Source of the DNA: a virus | Virus record (IMG/VR): IMGVR_UViG_3300036859_000864 | Span: 1 to 64,000 of that record | DNA: 64,000 bases | Strand: one strand, 5' to 3' | Shown: piece after piece, positions 1-64,000 of the stretch | Numbering within the stretch: the stretch's first letter is position 1 | Layout: each line of letters opens with the position of its first letter | Made by a program: the position numbers and the translations under genes | Notes under the pieces: generated by a model | Seen by the model: only the letters and a program-made list of their open reading frames with translations | What the model was told of the DNA's origin: nothing | Database searches by the model: none

Positions 1-33
1 CTGGATCTTCGTGGAGGGCGGATCGCTCGCAGC

Positions 34-330
34 GTGAACGAATTCCTGATCGTCTCGGCGCTCATCGGCACAACTCTTCTCGTTGTGCGCGGCACCATCT
101 TCGAGCCACTCAGACGCCTCTGGCCCGCGCTCTTGCGATGCTCTCAGTGCTTCGGCACCTGGGTAGGCATCGCTGCGAGCGCGAGCGGTCTCGTGTCGGT
201 GGGGCGTGGCCGAATCATCGACGCGCTCATCGTCGGAGCGGCGACAAGTTTCTTGTCGCTGCTGGCCGATGCTGTACTCTTGAACTTGCTCGGAGATCCA
301 AACGAGCAGAATTCCGAAAACAAGCCCTGA
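34..330 (+). CDS. DUF1360-like small membrane protein
   Basis: Hydrophobic segments and LLRCSQCFGTWVG (CxxC-W) motif. Confidence 0.6.
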   Translation: MNEFLIVSALIGTTLLVVRGTIFEPLRRLWPALLRCSQCFGTWVGIAASASGLVSVGRGRIIDALIVGAATSFLSLLADAVLLNLLGDPNEQNSENKP

Positions 331-358
331 CCGGTCGGGAACAAGGAGCGGTACGTCA

Positions 359-1291
359 ATGCGCAAACGTCTAAAGAACCTCAAGAACAAAAGTGGCCAC
401 AGCGAGAACGGCGCACCTCGCCAGATGCTAGACGAAGCGCTCTACCGAGAGCGCCAGTCAGGGATCCCGTTCGACAGCGAGTATTCGGGGTGGAGCAACG
501 GATCTCGTCCGCGAGATCAAGCCATCAGCCTGAGAACCAGAGCTGGGACAAGAGGGCCCGACGGGCCTACCCCTCCTCCTACGCTTCTGGTCGATCTAGG
601 ATCAGCAGGATTTTTCGCCATCTTCGCACAGTCCGGCATCACGACGACGGGCGGATCCACCGTCAACGGCGACATGGGCATCAACCCCGCCGCCGCCGCC
701 AGCATCACGGGTTTCGCGCTCGCGCTCGACGGCGGAGGCCAATTCTCGACCTCCTCTCAGGTATTCCCAGGCACCCCCGCGCTCCCTTACCCGCCGCAAC
801 TCGGTCAGGTATTCGCGCCGGACTACGCAGTACCCACACCGGCCAAGGTAGTTCTAGCCAGCGCCGATCTGATCACCGCGTACAACGATGCCGCCGGCCG
901 TGTCCCGAATTTCACCGCAGCTGGCGCCGACATAGGCGGGTTGACGCTCGAGGCAGGCGTAGCCGGTGTCTACAAATACACCGGTGCGAGCAGCGTCACA
1001 TCGGCACCTCTGACGTTGCACGGAACCAACCCCGGCGACGCCATCATCATTCAAGTCGCCGGCACGTTCGACGTTCATCAGAACATAGTTTTGACGGGAA
1101 CTCTCGCAGGGCACCCCGAGAACGTCTACTTCGCGGTGGCGGGGCAAGTCACCATCTTCGGAGGTGTCACGATCAACGGAGAGTTCCTCGGCGCGACTGG
1201 CATCGCCATGCAAGCAGGATCGGTGCTCAACGGTCGAGCGCTGGCGCAGACTGCGGTGACGCTGATCAGCAACACAATCAACGAGACGTAA
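359..1291 (+). CDS. Ice-binding protein (DUF3494) with basic N-terminal extension
   Basis: VDLGSAGFFAIFAQSGITTTG..VNGDMGINPAAAASITGF; DLITAYNDAAGR; NGRALAQTAVTL. Confidence 0.9.
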   Translation: MRKRLKNLKNKSGHSENGAPRQMLDEALYRERQSGIPFDSEYSGWSNGSRPRDQAISLRTRAGTRGPDGPTPPPTLLVDLGSAGFFAIFAQSGITTTGGSTVNGDMGINPAAAASITGFALALDGGGQFSTSSQVFPGTPALPYPPQLGQVFAPDYAVPTPAKVVLASADLITAYNDAAGRVPNFTAAGADIGGLTLEAGVAGVYKYTGASSVTSAPLTLHGTNPGDAIIIQVAGTFDVHQNIVLTGTLAGHPENVYFAVAGQVTIFGGVTINGEFLGATGIAMQAGSVLNGRALAQTAVTLISNTINET

Positions 1292-1359
1292 AAACGTAGG
1301 TCGCGCCGGGGTGCGCTTACTGCAAGTTCGAGCGCCCCGAACCTCGGGAACGTAAGAAC

Positions 1360-2106
1360 ATGAGCTACCTCATCGGCAAAGGGCGCTACGCCCGGGAAAC
1401 CTATCCGGAAGCTCCGCGATCCGGCGCGGCTCCGGCTCCGAGCGATTTGGGATTCGGGCTATACGCCGCAAGGCCCGCGCCGGGGAACCTAGGGCATCTG
1501 TGGACGTCGAGCGACGGCGCCACGATCTTTCAAGACGACGGTACCAACTGGCGTCCCTTGATCGGCGGACGCCCCGGCACGCAGGTGCCGCTCGTTGCAG
1601 CATTTCCAAACGTATACGGCGCTGCGACGTGGACCGACTCAACGGGGACCGTCTTAGTGCGCGCGCCTGGCCTCGGGACTCAACAGATGAATGCGATCAC
1701 GGAGGCCATTCCCGGAGCATCGTGGAGCGCAACGGCGCACCTGTCCTCGCTCGCTTTGGAGTCGAATGACCTGTTTGGAGCCGGTATCGTAGCCTCCGAC
1801 GGTACAACTTTTCTGTCCTGGAAACTCGACGCTTCGGGATTCTCCGGCGTGCATCTGACGTTGAGCACGTGGGATACGACCACGGGCCCGATCACCACAT
1901 TGAGCGGCGCAAATCAAGGAGCGGGAAACGGACTGTGGCTTCGTCTCGAGAGTGACGGAGCTGACGTCACCGCGAGCACATCTCCTGATGGTGTCAACTT
2001 TTCTCCTGTGTTCGTCGTTGCCGATCCAGGTTGGACGCAGGTGGGTTTTATGGCCGATAACGAGTCGGCCGGCATTGCGGTGTTTGATAGCTGGGAACTC
2101 TCGTAG
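1360..2106 (+). CDS. Putative receptor-binding/decoration protein: IGKGRY N-peptide plus ConA-like domain
   Basis: Shared N-peptide; GLYAARPAPG...DDGTNW fibre-type motif; LWLRLESDG..VTASTSPDGVNF beta-sandwich. Confidence 0.65.
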   Translation: MSYLIGKGRYARETYPEAPRSGAAPAPSDLGFGLYAARPAPGNLGHLWTSSDGATIFQDDGTNWRPLIGGRPGTQVPLVAAFPNVYGAATWTDSTGTVLVRAPGLGTQQMNAITEAIPGASWSATAHLSSLALESNDLFGAGIVASDGTTFLSWKLDASGFSGVHLTLSTWDTTTGPITTLSGANQGAGNGLWLRLESDGADVTASTSPDGVNFSPVFVVADPGWTQVGFMADNESAGIAVFDSWELS

Positions 2107-2134
2107 TGGGGAATTTTCTTTTTGAGAGGGCACT

Positions 2135-3580
2135 ATGAGTCGAATCATCGGCAAAGGTCGTTACGCCACCGAAACGTACCCGGAAGCTCCGCGCATCAGC
2201 GGTTCGCCGTCGGGCGCTTCCCTCATTCCGATCCATTACCAGTTTTGGGTCGGTGTTCTCGACGTCCCTCCAGCTACTCCGAACGGCTCGATCCAATCCC
2301 CATTCCCAACATTGCAGGAATCGCTCACCGCCGGCGCAGCGCTCCCGGCAGGCGCGATCATCGACTACTTCCTCGCGGACGCGGACTACACCGCGGAGGG
2401 GTCTCTCGCGATCCCATCCGGGAAAACCACGCGCTTGGTGAGCATGTGCGGCGGGACCACCGTCGGAGACGCCACCGTTTCGGCAGAGGATCCCGCTACC
2501 GGATTTTCACTCTTGGACGTACTCATCCCCGCAGGCGTTGCGATAACGGGCGTTGTAGGCGGGAACGTACTCCTGGAGCTTTTCTACGCCGAACCGGAAG
2601 GCAACGGCATCGGGAATCTCGTAGAGACACTCCCCGCCGGGCAACTTCAAATCAAGGCGACCAACGGCGCGATCACATCGATAGTCGCCCCAAACTGCAA
2701 TCTCATCCAATCGAGTGGAACGAACTATCCGAACGGCATCAACGCACCGAACTGCGACTTCAACGCGACCGACGGAAACGTCTTCGAAGACGTTTCGGTT
2801 TTCACTTACTCGTGCGTCGACTGTGTGATCGGCGGAGACGCCGAAGCCGGCGTCCAGTGGACAGTCGTCGCGGTGTCCACAGGAAGCGTAAAAGGGTTCA
2901 ACTCTTGCCAGTTCAACGGATTCGGAGATTTCAACGGCCCCGTCGGCTCGTTCACAACGGACATCGACTCGGCCTACTCGGCTCGGGCTCAAGCGTGGTC
3001 TCTTTCAGGTGGAGCCACGACAGTGTTCAACGCGAACATCGGTCAAGTCCTCACAGTAAACTCAAACGGCTTTCCGGTATTCAGCGCCCCAGCCGTTAAA
3101 GGATTCACGCTCGCGTCGGGAGGTGCTCTCTTCGGCGCTACAGGCACGATCCCCGCATTCGATATTCGACAAGGAACCTCGTTCCCGATCGCTGTGGTAG
3201 GCGACGACATCGACAAAGTGGAATTTTGGAACTTCCCAGCGCGCGCCTACACGCTCGGTACTGACGTAACCTTCGACGTGTTTTGGTACGCAGACGCGGT
3301 TGTAGGAAACGTAAATTTCGAAGGCGCGCTCGGAGCTCAATCGCTCGCAGACACGAACGACATCGAAACGAAAGCGCTGGCGGCACCCGTATCGGTAGAA
3401 CAAGCCGTCAACGCCAACACGCGCGCCTTGAACCGCACTCGAATCGTTTTCACAGGTGCGTCTCTAGATGGGCTAGATACGAACGATTTCGTGGCTCTTC
3501 GTCTGGCCCGCCGAGCCGCTGCCGGCGCCGAGATGGCCGGGAACCCCCGCTTCATTTACGGTATAGTGGACTGGCCATGA
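2135..3580 (+). CDS. Putative spike protein: IGKGRY N-peptide, beta-helix, C-terminal jelly-roll
   Basis: Shared N-peptide; NGSIQSPFPTLQE beta-helix cap motif; repeated I(V/N)APNC(N/D). Confidence 0.6.
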   Translation: MSRIIGKGRYATETYPEAPRISGSPSGASLIPIHYQFWVGVLDVPPATPNGSIQSPFPTLQESLTAGAALPAGAIIDYFLADADYTAEGSLAIPSGKTTRLVSMCGGTTVGDATVSAEDPATGFSLLDVLIPAGVAITGVVGGNVLLELFYAEPEGNGIGNLVETLPAGQLQIKATNGAITSIVAPNCNLIQSSGTNYPNGINAPNCDFNATDGNVFEDVSVFTYSCVDCVIGGDAEAGVQWTVVAVSTGSVKGFNSCQFNGFGDFNGPVGSFTTDIDSAYSARAQAWSLSGGATTVFNANIGQVLTVNSNGFPVFSAPAVKGFTLASGGALFGATGTIPAFDIRQGTSFPIAVVGDDIDKVEFWNFPARAYTLGTDVTFDVFWYADAVVGNVNFEGALGAQSLADTNDIETKALAAPVSVEQAVNANTRALNRTRIVFTGASLDGLDTNDFVALRLARRAAAGAEMAGNPRFIYGIVDWP

Positions 3581-4308
3581 GCTGCGCCGGCGACGGAGAT
3601 GTGGGTAACTCGACGAACACGAACACCAATCTAGGTGCGTTCGACGGACCGTTTTCCGTGCTCGCGCGCGTGTGCCCGTCTGGAGACACGTTCGGACCCG
3701 GAGCAGACGGCTTCGCTACCTGGTTCGACATCGGGGCCAACGGCGGTGGCGGTAATTTCGATTGGCAGTTCTTCTTCAACATCGCTCCCGACAACCACGA
3801 GTTGCACTACCTGAACTACACGAGCGGTGCGGTGACCCTCGATGTAGTCGTGGGCGTACTCAGCGCTATCGGCATCTCTACCGTATGCATCACGCACGAC
3901 CCCGCAGGCGCCGGAGAAACGAAACTGTACCTAGCGCCGCCAGGAGGCGCGCTGACATTGATCGGAACATTCGTAGACGCCTACACCGCCCCGGGAGGGC
4001 TCGGGAACCTCACCCTATTCAATTTCTTCGGGGTCGGTACTGAACCCCTACATGGCGAACTCGTCGGCATCATTCAATGGGCTGACGTGCTCACCATCGA
4101 AGAACTCGCCGTTCAGATGAACTCGATCAAACCGTGCGTACGCCTAGACGCCATCGTGAACGGCAACGGGCGCTTCTACCCGATGCTCAATGAAGGCCGC
4201 GTAACCGTCGACGAGAGCGGCAACGATTTCGACACGACGTTGGCGGGCACGCTTCCTACATCCACGCTCATGCCGGCCGTCCCGTGGGGCAGCTCACCGT
4301 ACCTGTGA
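3577..4308 (+). CDS. LamG/ConA-like domain protein
   Basis: ATGA overlap with upstream stop; FSVLARV, VCITHD, LHGELVGIIQWADVLT..EL, VDESGN. Confidence 0.65.
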   Translation: MSCAGDGDVGNSTNTNTNLGAFDGPFSVLARVCPSGDTFGPGADGFATWFDIGANGGGGNFDWQFFFNIAPDNHELHYLNYTSGAVTLDVVVGVLSAIGISTVCITHDPAGAGETKLYLAPPGGALTLIGTFVDAYTAPGGLGNLTLFNFFGVGTEPLHGELVGIIQWADVLTIEELAVQMNSIKPCVRLDAIVNGNGRFYPMLNEGRVTVDESGNDFDTTLAGTLPTSTLMPAVPWGSSPYL

Positions 4309-4315
4309 GGCACCT

Positions 4316-4876
4316 ATGGCAAACCGCGCATCCTGGAAAACCGTCGCGATAGGCAGCGCCGTCATCGGCGGGATCGGCGCCATTCTACTCACCAGCCGCA
4401 AAGCAGCGGCCTCGTCGTTGCCTTCATCGACGGTACGGCGCGTAGCGTTGATCGGAGACTCGTACGCGGTCGGGTTGGGTCCGGAGCTCCGAAAATACTT
4501 CCCAGAGTTCAAGTACGAGGGGGTCGTTGGAACGAACACTGCGCAATGGGCATCCCATTCGAAAGCGTGCGGCACCTGCGGGGACTGGCTCACGACCTTC
4601 AAACCCGACGTCGTACTTGTCTCACTTGGAGTCAACGACGGGACAGCGCCGAACGCCAGGAACTACAACGACATCGTGAGCGCGCTGCACGGAATCGGAG
4701 CTCGAGTCGTGTGGATCGAACCGCCGGCAGCCGTAAATACCCCTGCGGTACGCAGCACTATCGCTTCGCTCGGCGTGAGTACCGTATCGGCTCCAACGTT
4801 GGTCATGGCCAACGCGCTGCATCCTGCGAGCTACAACAGGTGGGCGCAAGAGATCGCGCAAGCGGTACTCCAATGA
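4316..4876 (+). CDS. SGNH/GDSL hydrolase with N-terminal membrane anchor
   Basis: VALIGDSY, VVLVSLGVND, ALHP blocks; N-terminal hydrophobic helix. Confidence 0.85.
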   Translation: MANRASWKTVAIGSAVIGGIGAILLTSRKAAASSLPSSTVRRVALIGDSYAVGLGPELRKYFPEFKYEGVVGTNTAQWASHSKACGTCGDWLTTFKPDVVLVSLGVNDGTAPNARNYNDIVSALHGIGARVVWIEPPAAVNTPAVRSTIASLGVSTVSAPTLVMANALHPASYNRWAQEIAQAVLQ

Positions 4877-5112
4877 TCTACTTCAACAGGCGCCCAACAA
4901 TCGGATTCGGCGACGAGCACGTCGATCGCCCTCTCCCACCCCTCGAGCTCCGAACGGCTTACACCGTGAAGGGCCTCGGCATCGGCGCCGGCGGCCTTCT
5001 CGGGTACCTCGCTTTCGGGCCCATCGGAATGATCCTCGGAGGGGGTGCCGGCTGGTACGCGGGAAACCGCGCCGCCATCAAAGCCGAGAAGGACTTCACG
5101 AGCAATGGCTAA
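4873..5112 (+). CDS. Glycine-zipper membrane protein
   Basis: ATGA overlap; GLGIGAGGLLGYLAFGPIGMILGGGAG. Confidence 0.6.
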   Translation: MIYFNRRPTIGFGDEHVDRPLPPLELRTAYTVKGLGIGAGGLLGYLAFGPIGMILGGGAGWYAGNRAAIKAEKDFTSNG

Positions 5113-5824
5113 CCTCGATTGGCCTGCGTTCGGCAACGCGCTCTGGCTCGTGAGCGATCGTCTCGGCATTCGTCCTGAGTGGCAGCTTCCAGTCATCTAC
5201 CTGGAAACGGCCCACACGTTCGATCCGGCGGTCATGAACTCGGGAGGGTGCGTGGGGCTCAACCAATTCTGCCCTTCGACGTACTCCAGATACGTACACG
5301 TGCCCGTCAACCAGTACCGCACATGGACCGCCAGCGCGCAGCTCTCCGGACCGATACTCGCTTACTGGCGCGATGCGCTCACGCACGGGCCGATCGATTC
5401 TGCCGCGCGTTTGATGTTGGCGCAATTGGGCCAAGGGTTGCTCGCCACCACGCCGGCCATGAACAGCGTGGTGTTCTCCGCACCCAGCGCCGAGTACAGC
5501 CAAAACGCCGGCTTCGACACGACACGAAAGGGCTATTTCACACTTCAAGATCTGGCAGACGTGTTGGCGAAGCAAGCGCGCGCGCCGGAGGTTCAGGAAG
5601 CAATCGGACGTGCGTACGCCATGCGCCCGAACGAGGTACCGAGCGAGGGCTACACCTTTTCGCTCGTAGACCCGCCTACAACTCGGAGCGGCGGGGCCGT
5701 CGCAACACTCGTCTTAGGCACGTTCATGGCCGCGGTAGGGTACGGAACATACAAGTTACTCGGCGCCTTGAAAACGCGGCCTGAGAGATCAACCCTCCCG
5801 CCGCCGGCGTTCAGGCGCACATGA
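5105..5824 (+). CDS. Lytic transglycosylase (SLT-like) with C-terminal TM helix
   Basis: VIYLETAHTFDP..N...VGLNQFCPST resembles the catalytic Glu and GLxQF motifs; C-terminal hydrophobic helix. Confidence 0.75.
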   Translation: MANLDWPAFGNALWLVSDRLGIRPEWQLPVIYLETAHTFDPAVMNSGGCVGLNQFCPSTYSRYVHVPVNQYRTWTASAQLSGPILAYWRDALTHGPIDSAARLMLAQLGQGLLATTPAMNSVVFSAPSAEYSQNAGFDTTRKGYFTLQDLADVLAKQARAPEVQEAIGRAYAMRPNEVPSEGYTFSLVDPPTTRSGGAVATLVLGTFMAAVGYGTYKLLGALKTRPERSTLPPPAFRRT

Positions 5825-6255
5825 ACAAGCCGCTCCTCTGGTTTTCCGTGGGAAGCGCCGCCGCGGGGGCCGCACTCCTCCTCTGGAAAAGGGCGGGGGA
5901 GCGCACCACCCCGCCCATTCCTGCGGGGGAGCCCTCCAAGACCTACGGCGAGGCTACGAAAGTCACGCTCGCGGTACCTGCGGGTTGGCGCCGCGTGACC
6001 GGCGCCGAAGTGTCAGCTCTTCCCGAGCTTGGATCTCAGGCGAGCGCGCTCATGAACACGCCGGGTTTCACGTCAATGCAGTACGGTACGCTCACCCCGT
6101 TCGTCGGAAGTGACGGGAAGACGTACGCAACATGGATCGAACAGCACTACCACGAGCCCGGTGGCTCGGCGAAGCCGTGGGGGCTACACCATGGGGTAAC
6201 AGTGCTCGCTCAGGCGAGCGCCTCCACGCTCGCTGACGAATGGGGAATCGCATGA
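5821..6255 (+). CDS. Hypothetical membrane-anchored protein
   Basis: Overlap-coupled ORF with N-terminal TM segment. Confidence 0.6.
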   Translation: MNKPLLWFSVGSAAAGAALLLWKRAGERTTPPIPAGEPSKTYGEATKVTLAVPAGWRRVTGAEVSALPELGSQASALMNTPGFTSMQYGTLTPFVGSDGKTYATWIEQHYHEPGGSAKPWGLHHGVTVLAQASASTLADEWGIA

Positions 6256-6836
6256 CTCTTCGCCCGAACATCCTCACCCGACACACCGCGCTGGAAGTGA
6301 TCTCTGCGTACTCGGTAGCTCACGTTCGAGTGTTCTCGATTCCCATCACAGGCACGTTAGCCGAGTTGCTCACCGCGTGGAGCGCGTTCGAAACTTGGTT
6401 TTGGAAGCTCTGCCACGACGACAACCTCACGAACATGCGTGGCATGTGGCAGGGGAACGGAACGACGTTCAAGGCGAGTGAGATCGACGCCAACGGCAAA
6501 GAGATCTTTTTGCCGCCAAGCGCAACGAACGTCTTCCGCGCCTACGTCGAATCTCAGGGCGTGCCGGCGATCGTGGCTTCCGCAGAAGACAACATCCGTT
6601 TCGTAGGCACAGCGAGCAACCCCAGTGTGCGCCCGAACCGATTCCAAGAAGCGTGGGATGCGGCGCAGCGCGGAGACGTCGAAGGTTTCGTGATGGGGCT
6701 CGCGGAGCCGAAGCTTCCGGGTGTCGAGCACGTGCCTGGGTTTTTCACCGCGAACCCGCGCGTGTATCTCGCCGGCGTGCAGCATTGCCTGGACGTGCTC
6801 AGGCCGGACTTCGATGTGTACGAAAGAGCTCCGTGA
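6252..6836 (+). CDS. GH73/FlgJ-like peptidoglycan hydrolase
   Basis: WSAFET..DNLTNMRG, FRAY, GFFTANPRVY (YATDPxY-like). Confidence 0.6.
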   Translation: MTLRPNILTRHTALEVISAYSVAHVRVFSIPITGTLAELLTAWSAFETWFWKLCHDDNLTNMRGMWQGNGTTFKASEIDANGKEIFLPPSATNVFRAYVESQGVPAIVASAEDNIRFVGTASNPSVRPNRFQEAWDAAQRGDVEGFVMGLAEPKLPGVEHVPGFFTANPRVYLAGVQHCLDVLRPDFDVYERAP

Positions 6837-7027
6837 TTGCGCGTTTGATGTGCTTGCTGCTCGGGCACCAACTAGACAATCTCGAGAAGGTTGAAGGCGT
6901 GCAAGCACCCGTCTACGTGAGCCACGGCAAGTGCGCTCGCTGCGGCGTCCCTGTCATTACGGTCCGTGATCTTCGAGATGAAGAATCTCAGGCAGCCGAC
7001 GACGAACGTTCAGGTCGGTTGCAGTAA
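6833..7027 (+). CDS. Small Cys/His protein (DUF1660-like)
   Basis: GTGA overlap; CLLLGH...CARCG. Confidence 0.45.
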   Translation: MIARLMCLLLGHQLDNLEKVEGVQAPVYVSHGKCARCGVPVITVRDLRDEESQAADDERSGRLQ

Positions 7028-7576
7028 GCTCGTGAGCGGCTGAACGAGCCCCGCACCGCTGAGACGCCTGCATTGAATGCCGTTCGATGCAGGAAGAGTG
7101 GTCACCGTTGTCGTTCCTTGACTCAAGTAGGTCAATCGAACCACCGGCGCTGAAGGCAACGCTACCGAGAACAAGGTTCCGGCGCTGAAAATCTCGCCTG
7201 CGCCTCCTGCGGTCACGTTGAAAGCGCATGAGACCGGAGGCCCTGAACCTCCGTCGATGTAGTTCCAAGTTGAGCCGCCGTCCAAACTCACTTCGACTCG
7301 CACGACAAGGCTAATCGCTCCCGCTTCGGAGCTAGCGAGTGTGAAATCCACCTCGCCGTCTAGTACATCGTCCGCGTCCCAATCGGTGAACGTGATGACG
7401 ACGTTGCCGCTTACGGCTGCCGGTATCGGCGTGAAGACACCCACCGGATCCAGATTGCCAGAGGCGGTGTACGCGGTTCCGTATTGCAACAGCAGCGGGT
7501 CGGTGCCGCCGGCCGCAGCGGCCTTCTCAGGGTACGTTAAGGTCGCGTACCTGCCTTTGCCGATGATGTGTCCCAT
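7010..7576 (-). CDS. IGKGRY N-peptide protein with beta-sandwich domain
   Basis: MGHIIGKGRYATLTYPE; beta-rich remainder. Confidence 0.65.
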   Translation of the reverse strand: MGHIIGKGRYATLTYPEKAAAAGGTDPLLLQYGTAYTASGNLDPVGVFTPIPAAVSGNVVITFTDWDADDVLDGEVDFTLASSEAGAISLVVRVEVSLDGGSTWNYIDGGSGPPVSCAFNVTAGGAGEIFSAGTLFSVALPSAPVVRLTYLSQGTTTVTTLPASNGIQCRRLSGAGLVQPLTSLLQPT

Positions 7577-7687
7577 GAGGCCCCGAGTGTATCAGAGCCG
7601 CCCGACCTCGTGCAAAAACCTCTAGAATTTTGACTACTTACTGGATCGTCATCGGGTGTTTGGTCGAGTCTGATAGGCTCTTGACCC

Positions 7688-9034
7688 ATGACCCTGTCCT
7701 ATGCGCCGTACCCGCAGGCAGTAGCCGGATCACTTGGAGACGTGGGTCTCGGTGCGCTGACGTACCCGTCGTGGATTCCGCAGAAATGTGTGAACTGTAG
7801 CGACAGCACGTTGGCGCGCTGGAAGACCCAGATAGCCTTCGCGATGGGTTGGTACGACATCTTTCGCAACCTCGAGAAGTTTCCGGACCCGGCTCAAGCG
7901 GAACGCTTCAAGCGCTTCGGCACGTACGGGAAACCTGAGCTCGCCATGGATCCGAACAATGCGTTTTGGGCATCGACCCCCGAGCGCGTTGCAGATCACG
8001 CCGACATCGTGAAGCAAGCTTTGCGTCACGGTTCTTTTCACACGAGCACGTCGTTCACGCCCGTTGCGGCTCTCAAGACCGCCGTCAAAGCGATCGAGCA
8101 CGCTCCGGTCATGACGTTGGTGAATCCTGCCGACGCGCTCGTGCACAAGATCGTCGGCGACAAGGTGTACTACGCCGTCGCGAAAGCCATCGGCGGTGAC
8201 AAGGTCGAAGCGGCTTTGAAGGCCGGCAACAACTCGCTCGCGGATCTATCGAAGGGGAAGACGCGCGCCGAGCTCGTGAGTCAAGGTGTGGCGGTCGCCA
8301 AAACTGCGGTTGCGGAAAAGCTCACCCCCGAACAAGTGCAAGCCGTATTGGCGTCTCTTCCGCCTGAGACCGCTCAGGCGGCTCGAGACGCGCTCGCCGG
8401 CAAGACCCCCTCCGCGAGCGCGCCGGCGGCGCCCGCCGCCGCTCCCGCACCGGCACAGTTGCGGACGCTCGATCCGCCCAAGAGAGTAGCAGCGCCCCCG
8501 GCGCCGGCGGCTCCCGCGAAAGCGCCGTTGAAGACGCTCGATCCGCCAAAACGGGCCACAGCGCCCGCTTCTGCTGCCTCTGCGAAAGCAGCGCCCGCCG
8601 TTCAAGCCGCCTCGGCTACACCCGGCGCGGCCTTCACCTACGCGCCGTACCCTCGAACGGGGCTCAGTGGGCCCGAGGACGCCGTGCTGAACGCCCCGCC
8701 GCACGGAGGGCACGGGCACGGGGGAGGAGGTCACGGGGGTCACGGGGGGCACGGCGGGGGGCACGCACGCTCCTTCGCTCGAGGTGGGGGTGGAAGCCGT
8801 TGGTGGGGCGTCCCGTGGAACTACGAGGTCGTCACGACGGTCGAAACCTGCCGTACGTGGGGTGACCCGGTCGACATGATGCCGGTGGAGATGCTGACCG
8901 CGGCGCGGACGGTGCTCGGCACCTCCGGCGGGCGCCCGACGACCGTACGCGGGCCCGACGGCGTGCTCTACCTGATCGCGCTCGAGGGTAAATCTGTCAC
9001 GGCCCGACCGTGCGCCGCCGTCGCGACCTCCTGA
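7688..9034 (+). CDS. Hypothetical virion-associated protein with Ala/Pro and Gly/His low-complexity tracts
   Basis: 448-aa ORF; duplicated YAPYP and L(R/K)TLDPPKR motifs. Confidence 0.65.
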   Translation: MTLSYAPYPQAVAGSLGDVGLGALTYPSWIPQKCVNCSDSTLARWKTQIAFAMGWYDIFRNLEKFPDPAQAERFKRFGTYGKPELAMDPNNAFWASTPERVADHADIVKQALRHGSFHTSTSFTPVAALKTAVKAIEHAPVMTLVNPADALVHKIVGDKVYYAVAKAIGGDKVEAALKAGNNSLADLSKGKTRAELVSQGVAVAKTAVAEKLTPEQVQAVLASLPPETAQAARDALAGKTPSASAPAAPAAAPAPAQLRTLDPPKRVAAPPAPAAPAKAPLKTLDPPKRATAPASAASAKAAPAVQAASATPGAAFTYAPYPRTGLSGPEDAVLNAPPHGGHGHGGGGHGGHGGHGGGHARSFARGGGGSRWWGVPWNYEVVTTVETCRTWGDPVDMMPVEMLTAARTVLGTSGGRPTTVRGPDGVLYLIALEGKSVTARPCAAVATS

Positions 9035-9492
9035 TGGCACACGCTCAAAAAACGGATCTCCCGGGCTGGTTCCCGTTCGCTCTCGCCGCCTCGTTCCTCG
9101 TGATGGTCGGCGCCGGCGTCAAATCAGGTTGGAAGCTCTCCGGCAACGAACCGCCGCCCCCGCCGCTGCCGCCAACACCGCCGGGGACCCCGCAGGTGAA
9201 GCAGGCGGGCGTCCTTCAAGCGGAATGGGGCATCGCCGCGCCGGGGCGCTGGTTCTTCTGGTACGTGCTCCCCTACGGAGGGACTGCGTACGGGGCTCGA
9301 GGACCGGAGTACCTGACCGACCAGGCCGCGTTCCAGCTCGAGTTCGACACGACATCATCATCGCTCGGAGCGAAGCTCTACCGTTGGGTGTGGATTCCCG
9401 CGAAGGGGATCTGGGTCTACGACGCTCGGAACTCTCCGGACTTGCTCGCATCGCGTGAGATACGAGATCAGCAAGGCACAGTGGTCGGCTAA
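9034..9492 (+). CDS. Membrane-anchored protein with poly-Pro linker
   Basis: TGATG overlap; N-terminal TM segment then EPPPPPLPPTPP. Confidence 0.6.
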   Translation: MAHAQKTDLPGWFPFALAASFLVMVGAGVKSGWKLSGNEPPPPPLPPTPPGTPQVKQAGVLQAEWGIAAPGRWFFWYVLPYGGTAYGARGPEYLTDQAAFQLEFDTTSSSLGAKLYRWVWIPAKGIWVYDARNSPDLLASREIRDQQGTVVG

Positions 9493-9543
9493 CGAGGCAA
9501 TTCGCCTCGACCGCGACCGCCAGTGCGCGGTTACGCTTCGAGG

Positions 9544-9756
9544 ATGCTCGCACTACTCGTAGCTCTAATCGCGCTAGCCATTCTGATTTGGGGCGGAGAT
9601 CGCCTGCTCGCCTTGGCCCCGGGGAAACCGAAACTCATCGAGGCGATTCGTATCATCGCGATCGTGTGCGTCTCGCTGTACGTGCTCTCGTTGATCGCCG
9701 GGTTCTTCGGTGTGGCGGTACCTTGGTACCCTACCGCTTTCCGCGGTCGGCGCTGA
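9544..9756 (+). CDS. Small two-TM membrane protein (possible holin)
   Basis: Two hydrophobic helices and a basic C-terminus. Confidence 0.5.
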   Translation: MLALLVALIALAILIWGGDRLLALAPGKPKLIEAIRIIAIVCVSLYVLSLIAGFFGVAVPWYPTAFRGRR

Positions 9757-9801
9757 AAAACGAGAGTGCGGATCCTGGGATCCGCACCCTCGTCGATCGA
9801 T

Positions 9802-10902
9802 TCAGTCGACCGGAAGACCGCCGGCTGCCGCAGCTTCCGCAACCGCGTCTACCGAGACCTCATGCGCATCGGCCGCTCGCGTGAAATCCTCTCTCGACAT
9901 CGGAGGAACAGTGCTCCAGCCGCCACCTCCGTCTCGGATCTGAAGTCGGAGGATGTCCGGGCGCGAGTAGTGCCCGAGTGAATCCACGATCGCCTTCACG
10001 GCCTTGATCATCACTGCGGGGCAATCGGCGTAAATGATCGTCTGCGTGTTGAAAACTGGCGGTGCAAGATCCAACGAAAGAGGAGCGATGATGGCGCTCC
10101 CTCCGTTCGCCCAATCGATGTTCATATTTCCGTGAAAGGGGAAACTCGGATCTATGTCCGCTGGGTCTTGAATGCCGCTGGCGAGAAGCGTGAACGCGCC
10201 TGCTTCTAGAGCATGAGCACGCGCGGCGTGGTATCCCCAAAAATTCCCGGCTGCGGTGGGTTCCTGAAGACGCGGTCCTTCCAAAGAGAACGATCCAGGA
10301 AAGCAGGCGACATGGAAATCTGCACCCTTCCCTATGATCGCCGATCGCACCAAAGACATGAGGTTCTCTCCGCAAACGAGACCGCTGATTCGACCTATGT
10401 CCGTGTCGAAGGTCGCTAGATCGGAAGCGTCTCCGCGCCCCCAATACATGCGCTCCATAAATGTAGGCATGAGTTTCCGATGCCGCCCCATCAACTTTCC
10501 GTGTCGGTTGAAGAAAAGTATCGTGTTGTAAATCGTCTGACAGCCAGGTCTGGGATCGATCTCGTTCACACCCATGACGACGTTGGCGTTAGCCCGACGC
10601 GCTGCCTCTCCGATACGATCCGTGTCGTCGCTGGGTACCAGAATGGCGGCGTCGTGAAATATCGTTTGTGCCGCTACGAATTGAGACGCCTGAGTGTCCC
10701 ACCCTTCCGTCCAAAACGGATAGCCGGCAAGCCACACTTCCGGGAACGCGATCAGCTCGGCGCCGGCGGCGCCCGCCTCCAAGATCGCAGCGACCGCCCG
10801 ATCGATAGATACGTCGCGGTTGAGAAACTTGGGGGACTTTTGAACGACGGCCACCTTCACTGAATCGCGGCCGTTCATCACTTTGGTCTTCGTAGTAGTC
10901 AT
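9802..10902 (-). CDS. Nitrilase (carbon-nitrogen hydrolase)
   Basis: Catalytic triad FPEVW / HRKLMPT / VCGEN; DSLGHYSRPDI; SD sequence AGGA upstream. Confidence 0.93.
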   Translation of the reverse strand: MTTTKTKVMNGRDSVKVAVVQKSPKFLNRDVSIDRAVAAILEAGAAGAELIAFPEVWLAGYPFWTEGWDTQASQFVAAQTIFHDAAILVPSDDTDRIGEAARRANANVVMGVNEIDPRPGCQTIYNTILFFNRHGKLMGRHRKLMPTFMERMYWGRGDASDLATFDTDIGRISGLVCGENLMSLVRSAIIGKGADFHVACFPGSFSLEGPRLQEPTAAGNFWGYHAARAHALEAGAFTLLASGIQDPADIDPSFPFHGNMNIDWANGGSAIIAPLSLDLAPPVFNTQTIIYADCPAVMIKAVKAIVDSLGHYSRPDILRLQIRDGGGGWSTVPPMSREDFTRAADAHEVSVDAVAEAAAAGGLPVD

Positions 10903-11168
10903 GTGTTTCCTTTCCCCAGAAAAATGGGGGATCTGTGCTTTGCCGTATCACGGCGTGAGGCACGTACTCAGCAACGAAATTGTTTACGTCGCCCGCGGCG
11001 CTCGAGGCGCCGTTTGAGGTTGGTTCTACGGCACCCTACCGGTCAGGAACCGGCCTTTGATCGACAACAAGCGCCCCCGAAGCGAGTACCGCCAATGTAG
11101 TCAGAAAAACCCTAGCTCGACGAAATCGGGCGACCGGATCGTAGCGCGACCAGAACTTGGGGTGCATC

Positions 11169-11414
11169 TCACCGGCAGGCTTGCCGCTCTTCGAGCCAAC
11201 GAAGCGTAGCCACGTCCGCTTCGGGGCAATCCTCAGCGTTGCCGGCCTGCACGCACGCGAGGACGGCTGGGATGACCTGAGACGTCATCTCGGCGCGCTG
11301 TAGTTCAACCTGCGCTGCGGAACAATGCCCGATGCCGAAGCGAGGCGGAGGAGTTCCCTTGGGGCATGCTGAAATCGCGAGAGCCCAGATACCGATACCG
11401 ATCAGGTGTTTCAT
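11169..11414 (-). CDS. Small lipoprotein
   Basis: MKHLIGIGIWALAISAC lipobox. Confidence 0.55.
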   Translation of the reverse strand: MKHLIGIGIWALAISACPKGTPPPRFGIGHCSAAQVELQRAEMTSQVIPAVLACVQAGNAEDCPEADVATLRWLEERQACR

Positions 11415-11425
11415 TCTAGGTAAGA

Positions 11426-12999
11426 TCATACCAGACCTTTGAAGCGCCTACAGCCGCCGCCGGCGCCGAAGATCTTGAGGCGCCTTGGCCGCATAGCTCG
11501 ATTAGGTTCTCCGCACAGGCCGATGCGCGTCTCGCGCGTCCCGATCGGCCAATCTTTCGGCATCGGCTCGCCGGGGAGCTCGCTCCAGTACACGCAGCCT
11601 GAGCATCGTTTCACCGAAATCGATCCTTGACGATGTGCTCGCCCCACGGTCCGAGACGGCGCCCTTCGATCGGAGGATCTTGAGAGCGTGCTCGCACGCA
11701 GAGGTCATGTGCGCGATCCAAGACCCTGTGCCCTTGCTCTAAACCGTCACGGTTCCGATCGTCCCTGTAGCAGCTCCGAGCGAGTCCGATGGCGTCTTGC
11801 AACGCGCCGATCACGATGAGCAAATCTCGGCGAGTTGGGCGTCGTTTTCGAGCTCCGATCACGCTTTTACGTCCCCTATGACGCAGTCGGAGGAGTGCCC
11901 GAACATCCACGAGTGTGAAAGACGCCATTTCGCGTGTTTGAAACACACGTGCTTGCACCCGCGACGGTCATGCGCCGTCATGTACGCTAGCTCATCCTTC
12001 TTGTCGAAGACGAGACAATAGTAGCACTTGAGTTTGGTTACTTCTCCCATGGCAACTTGACCCTCGCGGCTCGCGCACGTTGTTCCGCCTGTCGTTCGGG
12101 CGAGAGCTTCGAAAACAGATTCGCCGGCTTCTCGTCCGGCGCCCCTCGCTTTCGAAGATCGGCCGTGTGCCAGATCTCAGCGATCTTGTCGCGCTGCGCT
12201 TGCGAGAACTCGAGCGAGTCGTCGAACTGTCGACGCACGCTTTTGATGAAGTCCTTCTCCCAATCCGAGAAGTACACGCCGCCGCGTGTAACCGGAACGT
12301 TGACGAGCTCGTCGAGATCATCGAGCTGCTTCAACGCAGCCGTATCGTTGCGGAGCTCGAGGATAGTCGGACAGTCTTCTCTGGCCGTCATGTTTTCCCC
12401 ACAACGTACGCAATGCGCCAATCCTGTCCGCAACGCATTTCAATGTAGTCTCCGACACCGACATCGAGGCCGGCATCACGACAATCCTGCAACCTAGCGA
12501 GCATCGCGTCGGCCCGTAGAATGTGCGACGCATCGATCGTTTCTCGAGGTACCTGACACGTGCGTAGAGAGGTAGCCCTCTCGATGAATTGCGCCTGTTC
12601 AGGCAAGTGCACCAGCACGAGCGGGAACTTTTGCCGGGCCACGACCTTCGGCCATTGCTCGCAGGCGTAGTCGAGCGCCGCTTGCGGTGCCGCGCGCGGG
12701 AACCCCTGCACGTAGAAACCGGAGTTGCACGCGCCGCGCGGGTCTCCCGACCGATCCCACCAGAAGAACCCATGCCAGAACGGCCTGCCACCACCTACCC
12801 AATGAACGCGCCCGTCGGGAACGTCCGGCACCTTGCGGTTGCGCAACAGCCCAGAGTCCAGCAAGCCGTCGTCCCACGGGAACCCGGGAGGGTGCTCGCT
12901 GAAAAAATCCGAACCACCGCGCAGCAAGTCTCTCAGACCGTGACCCCCGTACCCGAATCCGAAATACAGCGCGCGTTTCTCTTTTACTATTTCGATCAT
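11426..12999 (-). CDS. Run of five small hypothetical genes (11426-11614, 11611-11862, 11859-12050, 12038-12391, 12388-12999)
   Basis: Mostly chained 4-nt start/stop overlaps; Cys-rich ORFs; SDWEKDFIKSV phage-type domain. Confidence 0.55.
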
Positions 13000-13181
13000 G
13001 GCGGCGGCGCTATCTTGATCGCGGCAGACCCGTCTTTTCGGAGCTCGACGTCGCAGCGGACGACTTCGGTGAGCTCGATCATTCCTCCGCGTTGCGCCCA
13101 CACGATGATCGCCTCCTTCACTTGAAGCGGGGTTAGCAGTGCCGTTTTCTTCATCTTCAACTCCTGGTACTATTCTCGGCC

Positions 13182-14183
13182 ATGGCCCTCAAAGAAGTCT
13201 TCGCCCCTCATCTCAACCGCAACGTGAAACTCGGACGCCTGCCGCGCGCGGCCGGCAAACAGCGTCTTCACCTTTCCGATTTCATCTCTCACGCGATGCT
13301 CCCGCCGCCGCCGCCGTCCGTAGACTACTGGCCGAAAGCTGACTCTGTCCTCAAGGACATCTACGCGAACGACACGCTTGGAGACTGCGTGATCGCGGGC
13401 GGCTACCATGTTCTCGGAGTCGAGATCGGAAACGCGACAGGTGTGCCGTTCCACGCAACGAAGGCGCAAATCATTGCCGACTACTCGGCCATCGGGGGAT
13501 ACGTCCCGGGCAAATCGTCGACCGACAACGGCTGCAACGAAGAGGTCGCTTTCGACTACTGGAAGAAACACGGCTTCGCGAACGGGTCGAAGATCCTCGG
13601 CGCCATCTCGATCAACGCCTCGAGCAAGGCGGACATCCAAGCCGCCTGCTACCTGTTCGAGAACCTCTTCTTCGGCGTCGGTCTTCCCGACGCTTGGATT
13701 ACCCCGTTCCCGGCCGGGCCCGGCTACGTATGGGGCGTGAAGGGACACTCGGACCCGAACAACGGCCACTGCTTCATCGCTACCGGCTACGGCCCGAGCG
13801 GCGTCACCATCGACTCGTGGGGCCTCAAAGGCGTCATCACGTACGATGCCGTAGCTGCCTACGCCGGCCCCTCGAGCGGAGGCGAGCTCTATGCCGTCAT
13901 CACCGCCGACCAGCTCGCCAAGGGGCAGAGCAAGGCGCCCAACGGCCTCGCCTGGGGGGATCTGATCGCGGCGTTCAACGCCCTCGGTGGAAATCTTCCG
14001 GTCCCTCCACCTCCGGCGCCTCCCCCGCCCGTCTATGTCCAGACGCAGACCATGTCCCTCGGCGTCTGCCAGCTCGTGGCACTCGACCTCCTGCACAACT
14101 GCGGCCTCGAGTCTCTTCCGCGCGTCAAAGCCGAACAACTCGTCACCGACAGCATCGCGAAGCACTGGCCGCGAATCTCGTGA
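13182..14183 (+). CDS. Papain-like cysteine peptidase
   Basis: ANDTLGDCVIA (catalytic Cys), NGHCF (His), IDSWG. Confidence 0.75.
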   Translation: MALKEVFAPHLNRNVKLGRLPRAAGKQRLHLSDFISHAMLPPPPPSVDYWPKADSVLKDIYANDTLGDCVIAGGYHVLGVEIGNATGVPFHATKAQIIADYSAIGGYVPGKSSTDNGCNEEVAFDYWKKHGFANGSKILGAISINASSKADIQAACYLFENLFFGVGLPDAWITPFPAGPGYVWGVKGHSDPNNGHCFIATGYGPSGVTIDSWGLKGVITYDAVAAYAGPSSGGELYAVITADQLAKGQSKAPNGLAWGDLIAAFNALGGNLPVPPPPAPPPPVYVQTQTMSLGVCQLVALDLLHNCGLESLPRVKAEQLVTDSIAKHWPRIS

Positions 14184-14200
14184 TACTCTGGTGAGACCCA

Positions 14201-14296
14201 AGCGCCGAGGCGAGAGCCCGGGGAGCCGTGGGACGAGTCTAGTTGTCGGACTCGCCCAAACCCTCCGAGACAACCGTCCGCTCTCGTCTCGGCGCT
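14201..14296 (+). ncRNA. Candidate pseudoknotted structured RNA
   Basis: 17-bp closing stem with a G-U pair; inner hairpin whose loop GTTGTC complements GACAAC. Confidence 0.5.
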
Positions 14297-14699
14297 GAAT
14301 CACTTCTCGATCCGTTTCGTGTCGGTGGGATCACTGAAATCGAACGACAAGACGAGCTCTCGTCTCCTGCGCTCGACGGCTTCGATGTCCGAGTGTGACC
14401 AGTACGACCCGAGCACATCGGATCGTACCGATTGCGGGAGCCTGTCGAGTAGCCACACGATGACGGAGGCCGCTCGAGAGAGCGGGTAGATACGGTTGCT
14501 CATCTCCGCGCCTTGTCGCCGCTCCGGAAGTGTTCGACGAACCAGTCGACCGACCGTTGCGGAGGGAGGACCCCATCGTTTACGGCGGCGAGGATGTCTG
14601 CGGCGCGGCTACAGACACCGCCCGCCCGCGGGGACCCGTCGGCGGCGATGCGCGTCAGCTCCGCGCGTTCTTCGGGCGTGATGATCTCGAGCTCAAGCA

Positions 14700-15626
14700 T
14701 CATTCGACGAGCTCGGCAGCGAGCCACTTCGGATCTTCCGCCTTCGCCCGATCGACGACGTCGGCCATCACCACGGTGAGCCCCTTCAAGTCGATCGGCG
14801 TCAGCTTCTTTTGCTTGAACGCTTTCCCTCCGACCTTCGGCGTCGCCGACGTGTCGAGAGTCTCGATCGGAAGAATGCGTACGATCTTCGAGATCTTGAG
14901 CCACTGAGGACTCCACACGTACGGAGCGCCCACCTCTAGCGTTGGGAGGACGTCCGCCAGATCTCCCTCGAACCCCTTGTCGCTCAACCAGTACTTGAGC
15001 GCCTTTCGTTCGTGCGGACCGTTCATCTGGAACGCGAACACACACTCGGTTTGGTTGAGAGCCTTCTTCGAGATCTCTTGCGGGCGCTGCGAGATGAAAC
15101 TGATCCCGATACCGTGCGGGCGACCCTGTTTGGCTAGCCTCTGGAACTCGTGAAGCATTTGCTCTTCGCCGCGTTGGCAATTCTCGGGAACGAAATCCTG
15201 GCACTCTTCGAGCACCAAATGCACTGCACTGGGCGCCGCCTTCTTTCGCTGAAAGAAGCGTTTCGCGAAAGCTGTCGCGAACCGGGTTCGTTCGGCGTCT
15301 AGCATCTGACTTACGTCGAGCACCACGCTGATTCCGCGATCAACGATCAGGTTGGCTACGAGCTCACCAGAAGCCGGTTCGAGCGGGATGTCTCCGTGAA
15401 GACCACCGAACACCGGAATCTTGAAAGCTTTCGGACCGAGACGGAGACCTGCCCACCCGCCGGATCCATCCAAGACGATGACCTGCGCTTTGATGCGCAG
15501 CATTTGCTCCACCATGCGCTTGCAGCCAAATGTCTTGCCAGATCCAGTCCGGCCTAGGTACGCTAGCTTTTGCGTGACCGCGTCAGGGGGCAGAGACAAC
15601 TCGGTGGAGATTCGAAGCTTTTTCAT
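14700..15626 (-). CDS. HerA/DUF87-like P-loop ATPase
   Basis: Walker A GRTGSGKT, Walker B LVLEE, QGR..GI...ISQRP. Confidence 0.85.
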   Translation of the reverse strand: MKKLRISTELSLPPDAVTQKLAYLGRTGSGKTFGCKRMVEQMLRIKAQVIVLDGSGGWAGLRLGPKAFKIPVFGGLHGDIPLEPASGELVANLIVDRGISVVLDVSQMLDAERTRFATAFAKRFFQRKKAAPSAVHLVLEECQDFVPENCQRGEEQMLHEFQRLAKQGRPHGIGISFISQRPQEISKKALNQTECVFAFQMNGPHERKALKYWLSDKGFEGDLADVLPTLEVGAPYVWSPQWLKISKIVRILPIETLDTSATPKVGGKAFKQKKLTPIDLKGLTVVMADVVDRAKAEDPKWLAAELVE

Positions 15627-15640
15627 CAGATCAACCTTTC

Positions 15641-16880
15641 TCAAGTCACTGGCTCCTGACGTCGACCATCTACGACCCACCGCACTTCGCGCACGCTAAC
15701 GCCGGCGAGCCCGATCAAAGACGGCGCTGTAAGGTCGCCCCCAGAGACGCGCCAGATCCTACGCTCCCAATAGACCACGATGCCGTGATCCGGGTGCACT
15801 CCAGCATCCCAGTCGCCCCGCTCATGAAGCGTTCGAGCGACCAGGAAGCGCGCAAGATCTACGGCGACGACGCTCATTGCTCTCCGAGAACCTCTTTCAT
15901 CCTCACCGAACCGACGGCCTCGCGTATCTTGCCGATGTCTGCTTCCAGCTTGCGGTTCGCGATTTGACTCTGCTCGAAATGCCCGCGGGCCGCACTGAGC
16001 TGATCCTTGAGACGCTTGTTTTCGTCTTCGAACGTGGCGATACGCTTTGCGCCTGCCTCGAGCGCATTCGTCGCTATCTTGTGCGCCTCGTACGTCTGAT
16101 TCAGAGATTCTTTCAAATCGTTTACTTCGCTCTGCTTACGCGCGAGCGCATCGTCTGTACTCATCGTCATGACGAACATCGGCTCCCGAAGCACCAGAGG
16201 CTTCGTCACCGAGTGCGTGCGGTTTCCGTACTGCCCACCGAAACCGTTCTCGTCGTCGGCCGTCGTTTCGACGCCGTGTTCCATGCGATCGTTGTAGATA
16301 ATCTCAGCGATGCGGTAGCCCTCCAAGCCGCGGCCTTCGACCTCGTTCGCGTGCACTACGATCGCAACGTCTAATTTCTTATTTGAGCTCATTGTTGATT
16401 TTCCTTTCCGTAAACTGCTGGCGCGGCAACCAGTACCAGGTCAACAAGGCTTGGCCGCAGGAACCTCGACACGTCGAGAATTCGACGTACGGCGTGCCGT
16501 CATTCCAGAAACCAACGTGAGCTGAGATAGCTCCGTCTTCTTGCAAGTTCATCAGAACGCGCTCGAAAGATGTCGCGTCACTCTTAGCCATCGTCGAGCT
16601 CCGGTTCGTAGAAGTGCTTCGTGACCGGGCACTTTGCCGCCCGTGCGCGCGACCGGTGAAATTGAACGCCGCAGCTCTTGGACGTCGCTGCTCGAGGCGC
16701 ACACGGCATCCCGGGGAGGGCGAGGCACGTCTTGCACGAGTACGAGAGCACGCGAACCACGTACTGTGCGAAGGTCTCCTTGTTCTTGGCGAGCAGGCGC
16801 TTCATCTCGTTCGAGGGTTCGAACTCGATCGCTCGCTCGACGCAGCGTACGAATATGGGGGCTATTGTTTGATCGTTCAT
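15641..16880 (-). CDS. Run of hypothetical genes (15641-15877, 15874-16392 coiled coil, 16379-16591, 16584-16880 Zn finger)
   Basis: Overlapping ORF chain; CKTCLALPGMPC...HRSR. Confidence 0.55.
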
Positions 16881-16911
16881 CGGTCCGCCCTTCGTCGTTC
16901 GGCGACCGAGA

Positions 16912-18000
16912 TCATTTCTTCTCCGCCCCCTTCTCACTCTGCCTAGCCAGTGCTTTGTTGAGCAGCCCGGGGCCAGCCGCATCTTGAAGCCCCGCGCGTC
17001 GGACGTACTCGTTGACTTGGTTCACTCCGTGGTGGCCGGTAGACGCCGCGATGTCCAACGCACTTTCGCCTAGCCTGTGCGCGGTCGTGACGAACCCGCT
17101 GCGCAACGAGTGGCCGCCAAACTCCGTCGAATCCAACCCGAGCTTTTCCACGTAGAACTGCACGCGGCGCGATACCCCCTCGGGCGCGAGTGCAGCGACC
17201 ATGACTTTGCCGGCCGCATCGACCCCCCGAAACACCGGACCGCTTTTGATCTCCGAGATCTCGAGCCAACGCCGCAACGCCGAAACAGGGCAGTACCGCT
17301 CGTCGTCGGACGGCGTCATCAGCACCACTAGGCCCTTGCCGGCCTGGTCTGCTTTGCTGCGAGGGATCACCCACCGGATCCCCTCTTCAATCTCGGTGAA
17401 ATGCTCGACGCACGCGGCTGTAATTTCGCTACGACGTCGCCCACTAGACCAGCCGACGAGGAGCATCGCTCGATCTCTAACCCCGCGAACGTCGTCAGTT
17501 ATCTGGTTGCAGACCTGGAACAACAACGCCTCTTCGGTCGTTCCGGTAGCTTCGAGCGCGCGCTTCTGTTTCTTCGGCGCCTTCCCCAGCGTCCTCGCGA
17601 ACTTGTCGCGCACGCTTTCGATAACCGGGTCTTTCCACGGACTTAGATGACCTGACTGCTGGTGACTATGACAGATCGCCGCGAGTGTGCGCATGAGCGA
17701 GCTGTACCCAAGCGGCCCCTTCGGTGTGCGTTTCGGGACGTCCGCCTTGTCTCGCCCGCGTTCGGCGAGCTCTTGCAGATAACCACGCAGAACACGCGGC
17801 TCGGCCGGCATGGGGCGAACCCCGTGGCGTGTGCACCAAGAGACGAAGCAGGCCAGCTCGAACTCGTAGGCCCGCCTGGTATTGGCCGGGACGGCCTTGT
17901 CGGCCTCCTCTTGCGCGCGTTCGTCGAGCGCCACCAGCTCGCTTTGCGCCGTGGTGATCGCGTCGGACGCCGCCGACTTAGTTATCTGGATCTCAGCCAC
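16912..18000 (-). CDS. Tyrosine recombinase, Cre-like
   Basis: RDRAMLL..GRRRSEI, RSKADQ, HSLRSG, TGH, EY. Confidence 0.92.
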   Translation of the reverse strand: MAEIQITKSAASDAITTAQSELVALDERAQEEADKAVPANTRRAYEFELACFVSWCTRHGVRPMPAEPRVLRGYLQELAERGRDKADVPKRTPKGPLGYSSLMRTLAAICHSHQQSGHLSPWKDPVIESVRDKFARTLGKAPKKQKRALEATGTTEEALLFQVCNQITDDVRGVRDRAMLLVGWSSGRRRSEITAACVEHFTEIEEGIRWVIPRSKADQAGKGLVVLMTPSDDERYCPVSALRRWLEISEIKSGPVFRGVDAAGKVMVAALAPEGVSRRVQFYVEKLGLDSTEFGGHSLRSGFVTTAHRLGESALDIAASTGHHGVNQVNEYVRRAGLQDAAGPGLLNKALARQSEKGAEKK

Positions 18001-18181
18001 GAGACGCCCGACGCTTCCCGAACGTCAGCGAGTGCTCACGTCGAAGGGCTTGCCGGAGGACATCGGCCATGCTCAAGCCGGTCGTCTCCGAAAGCCCCTG
18101 GAGCATTCGCTTCTCCGTGGCTGTAATGCGCATCTGCATTTGCCGCGTTTTTCGTTCTCCAGTTATCTGCTTATCGGCCAT
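17993..18181 (-). CDS. Ribbon-helix-helix regulator
   Basis: RQMQMRIT..EK..L..LS...GLSMADVLR; SD sequence AGGAG. Confidence 0.75.
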   Translation of the reverse strand: MADKQITGERKTRQMQMRITATEKRMLQGLSETTGLSMADVLRQALRREHSLTFGKRRASRG

Positions 18182-18293
18182 GGAGGCTCCTTGCGTGCTA
18201 ACCAGGCTTATCACGCATCGATTCCAGGTGTCCAGCGCCTCGAAATCGGGCCCACACAGGCCGATTTACACACGCGCAGGCGCGTACCCCCCT

Positions 18294-18348
18294 GGCTTTC
18301 TGACGGCTCTTTGCTGGCTCTCACACGGCTCTCTGACGGTGTTTTGGG
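18294..18348 (+). repeat. 11-bp tandem array
   Basis: GGCTTTCTGAC/GGCTCTTTGCT/GGCTCTCACAC/GGCTCTCTGAC/GGTGTTTTGGG starting at 18294, 18305, 18316, 18327, 18338. Confidence 0.7.
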
Positions 18349-18401
18349 TGGACCGTCGGGTGTAGCCCCCCGGGGACGGGTCCCCGGTGTACCCTCTGGG
18401 C

Positions 18402-19919
18402 ATGGCCGATCAAATCGTTCTCGCGTGGACCGTCGACGTCACGAACTCCTCTTTCGGCCCAGCGGCAGCGGCGGCGGCCCTCTTGGCCGTACCTCTCTAC
18501 TCGAACGCGACGACCGATCCCGTCCTCGGACAAATGTTCGGTCTCACCGTCGCCAGCGACGTCTCTAGCCTCCCCGGAGGAGCCATCGCGAAGCGTACCC
18601 TGACCCTCAACATGAACGCGGTACATACCCCGACCGCCCCTCCGCCGTTCCCCTGCCACCCCCGCACTTCAACGCCGCCCGTACTCCCGTACCCGCTGCG
18701 CTCGACGAAGACGCTCCCCGGATCATTCTTCGTTTCGACGGGATCGTTGAACGTCGCAACGACGGAGACGCAAGTACCGTCGCTCGCCATCGGCGACAGC
18801 ATTCAGTTTCTCTCGCAAGTCGGCGTCTTCTACGTGGTCGCGTCTGTGAGCGCCACGGTGGTTGGGCTTACCGGCGCGTTCACAGGCAGAAGCACCAACA
18901 CCGGAGCGTTCAAAGAGATCGCAGACCCCGTATCGATCGCAGCGGTCTACTCGACCTCCGATCTCGACACGAACGGCGTCGCAACCGTACCTGCTATCCC
19001 AGCGAGCGCCGGCGCGCGAACGCTGGCCATCACGTACACGGACTCGACCGGCGCGACCGGACGTGCCGCGACGGCCACGCTCACCGGCAGGCGCCCGGCC
19101 GCTATCGCGTTCACGAACGGAAACGGCATCATCAGTGCGATCGAAAACATCGTCATCGCGAGCTCCGGCGGGTTCGGCAACAACGTCGGAGAGATCACGC
19201 TCGTGTCGCTCTCGAGCGCACTCCCAGCGCTCCCCACAGGGCTTCCTCTCGGAACGGGCATCGGCGCGGCCGAGACGACGGTAGGCAAAGTCGGGGCGCC
19301 GATCCCGCGTACGTTCAAGACCATGACGGACGAGGCGCAGCTTCTCATCGATCGCCATCTCGCGTACCTGCCACCTAGCTACTTCACGCTCGCACAGCAG
19401 GGAGCGAGCGCGCCGCAACTCGCAGGCGATTTTTCCCTGACGACCGGTTCGAAGAACGTGCCTACGTCAGAAGATCAGACGGGCGTTCTCGCTGCCGGCA
19501 ACACCGTACAGTTCGCCGCGCAGTTCGGTACCGTCTACACCGTCTCGAACGTGACCCCGAAGATCTTGACGCTCACGGAGGTGTACTCGGGGATCGACGA
19601 CAACTTCACCGGGCCCAAGAACGTCGGCACCAACAGCAACGATGGCACTATGGGTAACGTGGGCACCTCGGTCATCTCGAAGCTGTCCGGTGCTTTCCGC
19701 GTTACTTCAGTGACGGGAGCTCCTCCAACCAACGCACAACTCAGCGGGCCTCTCGGTCAATTCCTGGAAACTCAAACCGCCGCGCCACCGCCGGTCCCGC
19801 ACACGGTCGATCCGGCGACGGTGCCCGTGCCCACATTCCTGAGCGGGTTCTTCACCCGCCAGCTCCAGCTCGCGATTGCCGGCGTGCCGGTCGTGCCGCA
19901 AGCGATCACGTTCGTCTGA
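18402..19919 (+). CDS. Putative structural protein with a duplicated ~60-aa beta module
   Basis: LPGSFFVSTGSLNV..GDSIQF..VFYVVASV versus LAGDFSLTTGSKNV..GNTVQF..TVYTVSNV. Confidence 0.6.
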   Translation: MADQIVLAWTVDVTNSSFGPAAAAAALLAVPLYSNATTDPVLGQMFGLTVASDVSSLPGGAIAKRTLTLNMNAVHTPTAPPPFPCHPRTSTPPVLPYPLRSTKTLPGSFFVSTGSLNVATTETQVPSLAIGDSIQFLSQVGVFYVVASVSATVVGLTGAFTGRSTNTGAFKEIADPVSIAAVYSTSDLDTNGVATVPAIPASAGARTLAITYTDSTGATGRAATATLTGRRPAAIAFTNGNGIISAIENIVIASSGGFGNNVGEITLVSLSSALPALPTGLPLGTGIGAAETTVGKVGAPIPRTFKTMTDEAQLLIDRHLAYLPPSYFTLAQQGASAPQLAGDFSLTTGSKNVPTSEDQTGVLAAGNTVQFAAQFGTVYTVSNVTPKILTLTEVYSGIDDNFTGPKNVGTNSNDGTMGNVGTSVISKLSGAFRVTSVTGAPPTNAQLSGPLGQFLETQTAAPPPVPHTVDPATVPVPTFLSGFFTRQLQLAIAGVPVVPQAITFV

Positions 19920-20062
19920 TGAAGTCCGAACGAGAGCTGATCGACGAGATCAACGATCTGCTACGGCAAGACGGGTGGCACTGGCTCCGACGCAGCCGTC
20001 TGGACCGGCGCATAGTGCAATGGCTCGGGATGGCAGCGTCGCGCAACGGCGTGTGCTCCTAA
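19919..20062 (+). CDS. Hypothetical 47-aa protein (MKSERELIDE...)
   Basis: TGATG overlap; below the ORF-track length cut-off. Confidence 0.4.
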   Translation: MKSERELIDEINDLLRQDGWHWLRRSRLDRRIVQWLGMAASRNGVCS

Positions 20063-20094
20063 AAAGAAACGGCCCGGGATCTCCGAGCCGTTTC
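20061..20094 (-). terminator. Rho-independent terminator downstream of the tmRNA
   Basis: GAAACGGCTCGG..CCGGGCCGTTTC hairpin followed by TTTTT on the minus strand. Confidence 0.75.
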
Positions 20095-20152
20095 AGGGGG
20101 CGAAGGGCTTTTGGCTCTTCTCTTGGGTCCACCATCCCGCGCGAGGCGGGAG

Positions 20153-20489
20153 TGGAGCCGCCCGGCTACGAGCCGGGGTCCGCGAGCTCTCTAGAGAAAC
20201 CATCGTCCACGTGCGTGGTCGCCGTATCCCCGGCGACTGAGTTCGTGCGTTCGGGCACGACCTAGTCTCTACTGTTTCTCGACCGCGCTATCGGAGACGT
20301 TCTCGAGCGGCCCAGCCCTAGTGTCACGCCCGGACGGTTACGAGGACTACCTCACCGGCGGACGATCGTGGCCCTCTCAGGCCGCGATGGCTGCGTTGTC
20401 GTTCGCAACTACGTTGCCCGTTTTTGGAGGCTCGGGCGGCCCCTGCACGCTGATCTTCTTTCCTTCCCACGTCGAATCAATTCGGCCCC
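20153..20489 (-). ncRNA. ssrA: tmRNA; tag ORF 20406-20377 encodes ANDNAAIAA
   Basis: 5' GGGGCCG pairs with CGGCTCC-A (G3-U70); GATTCGAC; pk1 GGGGC/GCCTC plus GCCCG/CGGGC; TAGTT before the resume codon; CGTGC/GCACG helix. Confidence 0.95.
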
Positions 20490-20579
20490 GTGATCGCCCC
20501 GCCGGCACGCTTTCGCGCTTTGGTAGGCCCGAAGCCGTGTGGCGCCAGTCGGGCCAAGCTGACGTCGCAAGGCGGTGTG

Positions 20580-20608
20580 AGATTACCTCTACGGCGCCTC
20601 CTACGCAA
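20580..20608 (-). promoter_or_regulatory. Sigma70-like promoter for the tmRNA
   Basis: TTGCGT-N17-TAATCT. Confidence 0.65.
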
Positions 20609-20992
20609 CCGCACGGCGCACCCGTTGCAAAATCGACGCGCGAACCTGTTTGATAGCCGTTTCCATGCGCCGAAGATCGAACTCGTCTTCGCACTCGTCT
20701 TCGAGCACGCCCAGATCGACGGTGTGATCGAACTCCGCGAGCACCCGTTCCCAGATCGCTCGGCGGGCGTCGGCAACCTTTCCGAATTTCATCGTTCAGC
20801 AACCATCGTCGATGTCGATGTCGCGCGTCGATTCTTGAGGCTGAACGAGAGCAATGAGTGCCTTCTCGACCCGTTCTCTGGCCTGCTCTCGCGTGACCGC
20901 TTGGACCGGAACGGTCAACCAACTGTCGGTCGACGCCGGCATAGGACTCGATCGACCGCCCATGACGAGACACGGAATCTGTACATAGTAGG

Positions 20993-21562
20993 TCATCGAA
21001 GGTGCATACCTCGAAGGAGCCACGCCAGCTCCTCACGCGCGAGCTTGCGGGTCCCTTCACGCTCCGTCGGCGGTTCGCGCTCGATAACGCACGCGAGATT
21101 CGGCGCGAAGACGGAAAGCATCGTGAGCTCGTCTTCAGTGAGCTCGGGCGATCTATTCTCCGATTCGAAGAACGGATCGTTCGCCGGCAAAGTTCGCTCT
21201 TCGTACGGGAGACCGTCGTGTAGGTACTGCCCCTTCGCGCCGAGCATCCCGGGGCTCATACCGAGATCGACGTAGAACACATGGCGCACTAGGTTGTACT
21301 TGAGAATTCCAATAGAGTGGTCCGTATCGTCGTCGAACACCGGCTGCTGCACGTAACGCCACGCGAGCCCCGCGCGAATACCAAGCGCGCGCTCTTCGGG
21401 GATTCGATCGTCGAGAGCGTCGGTGAGCATCCGATGCGAGGCGTACGGACTCTCACCGCGGTTGATGCAATCCCGAATGCAGCTCCGGAGGTAGCGCTTG
21501 TTGCGCTCGAGGTCTTTCCAGTTGTCGCCCTTGTAGGGGCTTTCAATGATGACGAGTTTCAA
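20993..21562 (-). CDS. Conserved phage protein (nucleoside deoxyribosyltransferase-like fold)
   Basis: VIIESPYKG..N..YLR.CIRDC..RGESPYASH. Confidence 0.55.
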   Translation of the reverse strand: MKLVIIESPYKGDNWKDLERNKRYLRSCIRDCINRGESPYASHRMLTDALDDRIPEERALGIRAGLAWRYVQQPVFDDDTDHSIGILKYNLVRHVFYVDLGMSPGMLGAKGQYLHDGLPYEERTLPANDPFFESENRSPELTEDELTMLSVFAPNLACVIEREPPTEREGTRKLAREELAWLLRGMHLR

Positions 21563-21885
21563 TTGCGCGCTCCTCGTGTGATTTTCGAGATCTGTTCGAA
21601 CCGGACCTTCGGATTTTCGACGTCGTAGTTGCGCAAAAACGGTCTGAGTTGCGGTATTTGAAGAGCCCACTCCTCAGCGCTCATGGTAAGCACCGATCTG
21701 ATCGTCTCCGAGTTCGGCAAAAAAGCCGAAGACTTCCCTAACATGAGCCCATCTCGAGTCATGGTCGCTATCGCTGCGGCGACTCGGATCCGTTGCTCAG
21801 GCGTTGGCGCCGGATCTGGTAGAAGATCACCCGGCTCCAGCTTCGCGTACTCGTCCGTAGACCACGGCAATGATTTGATCGCCAT
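21559..21885 (-). CDS. Hypothetical protein
   Basis: Overlap-coupled ORF MAIKSLPW... Confidence 0.5.
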   Translation of the reverse strand: MAIKSLPWSTDEYAKLEPGDLLPDPAPTPEQRIRVAAAIATMTRDGLMLGKSSAFLPNSETIRSVLTMSAEEWALQIPQLRPFLRNYDVENPKVRFEQISKITRGARN

Positions 21886-22457
21886 CAGTTCGCTCCTCCG
21901 TGACACTTCTTGAACTTCTTGCCGCTGCCGCACGGGCAGAGCTTGTTCCGACCGACCTTCTCGAGCGGCATTGCAAGACCGCCCGACACCGCGAGCTTTC
22001 GCTCCGCAGCTTGCATCGTGACGAGAGCCCGGCGGGTTCCGTCGAAGACAGCCTGGTCCACATCGGACCCGTCGCTGTGCCACAGCCAAACCAGCGAGCT
22101 GTTCGGGTGCGCGCTCTCGATCGGAAGAATCGGATCCTCAGGACCCGACTCGGCAGGGCACCCCGTCGCTTCATGCACGGCGGCCACGACCGTGCCCAGC
22201 GCCCGCCACTCCTCTTCCGCCGACTTGCTCCCAATGAGCTTAGCTGACATCTGGTAGTGCCAGATCATCGCCTCCGGACAATCGGGGCGAGCGGCAGCGC
22301 CTACCGGATGCGCGTGCGCGTTGAGTCCGAACGACCAACCGAGGTGTTGCGCAAACTCGACCTGCGGCCGGCGGATCGGCATGCACGTAGGCGACTCGTC
22401 CTTGTGCTTTTGAACTGCGGCGACGAGGGCGCTGGCGAACTCTTCGGTCGTTGTCAT
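21885..22457 (-). CDS. SEC-C motif protein
   Basis: C-terminal KVGRNKLCPCGSGKKFKKCHG. Confidence 0.85.
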   Translation of the reverse strand: MTTTEEFASALVAAVQKHKDESPTCMPIRRPQVEFAQHLGWSFGLNAHAHPVGAAARPDCPEAMIWHYQMSAKLIGSKSAEEEWRALGTVVAAVHEATGCPAESGPEDPILPIESAHPNSSLVWLWHSDGSDVDQAVFDGTRRALVTMQAAERKLAVSGGLAMPLEKVGRNKLCPCGSGKKFKKCHGGAN

Positions 22458-23296
22458 GGTGGTGTTCCTTCTTCCTTCCCGTTCGGATCTACTGGGATCG
22501 GCACCCCGACCGCTTTCGGCGCGCCATCAGACTCTTCGACGCGCATGCCGAAAAGAGAGGTTGGGCAATCGCGTCCGGTGTTCAATCTCTTGAACTCGTC
22601 GTACATCTCAGCACGACCGGGGTGCTTCGAGTCCTCGTTATCGATCCGAGACGCTATTCGATTCAGCGCGTCGTCCCACCCCGGGCGTTCATTCGACAGG
22701 TGCGCCAACGCCAGCAAAATCATCTGACGCTCGCCCTCATCGATCCGAAGTAGGTGCCCCAAGTTTGCCTGCGCGTATCGACGCAAGAAAGCGTACAGCG
22801 CGTGATTCCAACGCGCATCGACGAGCGCGTTGTGCTCACCTTCCGGATCCGGCGGGTGCATAGGGCTTCCGAGCATTTTCGAGAACTGCTTCAAGTCGAA
22901 ACAGAACTTCGGGAAATGCTTCGGCAACTTCCGCATCGTGCCGTACATTTGGCAGATCACGATCCAATCGTAGTCGCTGTAGTAGCCCCACACTTCCGAG
23001 ACGGAGCGTCCAACAGGCTCGCCTTCACAAGCCGCCATGAAAGCAGAAAAATCCTTCGCTATCTTCTCGCGTGTTTTCCACGCCGGGTCGCCGTACGGAG
23101 GAAGTTTCGGGAGCACGTGCTCTCGAACCCAATCGGAGACGCGATCCAACTTCGCGTCTTGGTTCACGGCGTAGAACTCACGGCCGTCCGAGCGCACGGC
23201 CCCAAGTGAGATCATGTCGATGGTCGTGCCGTCTTCGTAGAACTCGGTGTCCACGAAGCAACGCACGACGTCGGGGTGTTGAATGACTTGGATCAT
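22454..23296 (-). CDS. DEDD 3'-5' exonuclease (DUF5051/Rv2179c-like) with C-terminal extension
   Basis: FVDTEF..IDMISLG, YYSDYDW, HNALVDARW. Confidence 0.85.
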   Translation of the reverse strand: MIQVIQHPDVVRCFVDTEFYEDGTTIDMISLGAVRSDGREFYAVNQDAKLDRVSDWVREHVLPKLPPYGDPAWKTREKIAKDFSAFMAACEGEPVGRSVSEVWGYYSDYDWIVICQMYGTMRKLPKHFPKFCFDLKQFSKMLGSPMHPPDPEGEHNALVDARWNHALYAFLRRYAQANLGHLLRIDEGERQMILLALAHLSNERPGWDDALNRIASRIDNEDSKHPGRAEMYDEFKRLNTGRDCPTSLFGMRVEESDGAPKAVGVPIPVDPNGKEEGTPP

Positions 23297-23462
23297 TTTT
23301 TCTTCGTCTTCTCGGCAAGCAGCCGTTTCGCTTCGTCGTACCCGTGCTCTCGAAAGAGGTTCAGGCAAGTTTGGTAGCTCGGCGGCTGCGTGCCGTTGGC
23401 GTGCGCCACGATCTCGAACTCCGCCTGGAGAGATCGAATCTTCGCTTTCGCTTTAGCGGCCA

Positions 23463-24386
23463 TCACGCCCCCTTGTAGACAGCCTCACCGGGAATCAGCT
23501 TCCTGTACTGAATCCACCCCTCAACGTTGCCGAGGAAGTGGCGGTACCGCCCCGTCGACACGAACTCCGACGTACCCTTGTCCCACACGAACTCAGGGTG
23601 CCCGAAGAGCGCGAGCTCACGTTGACTCATCGGGCGGAGCGCATGCTCTAGCGGCGACATGTGTCCGTTCGCAACGAGGCCGTCGCAGCGGGCGGCGGCT
23701 TTCTCCATGTCCGATTTCGACGATTGTCGTCCGTAGCTGACGGCAGCGCAACGGCCAACCGAAACCTTCACCGGATCGATACCGTTGACACGCATGTCGA
23801 GCTCGGCCGCAAACGGCATGTCGTCACCGACACCGCGCACGTACGGCAGGTGCCAATCCCCGTAGTTGACAACCAACGGAGCGCTAGCGAGACGCACCTC
23901 GCGCGCCATGCCGGCTATTTTGTACATCTCCGGCTGGGCCATCTTGCTGACGCGCAGCGCATCCCAGTTATCCCACTCGGTCGCGGTGACGACCGCGGTG
24001 TGCCACGCGAACGGCTCCAGAAGACGGTTCGCGTGTTGCTTGTGTGTGTTGAGGCTCGAGAGATTCGCCGCACGACGTATACTTTCGCCAGCCGCCTCCT
24101 GCCACTCGAACCTCGCCGCTCGATCTTCATCGCCGTCGAGAGCTTCGTCGGCTTGCATGCCGCTTCGATTCTTACCGAACGCTTCGGGCACGAACGGATC
24201 TCTCGAGATCTGATCGATACGCCGCTCGACAGGGATCGCACGGCTCGATGCGCTGTTTCGTGAGAGCACCCGGTGCGTGTTCGCCTCCGCGAGAATGAAC
24301 CTCGGGAACGTCCACTCCATAGTGGTAACGCGGAACCCATCAGGCGAAATCGAATCTGCGAGAACTATTGCGTTGTACATGTCCAT
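23463..24386 (-). CDS. thyX: Flavin-dependent thymidylate synthase
   Basis: FILAEANTHRVLSRNSASSRAIP; HKQHANRLLEPF; HMSPLEH. Confidence 0.9.
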   Translation of the reverse strand: MDMYNAIVLADSISPDGFRVTTMEWTFPRFILAEANTHRVLSRNSASSRAIPVERRIDQISRDPFVPEAFGKNRSGMQADEALDGDEDRAARFEWQEAAGESIRRAANLSSLNTHKQHANRLLEPFAWHTAVVTATEWDNWDALRVSKMAQPEMYKIAGMAREVRLASAPLVVNYGDWHLPYVRGVGDDMPFAAELDMRVNGIDPVKVSVGRCAAVSYGRQSSKSDMEKAAARCDGLVANGHMSPLEHALRPMSQRELALFGHPEFVWDKGTSEFVSTGRYRHFLGNVEGWIQYRKLIPGEAVYKGA

Positions 24387-24389
24387 CTC

Positions 24390-25452
24390 CTATCGATTGA
24401 ATTCACAGTCACAGAAACACCAGTTGCTACAGTTTTCGTGGTCGCCCTTGCGGCACGCGCCGCATTGCTGCTTCGGGCGCGCCGGAGGGAGATGCGGATC
24501 GTTCGCAGAGAGCACCTCTGAGCACCGGTTGCGGCAACCGAACTGCGGCTTGCCGTCGAGCACCAACGAGTTGTGGTACCGATAGGGCGCATCGGGCAAA
24601 CAGCCATCCGAGAGCTTAGGCGGCGGAGGTCGCATCCAAGAACGCCACCGGACGGCATGCCCGACGCAGCACTCGACGACGCTGTCGCACGAGGAGAACA
24701 AGAACCAGCGCTTCATCGTCCGCTAGCTCGATCGTGTAGAACCGCGCTGACGACGAGCGACGTGGCGATCCCGAACACCAGCCCGGCGAGAGCCCACAAG
24801 TTTCCGCCGAGCGCGCCGAAGAGCAACACCCACCCGAGAAGCCCAGACAGGACGGCGCAGAACGCCGTGAACAAGATCGCGAAGGTCTTCATAGCTTGTC
24901 GACCTTCCGAGTTTCCAGGCGCGCCTCTTCGACACGACGATCCAGCTCTTCTTCTCGACGTTGAGCTTCCGTACGTACGTTCTCGAGAGGGCCGACACGC
25001 TGACGCCAGACAGGCTTCGGTGTCTGCGCCTCCGCCATCTCTTCCTCGTCGCCCCACGCCCGACGCGCGGCTACCGCCACGGGACTCGACTCATCTTTAG
25101 CCAACCGGCGTTCGTACTCGCTACTCACCTCGACCCATTCCGTCGACGAGAGCGGGGTGCCTTCCGGGTAATGGAGCCACCCGTTCGTAGTGCCGTTGCG
25201 CAGAGGCGAATTGAAGTTCAGGCACTTCCGATAGCGCCTTTCGTTGAGAACGATCTCGTCCCACCCATCGAGGTGGAGCACCGACAGCACAGCCGGATCG
25301 ACCTTCTCCTCTTTCTCCGGAGGTGCCTCCTGATCGTCTTCGACGGTTTCACCCACCGCCCCCTCCGCCGCAAACTTGAGGGCCCAGCGCGTCACCAGCG
25401 TCCCGCAGACGATCAGGACGACCAGAACAGCAGCGACGACCGCGACCGTCAT
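24390..25452 (-). CDS. Three hypothetical genes (24390-24716 Cys-rich; 24713-24892 two-TM; 24889-25452 TM-anchored)
   Basis: ATGA-chained ORFs. Confidence 0.55.
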
Positions 25453-25874
25453 CGGATCCTCACGAGCCACGCGCCGCAGTCGATAGTGACGTTCTCCATG
25501 TCCGCCGTACCGTCGTCGCCGGCGAACGCGACGGTGCCGTCGGGCTCGAAGCTCGCGAACATGCGACGGTTGCGGTTCTTTCCGGCTTCACCCTTCTCGG
25601 TCTCCCAGAGCGCCCGGAACTTGGAGCAAGAGACGCCGCGGGACTCGGCCCATTCACGGGCGAGGAGATCGGCGCCGGGAGCTTCCCCTTCGGCTATCTC
25701 GCTCGGTTGAAGGAGATCGAGAACTTCGAAGAGACGGGCGCGCTCGGCGGCCACTCTCACCCCGTCCTTTTCCTGGTTGGCCCCCTTGTCCGGGCGCCCG
25801 TACCAGCGTCCACCGCAAACGATGATGCGTTTGCCCTTAGGCGCCTGCTCGAGTTTCAAGAAGCCGCGCATCAT
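25449..25874 (-). CDS. SLOG family protein (DUF2493/YspA-like)
   Basis: IIVCGGR, EGEAPGADLLAREWA, AGKNRN, GTADM. Confidence 0.85.
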   Translation of the reverse strand: MMRGFLKLEQAPKGKRIIVCGGRWYGRPDKGANQEKDGVRVAAERARLFEVLDLLQPSEIAEGEAPGADLLAREWAESRGVSCSKFRALWETEKGEAGKNRNRRMFASFEPDGTVAFAGDDGTADMENVTIDCGAWLVRIR

Positions 25875-26131
25875 AGACCTCGCACTCGAACGAAACGAGT
25901 CGCAACGCGCACAGCTTTGAATTTCACTTTTTTCGATCCGCCTTCCTCACTCAGCGTAAGCGTAACGGAGCTCTTTCGATCTGTCGGCAAGAACAGCCAA
26001 AAAAACAGCGTTGCGAGATCCCACCACCTCATTGGTACGACGAGCCACACCGAATCGTCTCCGCCGATGAGCGCCAGATCTTTCGTTCCGCTAAATTCGA
26101 GTTCGACTGCCTTTAGCGTAGCCATAAACAC

Positions 26132-26569
26132 TCACTGATCCAAGGCGAACACGTCTTCGTGCGCGTTGAGACGCGCGTCGAGTTCTTCCGGCGTCTCGGG
26201 GGTGAGGTGCAGCTTCTTCACGAAGCCGAGATAGAGCATGTTCCAGCAATCGCGTCGCTGCTGATCGGGATGCTTGAACGCGATGACCTGCACGGCGTGC
26301 AACCAGTGCATCGCGTAGTGCAAATTCAATTCGTCGATCGAAGCGAACAGGGGCCTCAAGAGATCCGAGAATTCCCCGCGGTCGAGGAACGAGATGAAGG
26401 ACGCCGGCGCGTCTGCGAAACTGACGAGCGTGTCGGCGCGGAACGCTCGCACGAAGCGTTTCACGATGTGGTCCTTCGGTATCGAGTCTGGCCCCCGTAC
26501 GGCAGACATGAGCACGCCCTGGTGGCGCAGCCCCAACTCCATGACCCACGGTTGCAGAACTGATCTCAT
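26132..26569 (-). CDS. Conserved phage hypothetical protein
   Basis: SVLQPWV..L..RHQGVL..AVRGPD; SD sequence GGAGG. Confidence 0.65.
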   Translation of the reverse strand: MRSVLQPWVMELGLRHQGVLMSAVRGPDSIPKDHIVKRFVRAFRADTLVSFADAPASFISFLDRGEFSDLLRPLFASIDELNLHYAMHWLHAVQVIAFKHPDQQRRDCWNMLYLGFVKKLHLTPETPEELDARLNAHEDVFALDQ

Positions 26570-26711
26570 TGTGTCCTCCAATTCACTTCGAAGCCGATCG
26601 AATGCTTGCCGGCCACATGCCACCAAGCGACACGAAAACAAGCGACCTGAATCTTGTTCCACGAGACGCGGCGAAAGCCGAATCGATTCAACGTGAGCTC
26701 CAGATCGACGG

Positions 26712-29309
26712 TCATCCGAAATCACTCCAGCGCTGGCCGACCTTCAAGTCGATCGGCATCACGAACTTGCGCGCGCCGTCTTCGACTCGCAGCGAAGAGC
26801 CGTAACCGTTCGCTGGAATGATCACAGGCTCCTCCCACGCCCTTTTGACGAGTGCGCTGACGCTCTCGACGTGACGATCGGGAACTTCCATGATGGCCGC
26901 GTCGTGAACCTGAGCGACCACCTCGGCCCCCCGGGGCAGTTGCCTGGAAATGGACGGGAGACGCACGTTCATGAGCGACGCGATACCGCCCTGAATCGGC
27001 CTGTTCGCCACGTCCGGATACCCGGCGTGCCACCCGAGCCACGAGATCCGCCCTGAAAGAGCGCATCGCATGAAGCCAACCTTGTCGACGATGCGCTTGT
27101 TGAGCTCGACGTACCGAAAGTAGCCCGCCATCGTCTGCCGCAACATGTCGTGGATGTAGACCACGTCGCGCATCTCGACCGGCAAGCCTTTGCTGCGCAC
27201 GAACGCGAACACCGTCGCGGGCTCTGCGTAGTAAATGAAGCCAAATATGCTATTTTTTTCAACGTCGCGGAACGGTTTGCCGGCGCCCTTCGGGTCGCGC
27301 CCGATGAGCTCGGCCTCGGCAGGAAAGAGCTTCATCGCCGTCGCGGTATGCACGTCTCCGGACTCGCACGCGGCTACGAAGTTCTGATCGCCGGAGAGGT
27401 AGGCTGCGAACCGAAGTTCGGCTTGGCTGAGATCGAAGTAGACCAGCTTGCACCCGGGGCGCGCGACGTAGAACTCGCGAACGCGCGTCTCGAGCACGAT
27501 CGATTTGTCCTTCATGTACTCCGCGCGGGGAGCCGACTGAAGGCGGCACGAGTAACGCCCGCTGCCGGCGCCGTAGCTCCGCCAGTTGACGTGCGTTCGC
27601 GCGACAGTCGGGTGCTTCTTTGAGGGCTTGTCGATAGGCTGCGTCTTCACGTAGACGTAGGTGCTGTCGATCTTGGCCCCGCCACGCCACTGCAATAGCA
27701 GGTCGGCGAAGCGTCCCGCGCGCGTCGGGTTGTTTTTCAAGCGCTCGAGGGTAGTCTGCGATGTGCTCGGGAGCCCCGACGCGGTCGGATCGGACGCTGT
27801 GATCGGAGCGCGGAGCGTCGTGAAGAGCGCCCGCCGTACTTCCGCGAGTTGCATCGGGTGGAAGTTCGGGCGTTTGAGCAACGCGCGCATCTTCTCGAGA
27901 AGATCGGCCTGCTTCTTCAAGATCTCTTCGTGCAGCCAGGTGCGCCGCTCGAGGTCGACGCCGATGCCGGCGATGATCATGCCCCGGCACAATCTGGCAT
28001 TTTCCTTGTCGACGGCGTAGACGTCGAGCTCGTCCGCGAGATCGGCTTTCATGGCTTGACGGGTGCGCGCCTGCACGCGGGCATCGGCCGCGTTGTACAG
28101 GCAGAGCTCTTCTCCGCTGAGTTTCTCCGGCGGGAGCCCCTTCTCGGTCGCACCGCCAGTGCCTTGCTTGAATGTGACCTTCCACGGGCCGGCGTCGACG
28201 AACACGCTCGCGACGTGCGACAAGCGTTGCGGCATGTGGCTCGCGAACGTGTGATGCGCGATGAGCGTATCTTCGAGCTTGTCGTCGATGGGCTCGAACG
28301 GGATGTCGTACCGGTCGAGCACGATTTGGTCGAAGTTGTACCCGTTGTGCATGCCGATCGTCTTCGACCGTTTGAAGAGCGCGTTCACTAGCGGCGCGAA
28401 CGTTTTCCTCCACGGCCAGATGACGACCGTGTGATCGCCGTCGGAGATGCCTATGCACAACAGCCGATTGCGAAGAGGGTCGGCGCCGTCTTTACCGCCC
28501 GATGTGCTCGCGCCGGTCTCGACGTCGACGTCGATGTCTGGTCCGAGCTTCTTGAGCTCCCGTCGAATGTCGTCCCGCTTCGAGACGACAACGTAGGGCC
28601 CGTTCTCGAGGAGCGTCTCGCGCGTTAGCTCTCCGCGCACCCACCGGGCGATCCGATCGAGGTCGATTTTCAGGATCGGCAGCCAGGTGTCAGAACGGAG
28701 CACGAACGCGGGGTGCACAGTCGGCAGCACTGCCCGCCCGGCGAGCTTGCTGCGCCCGTCCGTGATCTGCGCTTTGAGCCAAAGCTCTTTCCACTTCGGT
28801 GCGCCGCGGGTCTTCGCCTTCTTCGCTTTGCTCCAGGCGGGCCCCGGGTCGAGCTCTCGAGCGGTCCACACGAACCCGCGGGAGTGCATGATGCTCCGAA
28901 CGCCGAGTACGGAGAGCGTGGAGCTCTTCCCGAGCGTGACGATGGGGATCTTGGGGTCGAACTCGGCGAGCTCTCGGAGCAGTCTCGGCGCACAGCAAAC
29001 GGATGCCTCGTCGTTCTCCTTGTCGATATTGGAGCGGCACAGAGCCGAGTTCGTGAGGTGCGCCGAGAGGATGTCGATGTCGACCTCTCGGCACAGCCCC
29101 TTGAGGAACACGCCGGTCTGTCCGATAAACGGGGTTCCGAAGATCTCTTCTTTCCGCCCGGGGGCCTCGCCGACGAAAATGACCTTCGCGGGAAGCGGCG
29201 CGGCTTTCGGGGGCACGACGGTGTTACCTTTCAACGGGCAAAGATCGCAGCGCGCTCCGGCTTTCACCGGATCGTACTCGCTGACGACGGGCAACACCTT
29301 CGCAGTCAT
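26712..29309 (-). CDS. polA: Family A DNA polymerase with N-terminal family-4 uracil-DNA glycosylase domain (SPO1-like architecture)
   Basis: CDLC..VIFVGEAPG..E..PFIG and TVHPA (UDG); DVDVET (exonuclease); DLSQAELR, R..EK...FG.IY, VHDA. Confidence 0.9.
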   Translation of the reverse strand: MTAKVLPVVSEYDPVKAGARCDLCPLKGNTVVPPKAAPLPAKVIFVGEAPGRKEEIFGTPFIGQTGVFLKGLCREVDIDILSAHLTNSALCRSNIDKENDEASVCCAPRLLRELAEFDPKIPIVTLGKSSTLSVLGVRSIMHSRGFVWTARELDPGPAWSKAKKAKTRGAPKWKELWLKAQITDGRSKLAGRAVLPTVHPAFVLRSDTWLPILKIDLDRIARWVRGELTRETLLENGPYVVVSKRDDIRRELKKLGPDIDVDVETGASTSGGKDGADPLRNRLLCIGISDGDHTVVIWPWRKTFAPLVNALFKRSKTIGMHNGYNFDQIVLDRYDIPFEPIDDKLEDTLIAHHTFASHMPQRLSHVASVFVDAGPWKVTFKQGTGGATEKGLPPEKLSGEELCLYNAADARVQARTRQAMKADLADELDVYAVDKENARLCRGMIIAGIGVDLERRTWLHEEILKKQADLLEKMRALLKRPNFHPMQLAEVRRALFTTLRAPITASDPTASGLPSTSQTTLERLKNNPTRAGRFADLLLQWRGGAKIDSTYVYVKTQPIDKPSKKHPTVARTHVNWRSYGAGSGRYSCRLQSAPRAEYMKDKSIVLETRVREFYVARPGCKLVYFDLSQAELRFAAYLSGDQNFVAACESGDVHTATAMKLFPAEAELIGRDPKGAGKPFRDVEKNSIFGFIYYAEPATVFAFVRSKGLPVEMRDVVYIHDMLRQTMAGYFRYVELNKRIVDKVGFMRCALSGRISWLGWHAGYPDVANRPIQGGIASLMNVRLPSISRQLPRGAEVVAQVHDAAIMEVPDRHVESVSALVKRAWEEPVIIPANGYGSSLRVEDGARKFVMPIDLKVGQRWSDFG

Positions 29310-29340
29310 CGTTGCGCCGGTCACAGTGTGCCTCCAACAA

Positions 29341-29859
29341 TCATTCGTCGGCCTTATCTTTTGAGCGCGCACGTTCGCGTTGCTTCTGTTCCATTTCTTG
29401 GCGATCGTGTCTTTCGGACCACGTCTCACATACGCGGCAGCTCTTGTCCGATTCGTGCCCGTGTCTGTGTTTGAAATCACGCGCCGATGCGCCAGACCCG
29501 TGTGTAAGTAAATGCTCCACCGCGTACATTTGCAAAAGAGGTGCAAGCGCTAATCGAAAAGCGAGCATGTTGTGCATGCCGTCCACAAGCACCCACGTGA
29601 TCTCCGAATAATCGTCCCACTCGACAACGAATTTCTCTAGCGAACGGTTTTCGATGATCGTGATTTTCGGCCCGTAATCTAAATCGCCGCCTAGAATCGA
29701 TGTTAGCGTCCAGTCTCGCCCAAGCGCGTCGACTGTCTCGCCCCACGATTCAGGTAACGTGATGTTGAGTTCCGCTTCGACACTTTCGATCGGAGAGAAA
29801 CCTACCCCTTGCACGTACCTCAATCCGCCCATCGGTTTGAAATCTTTAACGTCGCTCAT
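29341..29859 (-). CDS. Hypothetical protein
   Basis: ORF with SD sequence AGGAG. Confidence 0.5.
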   Translation of the reverse strand: MSDVKDFKPMGGLRYVQGVGFSPIESVEAELNITLPESWGETVDALGRDWTLTSILGGDLDYGPKITIIENRSLEKFVVEWDDYSEITWVLVDGMHNMLAFRLALAPLLQMYAVEHLLTHGSGASARDFKHRHGHESDKSCRVCETWSERHDRQEMEQKQRERARSKDKADE

Positions 29860-30574
29860 GGAATAGATACTCCTTCGAGTGGTGGTTCTCCGTCGCCTTC
29901 CGTCTCGACGTGATCCGAGAGGCGAACGGCTTGAACGGCAGGTACTTCGGCACGCGCCCGGTCTTCTGACACGCCGCTTCGCACACAATGATCTGACTGC
30001 TTTTTGGGATCAGGTGTTTCACGTTGTTGGCGAACGCTGAGTGATCGAACTCCTCCTTGAAACGGTACCTGTAGTTGTAGAGGTACGGGGGATCGAGGAA
30101 GTATGTGCCGACATCGCGATCCCAGCGCGTGCGTCGCAATTTCCAGTGCTTCACCGCGTGGAGCTCTTCGGCTACCCTCGCGCGCGTATTTTCGGTCCAC
30201 TGCCCCGGCTTGTTCCCCCACGGAGAGACCGTCCAACAATCGCCGACGTTGTTGGTGCGCTGCCAGTGCTTGAGAAGAAGCGCCTGGCCTTTGGAGAGGC
30301 CAAGCGTCCTGATGTCCGTGCCCTCGGGGAGCCCTAACGGGATCAAGTGCACATCGTTCGTCGTTGCGCGCTCTATGAGCCACATCCAAAGGTATCGAAG
30401 CTGCTCGTTGTCTTCCCAGAGCACGACCTTCTTCTCGTGATGGCGAAGCGAGTAGCCTGCGGAGCCTGCGAAGGGCTCGAAGATGGTGTCGTGTTCCGGC
30501 GCCGGATAGAGCTTCGACGCGAGCCACTTGGACCCGAACCACTTGAAGAGAGGCCCCGTGACTTTGGAGGTCAT
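29846..30574 (-). CDS. Dam-like DNA adenine methyltransferase
   Basis: FKWFGSKW, EPFAGSA, FLDPPY. Confidence 0.85.
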   Translation of the reverse strand: MTSKVTGPLFKWFGSKWLASKLYPAPEHDTIFEPFAGSAGYSLRHHEKKVVLWEDNEQLRYLWMWLIERATTNDVHLIPLGLPEGTDIRTLGLSKGQALLLKHWQRTNNVGDCWTVSPWGNKPGQWTENTRARVAEELHAVKHWKLRRTRWDRDVGTYFLDPPYLYNYRYRFKEEFDHSAFANNVKHLIPKSSQIIVCEAACQKTGRVPKYLPFKPFASRITSRRKATENHHSKEYLFHERR

Positions 30575-31420
30575 GGGGCACACAAGCGGCAAATCCACCG
30601 CCCTTCAATTTTCACCCACCCGACCGCCCTGTGGTGATCGGGCGGGTGCGCAAAACGCCTGAGCTTCTTACACATCGGACATCTCTTTCTGAGACCGTGC
30701 GTTCCACGCTTGGCTGTCGCGCCTCTCATTCAGGCACCGCGGGGAGCACCATCCAAAATTCAGGGCCGCTCGACTCTTCGTAGACGTGCCCGTTCATGTA
30801 GTCGTGCCGCCACTTGCCGTAGTCCGTGCGCGTGTACCAGCCGATCAACGATGTCTCCCGCGATGATCCGAGCACCCGCAAATCTACCGGCGGTGGTTCG
30901 TCTTCGGTGTGTACCCACCCCGACGTGCGAAACAACGCTGCGATCTGAAACGACAAGCTTCTCAACTCGGCTTGCAGCTCTGTGACCCGCGCACGAAGAG
31001 CACGCTCTGTCGCCGTATCGCTCACGCTCGTTCCTCCAGGTACGCGCTCATCTCGCGTTCACATTCTTTGCCACAGATACTCCGTCGTTTTGCCGGGAGC
31101 GTCCGAACGCTCTTGTAGATCTCGTCGCCGCAGTTCGCGCAACGCCCCACGCGAACCACGTCGCCTGGCTGGAACGGCACGTAGCTTCTGATCCCCCAAA
31201 ATTGAGATGCCGTCGGGTCGACGATCTCTCCGCTCGAAGTCGTGCACCAGTAGTGCTCGAACCGTGCGCCTCCCTCGGCGAAGACGAATCCCGGCACGCG
31301 CGTGAGCTCCGGAAACGCGCGCACCATCTCCATTGTCGCCGAACCGCAAAGCCCGCGCGGCTTGCCTTCGCAGAGCTTGAGGTAGCTCTCGATCCACTCC
31401 GCGTATTTCGGATCTGTCAT
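30571..31420 (-). CDS. Three small genes (30571-30729 CxxC..CxxC; 30726-31025 DUF551-like; 31022-31420)
   Basis: 4-nt overlaps; Zn-ribbon motifs. Confidence 0.5.
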
Positions 31421-31487
31421 GACCACACCGGCAGCAAGCAATTCGCTACGAGTCGAAAGCAGAACCAGAGATCTGCGATCTGCGTCG

Positions 31488-32141
31488 TCATTCCGAGCTT
31501 TGAGGCTGCTTCGAGCGCCACTCGTTGAAGTTCTCCCACTGATCGGCCTCGGCGCGACGTTGCGCGGCGAGCACGGCCCCCAAAGTCGCGTCGACGGCTG
31601 ACGGCATCTCCGAGAACACGTGATAGAGAAGTTTTCCCGTAGCCTCAGCGTCGACCGCCGCGTCGTGAGCGCCGCCCTTGAGCTTGATTCCTCGTCGCTC
31701 GCACGCGGCCTCGAGCGTGTGTCTCTTCGGGCCTTTCGCGTATCGATCGACGACGCGCACCGCCACCAACGGGTCGAGCCACGGCCACGTCCACTCTTCG
31801 AACGCGCTCGCCGGCACGAAGCGCTGATCGAAGGGCGCGTTGTAGGCCGCCGGCTGCGCTCCTTCGAGGAGCTCTCGCGCAGATGCGAACTCGAAGACGG
31901 CATCGATGGGGGGCGCTAGCTTTACCTTACGGTTGGTGATTCCGTGGATCGCCGTCGCCTCTTTTGGGATCGTCCGGCCCGGGTTCACGAGCGTCGAAAA
32001 CTTCCCGACAACTTCCCGCTTCTCGAAGCGTACGAGCGCCACCTGAACCGCTGCGTCGACGCCAGGTATAACCCCGGTCGTCTCCACGTCGAGAACGACG
32101 ATCGGAACCTCCGCCCACGGACGGTTGAACAGCGCGAGCAT
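31488..32141 (-). CDS. DnaQ-like DEDDh 3'-5' exonuclease
   Basis: VLDVETTG, AYNAPFD, AHDAAVDA. Confidence 0.9.
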   Translation of the reverse strand: MLALFNRPWAEVPIVVLDVETTGVIPGVDAAVQVALVRFEKREVVGKFSTLVNPGRTIPKEATAIHGITNRKVKLAPPIDAVFEFASARELLEGAQPAAYNAPFDQRFVPASAFEEWTWPWLDPLVAVRVVDRYAKGPKRHTLEAACERRGIKLKGGAHDAAVDAEATGKLLYHVFSEMPSAVDATLGAVLAAQRRAEADQWENFNEWRSKQPQSSE

Positions 32142-32142
32142 T

Positions 32143-32589
32143 TCAAGTGTTTCCGAGCGAAGAGCTTGGAGGTGTCTTGAGCTCTTCGATCGCACGATCG
32201 AGAGCGTCGATCATGTCGGAGAAATCATCGTCGAGGAGCGCAACCAGAAAATCGCCGAGCGCTCCGCCTTCGTTCTCCGATTCTTTCTCGACGACGCGGT
32301 GAGCCAACGCCCGCCACACCACATCGGTCTTCGGGCGAGGCTCATCCTCGAGCTCGTACAGACGGCTGCGTTGGATCTCGCGCTCGGTGTACCACCGCGC
32401 CGACTTGAGGTCGCGAAGCGGCGTCTCCGTCGTCTTGAGCCCGCAACGCCAGAGGTACTTCACGGCGTTGGCGAGATTGCACGGGAGATGCTCGATGAGC
32501 TCGATCGTCTCGATGCCGCTCTCGTGAGCATTGTAGTGCCTGGGGTGGTCGACTTTCTCGTTCGGGTCTGCGCTCTGCGTTGTGGCCAT
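32143..32589 (-). CDS. DUF3310 protein (T7 gp1.7-like nucleotide kinase family)
   Basis: VDHPRHY..GIETIE..NAVKYLWR...DLKSARWY. Confidence 0.85.
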   Translation of the reverse strand: MATTQSADPNEKVDHPRHYNAHESGIETIELIEHLPCNLANAVKYLWRCGLKTTETPLRDLKSARWYTEREIQRSRLYELEDEPRPKTDVVWRALAHRVVEKESENEGGALGDFLVALLDDDFSDMIDALDRAIEELKTPPSSSLGNT

Positions 32590-33226
32590 CGTTTGGGGCT
32601 CCTACTCCGGATCGATTTGAGGGAGGTACGCTTTCAAAATCTCAGCTACTCGACGCGCGAGGTATTCCGTCGGGTTCACGGGCACGCGCCCTCGCGGCAA
32701 CGTCTCCTCGTGGAGGATTCGCACGTTGTCTATGGTAAGGCGTAGTCTGTACCCGGCGTTGCATCGAATGTCCGTCACGCCTTCGGTCTTGGCGTCGAGT
32801 TCTTGAAGCTCGCGGAAGCCTTCGATCGAAAAATTGAGACGGCGGGTCATCTGCTCCTCAACTCTTCCTCTTCGAGGAGACGCTGCGCCTCGTCGAGAGC
32901 GTTGCCGCGCTCGAACCCCTTGCGCGGTATCTCGCGAAGGATCTCAGCGATGCGTGTGGCGCGCTCGGACGTCTGAACTTTGAGCGCGAGCCGTTTGCGG
33001 AGATCGGCTCCAGCTAGCTCCAACGAATCGCCGCATGCCCTGTCGTTGTTGACTTGAACGTACCAGTCCACGTTGACCCAACTCGCTGACGAGTCGGTGA
33101 CACCGGGCCGTTCTCCGAACCGGAACTCCAAGCGCACCTCGTAAAGCGCGGCTCCGGGGAACTCTTTTTCCAGCCAAGCAAGCGCGTCTTTCATCGGCTG
33201 GCTGCTGTGCGCAATCGCCGACGGGG

Positions 33227-33400
33227 TCATCCGGGGGGCCCCCTCAAAGCCCAAGCCAGCGCCAAACACACGCCAACGACGAGGAACGCCCCGGGCCACG
33301 TGACGCCGGCGGTCGCTGCGGTCAACTTGGCCGCGCCTTCCAACCATTCGCTGCAACCGGTCAACAGCAGCGCCGAGACGCACACGAGTAGTTTCTTCAT
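33227..33400 (-). CDS. Small lipoprotein with C-terminal TM segment (57 aa)
   Basis: MKKLLVCVSALLLTGC; not in the ORF track. Confidence 0.5.
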   Translation of the reverse strand: MKKLLVCVSALLLTGCSEWLEGAAKLTAATAGVTWPGAFLVVGVCLALAWALRGPPG

Positions 33401-33653
33401 TTTCAACCGTCCTCGTCGTCCGCCACGGCATCCATTTCGGCGGTTGCCGCATCGCCGGGCCCCTGTATTGGGGGCTCATTCCGCGCTTTCCGCTCGCGCT
33501 CTTCGTTGAAATCTCGAATGGCACTCACTAGAAAGTAAGCGAGATCTGCGACGGCTTTTTCTAGAGTCCCATCGTCTTCTTCGGTTTCCGTGTAACCGGA
33601 GACCAGCTCCGAGGCTATCTCCTCCGCGTTCGAATCGCTCAAGATAGCTTTGA

Positions 33654-34031
33654 TCACCGCGGCCTCCCTGACCCTGCAAACTTTTCCTGCGCTTCGATGG
33701 CGAGGTCGAGGCACTCGAGGACGTCGAAGCCTAGATCGTCGACCCAGCGGATCGTAGAGAAGATGATGTTGCCGAGCTCCTTCTTGAGCTCACGTTCGAA
33801 GGCGAAGTGCGCGTCCGCATGGCCCCCGTTCGGATAGTTTTCGATCGAAGGGGCACCATCACGGGCCAGCCGCGCAAGGTCGCCGATCCCGACTGTCAGC
33901 CGCGTCACGATCTCTGGGAACGTGTGCCGCGTGTCGCCCCAGATCTGCCGCCCCTGAACGCGAAGGGCTGCGACGCCGGCGTGCACCGCCTCTCGTGTCC
34001 CCGAGTACACTCGCATGTCGACGCGCATCAT
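33654..34031 (-). CDS. MazG-like protein
   Basis: GDLARLAR...LKKELGNII helical pattern. Confidence 0.45.
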   Translation of the reverse strand: MMRVDMRVYSGTREAVHAGVAALRVQGRQIWGDTRHTFPEIVTRLTVGIGDLARLARDGAPSIENYPNGGHADAHFAFERELKKELGNIIFSTIRWVDDLGFDVLECLDLAIEAQEKFAGSGRPR

Positions 34032-34498
34032 TTCTCACTCCTTTTCAATGTCTCGGCCAACGATTCGACTTTCTGCGCCACTTCGAGGGACACGGCGATA
34101 ACTTTCGCGCTGTGCAGAAGTTGAACGCCGCTTGGGTCACGATACTCTTCGCCGTAGATCACTTGAGCGATCCCCGCGTTGATGATGCACTTCGCGCACA
34201 TCCGGCACGGCGAGTGCGTGAGGTACATGTGCTTCTTTTTCGAGAAGTTGAAGTCGAGTTTGATGAGCGCGTTGATCTCGGCGTGGATGAAACCGCTCTG
34301 CCCCGGCTCCGGAGACTCGTGTTCGTTCGGGCCACCGGCGTAGTTCCCGTTGTAGCCGCCTGAGAGCATCTGCGTGTTGTCGGAGGAAACGATGATCGCG
34401 CCAACCTTGAGCCGAGGGTCGCAGGACCGTGCAGCGATAGTTCGGGCGATGGCCATCCACGTTTCCGGCCAGGTTGGTCGTACGGCTTGTTCACTCAT
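34028..34498 (-). CDS. dCMP deaminase
   Basis: KVGAII, GYNG, HAEINAL, SPCRMC. Confidence 0.9.
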   Translation of the reverse strand: MSEQAVRPTWPETWMAIARTIAARSCDPRLKVGAIIVSSDNTQMLSGGYNGNYAGGPNEHESPEPGQSGFIHAEINALIKLDFNFSKKKHMYLTHSPCRMCAKCIINAGIAQVIYGEEYRDPSGVQLLHSAKVIAVSLEVAQKVESLAETLKRSEK

Positions 34499-34672
34499 CG
34501 TCTCCGCTCCCATCATCGAACCCATCACACTTCCCGCACGCGCAGCCGTCCTCGTCGTGTTTGCTGCGCGTGCACAGGCATCGTTCGCAGACGTCGCCGC
34601 CCGAAGGCGCAGCTCGCTCGTCAATCTCGACGAGATCGTCGTCTTCGAGCAGCGATCGTCTACGGCGAGGGC

Positions 34673-35308
34673 TCATTTCTTCCGGCTGCCTCCGTTGCTG
34701 TTCTTGTTCGAGGGGGTCTTCTTCTTCGGCGTGCGCGGCGCCGGCCTCGAGTCGCCACCGCCGTCACCGTCGTCGTCATCGTCGTCATCGTCATCCGAAC
34801 CGCGACTGATCGTCGCGTGAGGATCCACGAAGCGGAGCTCGGAGACCGTTTCGCCGGTGTCCTTACGGTTCTGCAAGACCGTCCAAACCGTGAACTTCTT
34901 GCCCTCGAGCGCGCGGATGAGAGGCTCGAGTTCGGTCTCGGGATCCTCGCCCAGCTCCTTCGGGATGATGTCGAGATCGACGTCGGCCGCCTCGCAGATC
35001 TGCCGCGTGCGGATCTTGTTCATCCGCTCGGCCGCAGCGGTCTTGCCGCCGAAAACGAGGAACGTCGAAAGCTCGGTGCCGAGCGCCTTCTCGAACTCCG
35101 GACCGTCCTCTTCGGTCTTCTCGAGGCGCACCGGAACGATGAGCATCGGGAACCGGTGCTCCTTCGTCGGCTGCACCTTGCACTTGCCGCGTGGGATCGA
35201 TGCCGCCCACTGACCTTCCGGCGCGTCGGGAGTGATCTCATTCACGTCGAACTTGACGCGCTGATACTCCATTTTCTTGCCGCCCTTGTTCGTAGTTGCT
35301 GATGCCAT
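34673..35308 (-). CDS. Putative ssDNA-binding protein (DUF669-like) with acidic tract
   Basis: Beta-rich core, poly-Asp tract, adjacent to a Sak4-like ATPase. Confidence 0.55.
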   Translation of the reverse strand: MASATTNKGGKKMEYQRVKFDVNEITPDAPEGQWAASIPRGKCKVQPTKEHRFPMLIVPVRLEKTEEDGPEFEKALGTELSTFLVFGGKTAAAERMNKIRTRQICEAADVDLDIIPKELGEDPETELEPLIRALEGKKFTVWTVLQNRKDTGETVSELRFVDPHATISRGSDDDDDDDDDGDGGGDSRPAPRTPKKKTPSNKNSNGGSRKK

Positions 35309-35349
35309 GCGATTTGTTTCTACCTTCGTTGCTGGTTCGGACGTTTGGG

Positions 35350-35377
35350 AAAACCTGAACGACGCAATGCCGTTCAG
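35350..35377 (-). terminator. Putative terminator
   Basis: CTGAACGGC..GTCGTTCAG hairpin followed by GTTTT. Confidence 0.5.
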
Positions 35378-35390
35378 TCGTGAGGGGCTC

Positions 35391-36176
35391 TCAACGCGGC
35401 ACTACTTTTTGGTGCGGGCGTTTGGTTTCGATCTTGGGGCCCGGCTTGGACTTGCCGACCTTCTCGAACTCCTTGTGGAGCAGACCGACGTCGGCGTCGA
35501 TCTCGTGCGTCCCCGGGAGGTCTAGGCAGCTCGGGCCGTACACACCCACCGGGTTGACGTAGAAGCTACGCTTCGATTTGTCGGCGGAGCTCGGAGCCAT
35601 GAAGATGATGTTCGCGAACATCCCGGGGATCTCTTTGCGCGCAGCTCCGCCAAACAGCGGCGCGATGCCGACGCCGGTCTTCTCCGTCTGCCCGTCGATG
35701 AGCCCCCCGCCCGTTTCAATGTAGTGCGAGATGACGTAGATGTGCGCCTTGAAGTCGAAGCAGCGGATCAGAATGTTGATCAGCCGTTTGCGGTACTCAC
35801 GCCAGAAGCGGCGACCGTCCGACTCGCCAGCCTTGTTGCGCGTCTGGTCTTCGAGCGCGCCCTCGAGCCACGTCGCGTACAGGTTGAAGTCGTCCAGCGC
35901 GATCCACTTGTAGATGCCGTCCTTGCATCCTCTGCGCGCTTCCTTGAGCGCGTCTTCCATTTGCGTCTCGTCGCGGATGACGTCGAACTTGAACTTCGTC
36001 GAGCGCCGAGAGGCGTCGAGGAGGCCCGTCTTCTTGCCACAGTTGAGCACGTAGCCCGGACCAAACGCATCGCACGCACTCGCGATGATGCTCGTGCTCT
36101 TCCCGATGTGGGGATCTCCCAGGAAGAGGACGCGGTCGTACGGCTCGCGCTCTAGCGCGGACGCATCCAACGGCAT
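35391..36176 (-). CDS. AAA_24/Sak4-like ATPase (recombinase)
   Basis: GDPHIGKST, IALDD, YVISH. Confidence 0.8.
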   Translation of the reverse strand: MPLDASALEREPYDRVLFLGDPHIGKSTSIIASACDAFGPGYVLNCGKKTGLLDASRRSTKFKFDVIRDETQMEDALKEARRGCKDGIYKWIALDDFNLYATWLEGALEDQTRNKAGESDGRRFWREYRKRLINILIRCFDFKAHIYVISHYIETGGGLIDGQTEKTGVGIAPLFGGAARKEIPGMFANIIFMAPSSADKSKRSFYVNPVGVYGPSCLDLPGTHEIDADVGLLHKEFEKVGKSKPGPKIETKRPHQKVVPR

Positions 36177-36281
36177 GTACCAGACACTTTCTCTCGCCCG
36201 CAGTCACCTTCGACTTGGTGACCCTTCGACGTTGGGCAGGGATCAGTTTCTACCGAACAGCGAATGAAAGTGCAACCCCCA

Positions 36282-36319
36282 AAAGGGAACGGCAGCCCCC
36301 GTCGAAAGAGGCTGCCGTC
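36282..36319 (-). terminator. Putative terminator
   Basis: GACGGCAGCCTC..GGGGCTGCCGTT hairpin followed by CCCTTTT. Confidence 0.45.
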
Positions 36320-36393
36320 GAGGAGCGATTCGGGAGGATCTGCTCGGAGGAGAAACATAGAGCTTTCGGAACACCTTGTCCAGCGCACGTGCG

Positions 36394-36863
36394 CTACAGA
36401 GCTCGCCACCGTCCGGCGATCGTGCGTCCTTCGCAGGCAATCCGACCTTGTTGTTTCAGAACTTGAAGGCGGATGTCGAAGTGAAGACGCGGGATTTTCC
36501 CTCTCTTCGAGATCTCTCGGCTCTTGAGCGGCCGTTCGGCGCAGCGCAGCACAGCCAGGATCTTGGCATCCACCGCGCTCCAGTCTTTTCGAACGTAGGT
36601 CACCAGTGCCGCCGCCGTTTTCGCTCCGCGGTCGCCATTCGGTATCCTTTTTCGGTGAGCCCGATCGCGACGGGAACCCCGCCGTCGTACAGCGGGTACA
36701 ACACGACCACACCGTTCTTGACGAGCAGATCGAGGAACTCGCGCGTGACGTCCATGAGCCCGAGCTCTGGCGAGTTGACGTGCATCGTGTAGCCGTTCTT
36801 CTGATAGTAGCGTTTCAGAAGGCGGCAGACATCGTAGACGTCGGGGGTCACCTGAGCGTTCAC
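36394..36863 (-). CDS. Two winged-helix-like small genes (36394-36603, 36600-36863)
   Basis: Overlap-coupled; wHTH-like patterns. Confidence 0.45.
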
Positions 36864-38263
36864 CTGCCCAACTGCGCGTCGCAGAGCTCTTCGACGGTCG
36901 AGGTTTCTGAGGGCGAGCCGGCGAGTTGATCATCGAGTCGAGCCACGATCGATGCGACCACCGCCAGACTGCGCTCCGCCAATGCTTTCAAGAAGACCTC
37001 CGAGACGGTCTCGTCGGGCAGGCTTCGAACAGGAACGACTCCACCGCAACGATCGATCTGCTGTTCGAACGCATCTCGTAGCGCGTAGCGTACGGCGTCG
37101 ATGCGCTCGCCTTCCGAGATGTCCTTCTCTTTTCCGAGAGTGAAAAATTGCCACTCGCCTATCGGGCACTTCCAATCCGCTCGTGGATAGTGCTCACGTC
37201 GCGGTCGTTTGCACTTGCCGCAAACTTCGTCGAGACCGGCCTCGGTCCACTCGTGAGGGAGTGCCGCCGTCTTCGAAAGCGAGACGGCAGTACGAAGCTC
37301 GGCTTGCGCGGCCTCACGCTCTCGACGGTGAGCCTGGTAGCCGTCACCTGATTTGCCGTAGAGCGCGACAATCTTCTCTGCCGCTGCTACAATCATTCTG
37401 TCGCGGTAGCCGGAGACGTCTTTCGCTCGAAACGCTTCGAGCTCACGTCGAATCTTGAGCACCTCCATATACGACGCCGACCACCCGTAGTCGCCAGGCT
37501 TCACTTCTTGCTCGACCGAACCGTCGAGCGCTGCGACGCCGCACCCGGCCAGTTGCACCTCGGTGCGTTTGAGGCGTGCTTTCAACTCTGCTAGTTCGGT
37601 CTCTTGTGCGGTTTGGGGTGCGAACGATGTGAAAGCGTGCGCGTCGGCGGCGTCCGTGAGAATTTTAGGTTTCAGCGTTTCTCCCAACTCCGCCTCGGAC
37701 CACGCCTCCCAGTGATTTTTCCCGCGAAGAAACCAGATGCGCCGGCCGAGCTCCTCGATCATGGCGATAGGCAGCGAGATCGTATTCTCCGGCGTCACGT
37801 CTACGATGCCGGTTACCGGACGTGTGGCAACGAGCTGCTTCATGAAAGCATCGTCCAAACCGAGCTGCTCGTTCGCGCTAGGCGCGAGCGCCTCTCGTTT
37901 CTCGTGTTGCCGTCGCCGACACCGCTCGATGACTTCCGGTTGTTGGATTCGGACCATCTCGGTCTCGAACGCCTCGTCGGCGTCGATCTTGAGGGCTGCG
38001 GCCATCGCGTAGAGCGTCACCATCGTGCCCGCGATCTCTTGCTCTGGCTTTCCGGCCGGACGACCCATTACGTAATCGACGAGCCGATGAAGCGTCGCCG
38101 CGTCTGTGCCGCATGCCTGCGCCAGCTCAAGGCCCTCCTCAGCGGTGCGTAGCGACCGTTCCAGTACGTCGTTGGCCTCCTTTTCGGTGAAGACCTCACG
38201 AACCCAACCGGTGACACGAAACTGCTTGGTAGCCTTGAAGCTCAAATCGGAAACAGTCGTCAT
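36860..38263 (-). CDS. Multidomain protein with N-terminal MazG-like NTP pyrophosphohydrolase domain
   Basis: [30 protein letters not shown]. Confidence 0.6.
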
Positions 38264-40770
38264 CGTAACCACCTCCAGATCAACAGGCCGAGAAGAATTC
38301 CGAGCGCCACAGAGATCAGACGCCCCGTGATGTTTCGAGGCACCGCCTGGTAGTGACACACCCAATTCCTACCGGAATTTATGGCGTATCGGGCCGTCTC
38401 CATTTGCCCAAACACTGCCGCGTCGCTTGGACTGAACGGGCCCTGCTCCACGCTGCGCGTCTCCTCCGGATCCGTCAGCGTGCGAAACTCGAAGCGGTAG
38501 TAGCGCCGCATCACTCTTCCTCCAACGCGGATCGGATTTTCCGTTCTTGTAGTCCTTTGCGTAGAAAGGTGACGGCTCTGTCGACGCGATACACGAAGCA
38601 CACCATCCAAAACGCACCGCCCACGACGCATCCCCAGTTCAAAGCTATTGAGCGCACGTGTTCGCTACCAAACAGCCAGGTGAAGAAACCCACGACGGCC
38701 GCGACGATGATGAAGACCAATCCTCCGTTCAGAGTCGCGTTCACTGAGGCCACCAGCAAAATGACGATCACGGCGAGAGCTATGAGAAACGACTCCTTGA
38801 ACTTCAAGCTAGCCCCACCTTCTGTTTGCCGCCGAAGATGCGGTCGTAACCTTTGCGGTACGCGGGGGTCGCGACCTGTGGGGGTCCGTCGCTGGTCCCG
38901 CGCTTTTGAACCTCGAGCGTTTCGATCGGCGTCGCGGCGGGTTCGCTCTCGTGGCGGTAGTGCACGTTCACGTCATGCCACCCGTCAGAATCCGGTTCGC
39001 CTAGCGAAATGAGTTCGGCTCCTTTCGGGATAGGTTGCCCTTCCTTGAGTCCTCCGAAGACGCCGGTTGAGATCTCGTCACCGCGCCGGCGAATCGTCGA
39101 ACGCTGGCCGGACGGTGTCTCAGGCCCTAGCCGTATCTGATCCTTCTTCATTGCAATTTCCCTCCGCAAAAAGGGCAGTGGTTGAAGACGGCGTACTGAC
39201 CCCGCCGCGCGAAATAGACTACCTCGGTACCGGCGGGTTTGCCCGTCGCGCTGAACGAGAGCCCCTCGTAGATACCGATGGGCTTGTCGTCCTCCTTCGC
39301 GACGGAGAGCACGGCTGACATGAGTGCGCACCGGCGCTTCTTCGTGCAGGGACCTTTGTAGGCCGCGATGTGCGTCTCGGCGTGTTCGCGGAGCGTGAGT
39401 TTCTTCGGACGCTTCGGTGCGTTGATCGGGGTATCGGTTTTCACGGCGAACCTCCGCATATAGCCGAACATCCGACTTCGACGGCACCGACTACATCGCG
39501 CGCGCAGTAGATTTGAACATCCCACACCACGGCCTCGCGCCCGTCGCCCCACCACAACCACGCATGCAGCCGATCACCTCGAGTCTCGCCGACGAGCGCG
39601 GGCGCACGCGCTAACAGTACGTCGCGCTCCGCCCGCACGGCGTCGAGCTCGTTGAGCAACGCGGCAGCCTGATCCGCCTCGAGAACGGCGTAGTCGTGAC
39701 GGTACTCGCGTATCGCCTTCTCGTTCTCCGGCGTCAGCCGCGGTAGGTTCACGGCCAAGTTCTCCCTCGAAGACGATTCGCTGCCGAGCGCGTTGCGAGT
39801 TCTTGTGCTTCGAGGCGCTTCGCTTCGCGGCCCACCACATCCGCAAGTATCTGCCGGAAGCCGACGAGCTCCAAGAGCGCGTCGACGGGCGGCTCATCAG
39901 ACACAGGACCCCGCGGTGTCAGCGCGTCGAACGTGGCCGCGATCCCATTCGCGACATCCTTCGACACGAAAACACCGAGGATGTTACGGCCTTGCCAGAG
40001 AACGGCGAAACTCTCACGCCCTGAGGGGCCCTGATTCGACAGTTCTACGTAACAGGCTTCACCGCAGTAGAACCCATCGTCGTTGAGTCTTGAGTTGCGC
40101 ATAGTTCCTCTTTCGTTCGGTTTCTTTCGAATTCGCGGAATTGACGTAGGGCTGCTAGTTCGACCGGAGATCGCGGATCAGAGCCGCCAGCTCGTGCCAC
40201 CAGATGTTCTGCGGCGGCCGGTTCTGAAACACCGTCGCGAGCTTCGGGTACTTCGACCATACGATCGTTTCCTTCAGGTGCCGCGCCGCTTCCGTCTTCG
40301 CCGCTTCCTCCGCGTCTTTCATCTTTCTCGACCTCCGGATTGTAGATTGCGAAGCGCCGCCGCTGCTGCCGGTACGTCAGCGAGCGGAAGCGCTCGTTGT
40401 CTTCACGGCACGCATCGTCGAGCGTGTCGATGTTGTCGAGTAGAGCCCACAGCTCATCGCGCTGCTTGCAAATCTCGTTGTATGTGACCTCGGCCCGAGA
40501 CGGGGTAGGCTGTTTTAGCGAAGGAGGCACCAACGTCGAACGACGCTTCAGACAATCGGCGACGTCATCCGCCATTGCTTCGATGCCGGCGTTGAAGCCA
40601 TTTCGGTAGGCGATACGGGTAGCCTCGACACCGGCGACGGTCATCTGCGCTTTCTCACGCTCGAACTCCGCGGTGACACGATCGAACTCGCTCTTCATCG
40701 AGAGACGTTCGGCCTCGAGCGCGCGGGCGACGGCGGCGTCGCGTTCTTCTTTCAGATCTCGGTATCTCAT
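38260..40770 (-). CDS. Run of small hypothetical genes (38260-38511, 38511-38807, 38804-39151, 39148-39444, 39441-39752, 39749-40102, 40045-40770)
   Basis: Chained overlaps; two membrane proteins. Confidence 0.55.
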
Positions 40771-40912
40771 CGTCTGCACTCGCAATGTTCCCGCGCGTGA
40801 CGTTGCGCGATCTCTTCGGGGCTTTCGTAGACGAACGCCACGTACATCACGACCCACATCGTGACGAGAGCGACAGTCCAGAGCAGGATCCGAAATAGAA
40901 CTCGAAGCAGCG

Positions 40913-41110
40913 TCATCGCTTTTTCGCGCGTTTGGGCTTCACGATGCCGAGCTCCGTTTCGAGGACGGCCGCGCCGCGTTCGATCGCCGCGCGAATCGCG
41001 TGTGACCTCGAGAGATGTGCTCCCGCGGCCCGCTCGGACATGACCTCGGCGATCCGATCCATACGTACGAGCAGTTCGTCGGAGAATCGAATGGCGCGGG
41101 GCTGTGTCAT
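40913..41110 (-). CDS. Ribbon-helix-helix (CopG-like) regulator
   Basis: AIRFSDELLVRMDRIA...SRSHAIRAAIERG. Confidence 0.8.
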   Translation of the reverse strand: MTQPRAIRFSDELLVRMDRIAEVMSERAAGAHLSRSHAIRAAIERGAAVLETELGIVKPKRAKKR

Positions 41111-41369
41111 GCGGGAGTTACTCTGTATTAGCCCGTATCCGAAGTCAAGGGGGTCGCTGGCGTTTCGGGACTCGGCGTCAAAAATGGCAGGATACGATCG
41201 AGCCGAAGGACACCGCGACGTGCGGCGCTCGTCAACAGTACGGCCAGCTCGGCTTCACAATCACGCGATACTTCGAGCCGTGCGAACAGCCTAGGGTCTT
41301 CTATGACATCGCCGCTGTAGAAGTCTGCGCCTGAACCCAAAACTCGCTCTCGAATCTGTTTGGACATTT

Positions 41370-42572
41370 TCACTTCTCCGCTACGAGCATTTCTCGAGTC
41401 GCCTCTCGAATCACGCCCTTCTTTCGAAGTTGCGCGAGGAGCTTCTCGCCGGCAACCTTGCCGAGTGCCTCGATGACACTCTTCTTCGAGAGCGTCTCGT
41501 AGGTTTGCTCTTGAATGGCGAGCACCTTTCCGTCCTTCGTTTCTATGACCGCTCCGAGCCGCACGAGGCGCTTGAGCTCTGCGGAGCCTGCCTTCTCGAG
41601 TTCCCGGAACCTCTTGAGCATGTCGTAGAGCGCGCCGGCGCGCATCTCGAGCATCCCCTCGGGTGGAGGTTCGGTCGGGAGCGCGCACAGCGCGTTCGGG
41701 TCGATGGGCTCCAACATGAGCTTGTTCGCAGCCGCGGTGAGCACCTCGGCGCTCTCGACGAGAAGGTGTGCGGCGGCGGCAGGGCATCCGATGCGCGCCG
41801 GACAGCGTTTGCAGTATTCATCGGGGCGCAAGAAGCCCCCTCCGATACGATCGAACGCGGCGTGGAGCTCCTTCGCGTGGGCGCGCTGGTCTTCGATCTC
41901 GAACGGCTCCGCGTACACCATAGGGAGCCCCTTGCGATCCGCGTGGAAGATCCCAAGCTCTCCGTGCAGTGACGATCCGGCTGCGAGCCCGAGCGTGCGC
42001 AACTGCGGAACCGTTGCCGGACGTGCGAAGCGAACGTCTTCGTCTTTCGCGACCCAGCTCTCGAAGATACCCGTCTTGTGATCGATGATGACCCTGCGTT
42101 TCCGGTTGGCGTTCTGCGCAATGAGATCGATAGTGCCGGGCAGCTCGCCCTCATCGACGTCGTACACATGGTCCTCGTCGTGCGCTTCGATGGCGCGCGC
42201 CTTCCAGGTGCCGTCCGCTTGAGAGCGTACCGCGTACGCCGTCTCGATTTCAGCGATCTCGAGCTTCTCGCGGGTGAGCCAATTGCGGAGCACCTTCACG
42301 CTGCTCTTGACGTGCCCGGCGAGCTCCGCTCGGGCTTCTTTGACGTCGTAGCGCTTGGAGGCGCGATCAATTTCCTTCGTGTACGGCCCGACGCTCTTCT
42401 CGAGCGGCTTCTTCGCCGGCGCACGTAGACACGCGGCGAGTACCTGATGGAACGCTGATCCGTACCTCGCGGGTTCGCCGGGCTCATCTGGAACGGCCTC
42501 GAGCGCCGGATCGAACGGACGCTGGCAGAGGAGAAGCAATTCGGTTTTCGACGCGGACGGTTGGAGGCCCAC
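41370..42572 (-). CDS. PD-(D/E)xK (Cas4/RecB-like) nuclease
   Basis: SASK..C, GSAFH, GTIDL, IIDHKTG, QL, CKRCPARIGC. Confidence 0.85.
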   Translation of the reverse strand: MGLQPSASKTELLLLCQRPFDPALEAVPDEPGEPARYGSAFHQVLAACLRAPAKKPLEKSVGPYTKEIDRASKRYDVKEARAELAGHVKSSVKVLRNWLTREKLEIAEIETAYAVRSQADGTWKARAIEAHDEDHVYDVDEGELPGTIDLIAQNANRKRRVIIDHKTGIFESWVAKDEDVRFARPATVPQLRTLGLAAGSSLHGELGIFHADRKGLPMVYAEPFEIEDQRAHAKELHAAFDRIGGGFLRPDEYCKRCPARIGCPAAAAHLLVESAEVLTAAANKLMLEPIDPNALCALPTEPPPEGMLEMRAGALYDMLKRFRELEKAGSAELKRLVRLGAVIETKDGKVLAIQEQTYETLSKKSVIEALGKVAGEKLLAQLRKKGVIREATREMLVAEK

Positions 42573-43580
42573 TACAGCACCTTGACCTCTCCACGTTCCA
42601 CTTGATCGGCGAGCACCTCAAGATTCGGGCTGACGGAGTACAACGAAGCGCGTGCCGTCGCTGCGGCCCACCGAATCGCGCGCGCTTGTGCCTCGCGCTC
42701 GCGAATGTTGTGCGCCGGTTGAGCCCAACAGACGAACGGAAGAAGCGCCTCTTCTAGGTCTCCTTTTCTACGAGACACCTCCTTCCAAACCGCGAATACA
42801 CGCTCCGCCAATGCGGTCGCCGTTTCCGGGCGCGGGTCTGTGTCGCCCCGACAGAGAAGCGGCGTGCGCAACGGCTCGGATGGCTTGAGATCAGACGTGT
42901 TGGGTGGCTTGAGGTCGGGCGTGATCGTCAACGTGATCACACCCTCGGGGCTCGTGACGTGCTCTATCTTCACCGACTTCTCCTTTTCTCGACTCGAGAC
43001 GCTTGGCGGCTTCGGCGCAACGATGTTGCGGGGCATGAGCCCCACACGCATCGCACGCGCGGCCTCTTCGTAAATGTACTGGCAACGGCGGCTGCTTGAC
43101 CCGATGGTAGCGCGCGGAGTTGGAGGCGCGCATGCGCTCCCGTTCGACATCGGTAGGCGCACGACGGTTCGGTAAAGAGAAATTCTCCGGAGGCACTTTG
43201 CCGGGGAGCACACAACGGTGCGTCAAGCTTCTCGAGCCGCAAGCTTCACAACAGTAGGTAGTAGAGACGCGCCTTGGAGCGCTACTCGGCGCGCGCTCTT
43301 CTCGTCCCTTGCGATGAATGATGTTGAACGCCGTGCGCTCGTTGTACGTGCAGAAGTAGCTCGAGTGCTGCTGCGCTTCGCTGAACAACTCTAGAATACC
43401 GGCCTGGAGATCGATCACGAACGGGCGCTCCACTTCGGGCGATAGCGGTGAGGCGCCGCGATGAACCGCTTGTCGATGGGACCGAGCACTGTGAGCTCCG
43501 AGAGTTCAACGATCCACGCTTCTAAGACGTAACGCACTTCCACGTTCCTTTCGTTATAGAGACCGACGCGCACGATTTCT

Positions 43581-43693
43581 TCCTCCAACCCCTCCAACCT
43601 CGATTTGAGTTTTGGAGGGGCCGTAGAGAGACGGCAGAGAGCTCTGTACAATAATAGTTTGTAAACCCGATCCTAGGTTGGAGGGTTGGAGGA
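43581..43693. other. Putative replication origin
   Basis: Inverted pairs of CCTCCAACC flank an AT-rich core immediately downstream of the VapE helicase gene. Confidence 0.65.
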
Positions 43694-43694
43694 T

Positions 43695-44981
43695 CTATTT
43701 TGCTACCGAACGCTTCTTCTTGAGAGGCCGAGGACCACGATACGCCGGGGAAAGATCGGGTTTCGGCGGCACAGCAGGCAGGTAGCGACGAGAGTCATCG
43801 GCGCCGCGCTGGACGACGGTCCACCCGATGGCCCGGAGCACTTTCCCCGCCTTGGTCTGAGCGGAGCGGTCTTGGATGTCCTTCCGCATGCCGATGGCTT
43901 TGGTGAGCAACTCTTCGGTCGTCACGCCCTTCACGGTGCGGTTGTGCTCGGCGAGCCAGTCGCGGAAGTGCTTCTCCCACGGCTCACGTTCTCGCCGCTT
44001 GTCGGCCTCTTCCGCCGCTGCCCTGAGCAGCTTCGGGTCGTGCAAGTGCCACGGCTCGTTCTTACGGTACCTCGCGAGAGCCTCGGCCCACAGTTGGTCG
44101 CGCTCGGCGCGCACCGTCTTGAGATCGACCTTCTCGACGACCACCGGTTGAAAGCGCCGTGAGCCGGTCGGGTCGTTGAGATAGCCTTCGCTCGGATTGA
44201 CGGTCCCGACGAAGATGCACTGCCTCGGGAAGTCGATCGTCGCCTTGCCGTACGAAGGGCGGTAGCTGTCTGTAGTCGACGAGACGAACGCCTTCACGCG
44301 CGAGAGCTCCACACGTCCGAGGGCATCGAGCTCGCTCCACTCGATGATCCATCGACGTCGAAGCGCCTGGTAGCCATCCTTGGTGCCCGGCGTGAACAAC
44401 GTATCGAGGAACCAGAGATCAGAAGCGAGGATACGGAAGAGCGTACTCTTGCCGGCGTTCTGCGGCCCCTCGAGCACGAGCATCGTGTCGACCTTCTCGC
44501 CCGGCTTGAAGACTCGAGCGACGGCCGACAAGAAGAAGTTCTTCGTGACAGCGCGCACGTAGGGTGTGTCTTCCGCGTGCGCGACGCGAATGAGAAAGTC
44601 GTCGATGCGTGGTTTTCGATCCCACCGCAGATCGTTCAGGTAGTCGCGCACCGGGTGCGAGTTCCAACGATCGGCTATGAGCTGCACCGCTTCTTCAACG
44701 ACGCTCGTGTGGATCGGACAGTTGTACTCTCGCGTGATCCACGCGACGGCGCGTCGAGAGTCGTTCTGGTTCCAATCGCCGAGTGTCGTATCCTCCGGCG
44801 CCGTGTCCTCAGCCCACGGCGGTTCCTTCTTCTTGACGACAACGCCGGCGAAGGCGTCGTACGCGATCACGTTGTGCCACTCACTCCGATGCGTGAGGAT
44901 AGCAACGGCGTTGCTGAGGCACGGTACGTACTTCTCCTTGTTCTTGAGCAGACACGTATCCCACGGAGCTTTCTTCGCCAA
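43695..44981 (-). CDS. VapE (virulence-associated E) family SF3-like helicase
   Basis: HPVRDYL..L.WD..PRI, LEGPQNAGKST, DSYRPSYG, DPTGSRRF, RDQLWAEA. Confidence 0.9.
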   Translation of the reverse strand: MAKKAPWDTCLLKNKEKYVPCLSNAVAILTHRSEWHNVIAYDAFAGVVVKKKEPPWAEDTAPEDTTLGDWNQNDSRRAVAWITREYNCPIHTSVVEEAVQLIADRWNSHPVRDYLNDLRWDRKPRIDDFLIRVAHAEDTPYVRAVTKNFFLSAVARVFKPGEKVDTMLVLEGPQNAGKSTLFRILASDLWFLDTLFTPGTKDGYQALRRRWIIEWSELDALGRVELSRVKAFVSSTTDSYRPSYGKATIDFPRQCIFVGTVNPSEGYLNDPTGSRRFQPVVVEKVDLKTVRAERDQLWAEALARYRKNEPWHLHDPKLLRAAAEEADKRREREPWEKHFRDWLAEHNRTVKGVTTEELLTKAIGMRKDIQDRSAQTKAGKVLRAIGWTVVQRGADDSRRYLPAVPPKPDLSPAYRGPRPLKKKRSVAK

Positions 44982-45029
44982 TGCTCAGAGCCCTTTCCCG
45001 AATTTCGACGGTTTCGACGGTGAGAAGCG

Positions 45030-45105
45030 ATGCTAACCCCGAGCAGCGCTGACGGTCAAGCCTCTCTACGCAGGGCTTGTTCTGCCTGTAAACATTTGTT
45101 ACACC
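45030..45105. promoter_or_regulatory. Divergent sigma70-like promoters with a palindromic operator
   Basis: Minus strand TTGACC-N18-TAGCAT; plus strand TTGTTC-N17-TACACC; TGTAA-N7-TTACA at 45087-45103. Confidence 0.5.
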
Positions 45106-45112
45106 TACCGGT

Positions 45113-45322
45113 ATGCCTGAAGCCGAAGTCATGGTCGCCACGCGCGTGAGCAAACCGCTCCACGCTAAAATCCTGAAACGACAACGCGCGTTGAAGAGCC
45201 TCACCGGCATCGAGCCCAGCGTCAGCGCGGTCGTACGAGCGATGATCGAAGAAGCGGCATCGAACGACGAACCGAAAAGACGACGCTCGAGACGCGCTGA
45301 AACGATGGTTTCGGCGCGATGA
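45113..45322 (+). CDS. RHH-like regulator
   Basis: VATRVSKPLHAKI...SVSAVVRAMIEE. Confidence 0.6.
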   Translation: MPEAEVMVATRVSKPLHAKILKRQRALKSLTGIEPSVSAVVRAMIEEAASNDEPKRRRSRRAETMVSAR

Positions 45323-45840
45323 GTGTCACGGCGGTCACGTCGATAAGCCGCCCCTCCACTCGAAGTTCCGCACGAAGAAGCCCCACGGCAGGCAACCGTG
45401 GGCAAGGGAGCAAGTGGCTCTGGTTCGTAACACGTCGTCGAATCTACGAGCGAGATCGTTGGCGGTGCGTGTGGTGCCATTGTGGAGTAGCACAGCTCGG
45501 CATGCGCGGCGTCGAAGGTGTGTCCGTCGACGGCGTCGTGTTCACCGATGGGATGCAACTACGGCAAGCTTCGATCGATCATGTCGTACCGCGCTCGCGT
45601 GGAGGATCGAACCGTCCGAGCAACCTCATCACCTGTTGCATGCAATGCAACATGGCTCGAGGTGAACGTAGCGTACCTGCATTTGCGATAGTGCTCTGCG
45701 GCGTCAAAGATTCGGCGCTCGTGCGCGGGCTCCTCAAACACCTCGAACCCGTCCAACGGATCGTGCGCCGAGTCCGCGCGGCACAGAAACGCAAACTACC
45801 TCTCGGGAGAAAAGAAGAATGCCTAAAAGCAACTGGTTGA
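45319..45840 (+). CDS. HNH endonuclease
   Basis: RDRWRCVWC, IDHVVPRSRGGSN..NLITCC..CN. Confidence 0.9.
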   Translation: MSVTAVTSISRPSTRSSARRSPTAGNRGQGSKWLWFVTRRRIYERDRWRCVWCHCGVAQLGMRGVEGVSVDGVVFTDGMQLRQASIDHVVPRSRGGSNRPSNLITCCMQCNMARGERSVPAFAIVLCGVKDSALVRGLLKHLEPVQRIVRRVRAAQKRKLPLGRKEECLKATG

Positions 45841-46563
45841 ACCCTCGAACGGTTCTCGTGACCTCCTTCGTCGTCTCGACGATCTTAGGTCTCTTCGTAG
45901 CGGTAGCGATGGCCAAAGGATGGCTGTAGCCCATGCGCGATGAACTCATCGGGCGCTTCGTGTTCGTCGGTACCCAACCGGGGATCGTGAAAGAAGTCAC
46001 GCCGGAGGTGCCCGCTACGGACACGACGCCTGCGATGCCCTCCATGCTCAAGGTGAAGCTCTACAACGTGCCGAACAAGATGCGCGACGACAACGTCATC
46101 GTCGAAGTGGAGCGAGCTTCGAAAGAATGGCGCTTGAAGTACCCAGACCCGGAAGTGAGACGAGCATGAAGCGCACAACGCTCTACTGGTGGTTGCGAAT
46201 GATCAGCGCGTGGCTCGGGGCGCACGTGGTGGTTCTGAGACTCTCCCGCGACGTGCTCCTCGCGGTGTCCGCAGCCACGCTGCTCGGCTCGTTTATGAAT
46301 TGGGCCGAAGTAACGTTTCGTCCGGAGCCCAAATGATCTGGCTAGTGCTCTACGCGCTCGGCACCCTCGGGTTCGGCGGTCTCTTATTCGCGCTCGGACG
46401 TGACGACCACTCGTGGCCGGTGTTGGCGTTGATGGCGGTGGGGTGGCTGCCGTTGATCGTCGTGCTCGGGCTCATCGCGCTCTTGGCGAAGCTACTCGGA
46501 GACATGACCTGATACGCACGTCACCCCGTTCAACTTCGAGTTCACGTAACCGGAAAGTAAGGA

Positions 46564-47724
46564 ATGAAAATGAATCACATCAAAATACTGTACATCGCGC
46601 TCATCGCATTGTCGGTCGGATGCTCACCGTCCGAAACCTCCGACACGCTTACTGCCGCCAAGAGCGCGCTGACATCGGACGCCTCTCCGCCGATCACGGT
46701 GTCCGTGGTACCGAGCGCGGCCACTGTTCAACTCGGAACTGATTTTCAATTTTCGGCCACCGTTACGAACGCGCAAGACACTTCCGTTGCCTGGTCTCTC
46801 TCGGAGAGCCCGGGGTGCGGGACGATCTCATCGTCCGGCTTGTACTCAGCTCCGACCAGCGCACGCAGCCCATGTCACGTCGTAGCGACATCCAATCAGG
46901 ACCCGTCGAAGAGCGGCTCGGCAGCCATCACGATGTCTTCGGGAAACGGAATGAGCTCGGGATGTGGGCTCACCGGGATGCGAACCGGCACGTTTCACAT
47001 GGCCACTAGAGACGGTAACTTCCTTCGCCGTGATTTCATGGTCATGGTGCCCGCAACGTACAACCCGACAGTCCCACTCGATCTCACGTTCGTGTACCAC
47101 GGCCTGAACCAGAACGAAGCTATCGCTGCAAGCTGGGGTATTCAGAACACGCCCGGCGCCGCTGCCGCGAGCATCTTCGTATTCCCTCAAGGACGCCAAA
47201 TCGGTACCGACGGAATCGGTTGGGATGACTCTTGCGGCGGGCACGACATGCCTTTCTTCGATCGCATGCTGTTGATCCTCGAGAGTAGCTACTGCATCAA
47301 CACCCAGAAAATCTTCGCCGCCGGGTTCTCTTGGGGCTGCGATCAAACCGTAGCTCTCTCGTGCTGTCGTGGTGACATCGTCCGTGCGGTCGGTGCGGCA
47401 TCGTGCTCGTATGCCTTCAATGATCCGAGTGACTACACGACGTACATGAACCTCGCATGCCCCACCGCTACCAACGCGGCCTACCGTTTCACGCACGATT
47501 CAAACTCCGATGGCGCGTACACGCTCCAAGAGTTCCAGTCGACCAGCGCTCTGATGCGATCCTTCAATTCGTGCGCAGCGACGTCCACCCCGACGTCCCC
47601 GAGCCCGTGCGTGTCCTACGACACGTGTACTCATCCGGTCGTCGAATGCGCGTACTCAGGTCTCGGGCACCAGCTTCCAGCAGGCTGGGGCACCGACACC
47701 TGGAACTTCTTCAACAGCCTCTAG
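46564..47724 (+). CDS. Lipoprotein: Ig-like domain plus alpha/beta-hydrolase (PHB depolymerase/feruloyl esterase-like)
   Basis: LSVGC lipobox; FSATVTN..V.WS; SSGCG, YHG, VFPQG, GFSWG, GLGH. Confidence 0.8.
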   Translation: MKMNHIKILYIALIALSVGCSPSETSDTLTAAKSALTSDASPPITVSVVPSAATVQLGTDFQFSATVTNAQDTSVAWSLSESPGCGTISSSGLYSAPTSARSPCHVVATSNQDPSKSGSAAITMSSGNGMSSGCGLTGMRTGTFHMATRDGNFLRRDFMVMVPATYNPTVPLDLTFVYHGLNQNEAIAASWGIQNTPGAAAASIFVFPQGRQIGTDGIGWDDSCGGHDMPFFDRMLLILESSYCINTQKIFAAGFSWGCDQTVALSCCRGDIVRAVGAASCSYAFNDPSDYTTYMNLACPTATNAAYRFTHDSNSDGAYTLQEFQSTSALMRSFNSCAATSTPTSPSPCVSYDTCTHPVVECAYSGLGHQLPAGWGTDTWNFFNSL

Positions 47725-48046
47725 CGAAACCACGAACGGCGCGAGCAGACGACACCTGCGCGCGCCGTTCTCTAGAAATAAAAATGCCCGAGAACACACA
47801 CCGCCCGAACGCTCCTAGCGGCGTTGCTTCTATGAAGCTCTGCGAGAAGTGCGGGCCGCTCGTGTTCCGAACCGATCTCGACACGCTCGAGAAATTGCGC
47901 GAAGAGCTGTGCCCCGTGTGCAAGGCGCTCCTTCGGCTCCACACCATCGGGAAGAACCAGACCGGCGGCATACGCGCAGGCTCTATACGCGGCGGCCTCA
48001 ACAAGCGCGAGGCGAAGCTGCTTCGGAAGTACGGAAACCGCGTCTG

Positions 48047-49471
48047 ATGAAAGACACGCCTCTCACCGTGACCCTCTGGAACTCCTTCTCACGCGGCCGG
48101 CGTGAAGAACGAACCTGGCGATCGTTCATCGACATCTTCGTGCGAGAGCCCGAGGTCGCGCGCGACAAGCGCAAGGTGGCCGGCTTCTCCCTCGGGGCTT
48201 TCCTCGAGAACCGGCGCTCGCTCCCTCGAGTCGAGAGAGTTCATGCGCTCATTCTCGATTTCGACAACGGCGACACGACAGTGAAGCAAGCCGCGCATCT
48301 ACTCCCCGGCGTGCAAGGCGTGACCTACACAACATTCAGACACACACCCAAACATCCGAAGCTGCGTCTCATCTTTCGCCTCAGCAGGCCCGTCGACGCC
48401 GACGAGTACGCGCGCGTCTGGGTTTGGGTAGCCGACAAGATCACGAAGGCGAAGCGGGTCCTCGACGAGTCGACGCGAGATGCGAGCCGCTTCTGGTACC
48501 TGCCGAGCCATCCGCCGGGGGCGACGTACGAGTGGCAAGAGATCGATGGGAAGCCTCTCGACGTAGCGAAGGCGTTGAAGGAATCGAAAGCCACACACAC
48601 CCGTCCCTTTCCAAGCCCCGGCAAGGCACGTGAGCGCAAGCCTCTGGCGCCCCTGCCTGGAAAAGGGCGGGTGTGTGTCGATCCCTCGGAGGCCGATCAG
48701 ACCTTCTTCGGACGCGCGTTCGTGCACGCCAACATGGCCTTCGAGCTCCTCGACAACGGCGCGCTTCCCGTCACCTGCCCGTGGGCGAAGCTCCACACGA
48801 GCGGCGACGACGGCGATTCGTCGACGGTGATCTTTCCCGCGACCACCGAGGCCGGCTGGGGTCTCTTTCACTGTTCTCACGCCCACTGCGTCGGGCGGAC
48901 GACGGCCGACCTCCTCGATGCCTTGCCCGCTGAGGCGCTCGAGAAGGCCCGGCACGAGCACGGCCGCGGGATGATGAGGGTGCGGGTGATCGACGGCTGG
49001 GCGCAACGGCTAGAGGCCCTGCCGGAGTTCCCGGCGCTCGACCGGCTCATCTTGAAGTGCCGCCCGCGTGGGGGAGGCGCCGTCTTTACGATGACGGTGA
49101 AACTTGGAAGCTCGATGCACACCAACCACCTCGGGGCCGCGCCGTTGCCGTTGTTGATCGGACGGCGTCTCGATGTCTCTATGGAGGGCCGGACGGTGAA
49201 GGCCGCTCGACTCGTCGTCGAGCCTTTCGATCGAAAGACGGCGCGAGCGCGCGGGGCGGCGATTCTCTCGGGAGCCTCGGCGGGGGATCTGATCGCCGAT
49301 GCTGACTTCGATTTTCTGTTTCAGGTATTGTGCCTGAGCTCGCGCCCCGAAGAGATGATAGGCCCGGGCGTTCGAAGGATTCGTGTGCGTGAAGACGAGC
49401 GTGGGAAGTGCTTTGAGGTCGTGCGTGTCGACGGGTCCTGCGTTGATCTTGGAAGGAGCTTGAGCGGATGA
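48047..49471 (+). CDS. Primase-like (AEP) protein with Zn finger and DCL/DUF3223-like C-terminus
   Basis: LILDFD, YTTFRHT..PKLRLI; CPW..H..FHCSHAHC; IGPGVRRIRV..CFEVVRVDG. Confidence 0.7.
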   Translation: MKDTPLTVTLWNSFSRGRREERTWRSFIDIFVREPEVARDKRKVAGFSLGAFLENRRSLPRVERVHALILDFDNGDTTVKQAAHLLPGVQGVTYTTFRHTPKHPKLRLIFRLSRPVDADEYARVWVWVADKITKAKRVLDESTRDASRFWYLPSHPPGATYEWQEIDGKPLDVAKALKESKATHTRPFPSPGKARERKPLAPLPGKGRVCVDPSEADQTFFGRAFVHANMAFELLDNGALPVTCPWAKLHTSGDDGDSSTVIFPATTEAGWGLFHCSHAHCVGRTTADLLDALPAEALEKARHEHGRGMMRVRVIDGWAQRLEALPEFPALDRLILKCRPRGGGAVFTMTVKLGSSMHTNHLGAAPLPLLIGRRLDVSMEGRTVKAARLVVEPFDRKTARARGAAILSGASAGDLIADADFDFLFQVLCLSSRPEEMIGPGVRRIRVREDERGKCFEVVRVDGSCVDLGRSLSG

Positions 49472-50484
49472 CGACCGATGAGAAAATGAAGATGAACGTC
49501 GAGACGACGATTTGGATCGTGGGGATCCTAATCATCGTAGGGCTGCTTGCCGTCGTGTATTTTTGGGGCAAGGGCCTTCGCAATGGGACGTGCACCGAGA
49601 TGTGCCGCCCTGCGCAGTTCGACTCAGGTCAAGATGTGAACGGCGGTTGTCTTTGCATCGGTAGCGACAAGGTTCTTCGCATCAGGCCGGCGCCGTGACG
49701 ACCGAAGAGCGATGGGAGCGTGAGAGGCGTGCGCGTGTTCGCGCTCGTGCTCGAGATACGAGTCGTGAGTTTCACGTCGTGTTGAACGTGTGGCTTCAAG
49801 AATCGCACCTATCCGGTGACAGTCGGATCCCATCTGAGAATTATTTAGGGCCGCCTAAGCGCAAGGGACACCAGTGATGTGGAATCCGATCACCGAGATG
49901 ATCATTCAACTCGTACAGGTTGAAGAGGGGCTAGATCGGTTGCAGAAGATCGTCGATGAGTCCTCAGCGCCGAAGTCGGCGGAGTTGTTGAGCGCGCTGC
50001 TCGAGGCGACCGCGCATCTGTTGAAGATGGGTCGAACGGTCGAGGCGACCTTTACCGCGACGGTGTGGGTCGAGCTCATTCGAAGGGCGAAATGAACTAC
50101 CTGCTCTCCGAAGTCGAGGAGCCCATCTTCCAAGCGCTCGAACGTCTCGTCGCGAAAGACATCGGGCTCCGACCGTTCGTCCACGTGTCGAAGGTCGGGC
50201 GCCCCGACGTCTTCGTTCAATTTGCGCGGCTGGTCCGGAACGGCGTTCTCTGTTTCGACGTGCCGAAACTCGAAATCGTGCTGGCTCCGACGACGCCTGC
50301 GGATGGGGCTAAACGCGCGGTAGTAGTGCTTTACATGGATCTGGGGGTGAGCATGGACGAGCGTGTTCTCATCCGCGAAGAGGAGGGTGGCTCGGGCGGC
50401 AAAGGCATTCCTTTTTGGAAGAGACCGTGGCTGCGCCCCGCGTGAGTTGACTTTTGACTACGGTTGTAATACCTCCAAAAGACG

Positions 50485-50763
50485 ATGGCAGCCAAAGACG
50501 AGAAGGCGAAAGAGCGCTGGGTCGGCTGGACGCGCGATGCGATGACCGCGTACACGGAGCCGGACGACATCAAAGATCTCGACGATCTCGTCGACGACAT
50601 GGTGGACACCTCGGTCGCGTACGCCAACGCGATGGCCGAGGAGTTCGATCATCTGTTCGAGAACGCCGGCGCTCGAAAGCGTCGGGGTAAGGGGAAGGGT
50701 CGGAGCCGTAGATCCGAGCCGGACCCGGACGATGACGACGACGATGACGACGATGACGACTGA
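50485..50763 (+). CDS. Acidic protein with poly-Asp tail
   Basis: C-terminal run of Asp residues. Confidence 0.7.
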   Translation: MAAKDEKAKERWVGWTRDAMTAYTEPDDIKDLDDLVDDMVDTSVAYANAMAEEFDHLFENAGARKRRGKGKGRSRRSEPDPDDDDDDDDDDD

Positions 50764-50902
50764 GACGCCGTCGGGGGCTTTTCTCGCCCTCACGCTCTTG
50801 CTGCTCGTGCTGGTGGGTCTCCCGACGGCCTACACGGTCGTAGTGCTGTTCGGACTGAATAAGCGGTCCGAGCAGGCGGACGAAGACAAGAAGGAGTGAG
50901 TC

Positions 50903-51049
50903 ATGGCATCCAAGAAGAAAAAGAAGTCCTCGAAGAAGAAGGCGCCTGCGAAGGCCGCCAAGGGGTCCTCGAAGAAGAAGTGCACCGTGTGCCGCAAGCC
51001 CGGCCACAACGCGCGCAGTCACAGGGCCGGTTCCAAGAAAGCTCTGTGA
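50903..51049 (+). CDS. Lys-rich histone-like 48-aa protein with Zn knuckle
   Basis: MASKKKKKSSKKKAPAKAAKGSSKKKCTVCRKPGHNARSH; SD sequence AGGAG. Confidence 0.7.
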   Translation: MASKKKKKSSKKKAPAKAAKGSSKKKCTVCRKPGHNARSHRAGSKKAL

Positions 51050-52347
51050 GCGCGTTCATCGGGGACGTGAAGGGGCCGCGCCACAACAGCCCGGACGAGG
51101 CGGCTGGTGTGTGGTGCAGCCCCGGCAACGTCGAGCTCACCGTGGTTGGGGATCAGGGCGATCCTGACTACGCCTCGGGTACCGTCAGACGAAGCCTCGA
51201 TCCGATTGCCGCGCGGAACCTCGCCGCGCTCCTTGTGCGCGCCTCTGAGGAGGCCGAGCGCATGGCCGAGCGGAAAGACCGCGAAGCCCGACAACCGAAC
51301 GGAGACCTCGCAAGATGAGCAGCAAGCGTCAGAAGGCCAAAGATCTAATCAACCTCGCCCTCGATGGCGACAACGACGCCAACGAGCGAGCTGCTGCGGC
51401 GATGCGGGCCGTGAAGATCATCGCCAAGTACGATCTTCTCGCCAGTCCGCTCGATGGGATTCTCGATAGCGGCAACGAGACCGTTCAAGCAGCGGGGGAC
51501 ATCTTCTCGAGGCTCACGGACCCGACGCTCTTGAACAGCCTCAAGAAGGTCGCGAGCCATGTCGGTCAGGCACGTCGGAGACGGCGGTGAGGGTTCGCCG
51601 CAGGCCGCGCCGTAGTAAGAAGGCGCCGATTGCTCGCCCGCGCGTGCGGGGCGGTACTTGGCTCTCTAGGGCGGCTGAGGCGTATCACCTGAATTCACGA
51701 AGGCTCATCGGATCGATCTCGAGAGAGTGCGCGCTCGGAAATATCTCGAACGCCAAGGCGGCTCGATTGATCCGTCAGGTTGAGGGGCAGTGGAGCCGGA
51801 TGCACGACTTCTTGGACAAGGTGGGCGCTGAAATCGACGACGGGGTCTCTTGAACGGTGGAACTATGGCTCGCTCTTCCTCTCGTGGTGCCGTTTGCGGT
51901 CCTGCTCGTCTTGCTTCGACGAAGGCGGCGCTCGCGCTTTTGAAAGAGTGGCCTTTAGAGCGTCAGATGAAAGAAGGAGTCCTCGTGAAGCAACACATAC
52001 CGAAAAAGGACCCCCGTCGTCTTTCGAAACGTATCCGTTTCGCGAAACGTCATCGTCGGATGACGTTCAAGCAGTTGGAGGCTCGTGGCAAAGAGTTCGA
52101 GCGCATGGCATTCCAGAAGCGCTTCGAGCTTGAAGTATTTTACCGCGGACTCAGTCACAAGAAAGACGAGGCCATCGAGAAGGCCGCTAGGCGCCCCTCA
52201 GAGGGCTCTGGGATGATGATCGCGACGGAGCTCCGTGACATGCGCTTCGAGTTTAAATCGGAAGCCTCCGCGCTCGCCGCCGCCGGTCGGATCAAGGCGA
52301 CCGTGCGTGGCGCGCGTTGCATGCTCCGCAGCTCGAAGCGGGTCTGA
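51046..52347 (+). CDS. Small hypothetical genes (51046-51318, 51315-51590, 51587-51853, 51967-52347)
   Basis: Mostly overlap-coupled ORFs. Confidence 0.5.
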
Positions 52348-53342
52348 TCTTTTGGGGTGTCGACTCTCCGCGCCCCAGCCTCGACTACGTTGCAGCTAGA
52401 AACCTGGCGACGAACTCAGCCGCGTGCGCCTCGAGCTTCGCTTCGACCGTCTGTAGGAGCTGCTTCGTGTGTGGGGTCTCGGGCAGACGCCATCGAGCGC
52501 CGTCGTCGACGACCAGCTCGATGGCAGCGGCGCCCGAGTCGTCGAACACCTGCACGCGCCACTGTAAAATCTGGCATTCGTACACGGGGCCCTTGCGGGT
52601 GTGATGCGCCGTAGTCCACTGGATTTTCCCGTTGCGTGCTTGGAGCTCCAACGTCGATACGATTTTGACCCAGTCCTCGTGCGTTGCGCGTTTCGTCATC
52701 TGTCCCTCCCTAGTCATTCGACCATCGATACTGTTGCCACATCTCGTCGAGCCTTTTGACGAGACCTTCAAGCTCGGACGCCGCGCGTTTGAGGAGCTCG
52801 GCGTCTTCGGGATGTTTCTCAGCCAGTTCTCGAAGACTCGATGCTGTTTTGAGTTCGGGATCTCTCACTTCGCCGCCGGTTTCTTTGGGGGAGGTGGGGG
52901 CTCGTAGATTACAGCGCGGAACCCGTACTCGAAGACCTTCGCCTTCGAGTTCTTGGTCCACTCGGCCCAGCCTTCGAGCGGCTCTTTGAACAGAAGGTGC
53001 CGTTCGCCTTTCTTCGTGTCGATGACGACCCAAACCTGTTCCGGAACTCCGGACGGTACGAGGACGCTCACGGGCGCACCTTGCGCATCCCGCTCGCGCG
53101 GGTGGCAAGCTCGAGGCGGTCCAGGGTTCCGGCGAGTGACGGGTGAGTCAGTATGTCGAACGGAGAGTTCGGTTTGATTTCAGGTACCCACGCATCTGCG
53201 ACGACGCATGCGATCTGTTCGATCTCTTCAAGCTGTCGTATACGCACGAGTATAGGGCTTGGCGATACTGAGGGCGCGTGTCCTTGAATTTCGCACAAGT
53301 AGGATCGTCTCCCGAGAATCGTACACGGGCATTCTTTGATGT

Positions 53343-54029
53343 TCATGAGGTTTCTCGTTTCGCTGCGATCCGTTCGTAGCGCATGACTTTCACGCGCCAC
53401 TTCTTCTCGAGGGTCTTCGCGCGCTTCAATCGGGTCTCGGCGCGGGCGAGCATCCGCGCGGCGTGCGCGGCGCGCTGTTCGACGCGCTCGGCGGTCGCGG
53501 CCTTTTTCTTGGAGGCGCGTTCCTCTTCGGTTGAAAATACGCGCTTGGGGTAGTCAAGCCCTGCTCCGAGGGCGGTCTCGAGCCATGCGTCGAGCCTGTG
53601 ATCGAGCTCGTAGCAGAGCACGCGGCCTTTTTCGTTGGCGGGGTTCGGGTCGAGCTCGACGCCCCAGAGCTCCTTCGCCGCGCGCGCGAGGGTTCGACGG
53701 AAGCGCTCGTTGTGGTGCGTGCGCGAGGGCAGCGCACAGTGGACGAGCTCGTGAACGATGGTCTCGAGCACCCACGCGAGAGAAGCTGACGGTGAAACTC
53801 GGATTCGAGCGAGACGGTTGCCGTGCGCGAGACCACCGGTCGCGAACGCCGAGTACACGATCTTGACCTCCGTCTTCGCGATCGAGTACGGGCAGTCGTG
53901 GAAGACCGGCAGCGCTTTTACCTGCTCGACGAAGGCGGGGATGTCGAGTGGGAGCCATTCTCGAATCAGCCTTCGACGGTCACGGGCGACGCGATCTATG
54001 GCGGTGAGGTGGGAGTGGCGTGTTGTCAT
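53343..54029 (-). CDS. SprT-like zinc metalloprotease
   Basis: TIVHELVH...HHNERF. Confidence 0.75.
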   Translation of the reverse strand: MTTRHSHLTAIDRVARDRRRLIREWLPLDIPAFVEQVKALPVFHDCPYSIAKTEVKIVYSAFATGGLAHGNRLARIRVSPSASLAWVLETIVHELVHCALPSRTHHNERFRRTLARAAKELWGVELDPNPANEKGRVLCYELDHRLDAWLETALGAGLDYPKRVFSTEEERASKKKAATAERVEQRAAHAARMLARAETRLKRAKTLEKKWRVKVMRYERIAAKRETS

Positions 54030-54655
54030 TGAATCCCTACGTCGTCGATCAAGAGGGTCACGGGTCCGGAAGCGTTCAACGCGAATCCGAAGATCTGGAC
54101 GTCTTTCGGAGCGAATCCTGGGGTTGATGGGGCGTCGAAATCGAACTCGAAGCACGTCCAGTCCCCTGGCGTGAGAGTGATGTCGCGATCGGCTCCGTAG
54201 TCGTTTCCGTTCGACACGTAGGCGAGCACGTTGAGGGGACCGCCAGCCTCGAGCTTGAGCCACACGGAGCCCCGGCGGCCTTGGAGGTCTCCTAGACTCT
54301 CTGGGAGCACGAGCCATCCGTGTGGCGCGTCTGGCGTCTCAAATCGAACGGCCCCGTCGGCGGCGTGTCCCTCCGGGCTCCAGGTCGCCGTTTCGAGGTA
54401 GGGTGGTCGGTACTCCCACTGCTCGAGGCTCTGATCGAAACCCCAGTGCCTCACCAGCCGTTCTCCGGAGCAGCCGAGCGCGGGCCCGGAGGGCGTGGTG
54501 CCGGCGTCTACGCCGCCCTCGCTCGGCGCCCCGCCATCTGGCATCGAGACGCCCCCCTCGGGCGCGGAGAGCTCGGCTTCGAGCCCCATCGGGTAGTAGC
54601 CGATACGCCCGCAACCGAGGGCGAGAAAGGCGGTCAAGAGGCTCATGCGGGGCAT
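54026..54655 (-). CDS. Lipoprotein with carbohydrate-binding-like beta-sandwich
   Basis: ALGC lipobox; PDGGAPSEGGVDAG linker; WGFD..EQW ... LLIDDV. Confidence 0.65.
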   Translation of the reverse strand: MPRMSLLTAFLALGCGRIGYYPMGLEAELSAPEGGVSMPDGGAPSEGGVDAGTTPSGPALGCSGERLVRHWGFDQSLEQWEYRPPYLETATWSPEGHAADGAVRFETPDAPHGWLVLPESLGDLQGRRGSVWLKLEAGGPLNVLAYVSNGNDYGADRDITLTPGDWTCFEFDFDAPSTPGFAPKDVQIFGFALNASGPVTLLIDDVGIQ

Positions 54656-54935
54656 CGTGTTCAGTTTTCTCCTACCGGCTCGCATCGATCGGCGAACCAG
54701 CCGCACGATCCTACGCACCGGTAGTTGAACCACTTCCCTGCTATTTCGGTGGGCCCCGCTTGCCGTTGGTCGAGGGTTCGAGTGAGTTTCGAGCCGCACT
54801 TCGGGCAGACGCCGGCGTCGATCTTCGCGTCCTCGGCCTTCATGTCGCGAATCACGTCGTCGGCTTCGGCTTCGGATACCCCACCGGCAAGAAGACCGGC
54901 TCGGTAGTTGTCGTACTTGTCTTTGATCGCAGCCA

Positions 54936-55397
54936 TCAACCGACCTCGAGCTCGGCGGGGAGCCCGATCTCCGGATCGTCGCGCACCTCGGGGAGCTTCT
55001 CGCCTCCGATTATCGGCACCCCACCCATTTGGATGCGCTGTACGACCCAGTATAGGATCCCCATCTTCTTGAGCCCGTGCTTCTTGCGCTCGCGGAGGTA
55101 GCGATCCATCCCTTCGCCGTCGACGACGCGCTTGTCGTTCGCCATTTTGCCCACCTCGCGGAGCACGACGATCACCGCTCCAGGGCACTCCTGTGCCTTT
55201 GCGCCGGTCTTCGCGCCGACTGCGACGTGATCCGGATGCGACGGGTCGGTCAGGTGGCAAGATTGCGGCTGCCCGCCCCCTCGAATCTGGTTCCAGAGAC
55301 GGCGCAGGTTCGATTTCTTGTAGAAGCCGAACTTGTGAGGCTTGCCGTGGTTCGATTTGCGCCACGGGCACTGCGCGCACGGAGTCGTTTTGCTCAT
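54936..55397 (-). CDS. DUF6283-like Cys-rich protein
   Basis: PCAQCPWRK, SCH, ECPG. Confidence 0.6.
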   Translation of the reverse strand: MSKTTPCAQCPWRKSNHGKPHKFGFYKKSNLRRLWNQIRGGGQPQSCHLTDPSHPDHVAVGAKTGAKAQECPGAVIVVLREVGKMANDKRVVDGEGMDRYLRERKKHGLKKMGILYWVVQRIQMGGVPIIGGEKLPEVRDDPEIGLPAELEVG

Positions 55398-55563
55398 CGT
55401 TTACCCTTCGTCGCCATCAGGAGGGCCTCGAGCTCGGCAACGCGCGCCTTCAACGGCTCGACTTGGGCGGCCTCCGCTTTCAAAGCCGTGACTTCGGCGC
55501 GGAGCTTCGTGATCTCGAGCTGTCGGCGCTCGAGGAGCGGGGTTAGTGTCTGACGTGAAGAGC

Positions 55564-55764
55564 TCATCGCTTCACCCGTGCGAGCTTGACGCCCTGTTCG
55601 AGCTTGTCGGCGCCTTGAGCGATGCAAAGACGCATGGCTTCGGAGCGTGTGATGGGGCTCACGCCCGGCTGCGACATGCGACCCGCGATCTTGTCGATGC
55701 GCGCGATCAAGGATTTCGGAAGACGGATTGCCGTCTGGATCTGCTGTTCTTGTTTTTCTGCCAT
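55564..55764 (-). CDS. Ribbon-helix-helix (CopG-like) regulator
   Basis: AIRLPKSLIARIDKIA...TRSEAMR. Confidence 0.8.
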   Translation of the reverse strand: MAEKQEQQIQTAIRLPKSLIARIDKIAGRMSQPGVSPITRSEAMRLCIAQGADKLEQGVKLARVKR

Positions 55765-57095
55765 TTGGTTCAATGTTCCTGTCGTCGTTTTGCGATTCTG
55801 GTTCGAGCCTCGGCCTCTTCGTCCTTGGCCATGTCGGAGGCCATCTTCGAGAGTTCGTGTAGGAGCGTAGCCGGTGACTGGTGCGGCTCGTAGGTCTTCT
55901 TGAGGCGAACGGTCACATCGACGAGCGCGATCTCGAGCACGTCTTTCCCGAAACCCTCGCGTCTGAGAGCCTCGATGACGAAGCTGAGGCGATCGGATGC
56001 TTCCATCACCTGCGCTACCTGATCCGGCGTGTGCGCGGCGCGCTTGGCGGAAGGTTTCGATCGCATGGGCCTTTGAGGTACCTCGATGCGATCTACGGCC
56101 TTCTTGCTGTCCCTGCGCCATTTCGCGCACTGAGCCGCGTGCTCGTAGATGCGCGCTTGCCTTTCGTCTCCGTTGCTTCGAGCGATTTCGGCTTTTGTCT
56201 CATCGATCGCGATGTCGATGTCGGCCTCGTTCGTTTTCATGCCGGATGTTGTCAGGATCGCCGGTACTCGACCCCCGGGGAGCTTCGACTCGCACGAACG
56301 GCAAAAGAAGATCGCCGCGGACGGTACTGGGTTCGAGCAGAACCGGCACGCAGGTTTGGGCGCGACGCTGGGGAGGCTCACGGCGAGTCCTTGCTGGCTT
56401 GAATGGTGGTTGAGGCTTGCCCGTAGGCGTCTTGGATGTCGCCTCCGAAGAACAACTGCGTGGCGTTCAGCCCCGTGGCTGCGTCTGGGGTCCTCACGAC
56501 TACCTGGAATTTGCCGGTAGGGCTCATTCGAGTGTCGTACGAGCACCTCGGGTTCGCGCGCATCCACTCCGTGAAGATCTTGAGCGTTCGCGCGGCAGCA
56601 TGCGCCATCACGATGTCGAGTTGCTCTTCGCGCGTAGGCATCGCGACAACCGTGAGCCCTCGCTTGTGGAGTTCTCGAACGAGCCTGGACGCGAGATCGA
56701 TGAAAGTCTCCTCGGGATCCTCCGCGAGGGCCTTTTGATCCGTCGCGGTGATTGAATCACGGAGGCTTGCTGCGAGATCACGTGCCGTACTGTTAGGGCG
56801 GCGCGCACTCCCTCCTGTTTTTGAGGCTTGATCGGACTTCTTGACGTTCATGATGCTGTGCTTTCGTTGTTTGGGAGTTTTCGGGCGACCCTGCGGCAGG
56901 CGGCACGGGCCCCCTTCTGGCTTTTGCTCGTGCCCCCTCGAATGAAACCCGTTTTTGAGTGCCCGACGCGCCAGTTCCAGACGCCAACGGGATCTTCGGT
57001 AATCACGGCGACGGTGCTGGTGCGCGCGTCGCGGGCCCACTCTTGGCGCGTCCACCAGTAGGTGAAGGCTTTTTCGAGCTTGGGGGCCCCACGGC

Positions 57096-57665
57096 TCATG
57101 CGGCCTCCAAGGCTTCGCTGTCGGTCGCCCGTAGAAGAACGACGGCGAGGAAGCCGATGACGAACCCGCCGATGTGGCAGCCGAAAGAGACGTTCCCGGA
57201 ACCCCCCGTGAAGGCGTTCCAGATGTTGAGGCCGGCGAACGCGGCCACGAACCCGAGGAGGCGGGGGTAGAGCGCCCCGGCCACGGCGAGGACCCCAAAG
57301 ATGGCCCCCGAGGCGCCCACGAGGGGGTCGGTTGAACCGGGGGCCACGAGGACGTGCGCGAGGCCCCCAAAGACGCCGGCAGCCAGGTAGAGGGCCAAGA
57401 AGCGGAGGTGTCCGAGGCGGCCTTCCACGAGGGTCCCGAAAATGGCCAAAAAAGCCATGTTTCCAACGATGTGGGTGAGGGCCCCCGGGTCGTGGAGAAA
57501 GAGGCTCGAGATGAGGGGGCTGAGGGCGCCCGTCGACATAAAAGACCTGGGGACCAGGCCGTACACCTCGCAGGCCGGCAGGCCGCCGGCACCGAGCTCG
57601 AGGGAGTAGGCCGCGACGTTGGCGAGGATGAGGGCGACAGTGAAGAGGGGCATCCGGGGGCGCAT
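57096..57665 (-). CDS. Rhomboid intramembrane serine protease
   Basis: SLFLH..HIVGNM, VGASGA (Ser), CHIGG (His). Confidence 0.92.
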   Translation of the reverse strand: MRPRMPLFTVALILANVAAYSLELGAGGLPACEVYGLVPRSFMSTGALSPLISSLFLHDPGALTHIVGNMAFLAIFGTLVEGRLGHLRFLALYLAAGVFGGLAHVLVAPGSTDPLVGASGAIFGVLAVAGALYPRLLGFVAAFAGLNIWNAFTGGSGNVSFGCHIGGFVIGFLAVVLLRATDSEALEAA

Positions 57666-57812
57666 GCGAGGTCTTACGCAGAATACCCCCTCCGCATCCC
57701 CCGGTCAAACAACAGAAACCGACGTCAACCAATCTTCCAGTTTGGGCGTAATTCGTATTTCGGTGGTTGACGAGGGGATACGAGGAGGGCATCTTGCGTA
57801 GGACCCGATATG
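57663..57812. promoter_or_regulatory. Twin divergent 46-nt promoter cassettes
   Basis: Minus strand TTGACC-N17-TATTCT; plus strand TTGACG-N17-CATCTT; 32/46 ungapped identity. Confidence 0.75.
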
Positions 57813-60800
57813 GCAACGCACTCGATGAACGAATACCGCCGGGCGGCCTTTCAGTTGATGGCTCGGCAGAATCGCCGTTTCGGCGGTGCGGGGCGCCCTA
57901 CGATGAAGACCTACTTCGAGGGCGACGTGATGGGTCGGGAGATGGCTATCACGCTGGCCCGTCTGGGCTGGCTGACGCGGCTGGCCGGGCGAAACGGTAG
58001 GCCGTCTCAGGTGACTCTAACCGATGCGGGGCTGTGGGTTCTTGGGGGCGCGTCGTGAGCACCGTCGAAGACAAGCAGGCCGAGATTCCGGACCTCTTGG
58101 CGCAAGCCAAGGCGCTCGTCGCGGCCCTGGAATGCGCCGAATCGTGCGAATCCGAATCGGACTTTCAGGACAACGTCAGCGAGGCGCTCTCGCTCGCTCG
58201 CAGCATGAGCGTGGATTTGATTCTGCTCGCAAAAGACGCTTGAAATGATCGAATTGGAGCTTCGGCGGCAAATCGAAAAAGTGGCAGTCGCCTACGAACG
58301 CTCGATCGAGACGGTCGAGGTGGCGTACTCGGGCGGACCGACTCAGGACGGCGGTTGGGGTTGGTCCGTTCGAGTCGCGGCTGTAACGAAGAAGCACGGG
58401 GCCGGTAGAAGGGTGCTGGCCTCGGCTAGTTTTGCTTGGCACGAGACGCTGGTGGGCGCCGTCGAAGAATCGATCCGCAAGGCCCCATTCTACAAGCAGG
58501 AGAAACCGTGAATCGCGTTCGGATCATCGTTCGTGCGTGCCTGTGCGGCCGAAAGGCGGCCGGGATAGACGAGTGCTACGGCAGCACCCGGGCGCGCGAT
58601 AGCGGCTTAGGGTGCCCATGGAGGGCATCGTTGATGCACCCGCTCGACGAGCCCGATGGGCTCCAAAAGCTCGCCCAGTCAGATCTTCCGGTTCGCGATT
58701 TCGCCGATCAGTAGGGGATGTTGTTGAGGCGCTTCGCGTAGGACAAGACATGGCCCAAACTGAACTCGAAGACCTGTCGCCTTCCCAGAAAGAGTACCTG
58801 CACCTCGCCTACGTGCTCCAGAAGGCGAATGGGTGCGTAGACGCTCGCGGACGCGAGAGCTCTTCCTTCAAGTCCGGGATGAGACGCCTTGTCAAATTCG
58901 CGCTCGCTACCGAGCGATTCTCAGGCGTGTTCGATTTGACGGTGCTCGGGTCTAGGATCGGAGCCGACATCGAGGCCCAACGCGCCGAAGCCAAACGTAA
59001 GCGCATCGAAGCACGTGCGAAAGAATCGATTTGATGGCGCATTTTCCCTCTCAGATCGACGTCGACTTCTACCTCTCAAAGCAGAAGTTGCCGGCATGGG
59101 CTCAGAAGGTTCAGGCGGCCCGAGAGGCCAAGTTGCAACGAGCCTCGTGGAGCGTCGATGCCGCAGAGGGGATCGAATTCATCGTGAATGCCCACGCGGG
59201 CGTTCGAGGCTCCGACGGCGAGCGCGCGGCGCACAACCTCTTGGCCATTGTTCGGGGCTACCGTCGAAGGAAGGTCGATCTGGGGGCCGAGTTGCGCCAG
59301 TTGTCGACCAACCCCGGATGCGCCATCAACCCGGAAAAGCGGGCCGCGTTCGCGAGGAAGTGGGCCAGGCGACTCGGGGCGATCTGAGGGAAGGTATTGA
59401 ATACCAGTGGGGTACAACTAGGCATGGCTCACCAAATCATCGGAAACGCGACCTCCGAAACTGTCACCCGCAGCGATATCGTCGAGCTCCGAACCGTGGC
59501 CAGAATGGCCGACGATGATGATATGGATGACATCTGTGGGAGGGCGCTCGAGGGCGACGAGGACTCGATCCGTCACTGCGAGCGCGCTATCGCTCACCTC
59601 GTTGTAGTAGGTCTGCCGTGATGGCATCCAAGGCCCCCGTCGTCTCTCGCCCGACTCTCATCGGGGTCGCCCCACCTCGAGCGGGTAGCGCCCCCGAGCC
59701 TACCCGGAGCCTGACCCCTACGGGGCGCTACCGGATGAAGCCGGCGACCGTCGAGACGACCAAGCCGTTGCCTCACCTGCACGGCTTTCGGTACTCGGAA
59801 CTCGAGTTCGAGCAGCAGGTGTTCCTTCGGAGATTAAAGTCGTGGGGTCTCGCCCGCGTGGTCGACAGGATCGTGCAGATCCGCAAGTCGGCCGACGTCG
59901 GCTACGAGATCCCGTACGCAGAGGCCGTAGCGACCGCGAAGATCTTCGGGTTCGAGGTGCGGTCGTGAGTATCGAGAAGACCTACCTCTCACGTAAAGGC
60001 CGTGAGCTTTTGCAGAATCGAAGGATTGTTGCGGGTCAGCGAATCTGGTCGGGCGACACCATCGACGGTTTCCTGGTCGTTTTCTGCGATCAAGTTGATG
60101 ACGGGTTCTACGCCACGCTCTTTGCCTCTCGCGAGAATGGTAGGATCGTTGCTCGTTCGCTTGGAGGCACGTGGCTCGGAGCGACTTACGACTTGGAGCC
60201 CTCGTTGATCGCGGTTTGGCTGGATGCGATAGCGAACACGGCCTTGGGGCAGGTGCGGGCGTGAGCCAGCTCGTCCCTGACTTCCAGTGGCGATCGATCG
60301 TCAAGGTGACCCTCCACGGTTACTCGGAGAGCTCTGGAATGAATGGGCGGCGCGCCGTGCGCTACATCGCTGTCATAGGTGACGACTCGGTCGATGCGGA
60401 AGTCCCGAAGCTCGGGCCTATTCTCCAAAGCGACGTCGGCGGATGCCTAGTGATCGATTTGCTCGAGGACGATCGTGTCGAAGTCTACATCGTCGGGACT
60501 CGAGGTTCGGATCGCTCATCGGCGCCGAAGGCGGCCGTATGAGAGCCGCAGCCAAGATCGATCGAAAGCTCCGCTCGACCGCCGACGAGGCCAGCAAGAG
60601 TTACGACCCCGACGCCCGCGCCATCGCGGCGGTGATGGTGAAGCACTACGGCGACGAATCGGAGGCTGTCCTCAAGCGCGCGGCGCTGTTCTTGGACGAC
60701 GCACGAAAGGCTAAGCGATGAAGAAACAGGAAGATGAGTTCTACGAGATGACCGAGCAGGACGTCGGCAAGGCCGTTTACCAAATGATCGCAAAGAAGTG

Positions 60801-62291
60801 GCCCGATTTTGGAAGGGGCCCGGGGCCTATCAAAGCGTTCCCACCCGGAACCGCTATGACTCGCGATATCGGAAGGCGGATCTATCTTCGCAACGGGGAG
60901 CTGGACGTCGAAACCAACGGGGAGCGCGCTGAACGGCTCGCTTCGAGAGGGGAAACGATGAAAGACGAATTTCGAGAGATCACGCAAGACGACGTCGGCC
61001 TGGCGCTCTTCAAAGCTTTCAAGAAACATTGGGTGGTCGCCGACTTCATCGGCCGCATCACGTCGTTGGACGTCGGAAAGCGCGTGTTCTTGCGCGAGGG
61101 GGTCTTGCGGGTCGAAAGCAACGCCCAGCGGGCAGCTCGACTCAAGGATCCCCAAGCGGCCGTCGAGATCACCAAACTCGAAGCTGTGGGCCTCGTTCTG
61201 ACTACACTCCGAAATCGTCTCTCGCTCGTCAGTCGACCTCAGCGTGAGGAGGCCCTCGAGCTCTCGAAGAAATACGAAATCACCGCGGCAGATCTTGTCG
61301 AGTACGCCGTAGAGCAGGTGAAGAGGAATTCCTGATGAACTGGCTCTACGCCCTCGTGGCTCCTATCTTGTTCGCGGCGATCGTCTACAGATTCGGTCGG
61401 AAGTCGCTCTGCGAACGTATCGAGGAGCACCTGGCTCAAATCCAATTCGAGCACGCGCGTTGGGTGGCCATCTGCCTCGAGTGGACTCGCGGCAGGTACG
61501 ACAGAGAGGCCAAGATTGCGGCCGATCAAGTTGCCGTACTTCGGGGAGAGATCGACTTCTACAGACGTATGCTCAAACGGATCCGAAGCACTAGCGCGAA
61601 GGCTCGAACGTGAAAACCGCGAAACTCAACCCCTCTCAGGCTTGGCATCTTCAATGGGTCGCCGCCGCGTACCCTGGGCCGTTTCGAGAGATCTCGCGCT
61701 CGGCTGCGATGAACTCGCTGGCGCGCAAGGGGCTTGCGACGAAACGCCCTGCCGACGGTGTTCGTCGTCATCGTGGTCGGACGGATCGTCTCGCGGACTT
61801 CAAGCTCACGAGCGAGGGCCTGAAGGCTCTCGAGACAATCGACTCCGATTTGTTCAAGCGCGTGAGCGCATTGGTCTGCACTTTGAGCGGGGTCTGAAAA
61901 AATGTGGAACATGCAAATGTTTGGGCTCGCCGATTTCGCCATGCTGCACCAGCTCATCATGAACGAGAGGGTCTCGTTCAACCGAGCGTCCTTGCGTCAC
62001 GCGCACGCGGATTTGATGCAGAAGGCCGGACTCGTTGAAATCGAGGCGTTGCCGCAGAACGAGTGTCGAGTTCAAATCACAAGTGCCGGTAGAGTTCTCG
62101 CGAGCAAGGCGCACAGGCTCCTTTCTATCTGGTCATCTCAGCTCGCGGGGCACGACGAGCAGAGCTCCGCTTCGTTGCGGAAGGCGATTTCCGATGCCAA
62201 GGGGGCGCTCTCGCGGGCCTCGGAAGAGGTCGATGAGTTGGAGGCGGCGATGGCCGTTGCTCTCTCAACGCCGGAGCCGGAAGCGCTCTAA
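57810..62291 (+). CDS. Run of small early-type hypothetical genes (e.g. 57810-58058, 58055-58243, 58245-58511, 58750-59034, 59031-59387, 59424-59621, 59618-59968, 59965-60264, 60261-60542, 60539-60721, 60718-61335, 61335-61613, 61610-61897, 61902-62291)
   Basis: Co-oriented, mostly overlap-coupled ORFs; several wHTH-like. Confidence 0.6.
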
Positions 62292-63088
62292 TGCCCTCCC
62301 CTCTTCGACGTAGAGGTTCCACCGGCGAGGACCGACGCCGGCGTCGGTATCCCGACTATCAAGCCCCCGCACGCATGCCACGCCCACCGACAGCGAACTC
62401 GAACGAAGGTCCGTACATCGACCCTCGAGACACGACACCGCTCACGATTGAGGAATCGAAGGAATACGCGGCGCTAGCGATGGCCGGGAACGTATGCGCC
62501 AGGGACCGCATGGTTGCCTCGTGCGAGGGGATGTTGATCATTTGGGCCCGCAAGTACGCACGTAGAGTGCCTCATCTGTTCGACGATCTACTCTCGGAAT
62601 GCCGCCTAGCGGTCGCTCAGTCTGTACCTCTCTACAACGCGGAGCGCGGCATGAAGTTCTCGTCGTACGCGATGTTCCGCGTGAGGAACATGTGTTTCGA
62701 GCTGGTGCGGTCGCAGCGCTGGACGATAAATCTTCCGATCGTTCGGACCTACGAAAAAGCGAAACAGTACGGAGGGCGCCTTCGTACCAGATCGACGATT
62801 ATCGCCGGCGAGGACGGCGAGGAGTTCGAGATGACGATCCCGTCGTGGGACCCGTCCCCGGACTTCTTGGAGAACGAGTGTCTTCGAAATGCGTACTGGA
62901 CGGTGCTCACAGATCGGGAGAGAGACATCATTGAGTCTCGTATGCGACGCGAGGAAACGTTCGAATCGATTGGGGCTCGGTACAATTTGAGCCGAACCAG
63001 AATCCAGCAGTTCGAGGCTGATGCGTTCGAGAAGCTTCGCGTGCACCTCATACGGCTCCCGGAGTTCAAGAAAAGAGCGCACCGATGA
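62291..63088 (+). CDS. Sigma70-family RNA polymerase sigma factor
   Basis: ARDRMV, DDLL.E, YNAERGMKFSSYA (region 2); LTDRERDII..TFESIG..LSRTRIQQFE..AFEKLR (region 4). Confidence 0.88.
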   Translation: MPSPLRRRGSTGEDRRRRRYPDYQAPARMPRPPTANSNEGPYIDPRDTTPLTIEESKEYAALAMAGNVCARDRMVASCEGMLIIWARKYARRVPHLFDDLLSECRLAVAQSVPLYNAERGMKFSSYAMFRVRNMCFELVRSQRWTINLPIVRTYEKAKQYGGRLRTRSTIIAGEDGEEFEMTIPSWDPSPDFLENECLRNAYWTVLTDRERDIIESRMRREETFESIGARYNLSRTRIQQFEADAFEKLRVHLIRLPEFKKRAHR

Positions 63089-63782
63089 ACTCCGACGTGA
63101 AGCTGATCAAGCACACCGCCGAGTGCGATCATCCAGACGACCCTTCGTTCCCTTTCAAGCTCCACCTGGTGATGCGTCCGCCGGAGTTCATGATCGTGAC
63201 CTTCGTGATACTCTACGGCGGTACCGAAGAGGTGATCGCCCGCGGACGCTCGCTCGAGGCGCTTTCCGAATGGGCGGACGAGAACGGCCTCAAGGAGCAC
63301 TCTCGCTTTTTACGATACACCATCACAAATGAGAACGACGCCGTCGTCGAGGAGAAGAAGAGATGAGCACAGCAACCGCAACGAAGAAGCCGGAACCTGA
63401 GAAGCACACGTTCACACTCACCGTCGAAGTCAGCCCCGGTTGGGTCGAGTATCTGACGGAGTACGGCGACATTTTCGCATCAGATCGAGCCGGCTACTGG
63501 CTCCGCGGCGTCGAGCATGAGCCCAAGCTCGGCTGGCTTTGCTGGGAGGACGACGACAAGTGCCGTCCCGGCAAGGAACCCAATCGCCAGGTCGCCCTGA
63601 CGGCGTGGCGCGCCGGCGAAGCGCTCCCCGAGCACTGGTTCCGTCTCGACCGATCCGCCGCGCTGCGCGCTTGGGAGGGAGGAGTCAAGCGCTGGGGCGT
63701 AGACTGGTACGAGGAAGTCGATGCGATTCGCGAAGACGCCGTCGTGCAGCTCGCGCTCCTCGGAGAAACTCGATACGGCTGA
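63085..63782 (+). CDS. Two hypothetical genes (63085-63366, 63363-63782)
   Basis: ATGA-coupled to the sigma gene. Confidence 0.65.
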
Positions 63783-63788
63783 AAGAAA

Positions 63789-63917
63789 GGCACTCGAGTC
63801 GAGAGAGGGGTAAGAGCCCAAGCGGGTCGCGCCTAGTCGGTACCCGAAGCGCGTCACGTGCGGTCAAAGAATGCTAACGGCTAGCCGCGCTCTTACCTCT
63901 CCCTTGACTCGAGTGTC
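63789..63917 (+). ncRNA. Candidate pseudoknotted structured RNA
   Basis: 29-nt closing stem with three G-U pairs and one mismatch; inner pairings CGGGT/ACCCG and CTAGTCG/CGGCTAG. Confidence 0.55.
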
Positions 63918-64000
63918 TCGCCCGAGCTACCAACCCGCCGCCACTCGACGAGGCGCGGCAGCGCTTTCAACGAGACGGGGGCACCGCGCCATGTGGGAGG

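Follow-up and report, generated by a model that had tools for sequence, protein, structure and literature searches.

A short N-terminal peptide shared by fiber-type proteins of an uncultivated soil virus: a candidate virion-attachment tag

In the Klebsiella podophages KP32 (gp38), KP34 and K11, an N-terminal peptide precedes a beta-helix enzyme, is dispensable for its folding and activity, and can be transferred to a foreign body; KP32 RBP2 needs its first 29 residues to be incorporated into virions (PMC13352976). In adenovirus, the FNPVYPY sequence of the fiber tail binds between penton-base monomers (PMC8156859). The P5 protein of PRD1 and PR772 (Tectiviridae), which are tailless membrane-containing phages, combines an N-terminal anchor, a collagen-like motif and a C-terminal knob (PMC6750898). 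Finally, BclA and BclB of the Bacillus exosporium have a globular head on a collagen-like stalk, preceded by a short N-terminal motif that they require to enter the surface layer (PMC4674009).

Here we describe a 17-residue peptide at the N-termini of several proteins of an uncultivated 111-kb soil virus, which we read as a bacterial virus. Its genome is complete and circular, as indicated by a 128-bp overlap of the ends. The stretch analyzed (the window) comprises the first 64,000 nucleotides of IMG/VR record IMGVR_UViG_3300036859_000864, and searches were extended across the circular junction to the remainder of the genome. The DNA is present in three soil metagenome runs, one of them probably its source, and the same sequencing-run search listed no RNA holder of it. 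For this lineage, known from its genes alone, we think it probable that the peptide is a shared virion-attachment tag for interchangeable fibers and spikes.

Copies and conservation of the tag

Three ORFs in the window carry the tag: 1360-2106(+), which begins MSYLIGKGRYARETYPEA, 2135-3580(+), which begins MSRIIGKGRYATETYPEA, and 7010-7576(-), which begins MGHIIGKGRYATLTYPEK. The initial annotation had noticed the peptide common to these three N-termini, and it is not a chance resemblance: translated in six frames, the genome contains the string IGKGRYA..TYPE, with up to two substitutions allowed, four times, and none of 100 shuffles contains it. The three copies reported at that stage are real, but the total is higher, as the tag HMM run on the circular genome returns exactly five significant matches (E values from 1e-15 to 5e-11, with the next best at 0.02). 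The two further copies, at genome positions 108948 and 110136 (L003 13949 and 15137), lie just past the circular junction and form one gene cluster with the window copies, and a decayed sixth tag is found on a 167-aa member of this cluster at genome position 108253 (L003 13242-13745). The five significant copies fit the pattern M-x-x-[IV]-I-G-[KR]-G-R-Y-A-x-E-T-Y-P-E, and in each copy three to four residues separate the start codon from the conserved core.

Pairs of tag copies share 9–15 of 18 residues but only 28–42 of 54 bases, and 3–7 of the identical residues in each pair are written with different codons. These synonymous differences show that selection acts on the peptide, and the earlier statement that the peptide rather than the DNA is conserved holds. 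The Gly/Ala/Pro-rich linker proposed to follow the tag is likewise borne out, with a Gly/Ala/Ser/Pro fraction of 0.66 compared with 0.38 in the rest of the proteins. By contrast, the ‘-10-like box’ assigned to the region upstream of 7576 finds no support, as a simple sigma-70 scan detected no promoter-like site there.

More broadly, a profile search among 1.84 billion proteins recovered 232 tagged protein clusters at E≤1e-3, of which 150 matches were listed. As had been anticipated, the matches are strictly N-terminal and head adhesin domains of diverse kinds in related viruses; the tag starts at residue 1 or 2 in 150 of the 150 matches listed, and the 135 tagged representatives of at least 100 aa among them fall into 69 BLAST components. 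The 17-residue consensus is M-S-[HR]-[IV]-I-G-R-G-R-Y-A-R-E-T-Y-P-E, in which Gly6, Arg9, Tyr15 and Pro16 are invariant and residue 2 is always small (Ser, Gly, Ala, Thr or Pro in 138/138). In 24 related IMG/VR loci, 26 of 30 tags are found at a start codon (ATG or GTG), and the true start of the other four is one or two codons further in. Every related complete genome searched contains the tag or some variant form, and in one locus (L007) a full tagged gene is immediately preceded by a truncated tag of 28 codons. In some relatives, the tag is reduced to little more than T-Y-P. Given this reduction and the decay in the 167-aa protein, the exact sequence of the tag is evidently not indispensable everywhere.

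The tag matched no Pfam or PHROG family, its motif strings were found in no paper, and GenBank phage records contain no match to the tag or to the 441-aa capsid candidate described below. In the PDB, neither sequence nor profile searches returned anything meaningful for the tag, for the 441-, 201- and 297-aa proteins of the capsid candidate module or for two tagged proteins. The view that the peptide belongs to no named family thus stands with respect to Pfam, PHROGs, solved structures and papers.

Proteins that carry the tag

The first tagged protein (1360..2106, + strand; 248 aa; 54 bits against the tag HMM) has the tag in codons 1–17 (1360-1410), followed by an Ala/Pro/Gly linker and a ConA-like beta-sandwich body. 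The initial assignment of a ConA-like fold is supported by the Atlas's own model, in which residues ~78–248 match DUF1349/GH43_C2 ConA-like clusters with TM scores of 0.55–0.66, and we regard the body as having a predicted lectin-type fold; its Pfam match to DUF1349 is marginal (E 0.033), and the best PHROG is phrog_19068 (E 1.9e-7). This body recurs behind a collagen stalk in P0144, and again in the 520-aa protein P0013, whose N-terminal part resembles the 2135 protein.

The second tagged protein (2135..3580, + strand; 481 aa; 52 bits) continues from the tag into a Ser/Gly/Pro linker, a shaft and a C-terminal head module of ~165 aa. In jackhmmer searches, the shaft is distant kin of the t411-type tagged beta-helix family, members of which lie outside the window, and the ‘beta-helix’ first ascribed to this protein stands through that one line of support, distant homology to a folded relative. 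Residues ~295–460 share 46% identity with the C-terminus of a tagged protein that has a collagen stalk in a related virus (L006 17581-18705). The public gene call of the 2135 protein (P0271) begins 59 codons late and loses the tag, which explains why a word-indexed search with residues 1–40 returned no candidate. This example serves as a practical caution that the tag may be missing from public gene calls. The ATG of the next gene (3577..4308, + strand; 243 aa, untagged) overlaps the stop codon of 2135 (ATGA), and in L006 its homologue adjoins a gene with a 2135-type C-terminal module. Although its product matches no Pfam or PHROG family, this gene arrangement makes it a likely partner of the 2135 fiber, as a tip or an assembly factor.

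The third tagged protein (7010..7576, − strand; 188 aa; 48.5 bits) is encoded opposite to the other two and has an Ala/Gly linker and a small body; a tagged orthologue with 79% identity occurs in a related 84-kb virus (L006 10001-10561). Two untagged genes complete this part of the cluster: an ice-binding-like beta-solenoid protein (359..1291, + strand; PF11999, E 7.5e-45), whose domain type is also carried by two tagged proteins of related viruses, and a 98-aa membrane protein (34..330, + strand) that lies between tagged genes and has copies, 47–78% identical, in the same place in related viruses.

Past the tag, BLAST finds no match between any two tagged proteins of this genome. The three bodies in the window, called unrelated at the outset, show no mutual BLAST or jackhmmer similarity after residue 22, and the claim requires amendment only in that the 2135 shaft has its distant relatives among tagged proteins elsewhere. 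The bodies had also been described as of virion type, and a fiber, spike or adhesin character is indeed seen in the Pfam matches of tagged proteins from related viruses (Collagen in nine, Ice_binding in two and BclA_C in one), in a tailspike-type model and in the ConA-like body. Five or more Gly-X-Y repeats occur in 21 of the 150 tagged proteins listed. The tailspike-type model is that of a 411-aa tagged protein, predicted by AF2 as a parallel beta-helix (pLDDT 87.3) in which residues 1–25 score below 50, suggesting a disordered tag in the monomer. Its best structural matches by VIA-align are the tail fiber of Agrobacterium phage 7-7-1 (Z 17.4, rmsd 3.0, 226 residues aligned), Kp32gp38 (Z 14.2), CBA120 tailspikes, and pectate and alginate lyases. 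These models point to a receptor-binding or depolymerase-type fold in tagged bodies, a likeness of fold and not a proof of function. Finally, modules are shuffled: in relatives, both the 1360 body and the C-terminal module of 2135 turn up again after shafts of collagen or beta-helix type.

The tag as a proposed anchor, and the alternatives

We propose that tagged proteins follow a common plan of tag, flexible Gly/Ala/Ser/Pro linker, optional shaft and variable head. The shaft could be a collagen-like triple helix or a parallel beta-helix, and the head could be a ConA-like lectin, an ice-binding-like solenoid, a BclA/C1q-like knob or another domain. The tag, disordered alone, would become ordered when it binds, probably by forming a hairpin or an additional strand, and insert into one conserved socket of the particle, allowing several host-binding fibers or spikes (six here) to be mounted on the same capsid. 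Recombination within the conserved tag, or after it, could bring in new heads. We infer both that the tagged proteins are present in the virion and that the tag binds the particle, and the same holds for the identity of the socket and for the choice between one site and many.

The tagged genes adjoin a highly conserved three-gene capsid candidate module. Genes for a core protein, the 441-, 201- and 297-aa proteins and membrane proteins are followed by the tagged cluster, an order kept in two relatives (L008 and L010). For the 441-aa candidate, at least 433 homologues reach E≤1e-5, and the 120 listed are 71–88% identical; its AF2 model, built with 32 homologues, is unusable (pLDDT 39). An Atlas search with the 201-aa protein found unnamed viral clusters only, its PM2 P2-like rows (0.76) being at chance level. 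Complex prediction of the 201- and 297-aa proteins with a 30-residue tag, using alignments, scored 0.00 without controls and is uninformative either way. Two further candidates were tried and set aside. The N-terminus of the 441-aa protein, S-I-[IVL]-G-R, resembles the I-I-G-R of the tag, but the likeness is too short and its placement too variable. Transglutaminase cross-linking of the tag was rejected because the tag contains no invariant Lys or Gln.

A socket found only at the 12 vertices would leave six or more fiber types vying for very few places, which counts against our preferred explanation. Docking could instead use a repeated site on the shell of a large tailless jelly-roll-type bacterial virus, provided for example by the 441-aa major capsid candidate or by a membrane-linked minor protein, a proposal that we put forward tentatively and regard as somewhat unlikely. 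Were it true, one 17-residue plug would yield a dense mixed coat of collagen, beta-helix and lectin fibers and would constitute a general, portable display system. To our knowledge, the only such systems described to date are those of giant eukaryotic viruses and of spore surfaces.

Among the alternatives, the one that survives best is that the tag serves assembly, being read by a common viral chaperone or nucleating fiber trimerization, with no need for capsid contact. Many tagged proteins are collagen-like, and stalks of this type require nucleation; the monomer model, in addition, leaves the tag disordered. Directly upstream of the tagged cluster lies the gene for a conserved 62-aa Cys-rich protein, which travels with the cluster in two relatives in which the cluster is away from the capsid genes. 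Nevertheless, the same tag is found on stalk-free beta-helix, ConA-like and small bodies, and the Cys-rich protein is absent from one complete relative with four tags. We therefore consider an assembly role in place of anchoring unlikely, although the chaperone and anchor roles are compatible with each other.

The tag could also dock on the baseplate or primary fiber of a very divergent tailed phage, as an adaptor of the KP32/K1-5 type. The tailspike-type beta-helix of the folded body, with Kp32gp38 among its structural neighbors, is consistent with this possibility, as are the Atlas label Uroviricota on neighboring clusters and the match of one ATPase to a PHROG annotated ‘terminase large subunit’. 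By Pfam, however, this ATPase is of HerA/FtsK type (DUF87, AAA_10, TrwB), and a six-frame search of the complete genome gave no match to TerL_ATPase, Terminase_6N, Phage_portal or the HK97 Phage_capsid. The structural module is, moreover, rich in membrane proteins. No tail, portal or head PHROG was matched by the proteins scanned, a subset of the ORFs, and very divergent tail genes could escape such a search. Our view of the capsid type draws on the absence of tailed-phage hallmarks and on the HerA/FtsK-type ATPase; the virus looks like a member of a new tailless group, and we judge the tailed-phage adaptor to be quite improbable.

A still less probable role is that of a capsid-targeting or propeptide signal, which would steer proteins into the assembling particle and then be removed by a viral protease. 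T4 internal proteins carry an N-terminal capsid targeting sequence, and here too a short N-terminal peptide is found on unrelated proteins. The morphogenesis module also encodes a transglutaminase-like (papain-fold) enzyme (PF01841, E 1.1e-6), and the tag often ends in Glu. Yet Glu follows Y-P in just 49 of the 150 tagged proteins listed, leaving no evident conserved cleavage site, and the flexible linker fits a tether better. Fiber, lectin and tailspike-like enzyme bodies, moreover, act outside the capsid. Least credible of all is a non-virion role, in which the tag would be a modification site or would direct its proteins either to export or to the envelope of the host: nothing specific speaks for it beyond membrane-anchored wall-active enzymes encoded in the region, the tag as read lacks hydrophobic character as well as any twin-arginine or lipobox pattern, and the ~185,000 GTDB species genomes, in which the capsid candidate gene occurs on one 5.8-kb ‘Candidatus Binatia’ MAG contig (a second, 15-residue match being spurious), give no pointer to a tag-reading cellular system.

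Comparison with known systems

If the tag is an anchor, as we favor, its bearers are the host-recognition proteins of a widespread lineage of uncultivated 60–160-kb soil viruses. It would then provide a label for at least 232 protein clusters otherwise without annotation and a view of how these viruses swap adhesin modules, as well as a 17-residue handle for finding the capsid socket, for pull-down and for display.

The closest parallels differ from this locus in instructive ways. Like BclA, one tagged protein matches Pfam BclA_C, but BclA belongs to a cellular spore structure and bears a different motif, making the resemblance an analogy only. Like PRD1 P5, tagged proteins of related viruses, though not the three in the window, have a collagen-like motif and then a head. 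The P5 anchor, however, is a 124-residue jelly-roll that is homologous to the penton protein P31 and forms part of the penton, whereas the tag has 17 residues, is followed at once by a linker and is disordered in the model. The resemblance to adenovirus lies in an aromatic/Pro motif conserved within an extended N-terminal tail, which there attaches a trimeric fiber (tail, shaft and head) non-covalently to a jelly-roll capsid (PMC8156859). Set against FNPVYPY, the tag consensus IGRGRYARETYPE has only the Tyr-Pro pair in common, with no sequence relation, and adenoviruses have one or, rarely, two fiber genes, whereas here one tag is borne by many unrelated bodies.

As in KP32 RBP2, a short conserved peptide occupies the extreme N-terminus with differing bodies behind it (69 BLAST groups for the tag), and KP32 gp38 is itself a structural neighbor of the tagged 411-aa protein (Z 14.2). 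In KP32, by contrast, the partner is the primary tail fiber's branching domain in a tailed phage, and each virus has one peptide-bearing protein; here no tailed-phage hallmark was detected, each genome has five or six such proteins, and the sequence of the peptide is new. The docking-peptide principle is thus known from adenovirus and tailed phages, whereas this peptide and this virus lineage are new. If the tag is an anchor, the principle reaches an apparent new tailless group, with many more clients per virion.

A conserved N-terminal peptide encoded in one gene cluster

Three ORFs in the window, at 1360–2106 (+), 2135–3580 (+) and 7010–7576 (−), encode proteins of 248, 481 and 188 residues (1360, 2135 and 7576, named by start position) that are nearly identical to one another over their first 18 residues. 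The genome is a single 111,461-bp contig, with the window as its first 64 kb; its ends overlap by 128 bp, which makes it circular, and in IMG/VR it is classed as 100% complete, with direct terminal repeats. Scanning the genome in all six frames reveals two more tagged ORFs, of 390 and 411 residues, at genome positions 108948 and 110136 (13949 and 15137 of L003, the far end of the genome across the circular junction). A tag HMM recovers exactly five significant copies (E 1e-15 to 5e-11; next match, E 0.02), and the tag pattern occurred in none of 100 shuffles. The tag HMM gives no score to a 167-aa gene product (L003 13242–13745; N-terminus MSEFVGRTGSHRVYSYPE), whose body is homologous to canonically tagged proteins of relatives (P0021, P0040, P0064 and P0092); this gene therefore represents a sixth, decayed copy. 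The six genes make up a single cluster once the genome is joined across the junction. As the initial annotation held, it is the peptide and not the DNA that is conserved: each pair of copies has 3–7 identical residues with different codons and shares 28–42 of 54 bases. Such frequent use of different codons for identical residues means that the peptide is under selection. In a public protein collection, the 2135–3580 gene appears as a 422-aa product (P0271) that starts 59 codons downstream and has lost the tag; automated annotation may under-count tagged proteins.

Degenerate tag patterns identified seven loci in six IMG/VR contigs, with 20 further tagged ORFs in which the conserved I-G lies 3–4 residues past the start codon (the scan gave 0 in one case). 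A profile built from 22 tags and searched against 1.84 billion representative proteins matches 232 clusters at E≤1e-3. The expectation that the tag would be strictly N-terminal held: among the matches listed, 150 of 150 begin at residue 1 or 2, on proteins of 27–1082 aa. Gly6, Arg9, Tyr15 and Pro16 are invariant in these listed matches, and Gly8, Tyr10, Ala11, Glu13 and Thr14 nearly so. Because residue 2 is always small (138/138 cases), the initiator Met is probably removed by the usual rule. Gly, Ala, Ser and Pro make up 66% of the 12 residues past Tyr-Pro, versus 38% of the remaining protein. Related complete genomes (75–125 kb) contain one to five matches apiece. In two related genomes, G006 and G009, the tag is reduced to about a T-Y-P core; a variant with a one-residue insertion (G-x-R-G-R; MAHIAGSRGRVVHGETYPD, MGYITGRRGRYHGETYPD) occurs on collagen-like proteins of 1875 aa (L019 14294) and 1730 aa (L020 15405) in related viruses. 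Pfam, PHROG, PDB sequences and GenBank phage records contain no match to the tag.

Diverse bodies and exchange of modules

The bodies behind the tag differ widely, much as first supposed: past the tag, BLAST matches no pair within the genome, and 135 tagged representatives of at least 100 aa form 69 groups by BLAST. Five or more Gly-X-Y repeats occur in 21 of the 150 tagged proteins among the matches listed, and Pfam assigns Collagen to nine tagged proteins, Ice_binding to two and BclA_C to one. The 411-aa protein gave a confident model (pLDDT 87.3, with 21 diverse relatives in the alignment), a right-handed parallel beta-helix of the tailspike type; tag and linker appear disordered in this monomer, as residues 1–25 have pLDDT below 50. 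The structures that it matches best are the tail fibre of Agrobacterium phage 7-7-1 (Z 17.4, rmsd 3.0, 226 aligned), Kp32gp38 (Z 14.2), tailspikes from CBA120 and Acinetobacter phage, and lyases acting on alginate and pectate; Foldseek gives only weak agreement. The beta-helix first proposed for 2135 is upheld in part, in that jackhmmer distantly ties its shaft to the 411-aa family, suggesting a similar fold. The ConA-like assignment of 1360 stands, with its Atlas model matching DUF1349/GH43_C2 clusters (TM 0.55–0.66) and Pfam DUF1349 marginal.

Several bodies recur in other combinations. The 1360 body is found again behind a collagen stalk (database protein P0144) and in P0013 (520 aa), the N-terminal part of which is similar to 2135, and, in a related virus, a collagen stalk is followed by a 46% identical version of the C-terminal ~165 residues of 2135. 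An ice-binding-like protein (window 359–1291) is untagged here, and the same domain is tagged in two relatives. At one related locus, a 28-codon ORF with a truncated tag (MSRIIGNGRYASETYT...; L007 5468–5554, equivalent to L012 17242) immediately precedes a complete tagged gene and resembles a scar left by recombination in tag-coding DNA.

Two neighbouring genes could encode fibre partners. First, an untagged 243-aa gene (window 3577–4308, +) overlaps the stop of the 2135 gene by ATGA and is inherited along with the 2135-type C-terminal module in a relative (L006); its product is likely a partner of the 2135 fibre. Second, a conserved protein of 62 aa, carrying a C-C-G-Y-K-R-C-P motif, is encoded directly upstream of the tagged genes (L003 13757–13942, genome 108756–108941). 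Its gene stays beside the tagged cluster in two relatives where the cluster is away from the capsid genes, and is absent from one complete relative with four tags; the protein may serve the fibres as an adaptor or assembly factor.

Gene neighbourhood and virus type

A conserved gene order runs from an Arg-rich core protein through 441-, 201- and 297-aa proteins, small membrane proteins and wall-binding membrane proteins to the tagged genes. The 441-aa protein fits a major capsid protein because its homologues are numerous (at least 433 at E≤1e-5) and highly identical (71–88% among 120 listed, on contigs of up to 159 kb). Its N-terminal arm (L003 7453–7520) reads S-I-[IVL]-G-R in most relatives, a faint likeness to the I-I-G-R of the tag that is probably due to chance, although P5 and P31 of PRD1 have a common N-terminal sequence for co-assembly. 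Immediately ahead of the Arg-rich core protein, the morphogenesis module also contains a transglutaminase-like (papain-fold) enzyme (L003 4817–5494, genome 99816–100493; PF01841, E 1.1e-6), possibly a maturation protease or cross-linker.

TerL_ATPase, Terminase_6N, Phage_portal and HK97 Phage_capsid have no match anywhere in the genome, and about 39 proteins scanned contain no tail, portal or head PHROGs. A 326-aa HerA/FtsK-type ATPase (window 14700–15680, −; Pfam DUF87 E 3.8e-7, AAA_10, TrwB_AAD_bind), also matched at E 2.5e-20 by phrog_2666 ('terminase large subunit'), is a candidate for packaging the genome and belongs to the type used by membrane-containing tailless viruses. A very divergent tailed phage with the tag as its tail-fibre adaptor would fit this context and the body types less well than does virion attachment. 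The genome encodes phage-type replication genes, and a tyrosine integrase (window 16912–18000, −; PF00589 E 3.9e-7, phrog_1 E 3.6e-14) means that the virus may be temperate. Its DNA is found in soil metagenomes. Among about 185,000 species genomes, the capsid-candidate gene occurs in one short MAG contig; this contig (L035, JBGPOW010000264.1, 5.8 kb), from a 'Candidatus Binatia' bin and with an 82% identical protein, is either a host hint or a binning artefact.

A proposed docking peptide and its precedents

The best-supported reading is that the tag is an N-terminal virion-attachment peptide. We infer that tagged proteins are present in virions, where the short tag, unstructured alone and on a flexible linker, would dock into a single conserved socket on the particle and allow shafts and heads to be interchanged. 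The tag is nearly invariant, in parallel with capsid-module proteins that are themselves strongly conserved. Because there are at least six types of fibre, a repeated shell site seems at least as plausible a socket as the vertices. An assembly or chaperone tag, or a capsid-targeting propeptide, fits the body types and gene context less well, as does a non-virion role.

The tag motif was not found in the paper text searched, and neither the peptide and its breadth (at least 232 clusters, with multiple clients in a genome) nor the virus lineage was found in the searchable literature or phage databases. The principle of N-terminal docking is already known. KP32 RBP2 needs its first 29 residues for incorporation, and these residues also work on foreign bodies (PMC13352976); in adenovirus, the tail of the fibre attaches between monomers of the penton base (PMC8156859). 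P5 of PR772 has an anchor together with a collagen-like motif and a knob (PMC6750898), and incorporation of BclA/BclB into the exosporium requires a short N-terminal motif (PMC4674009).
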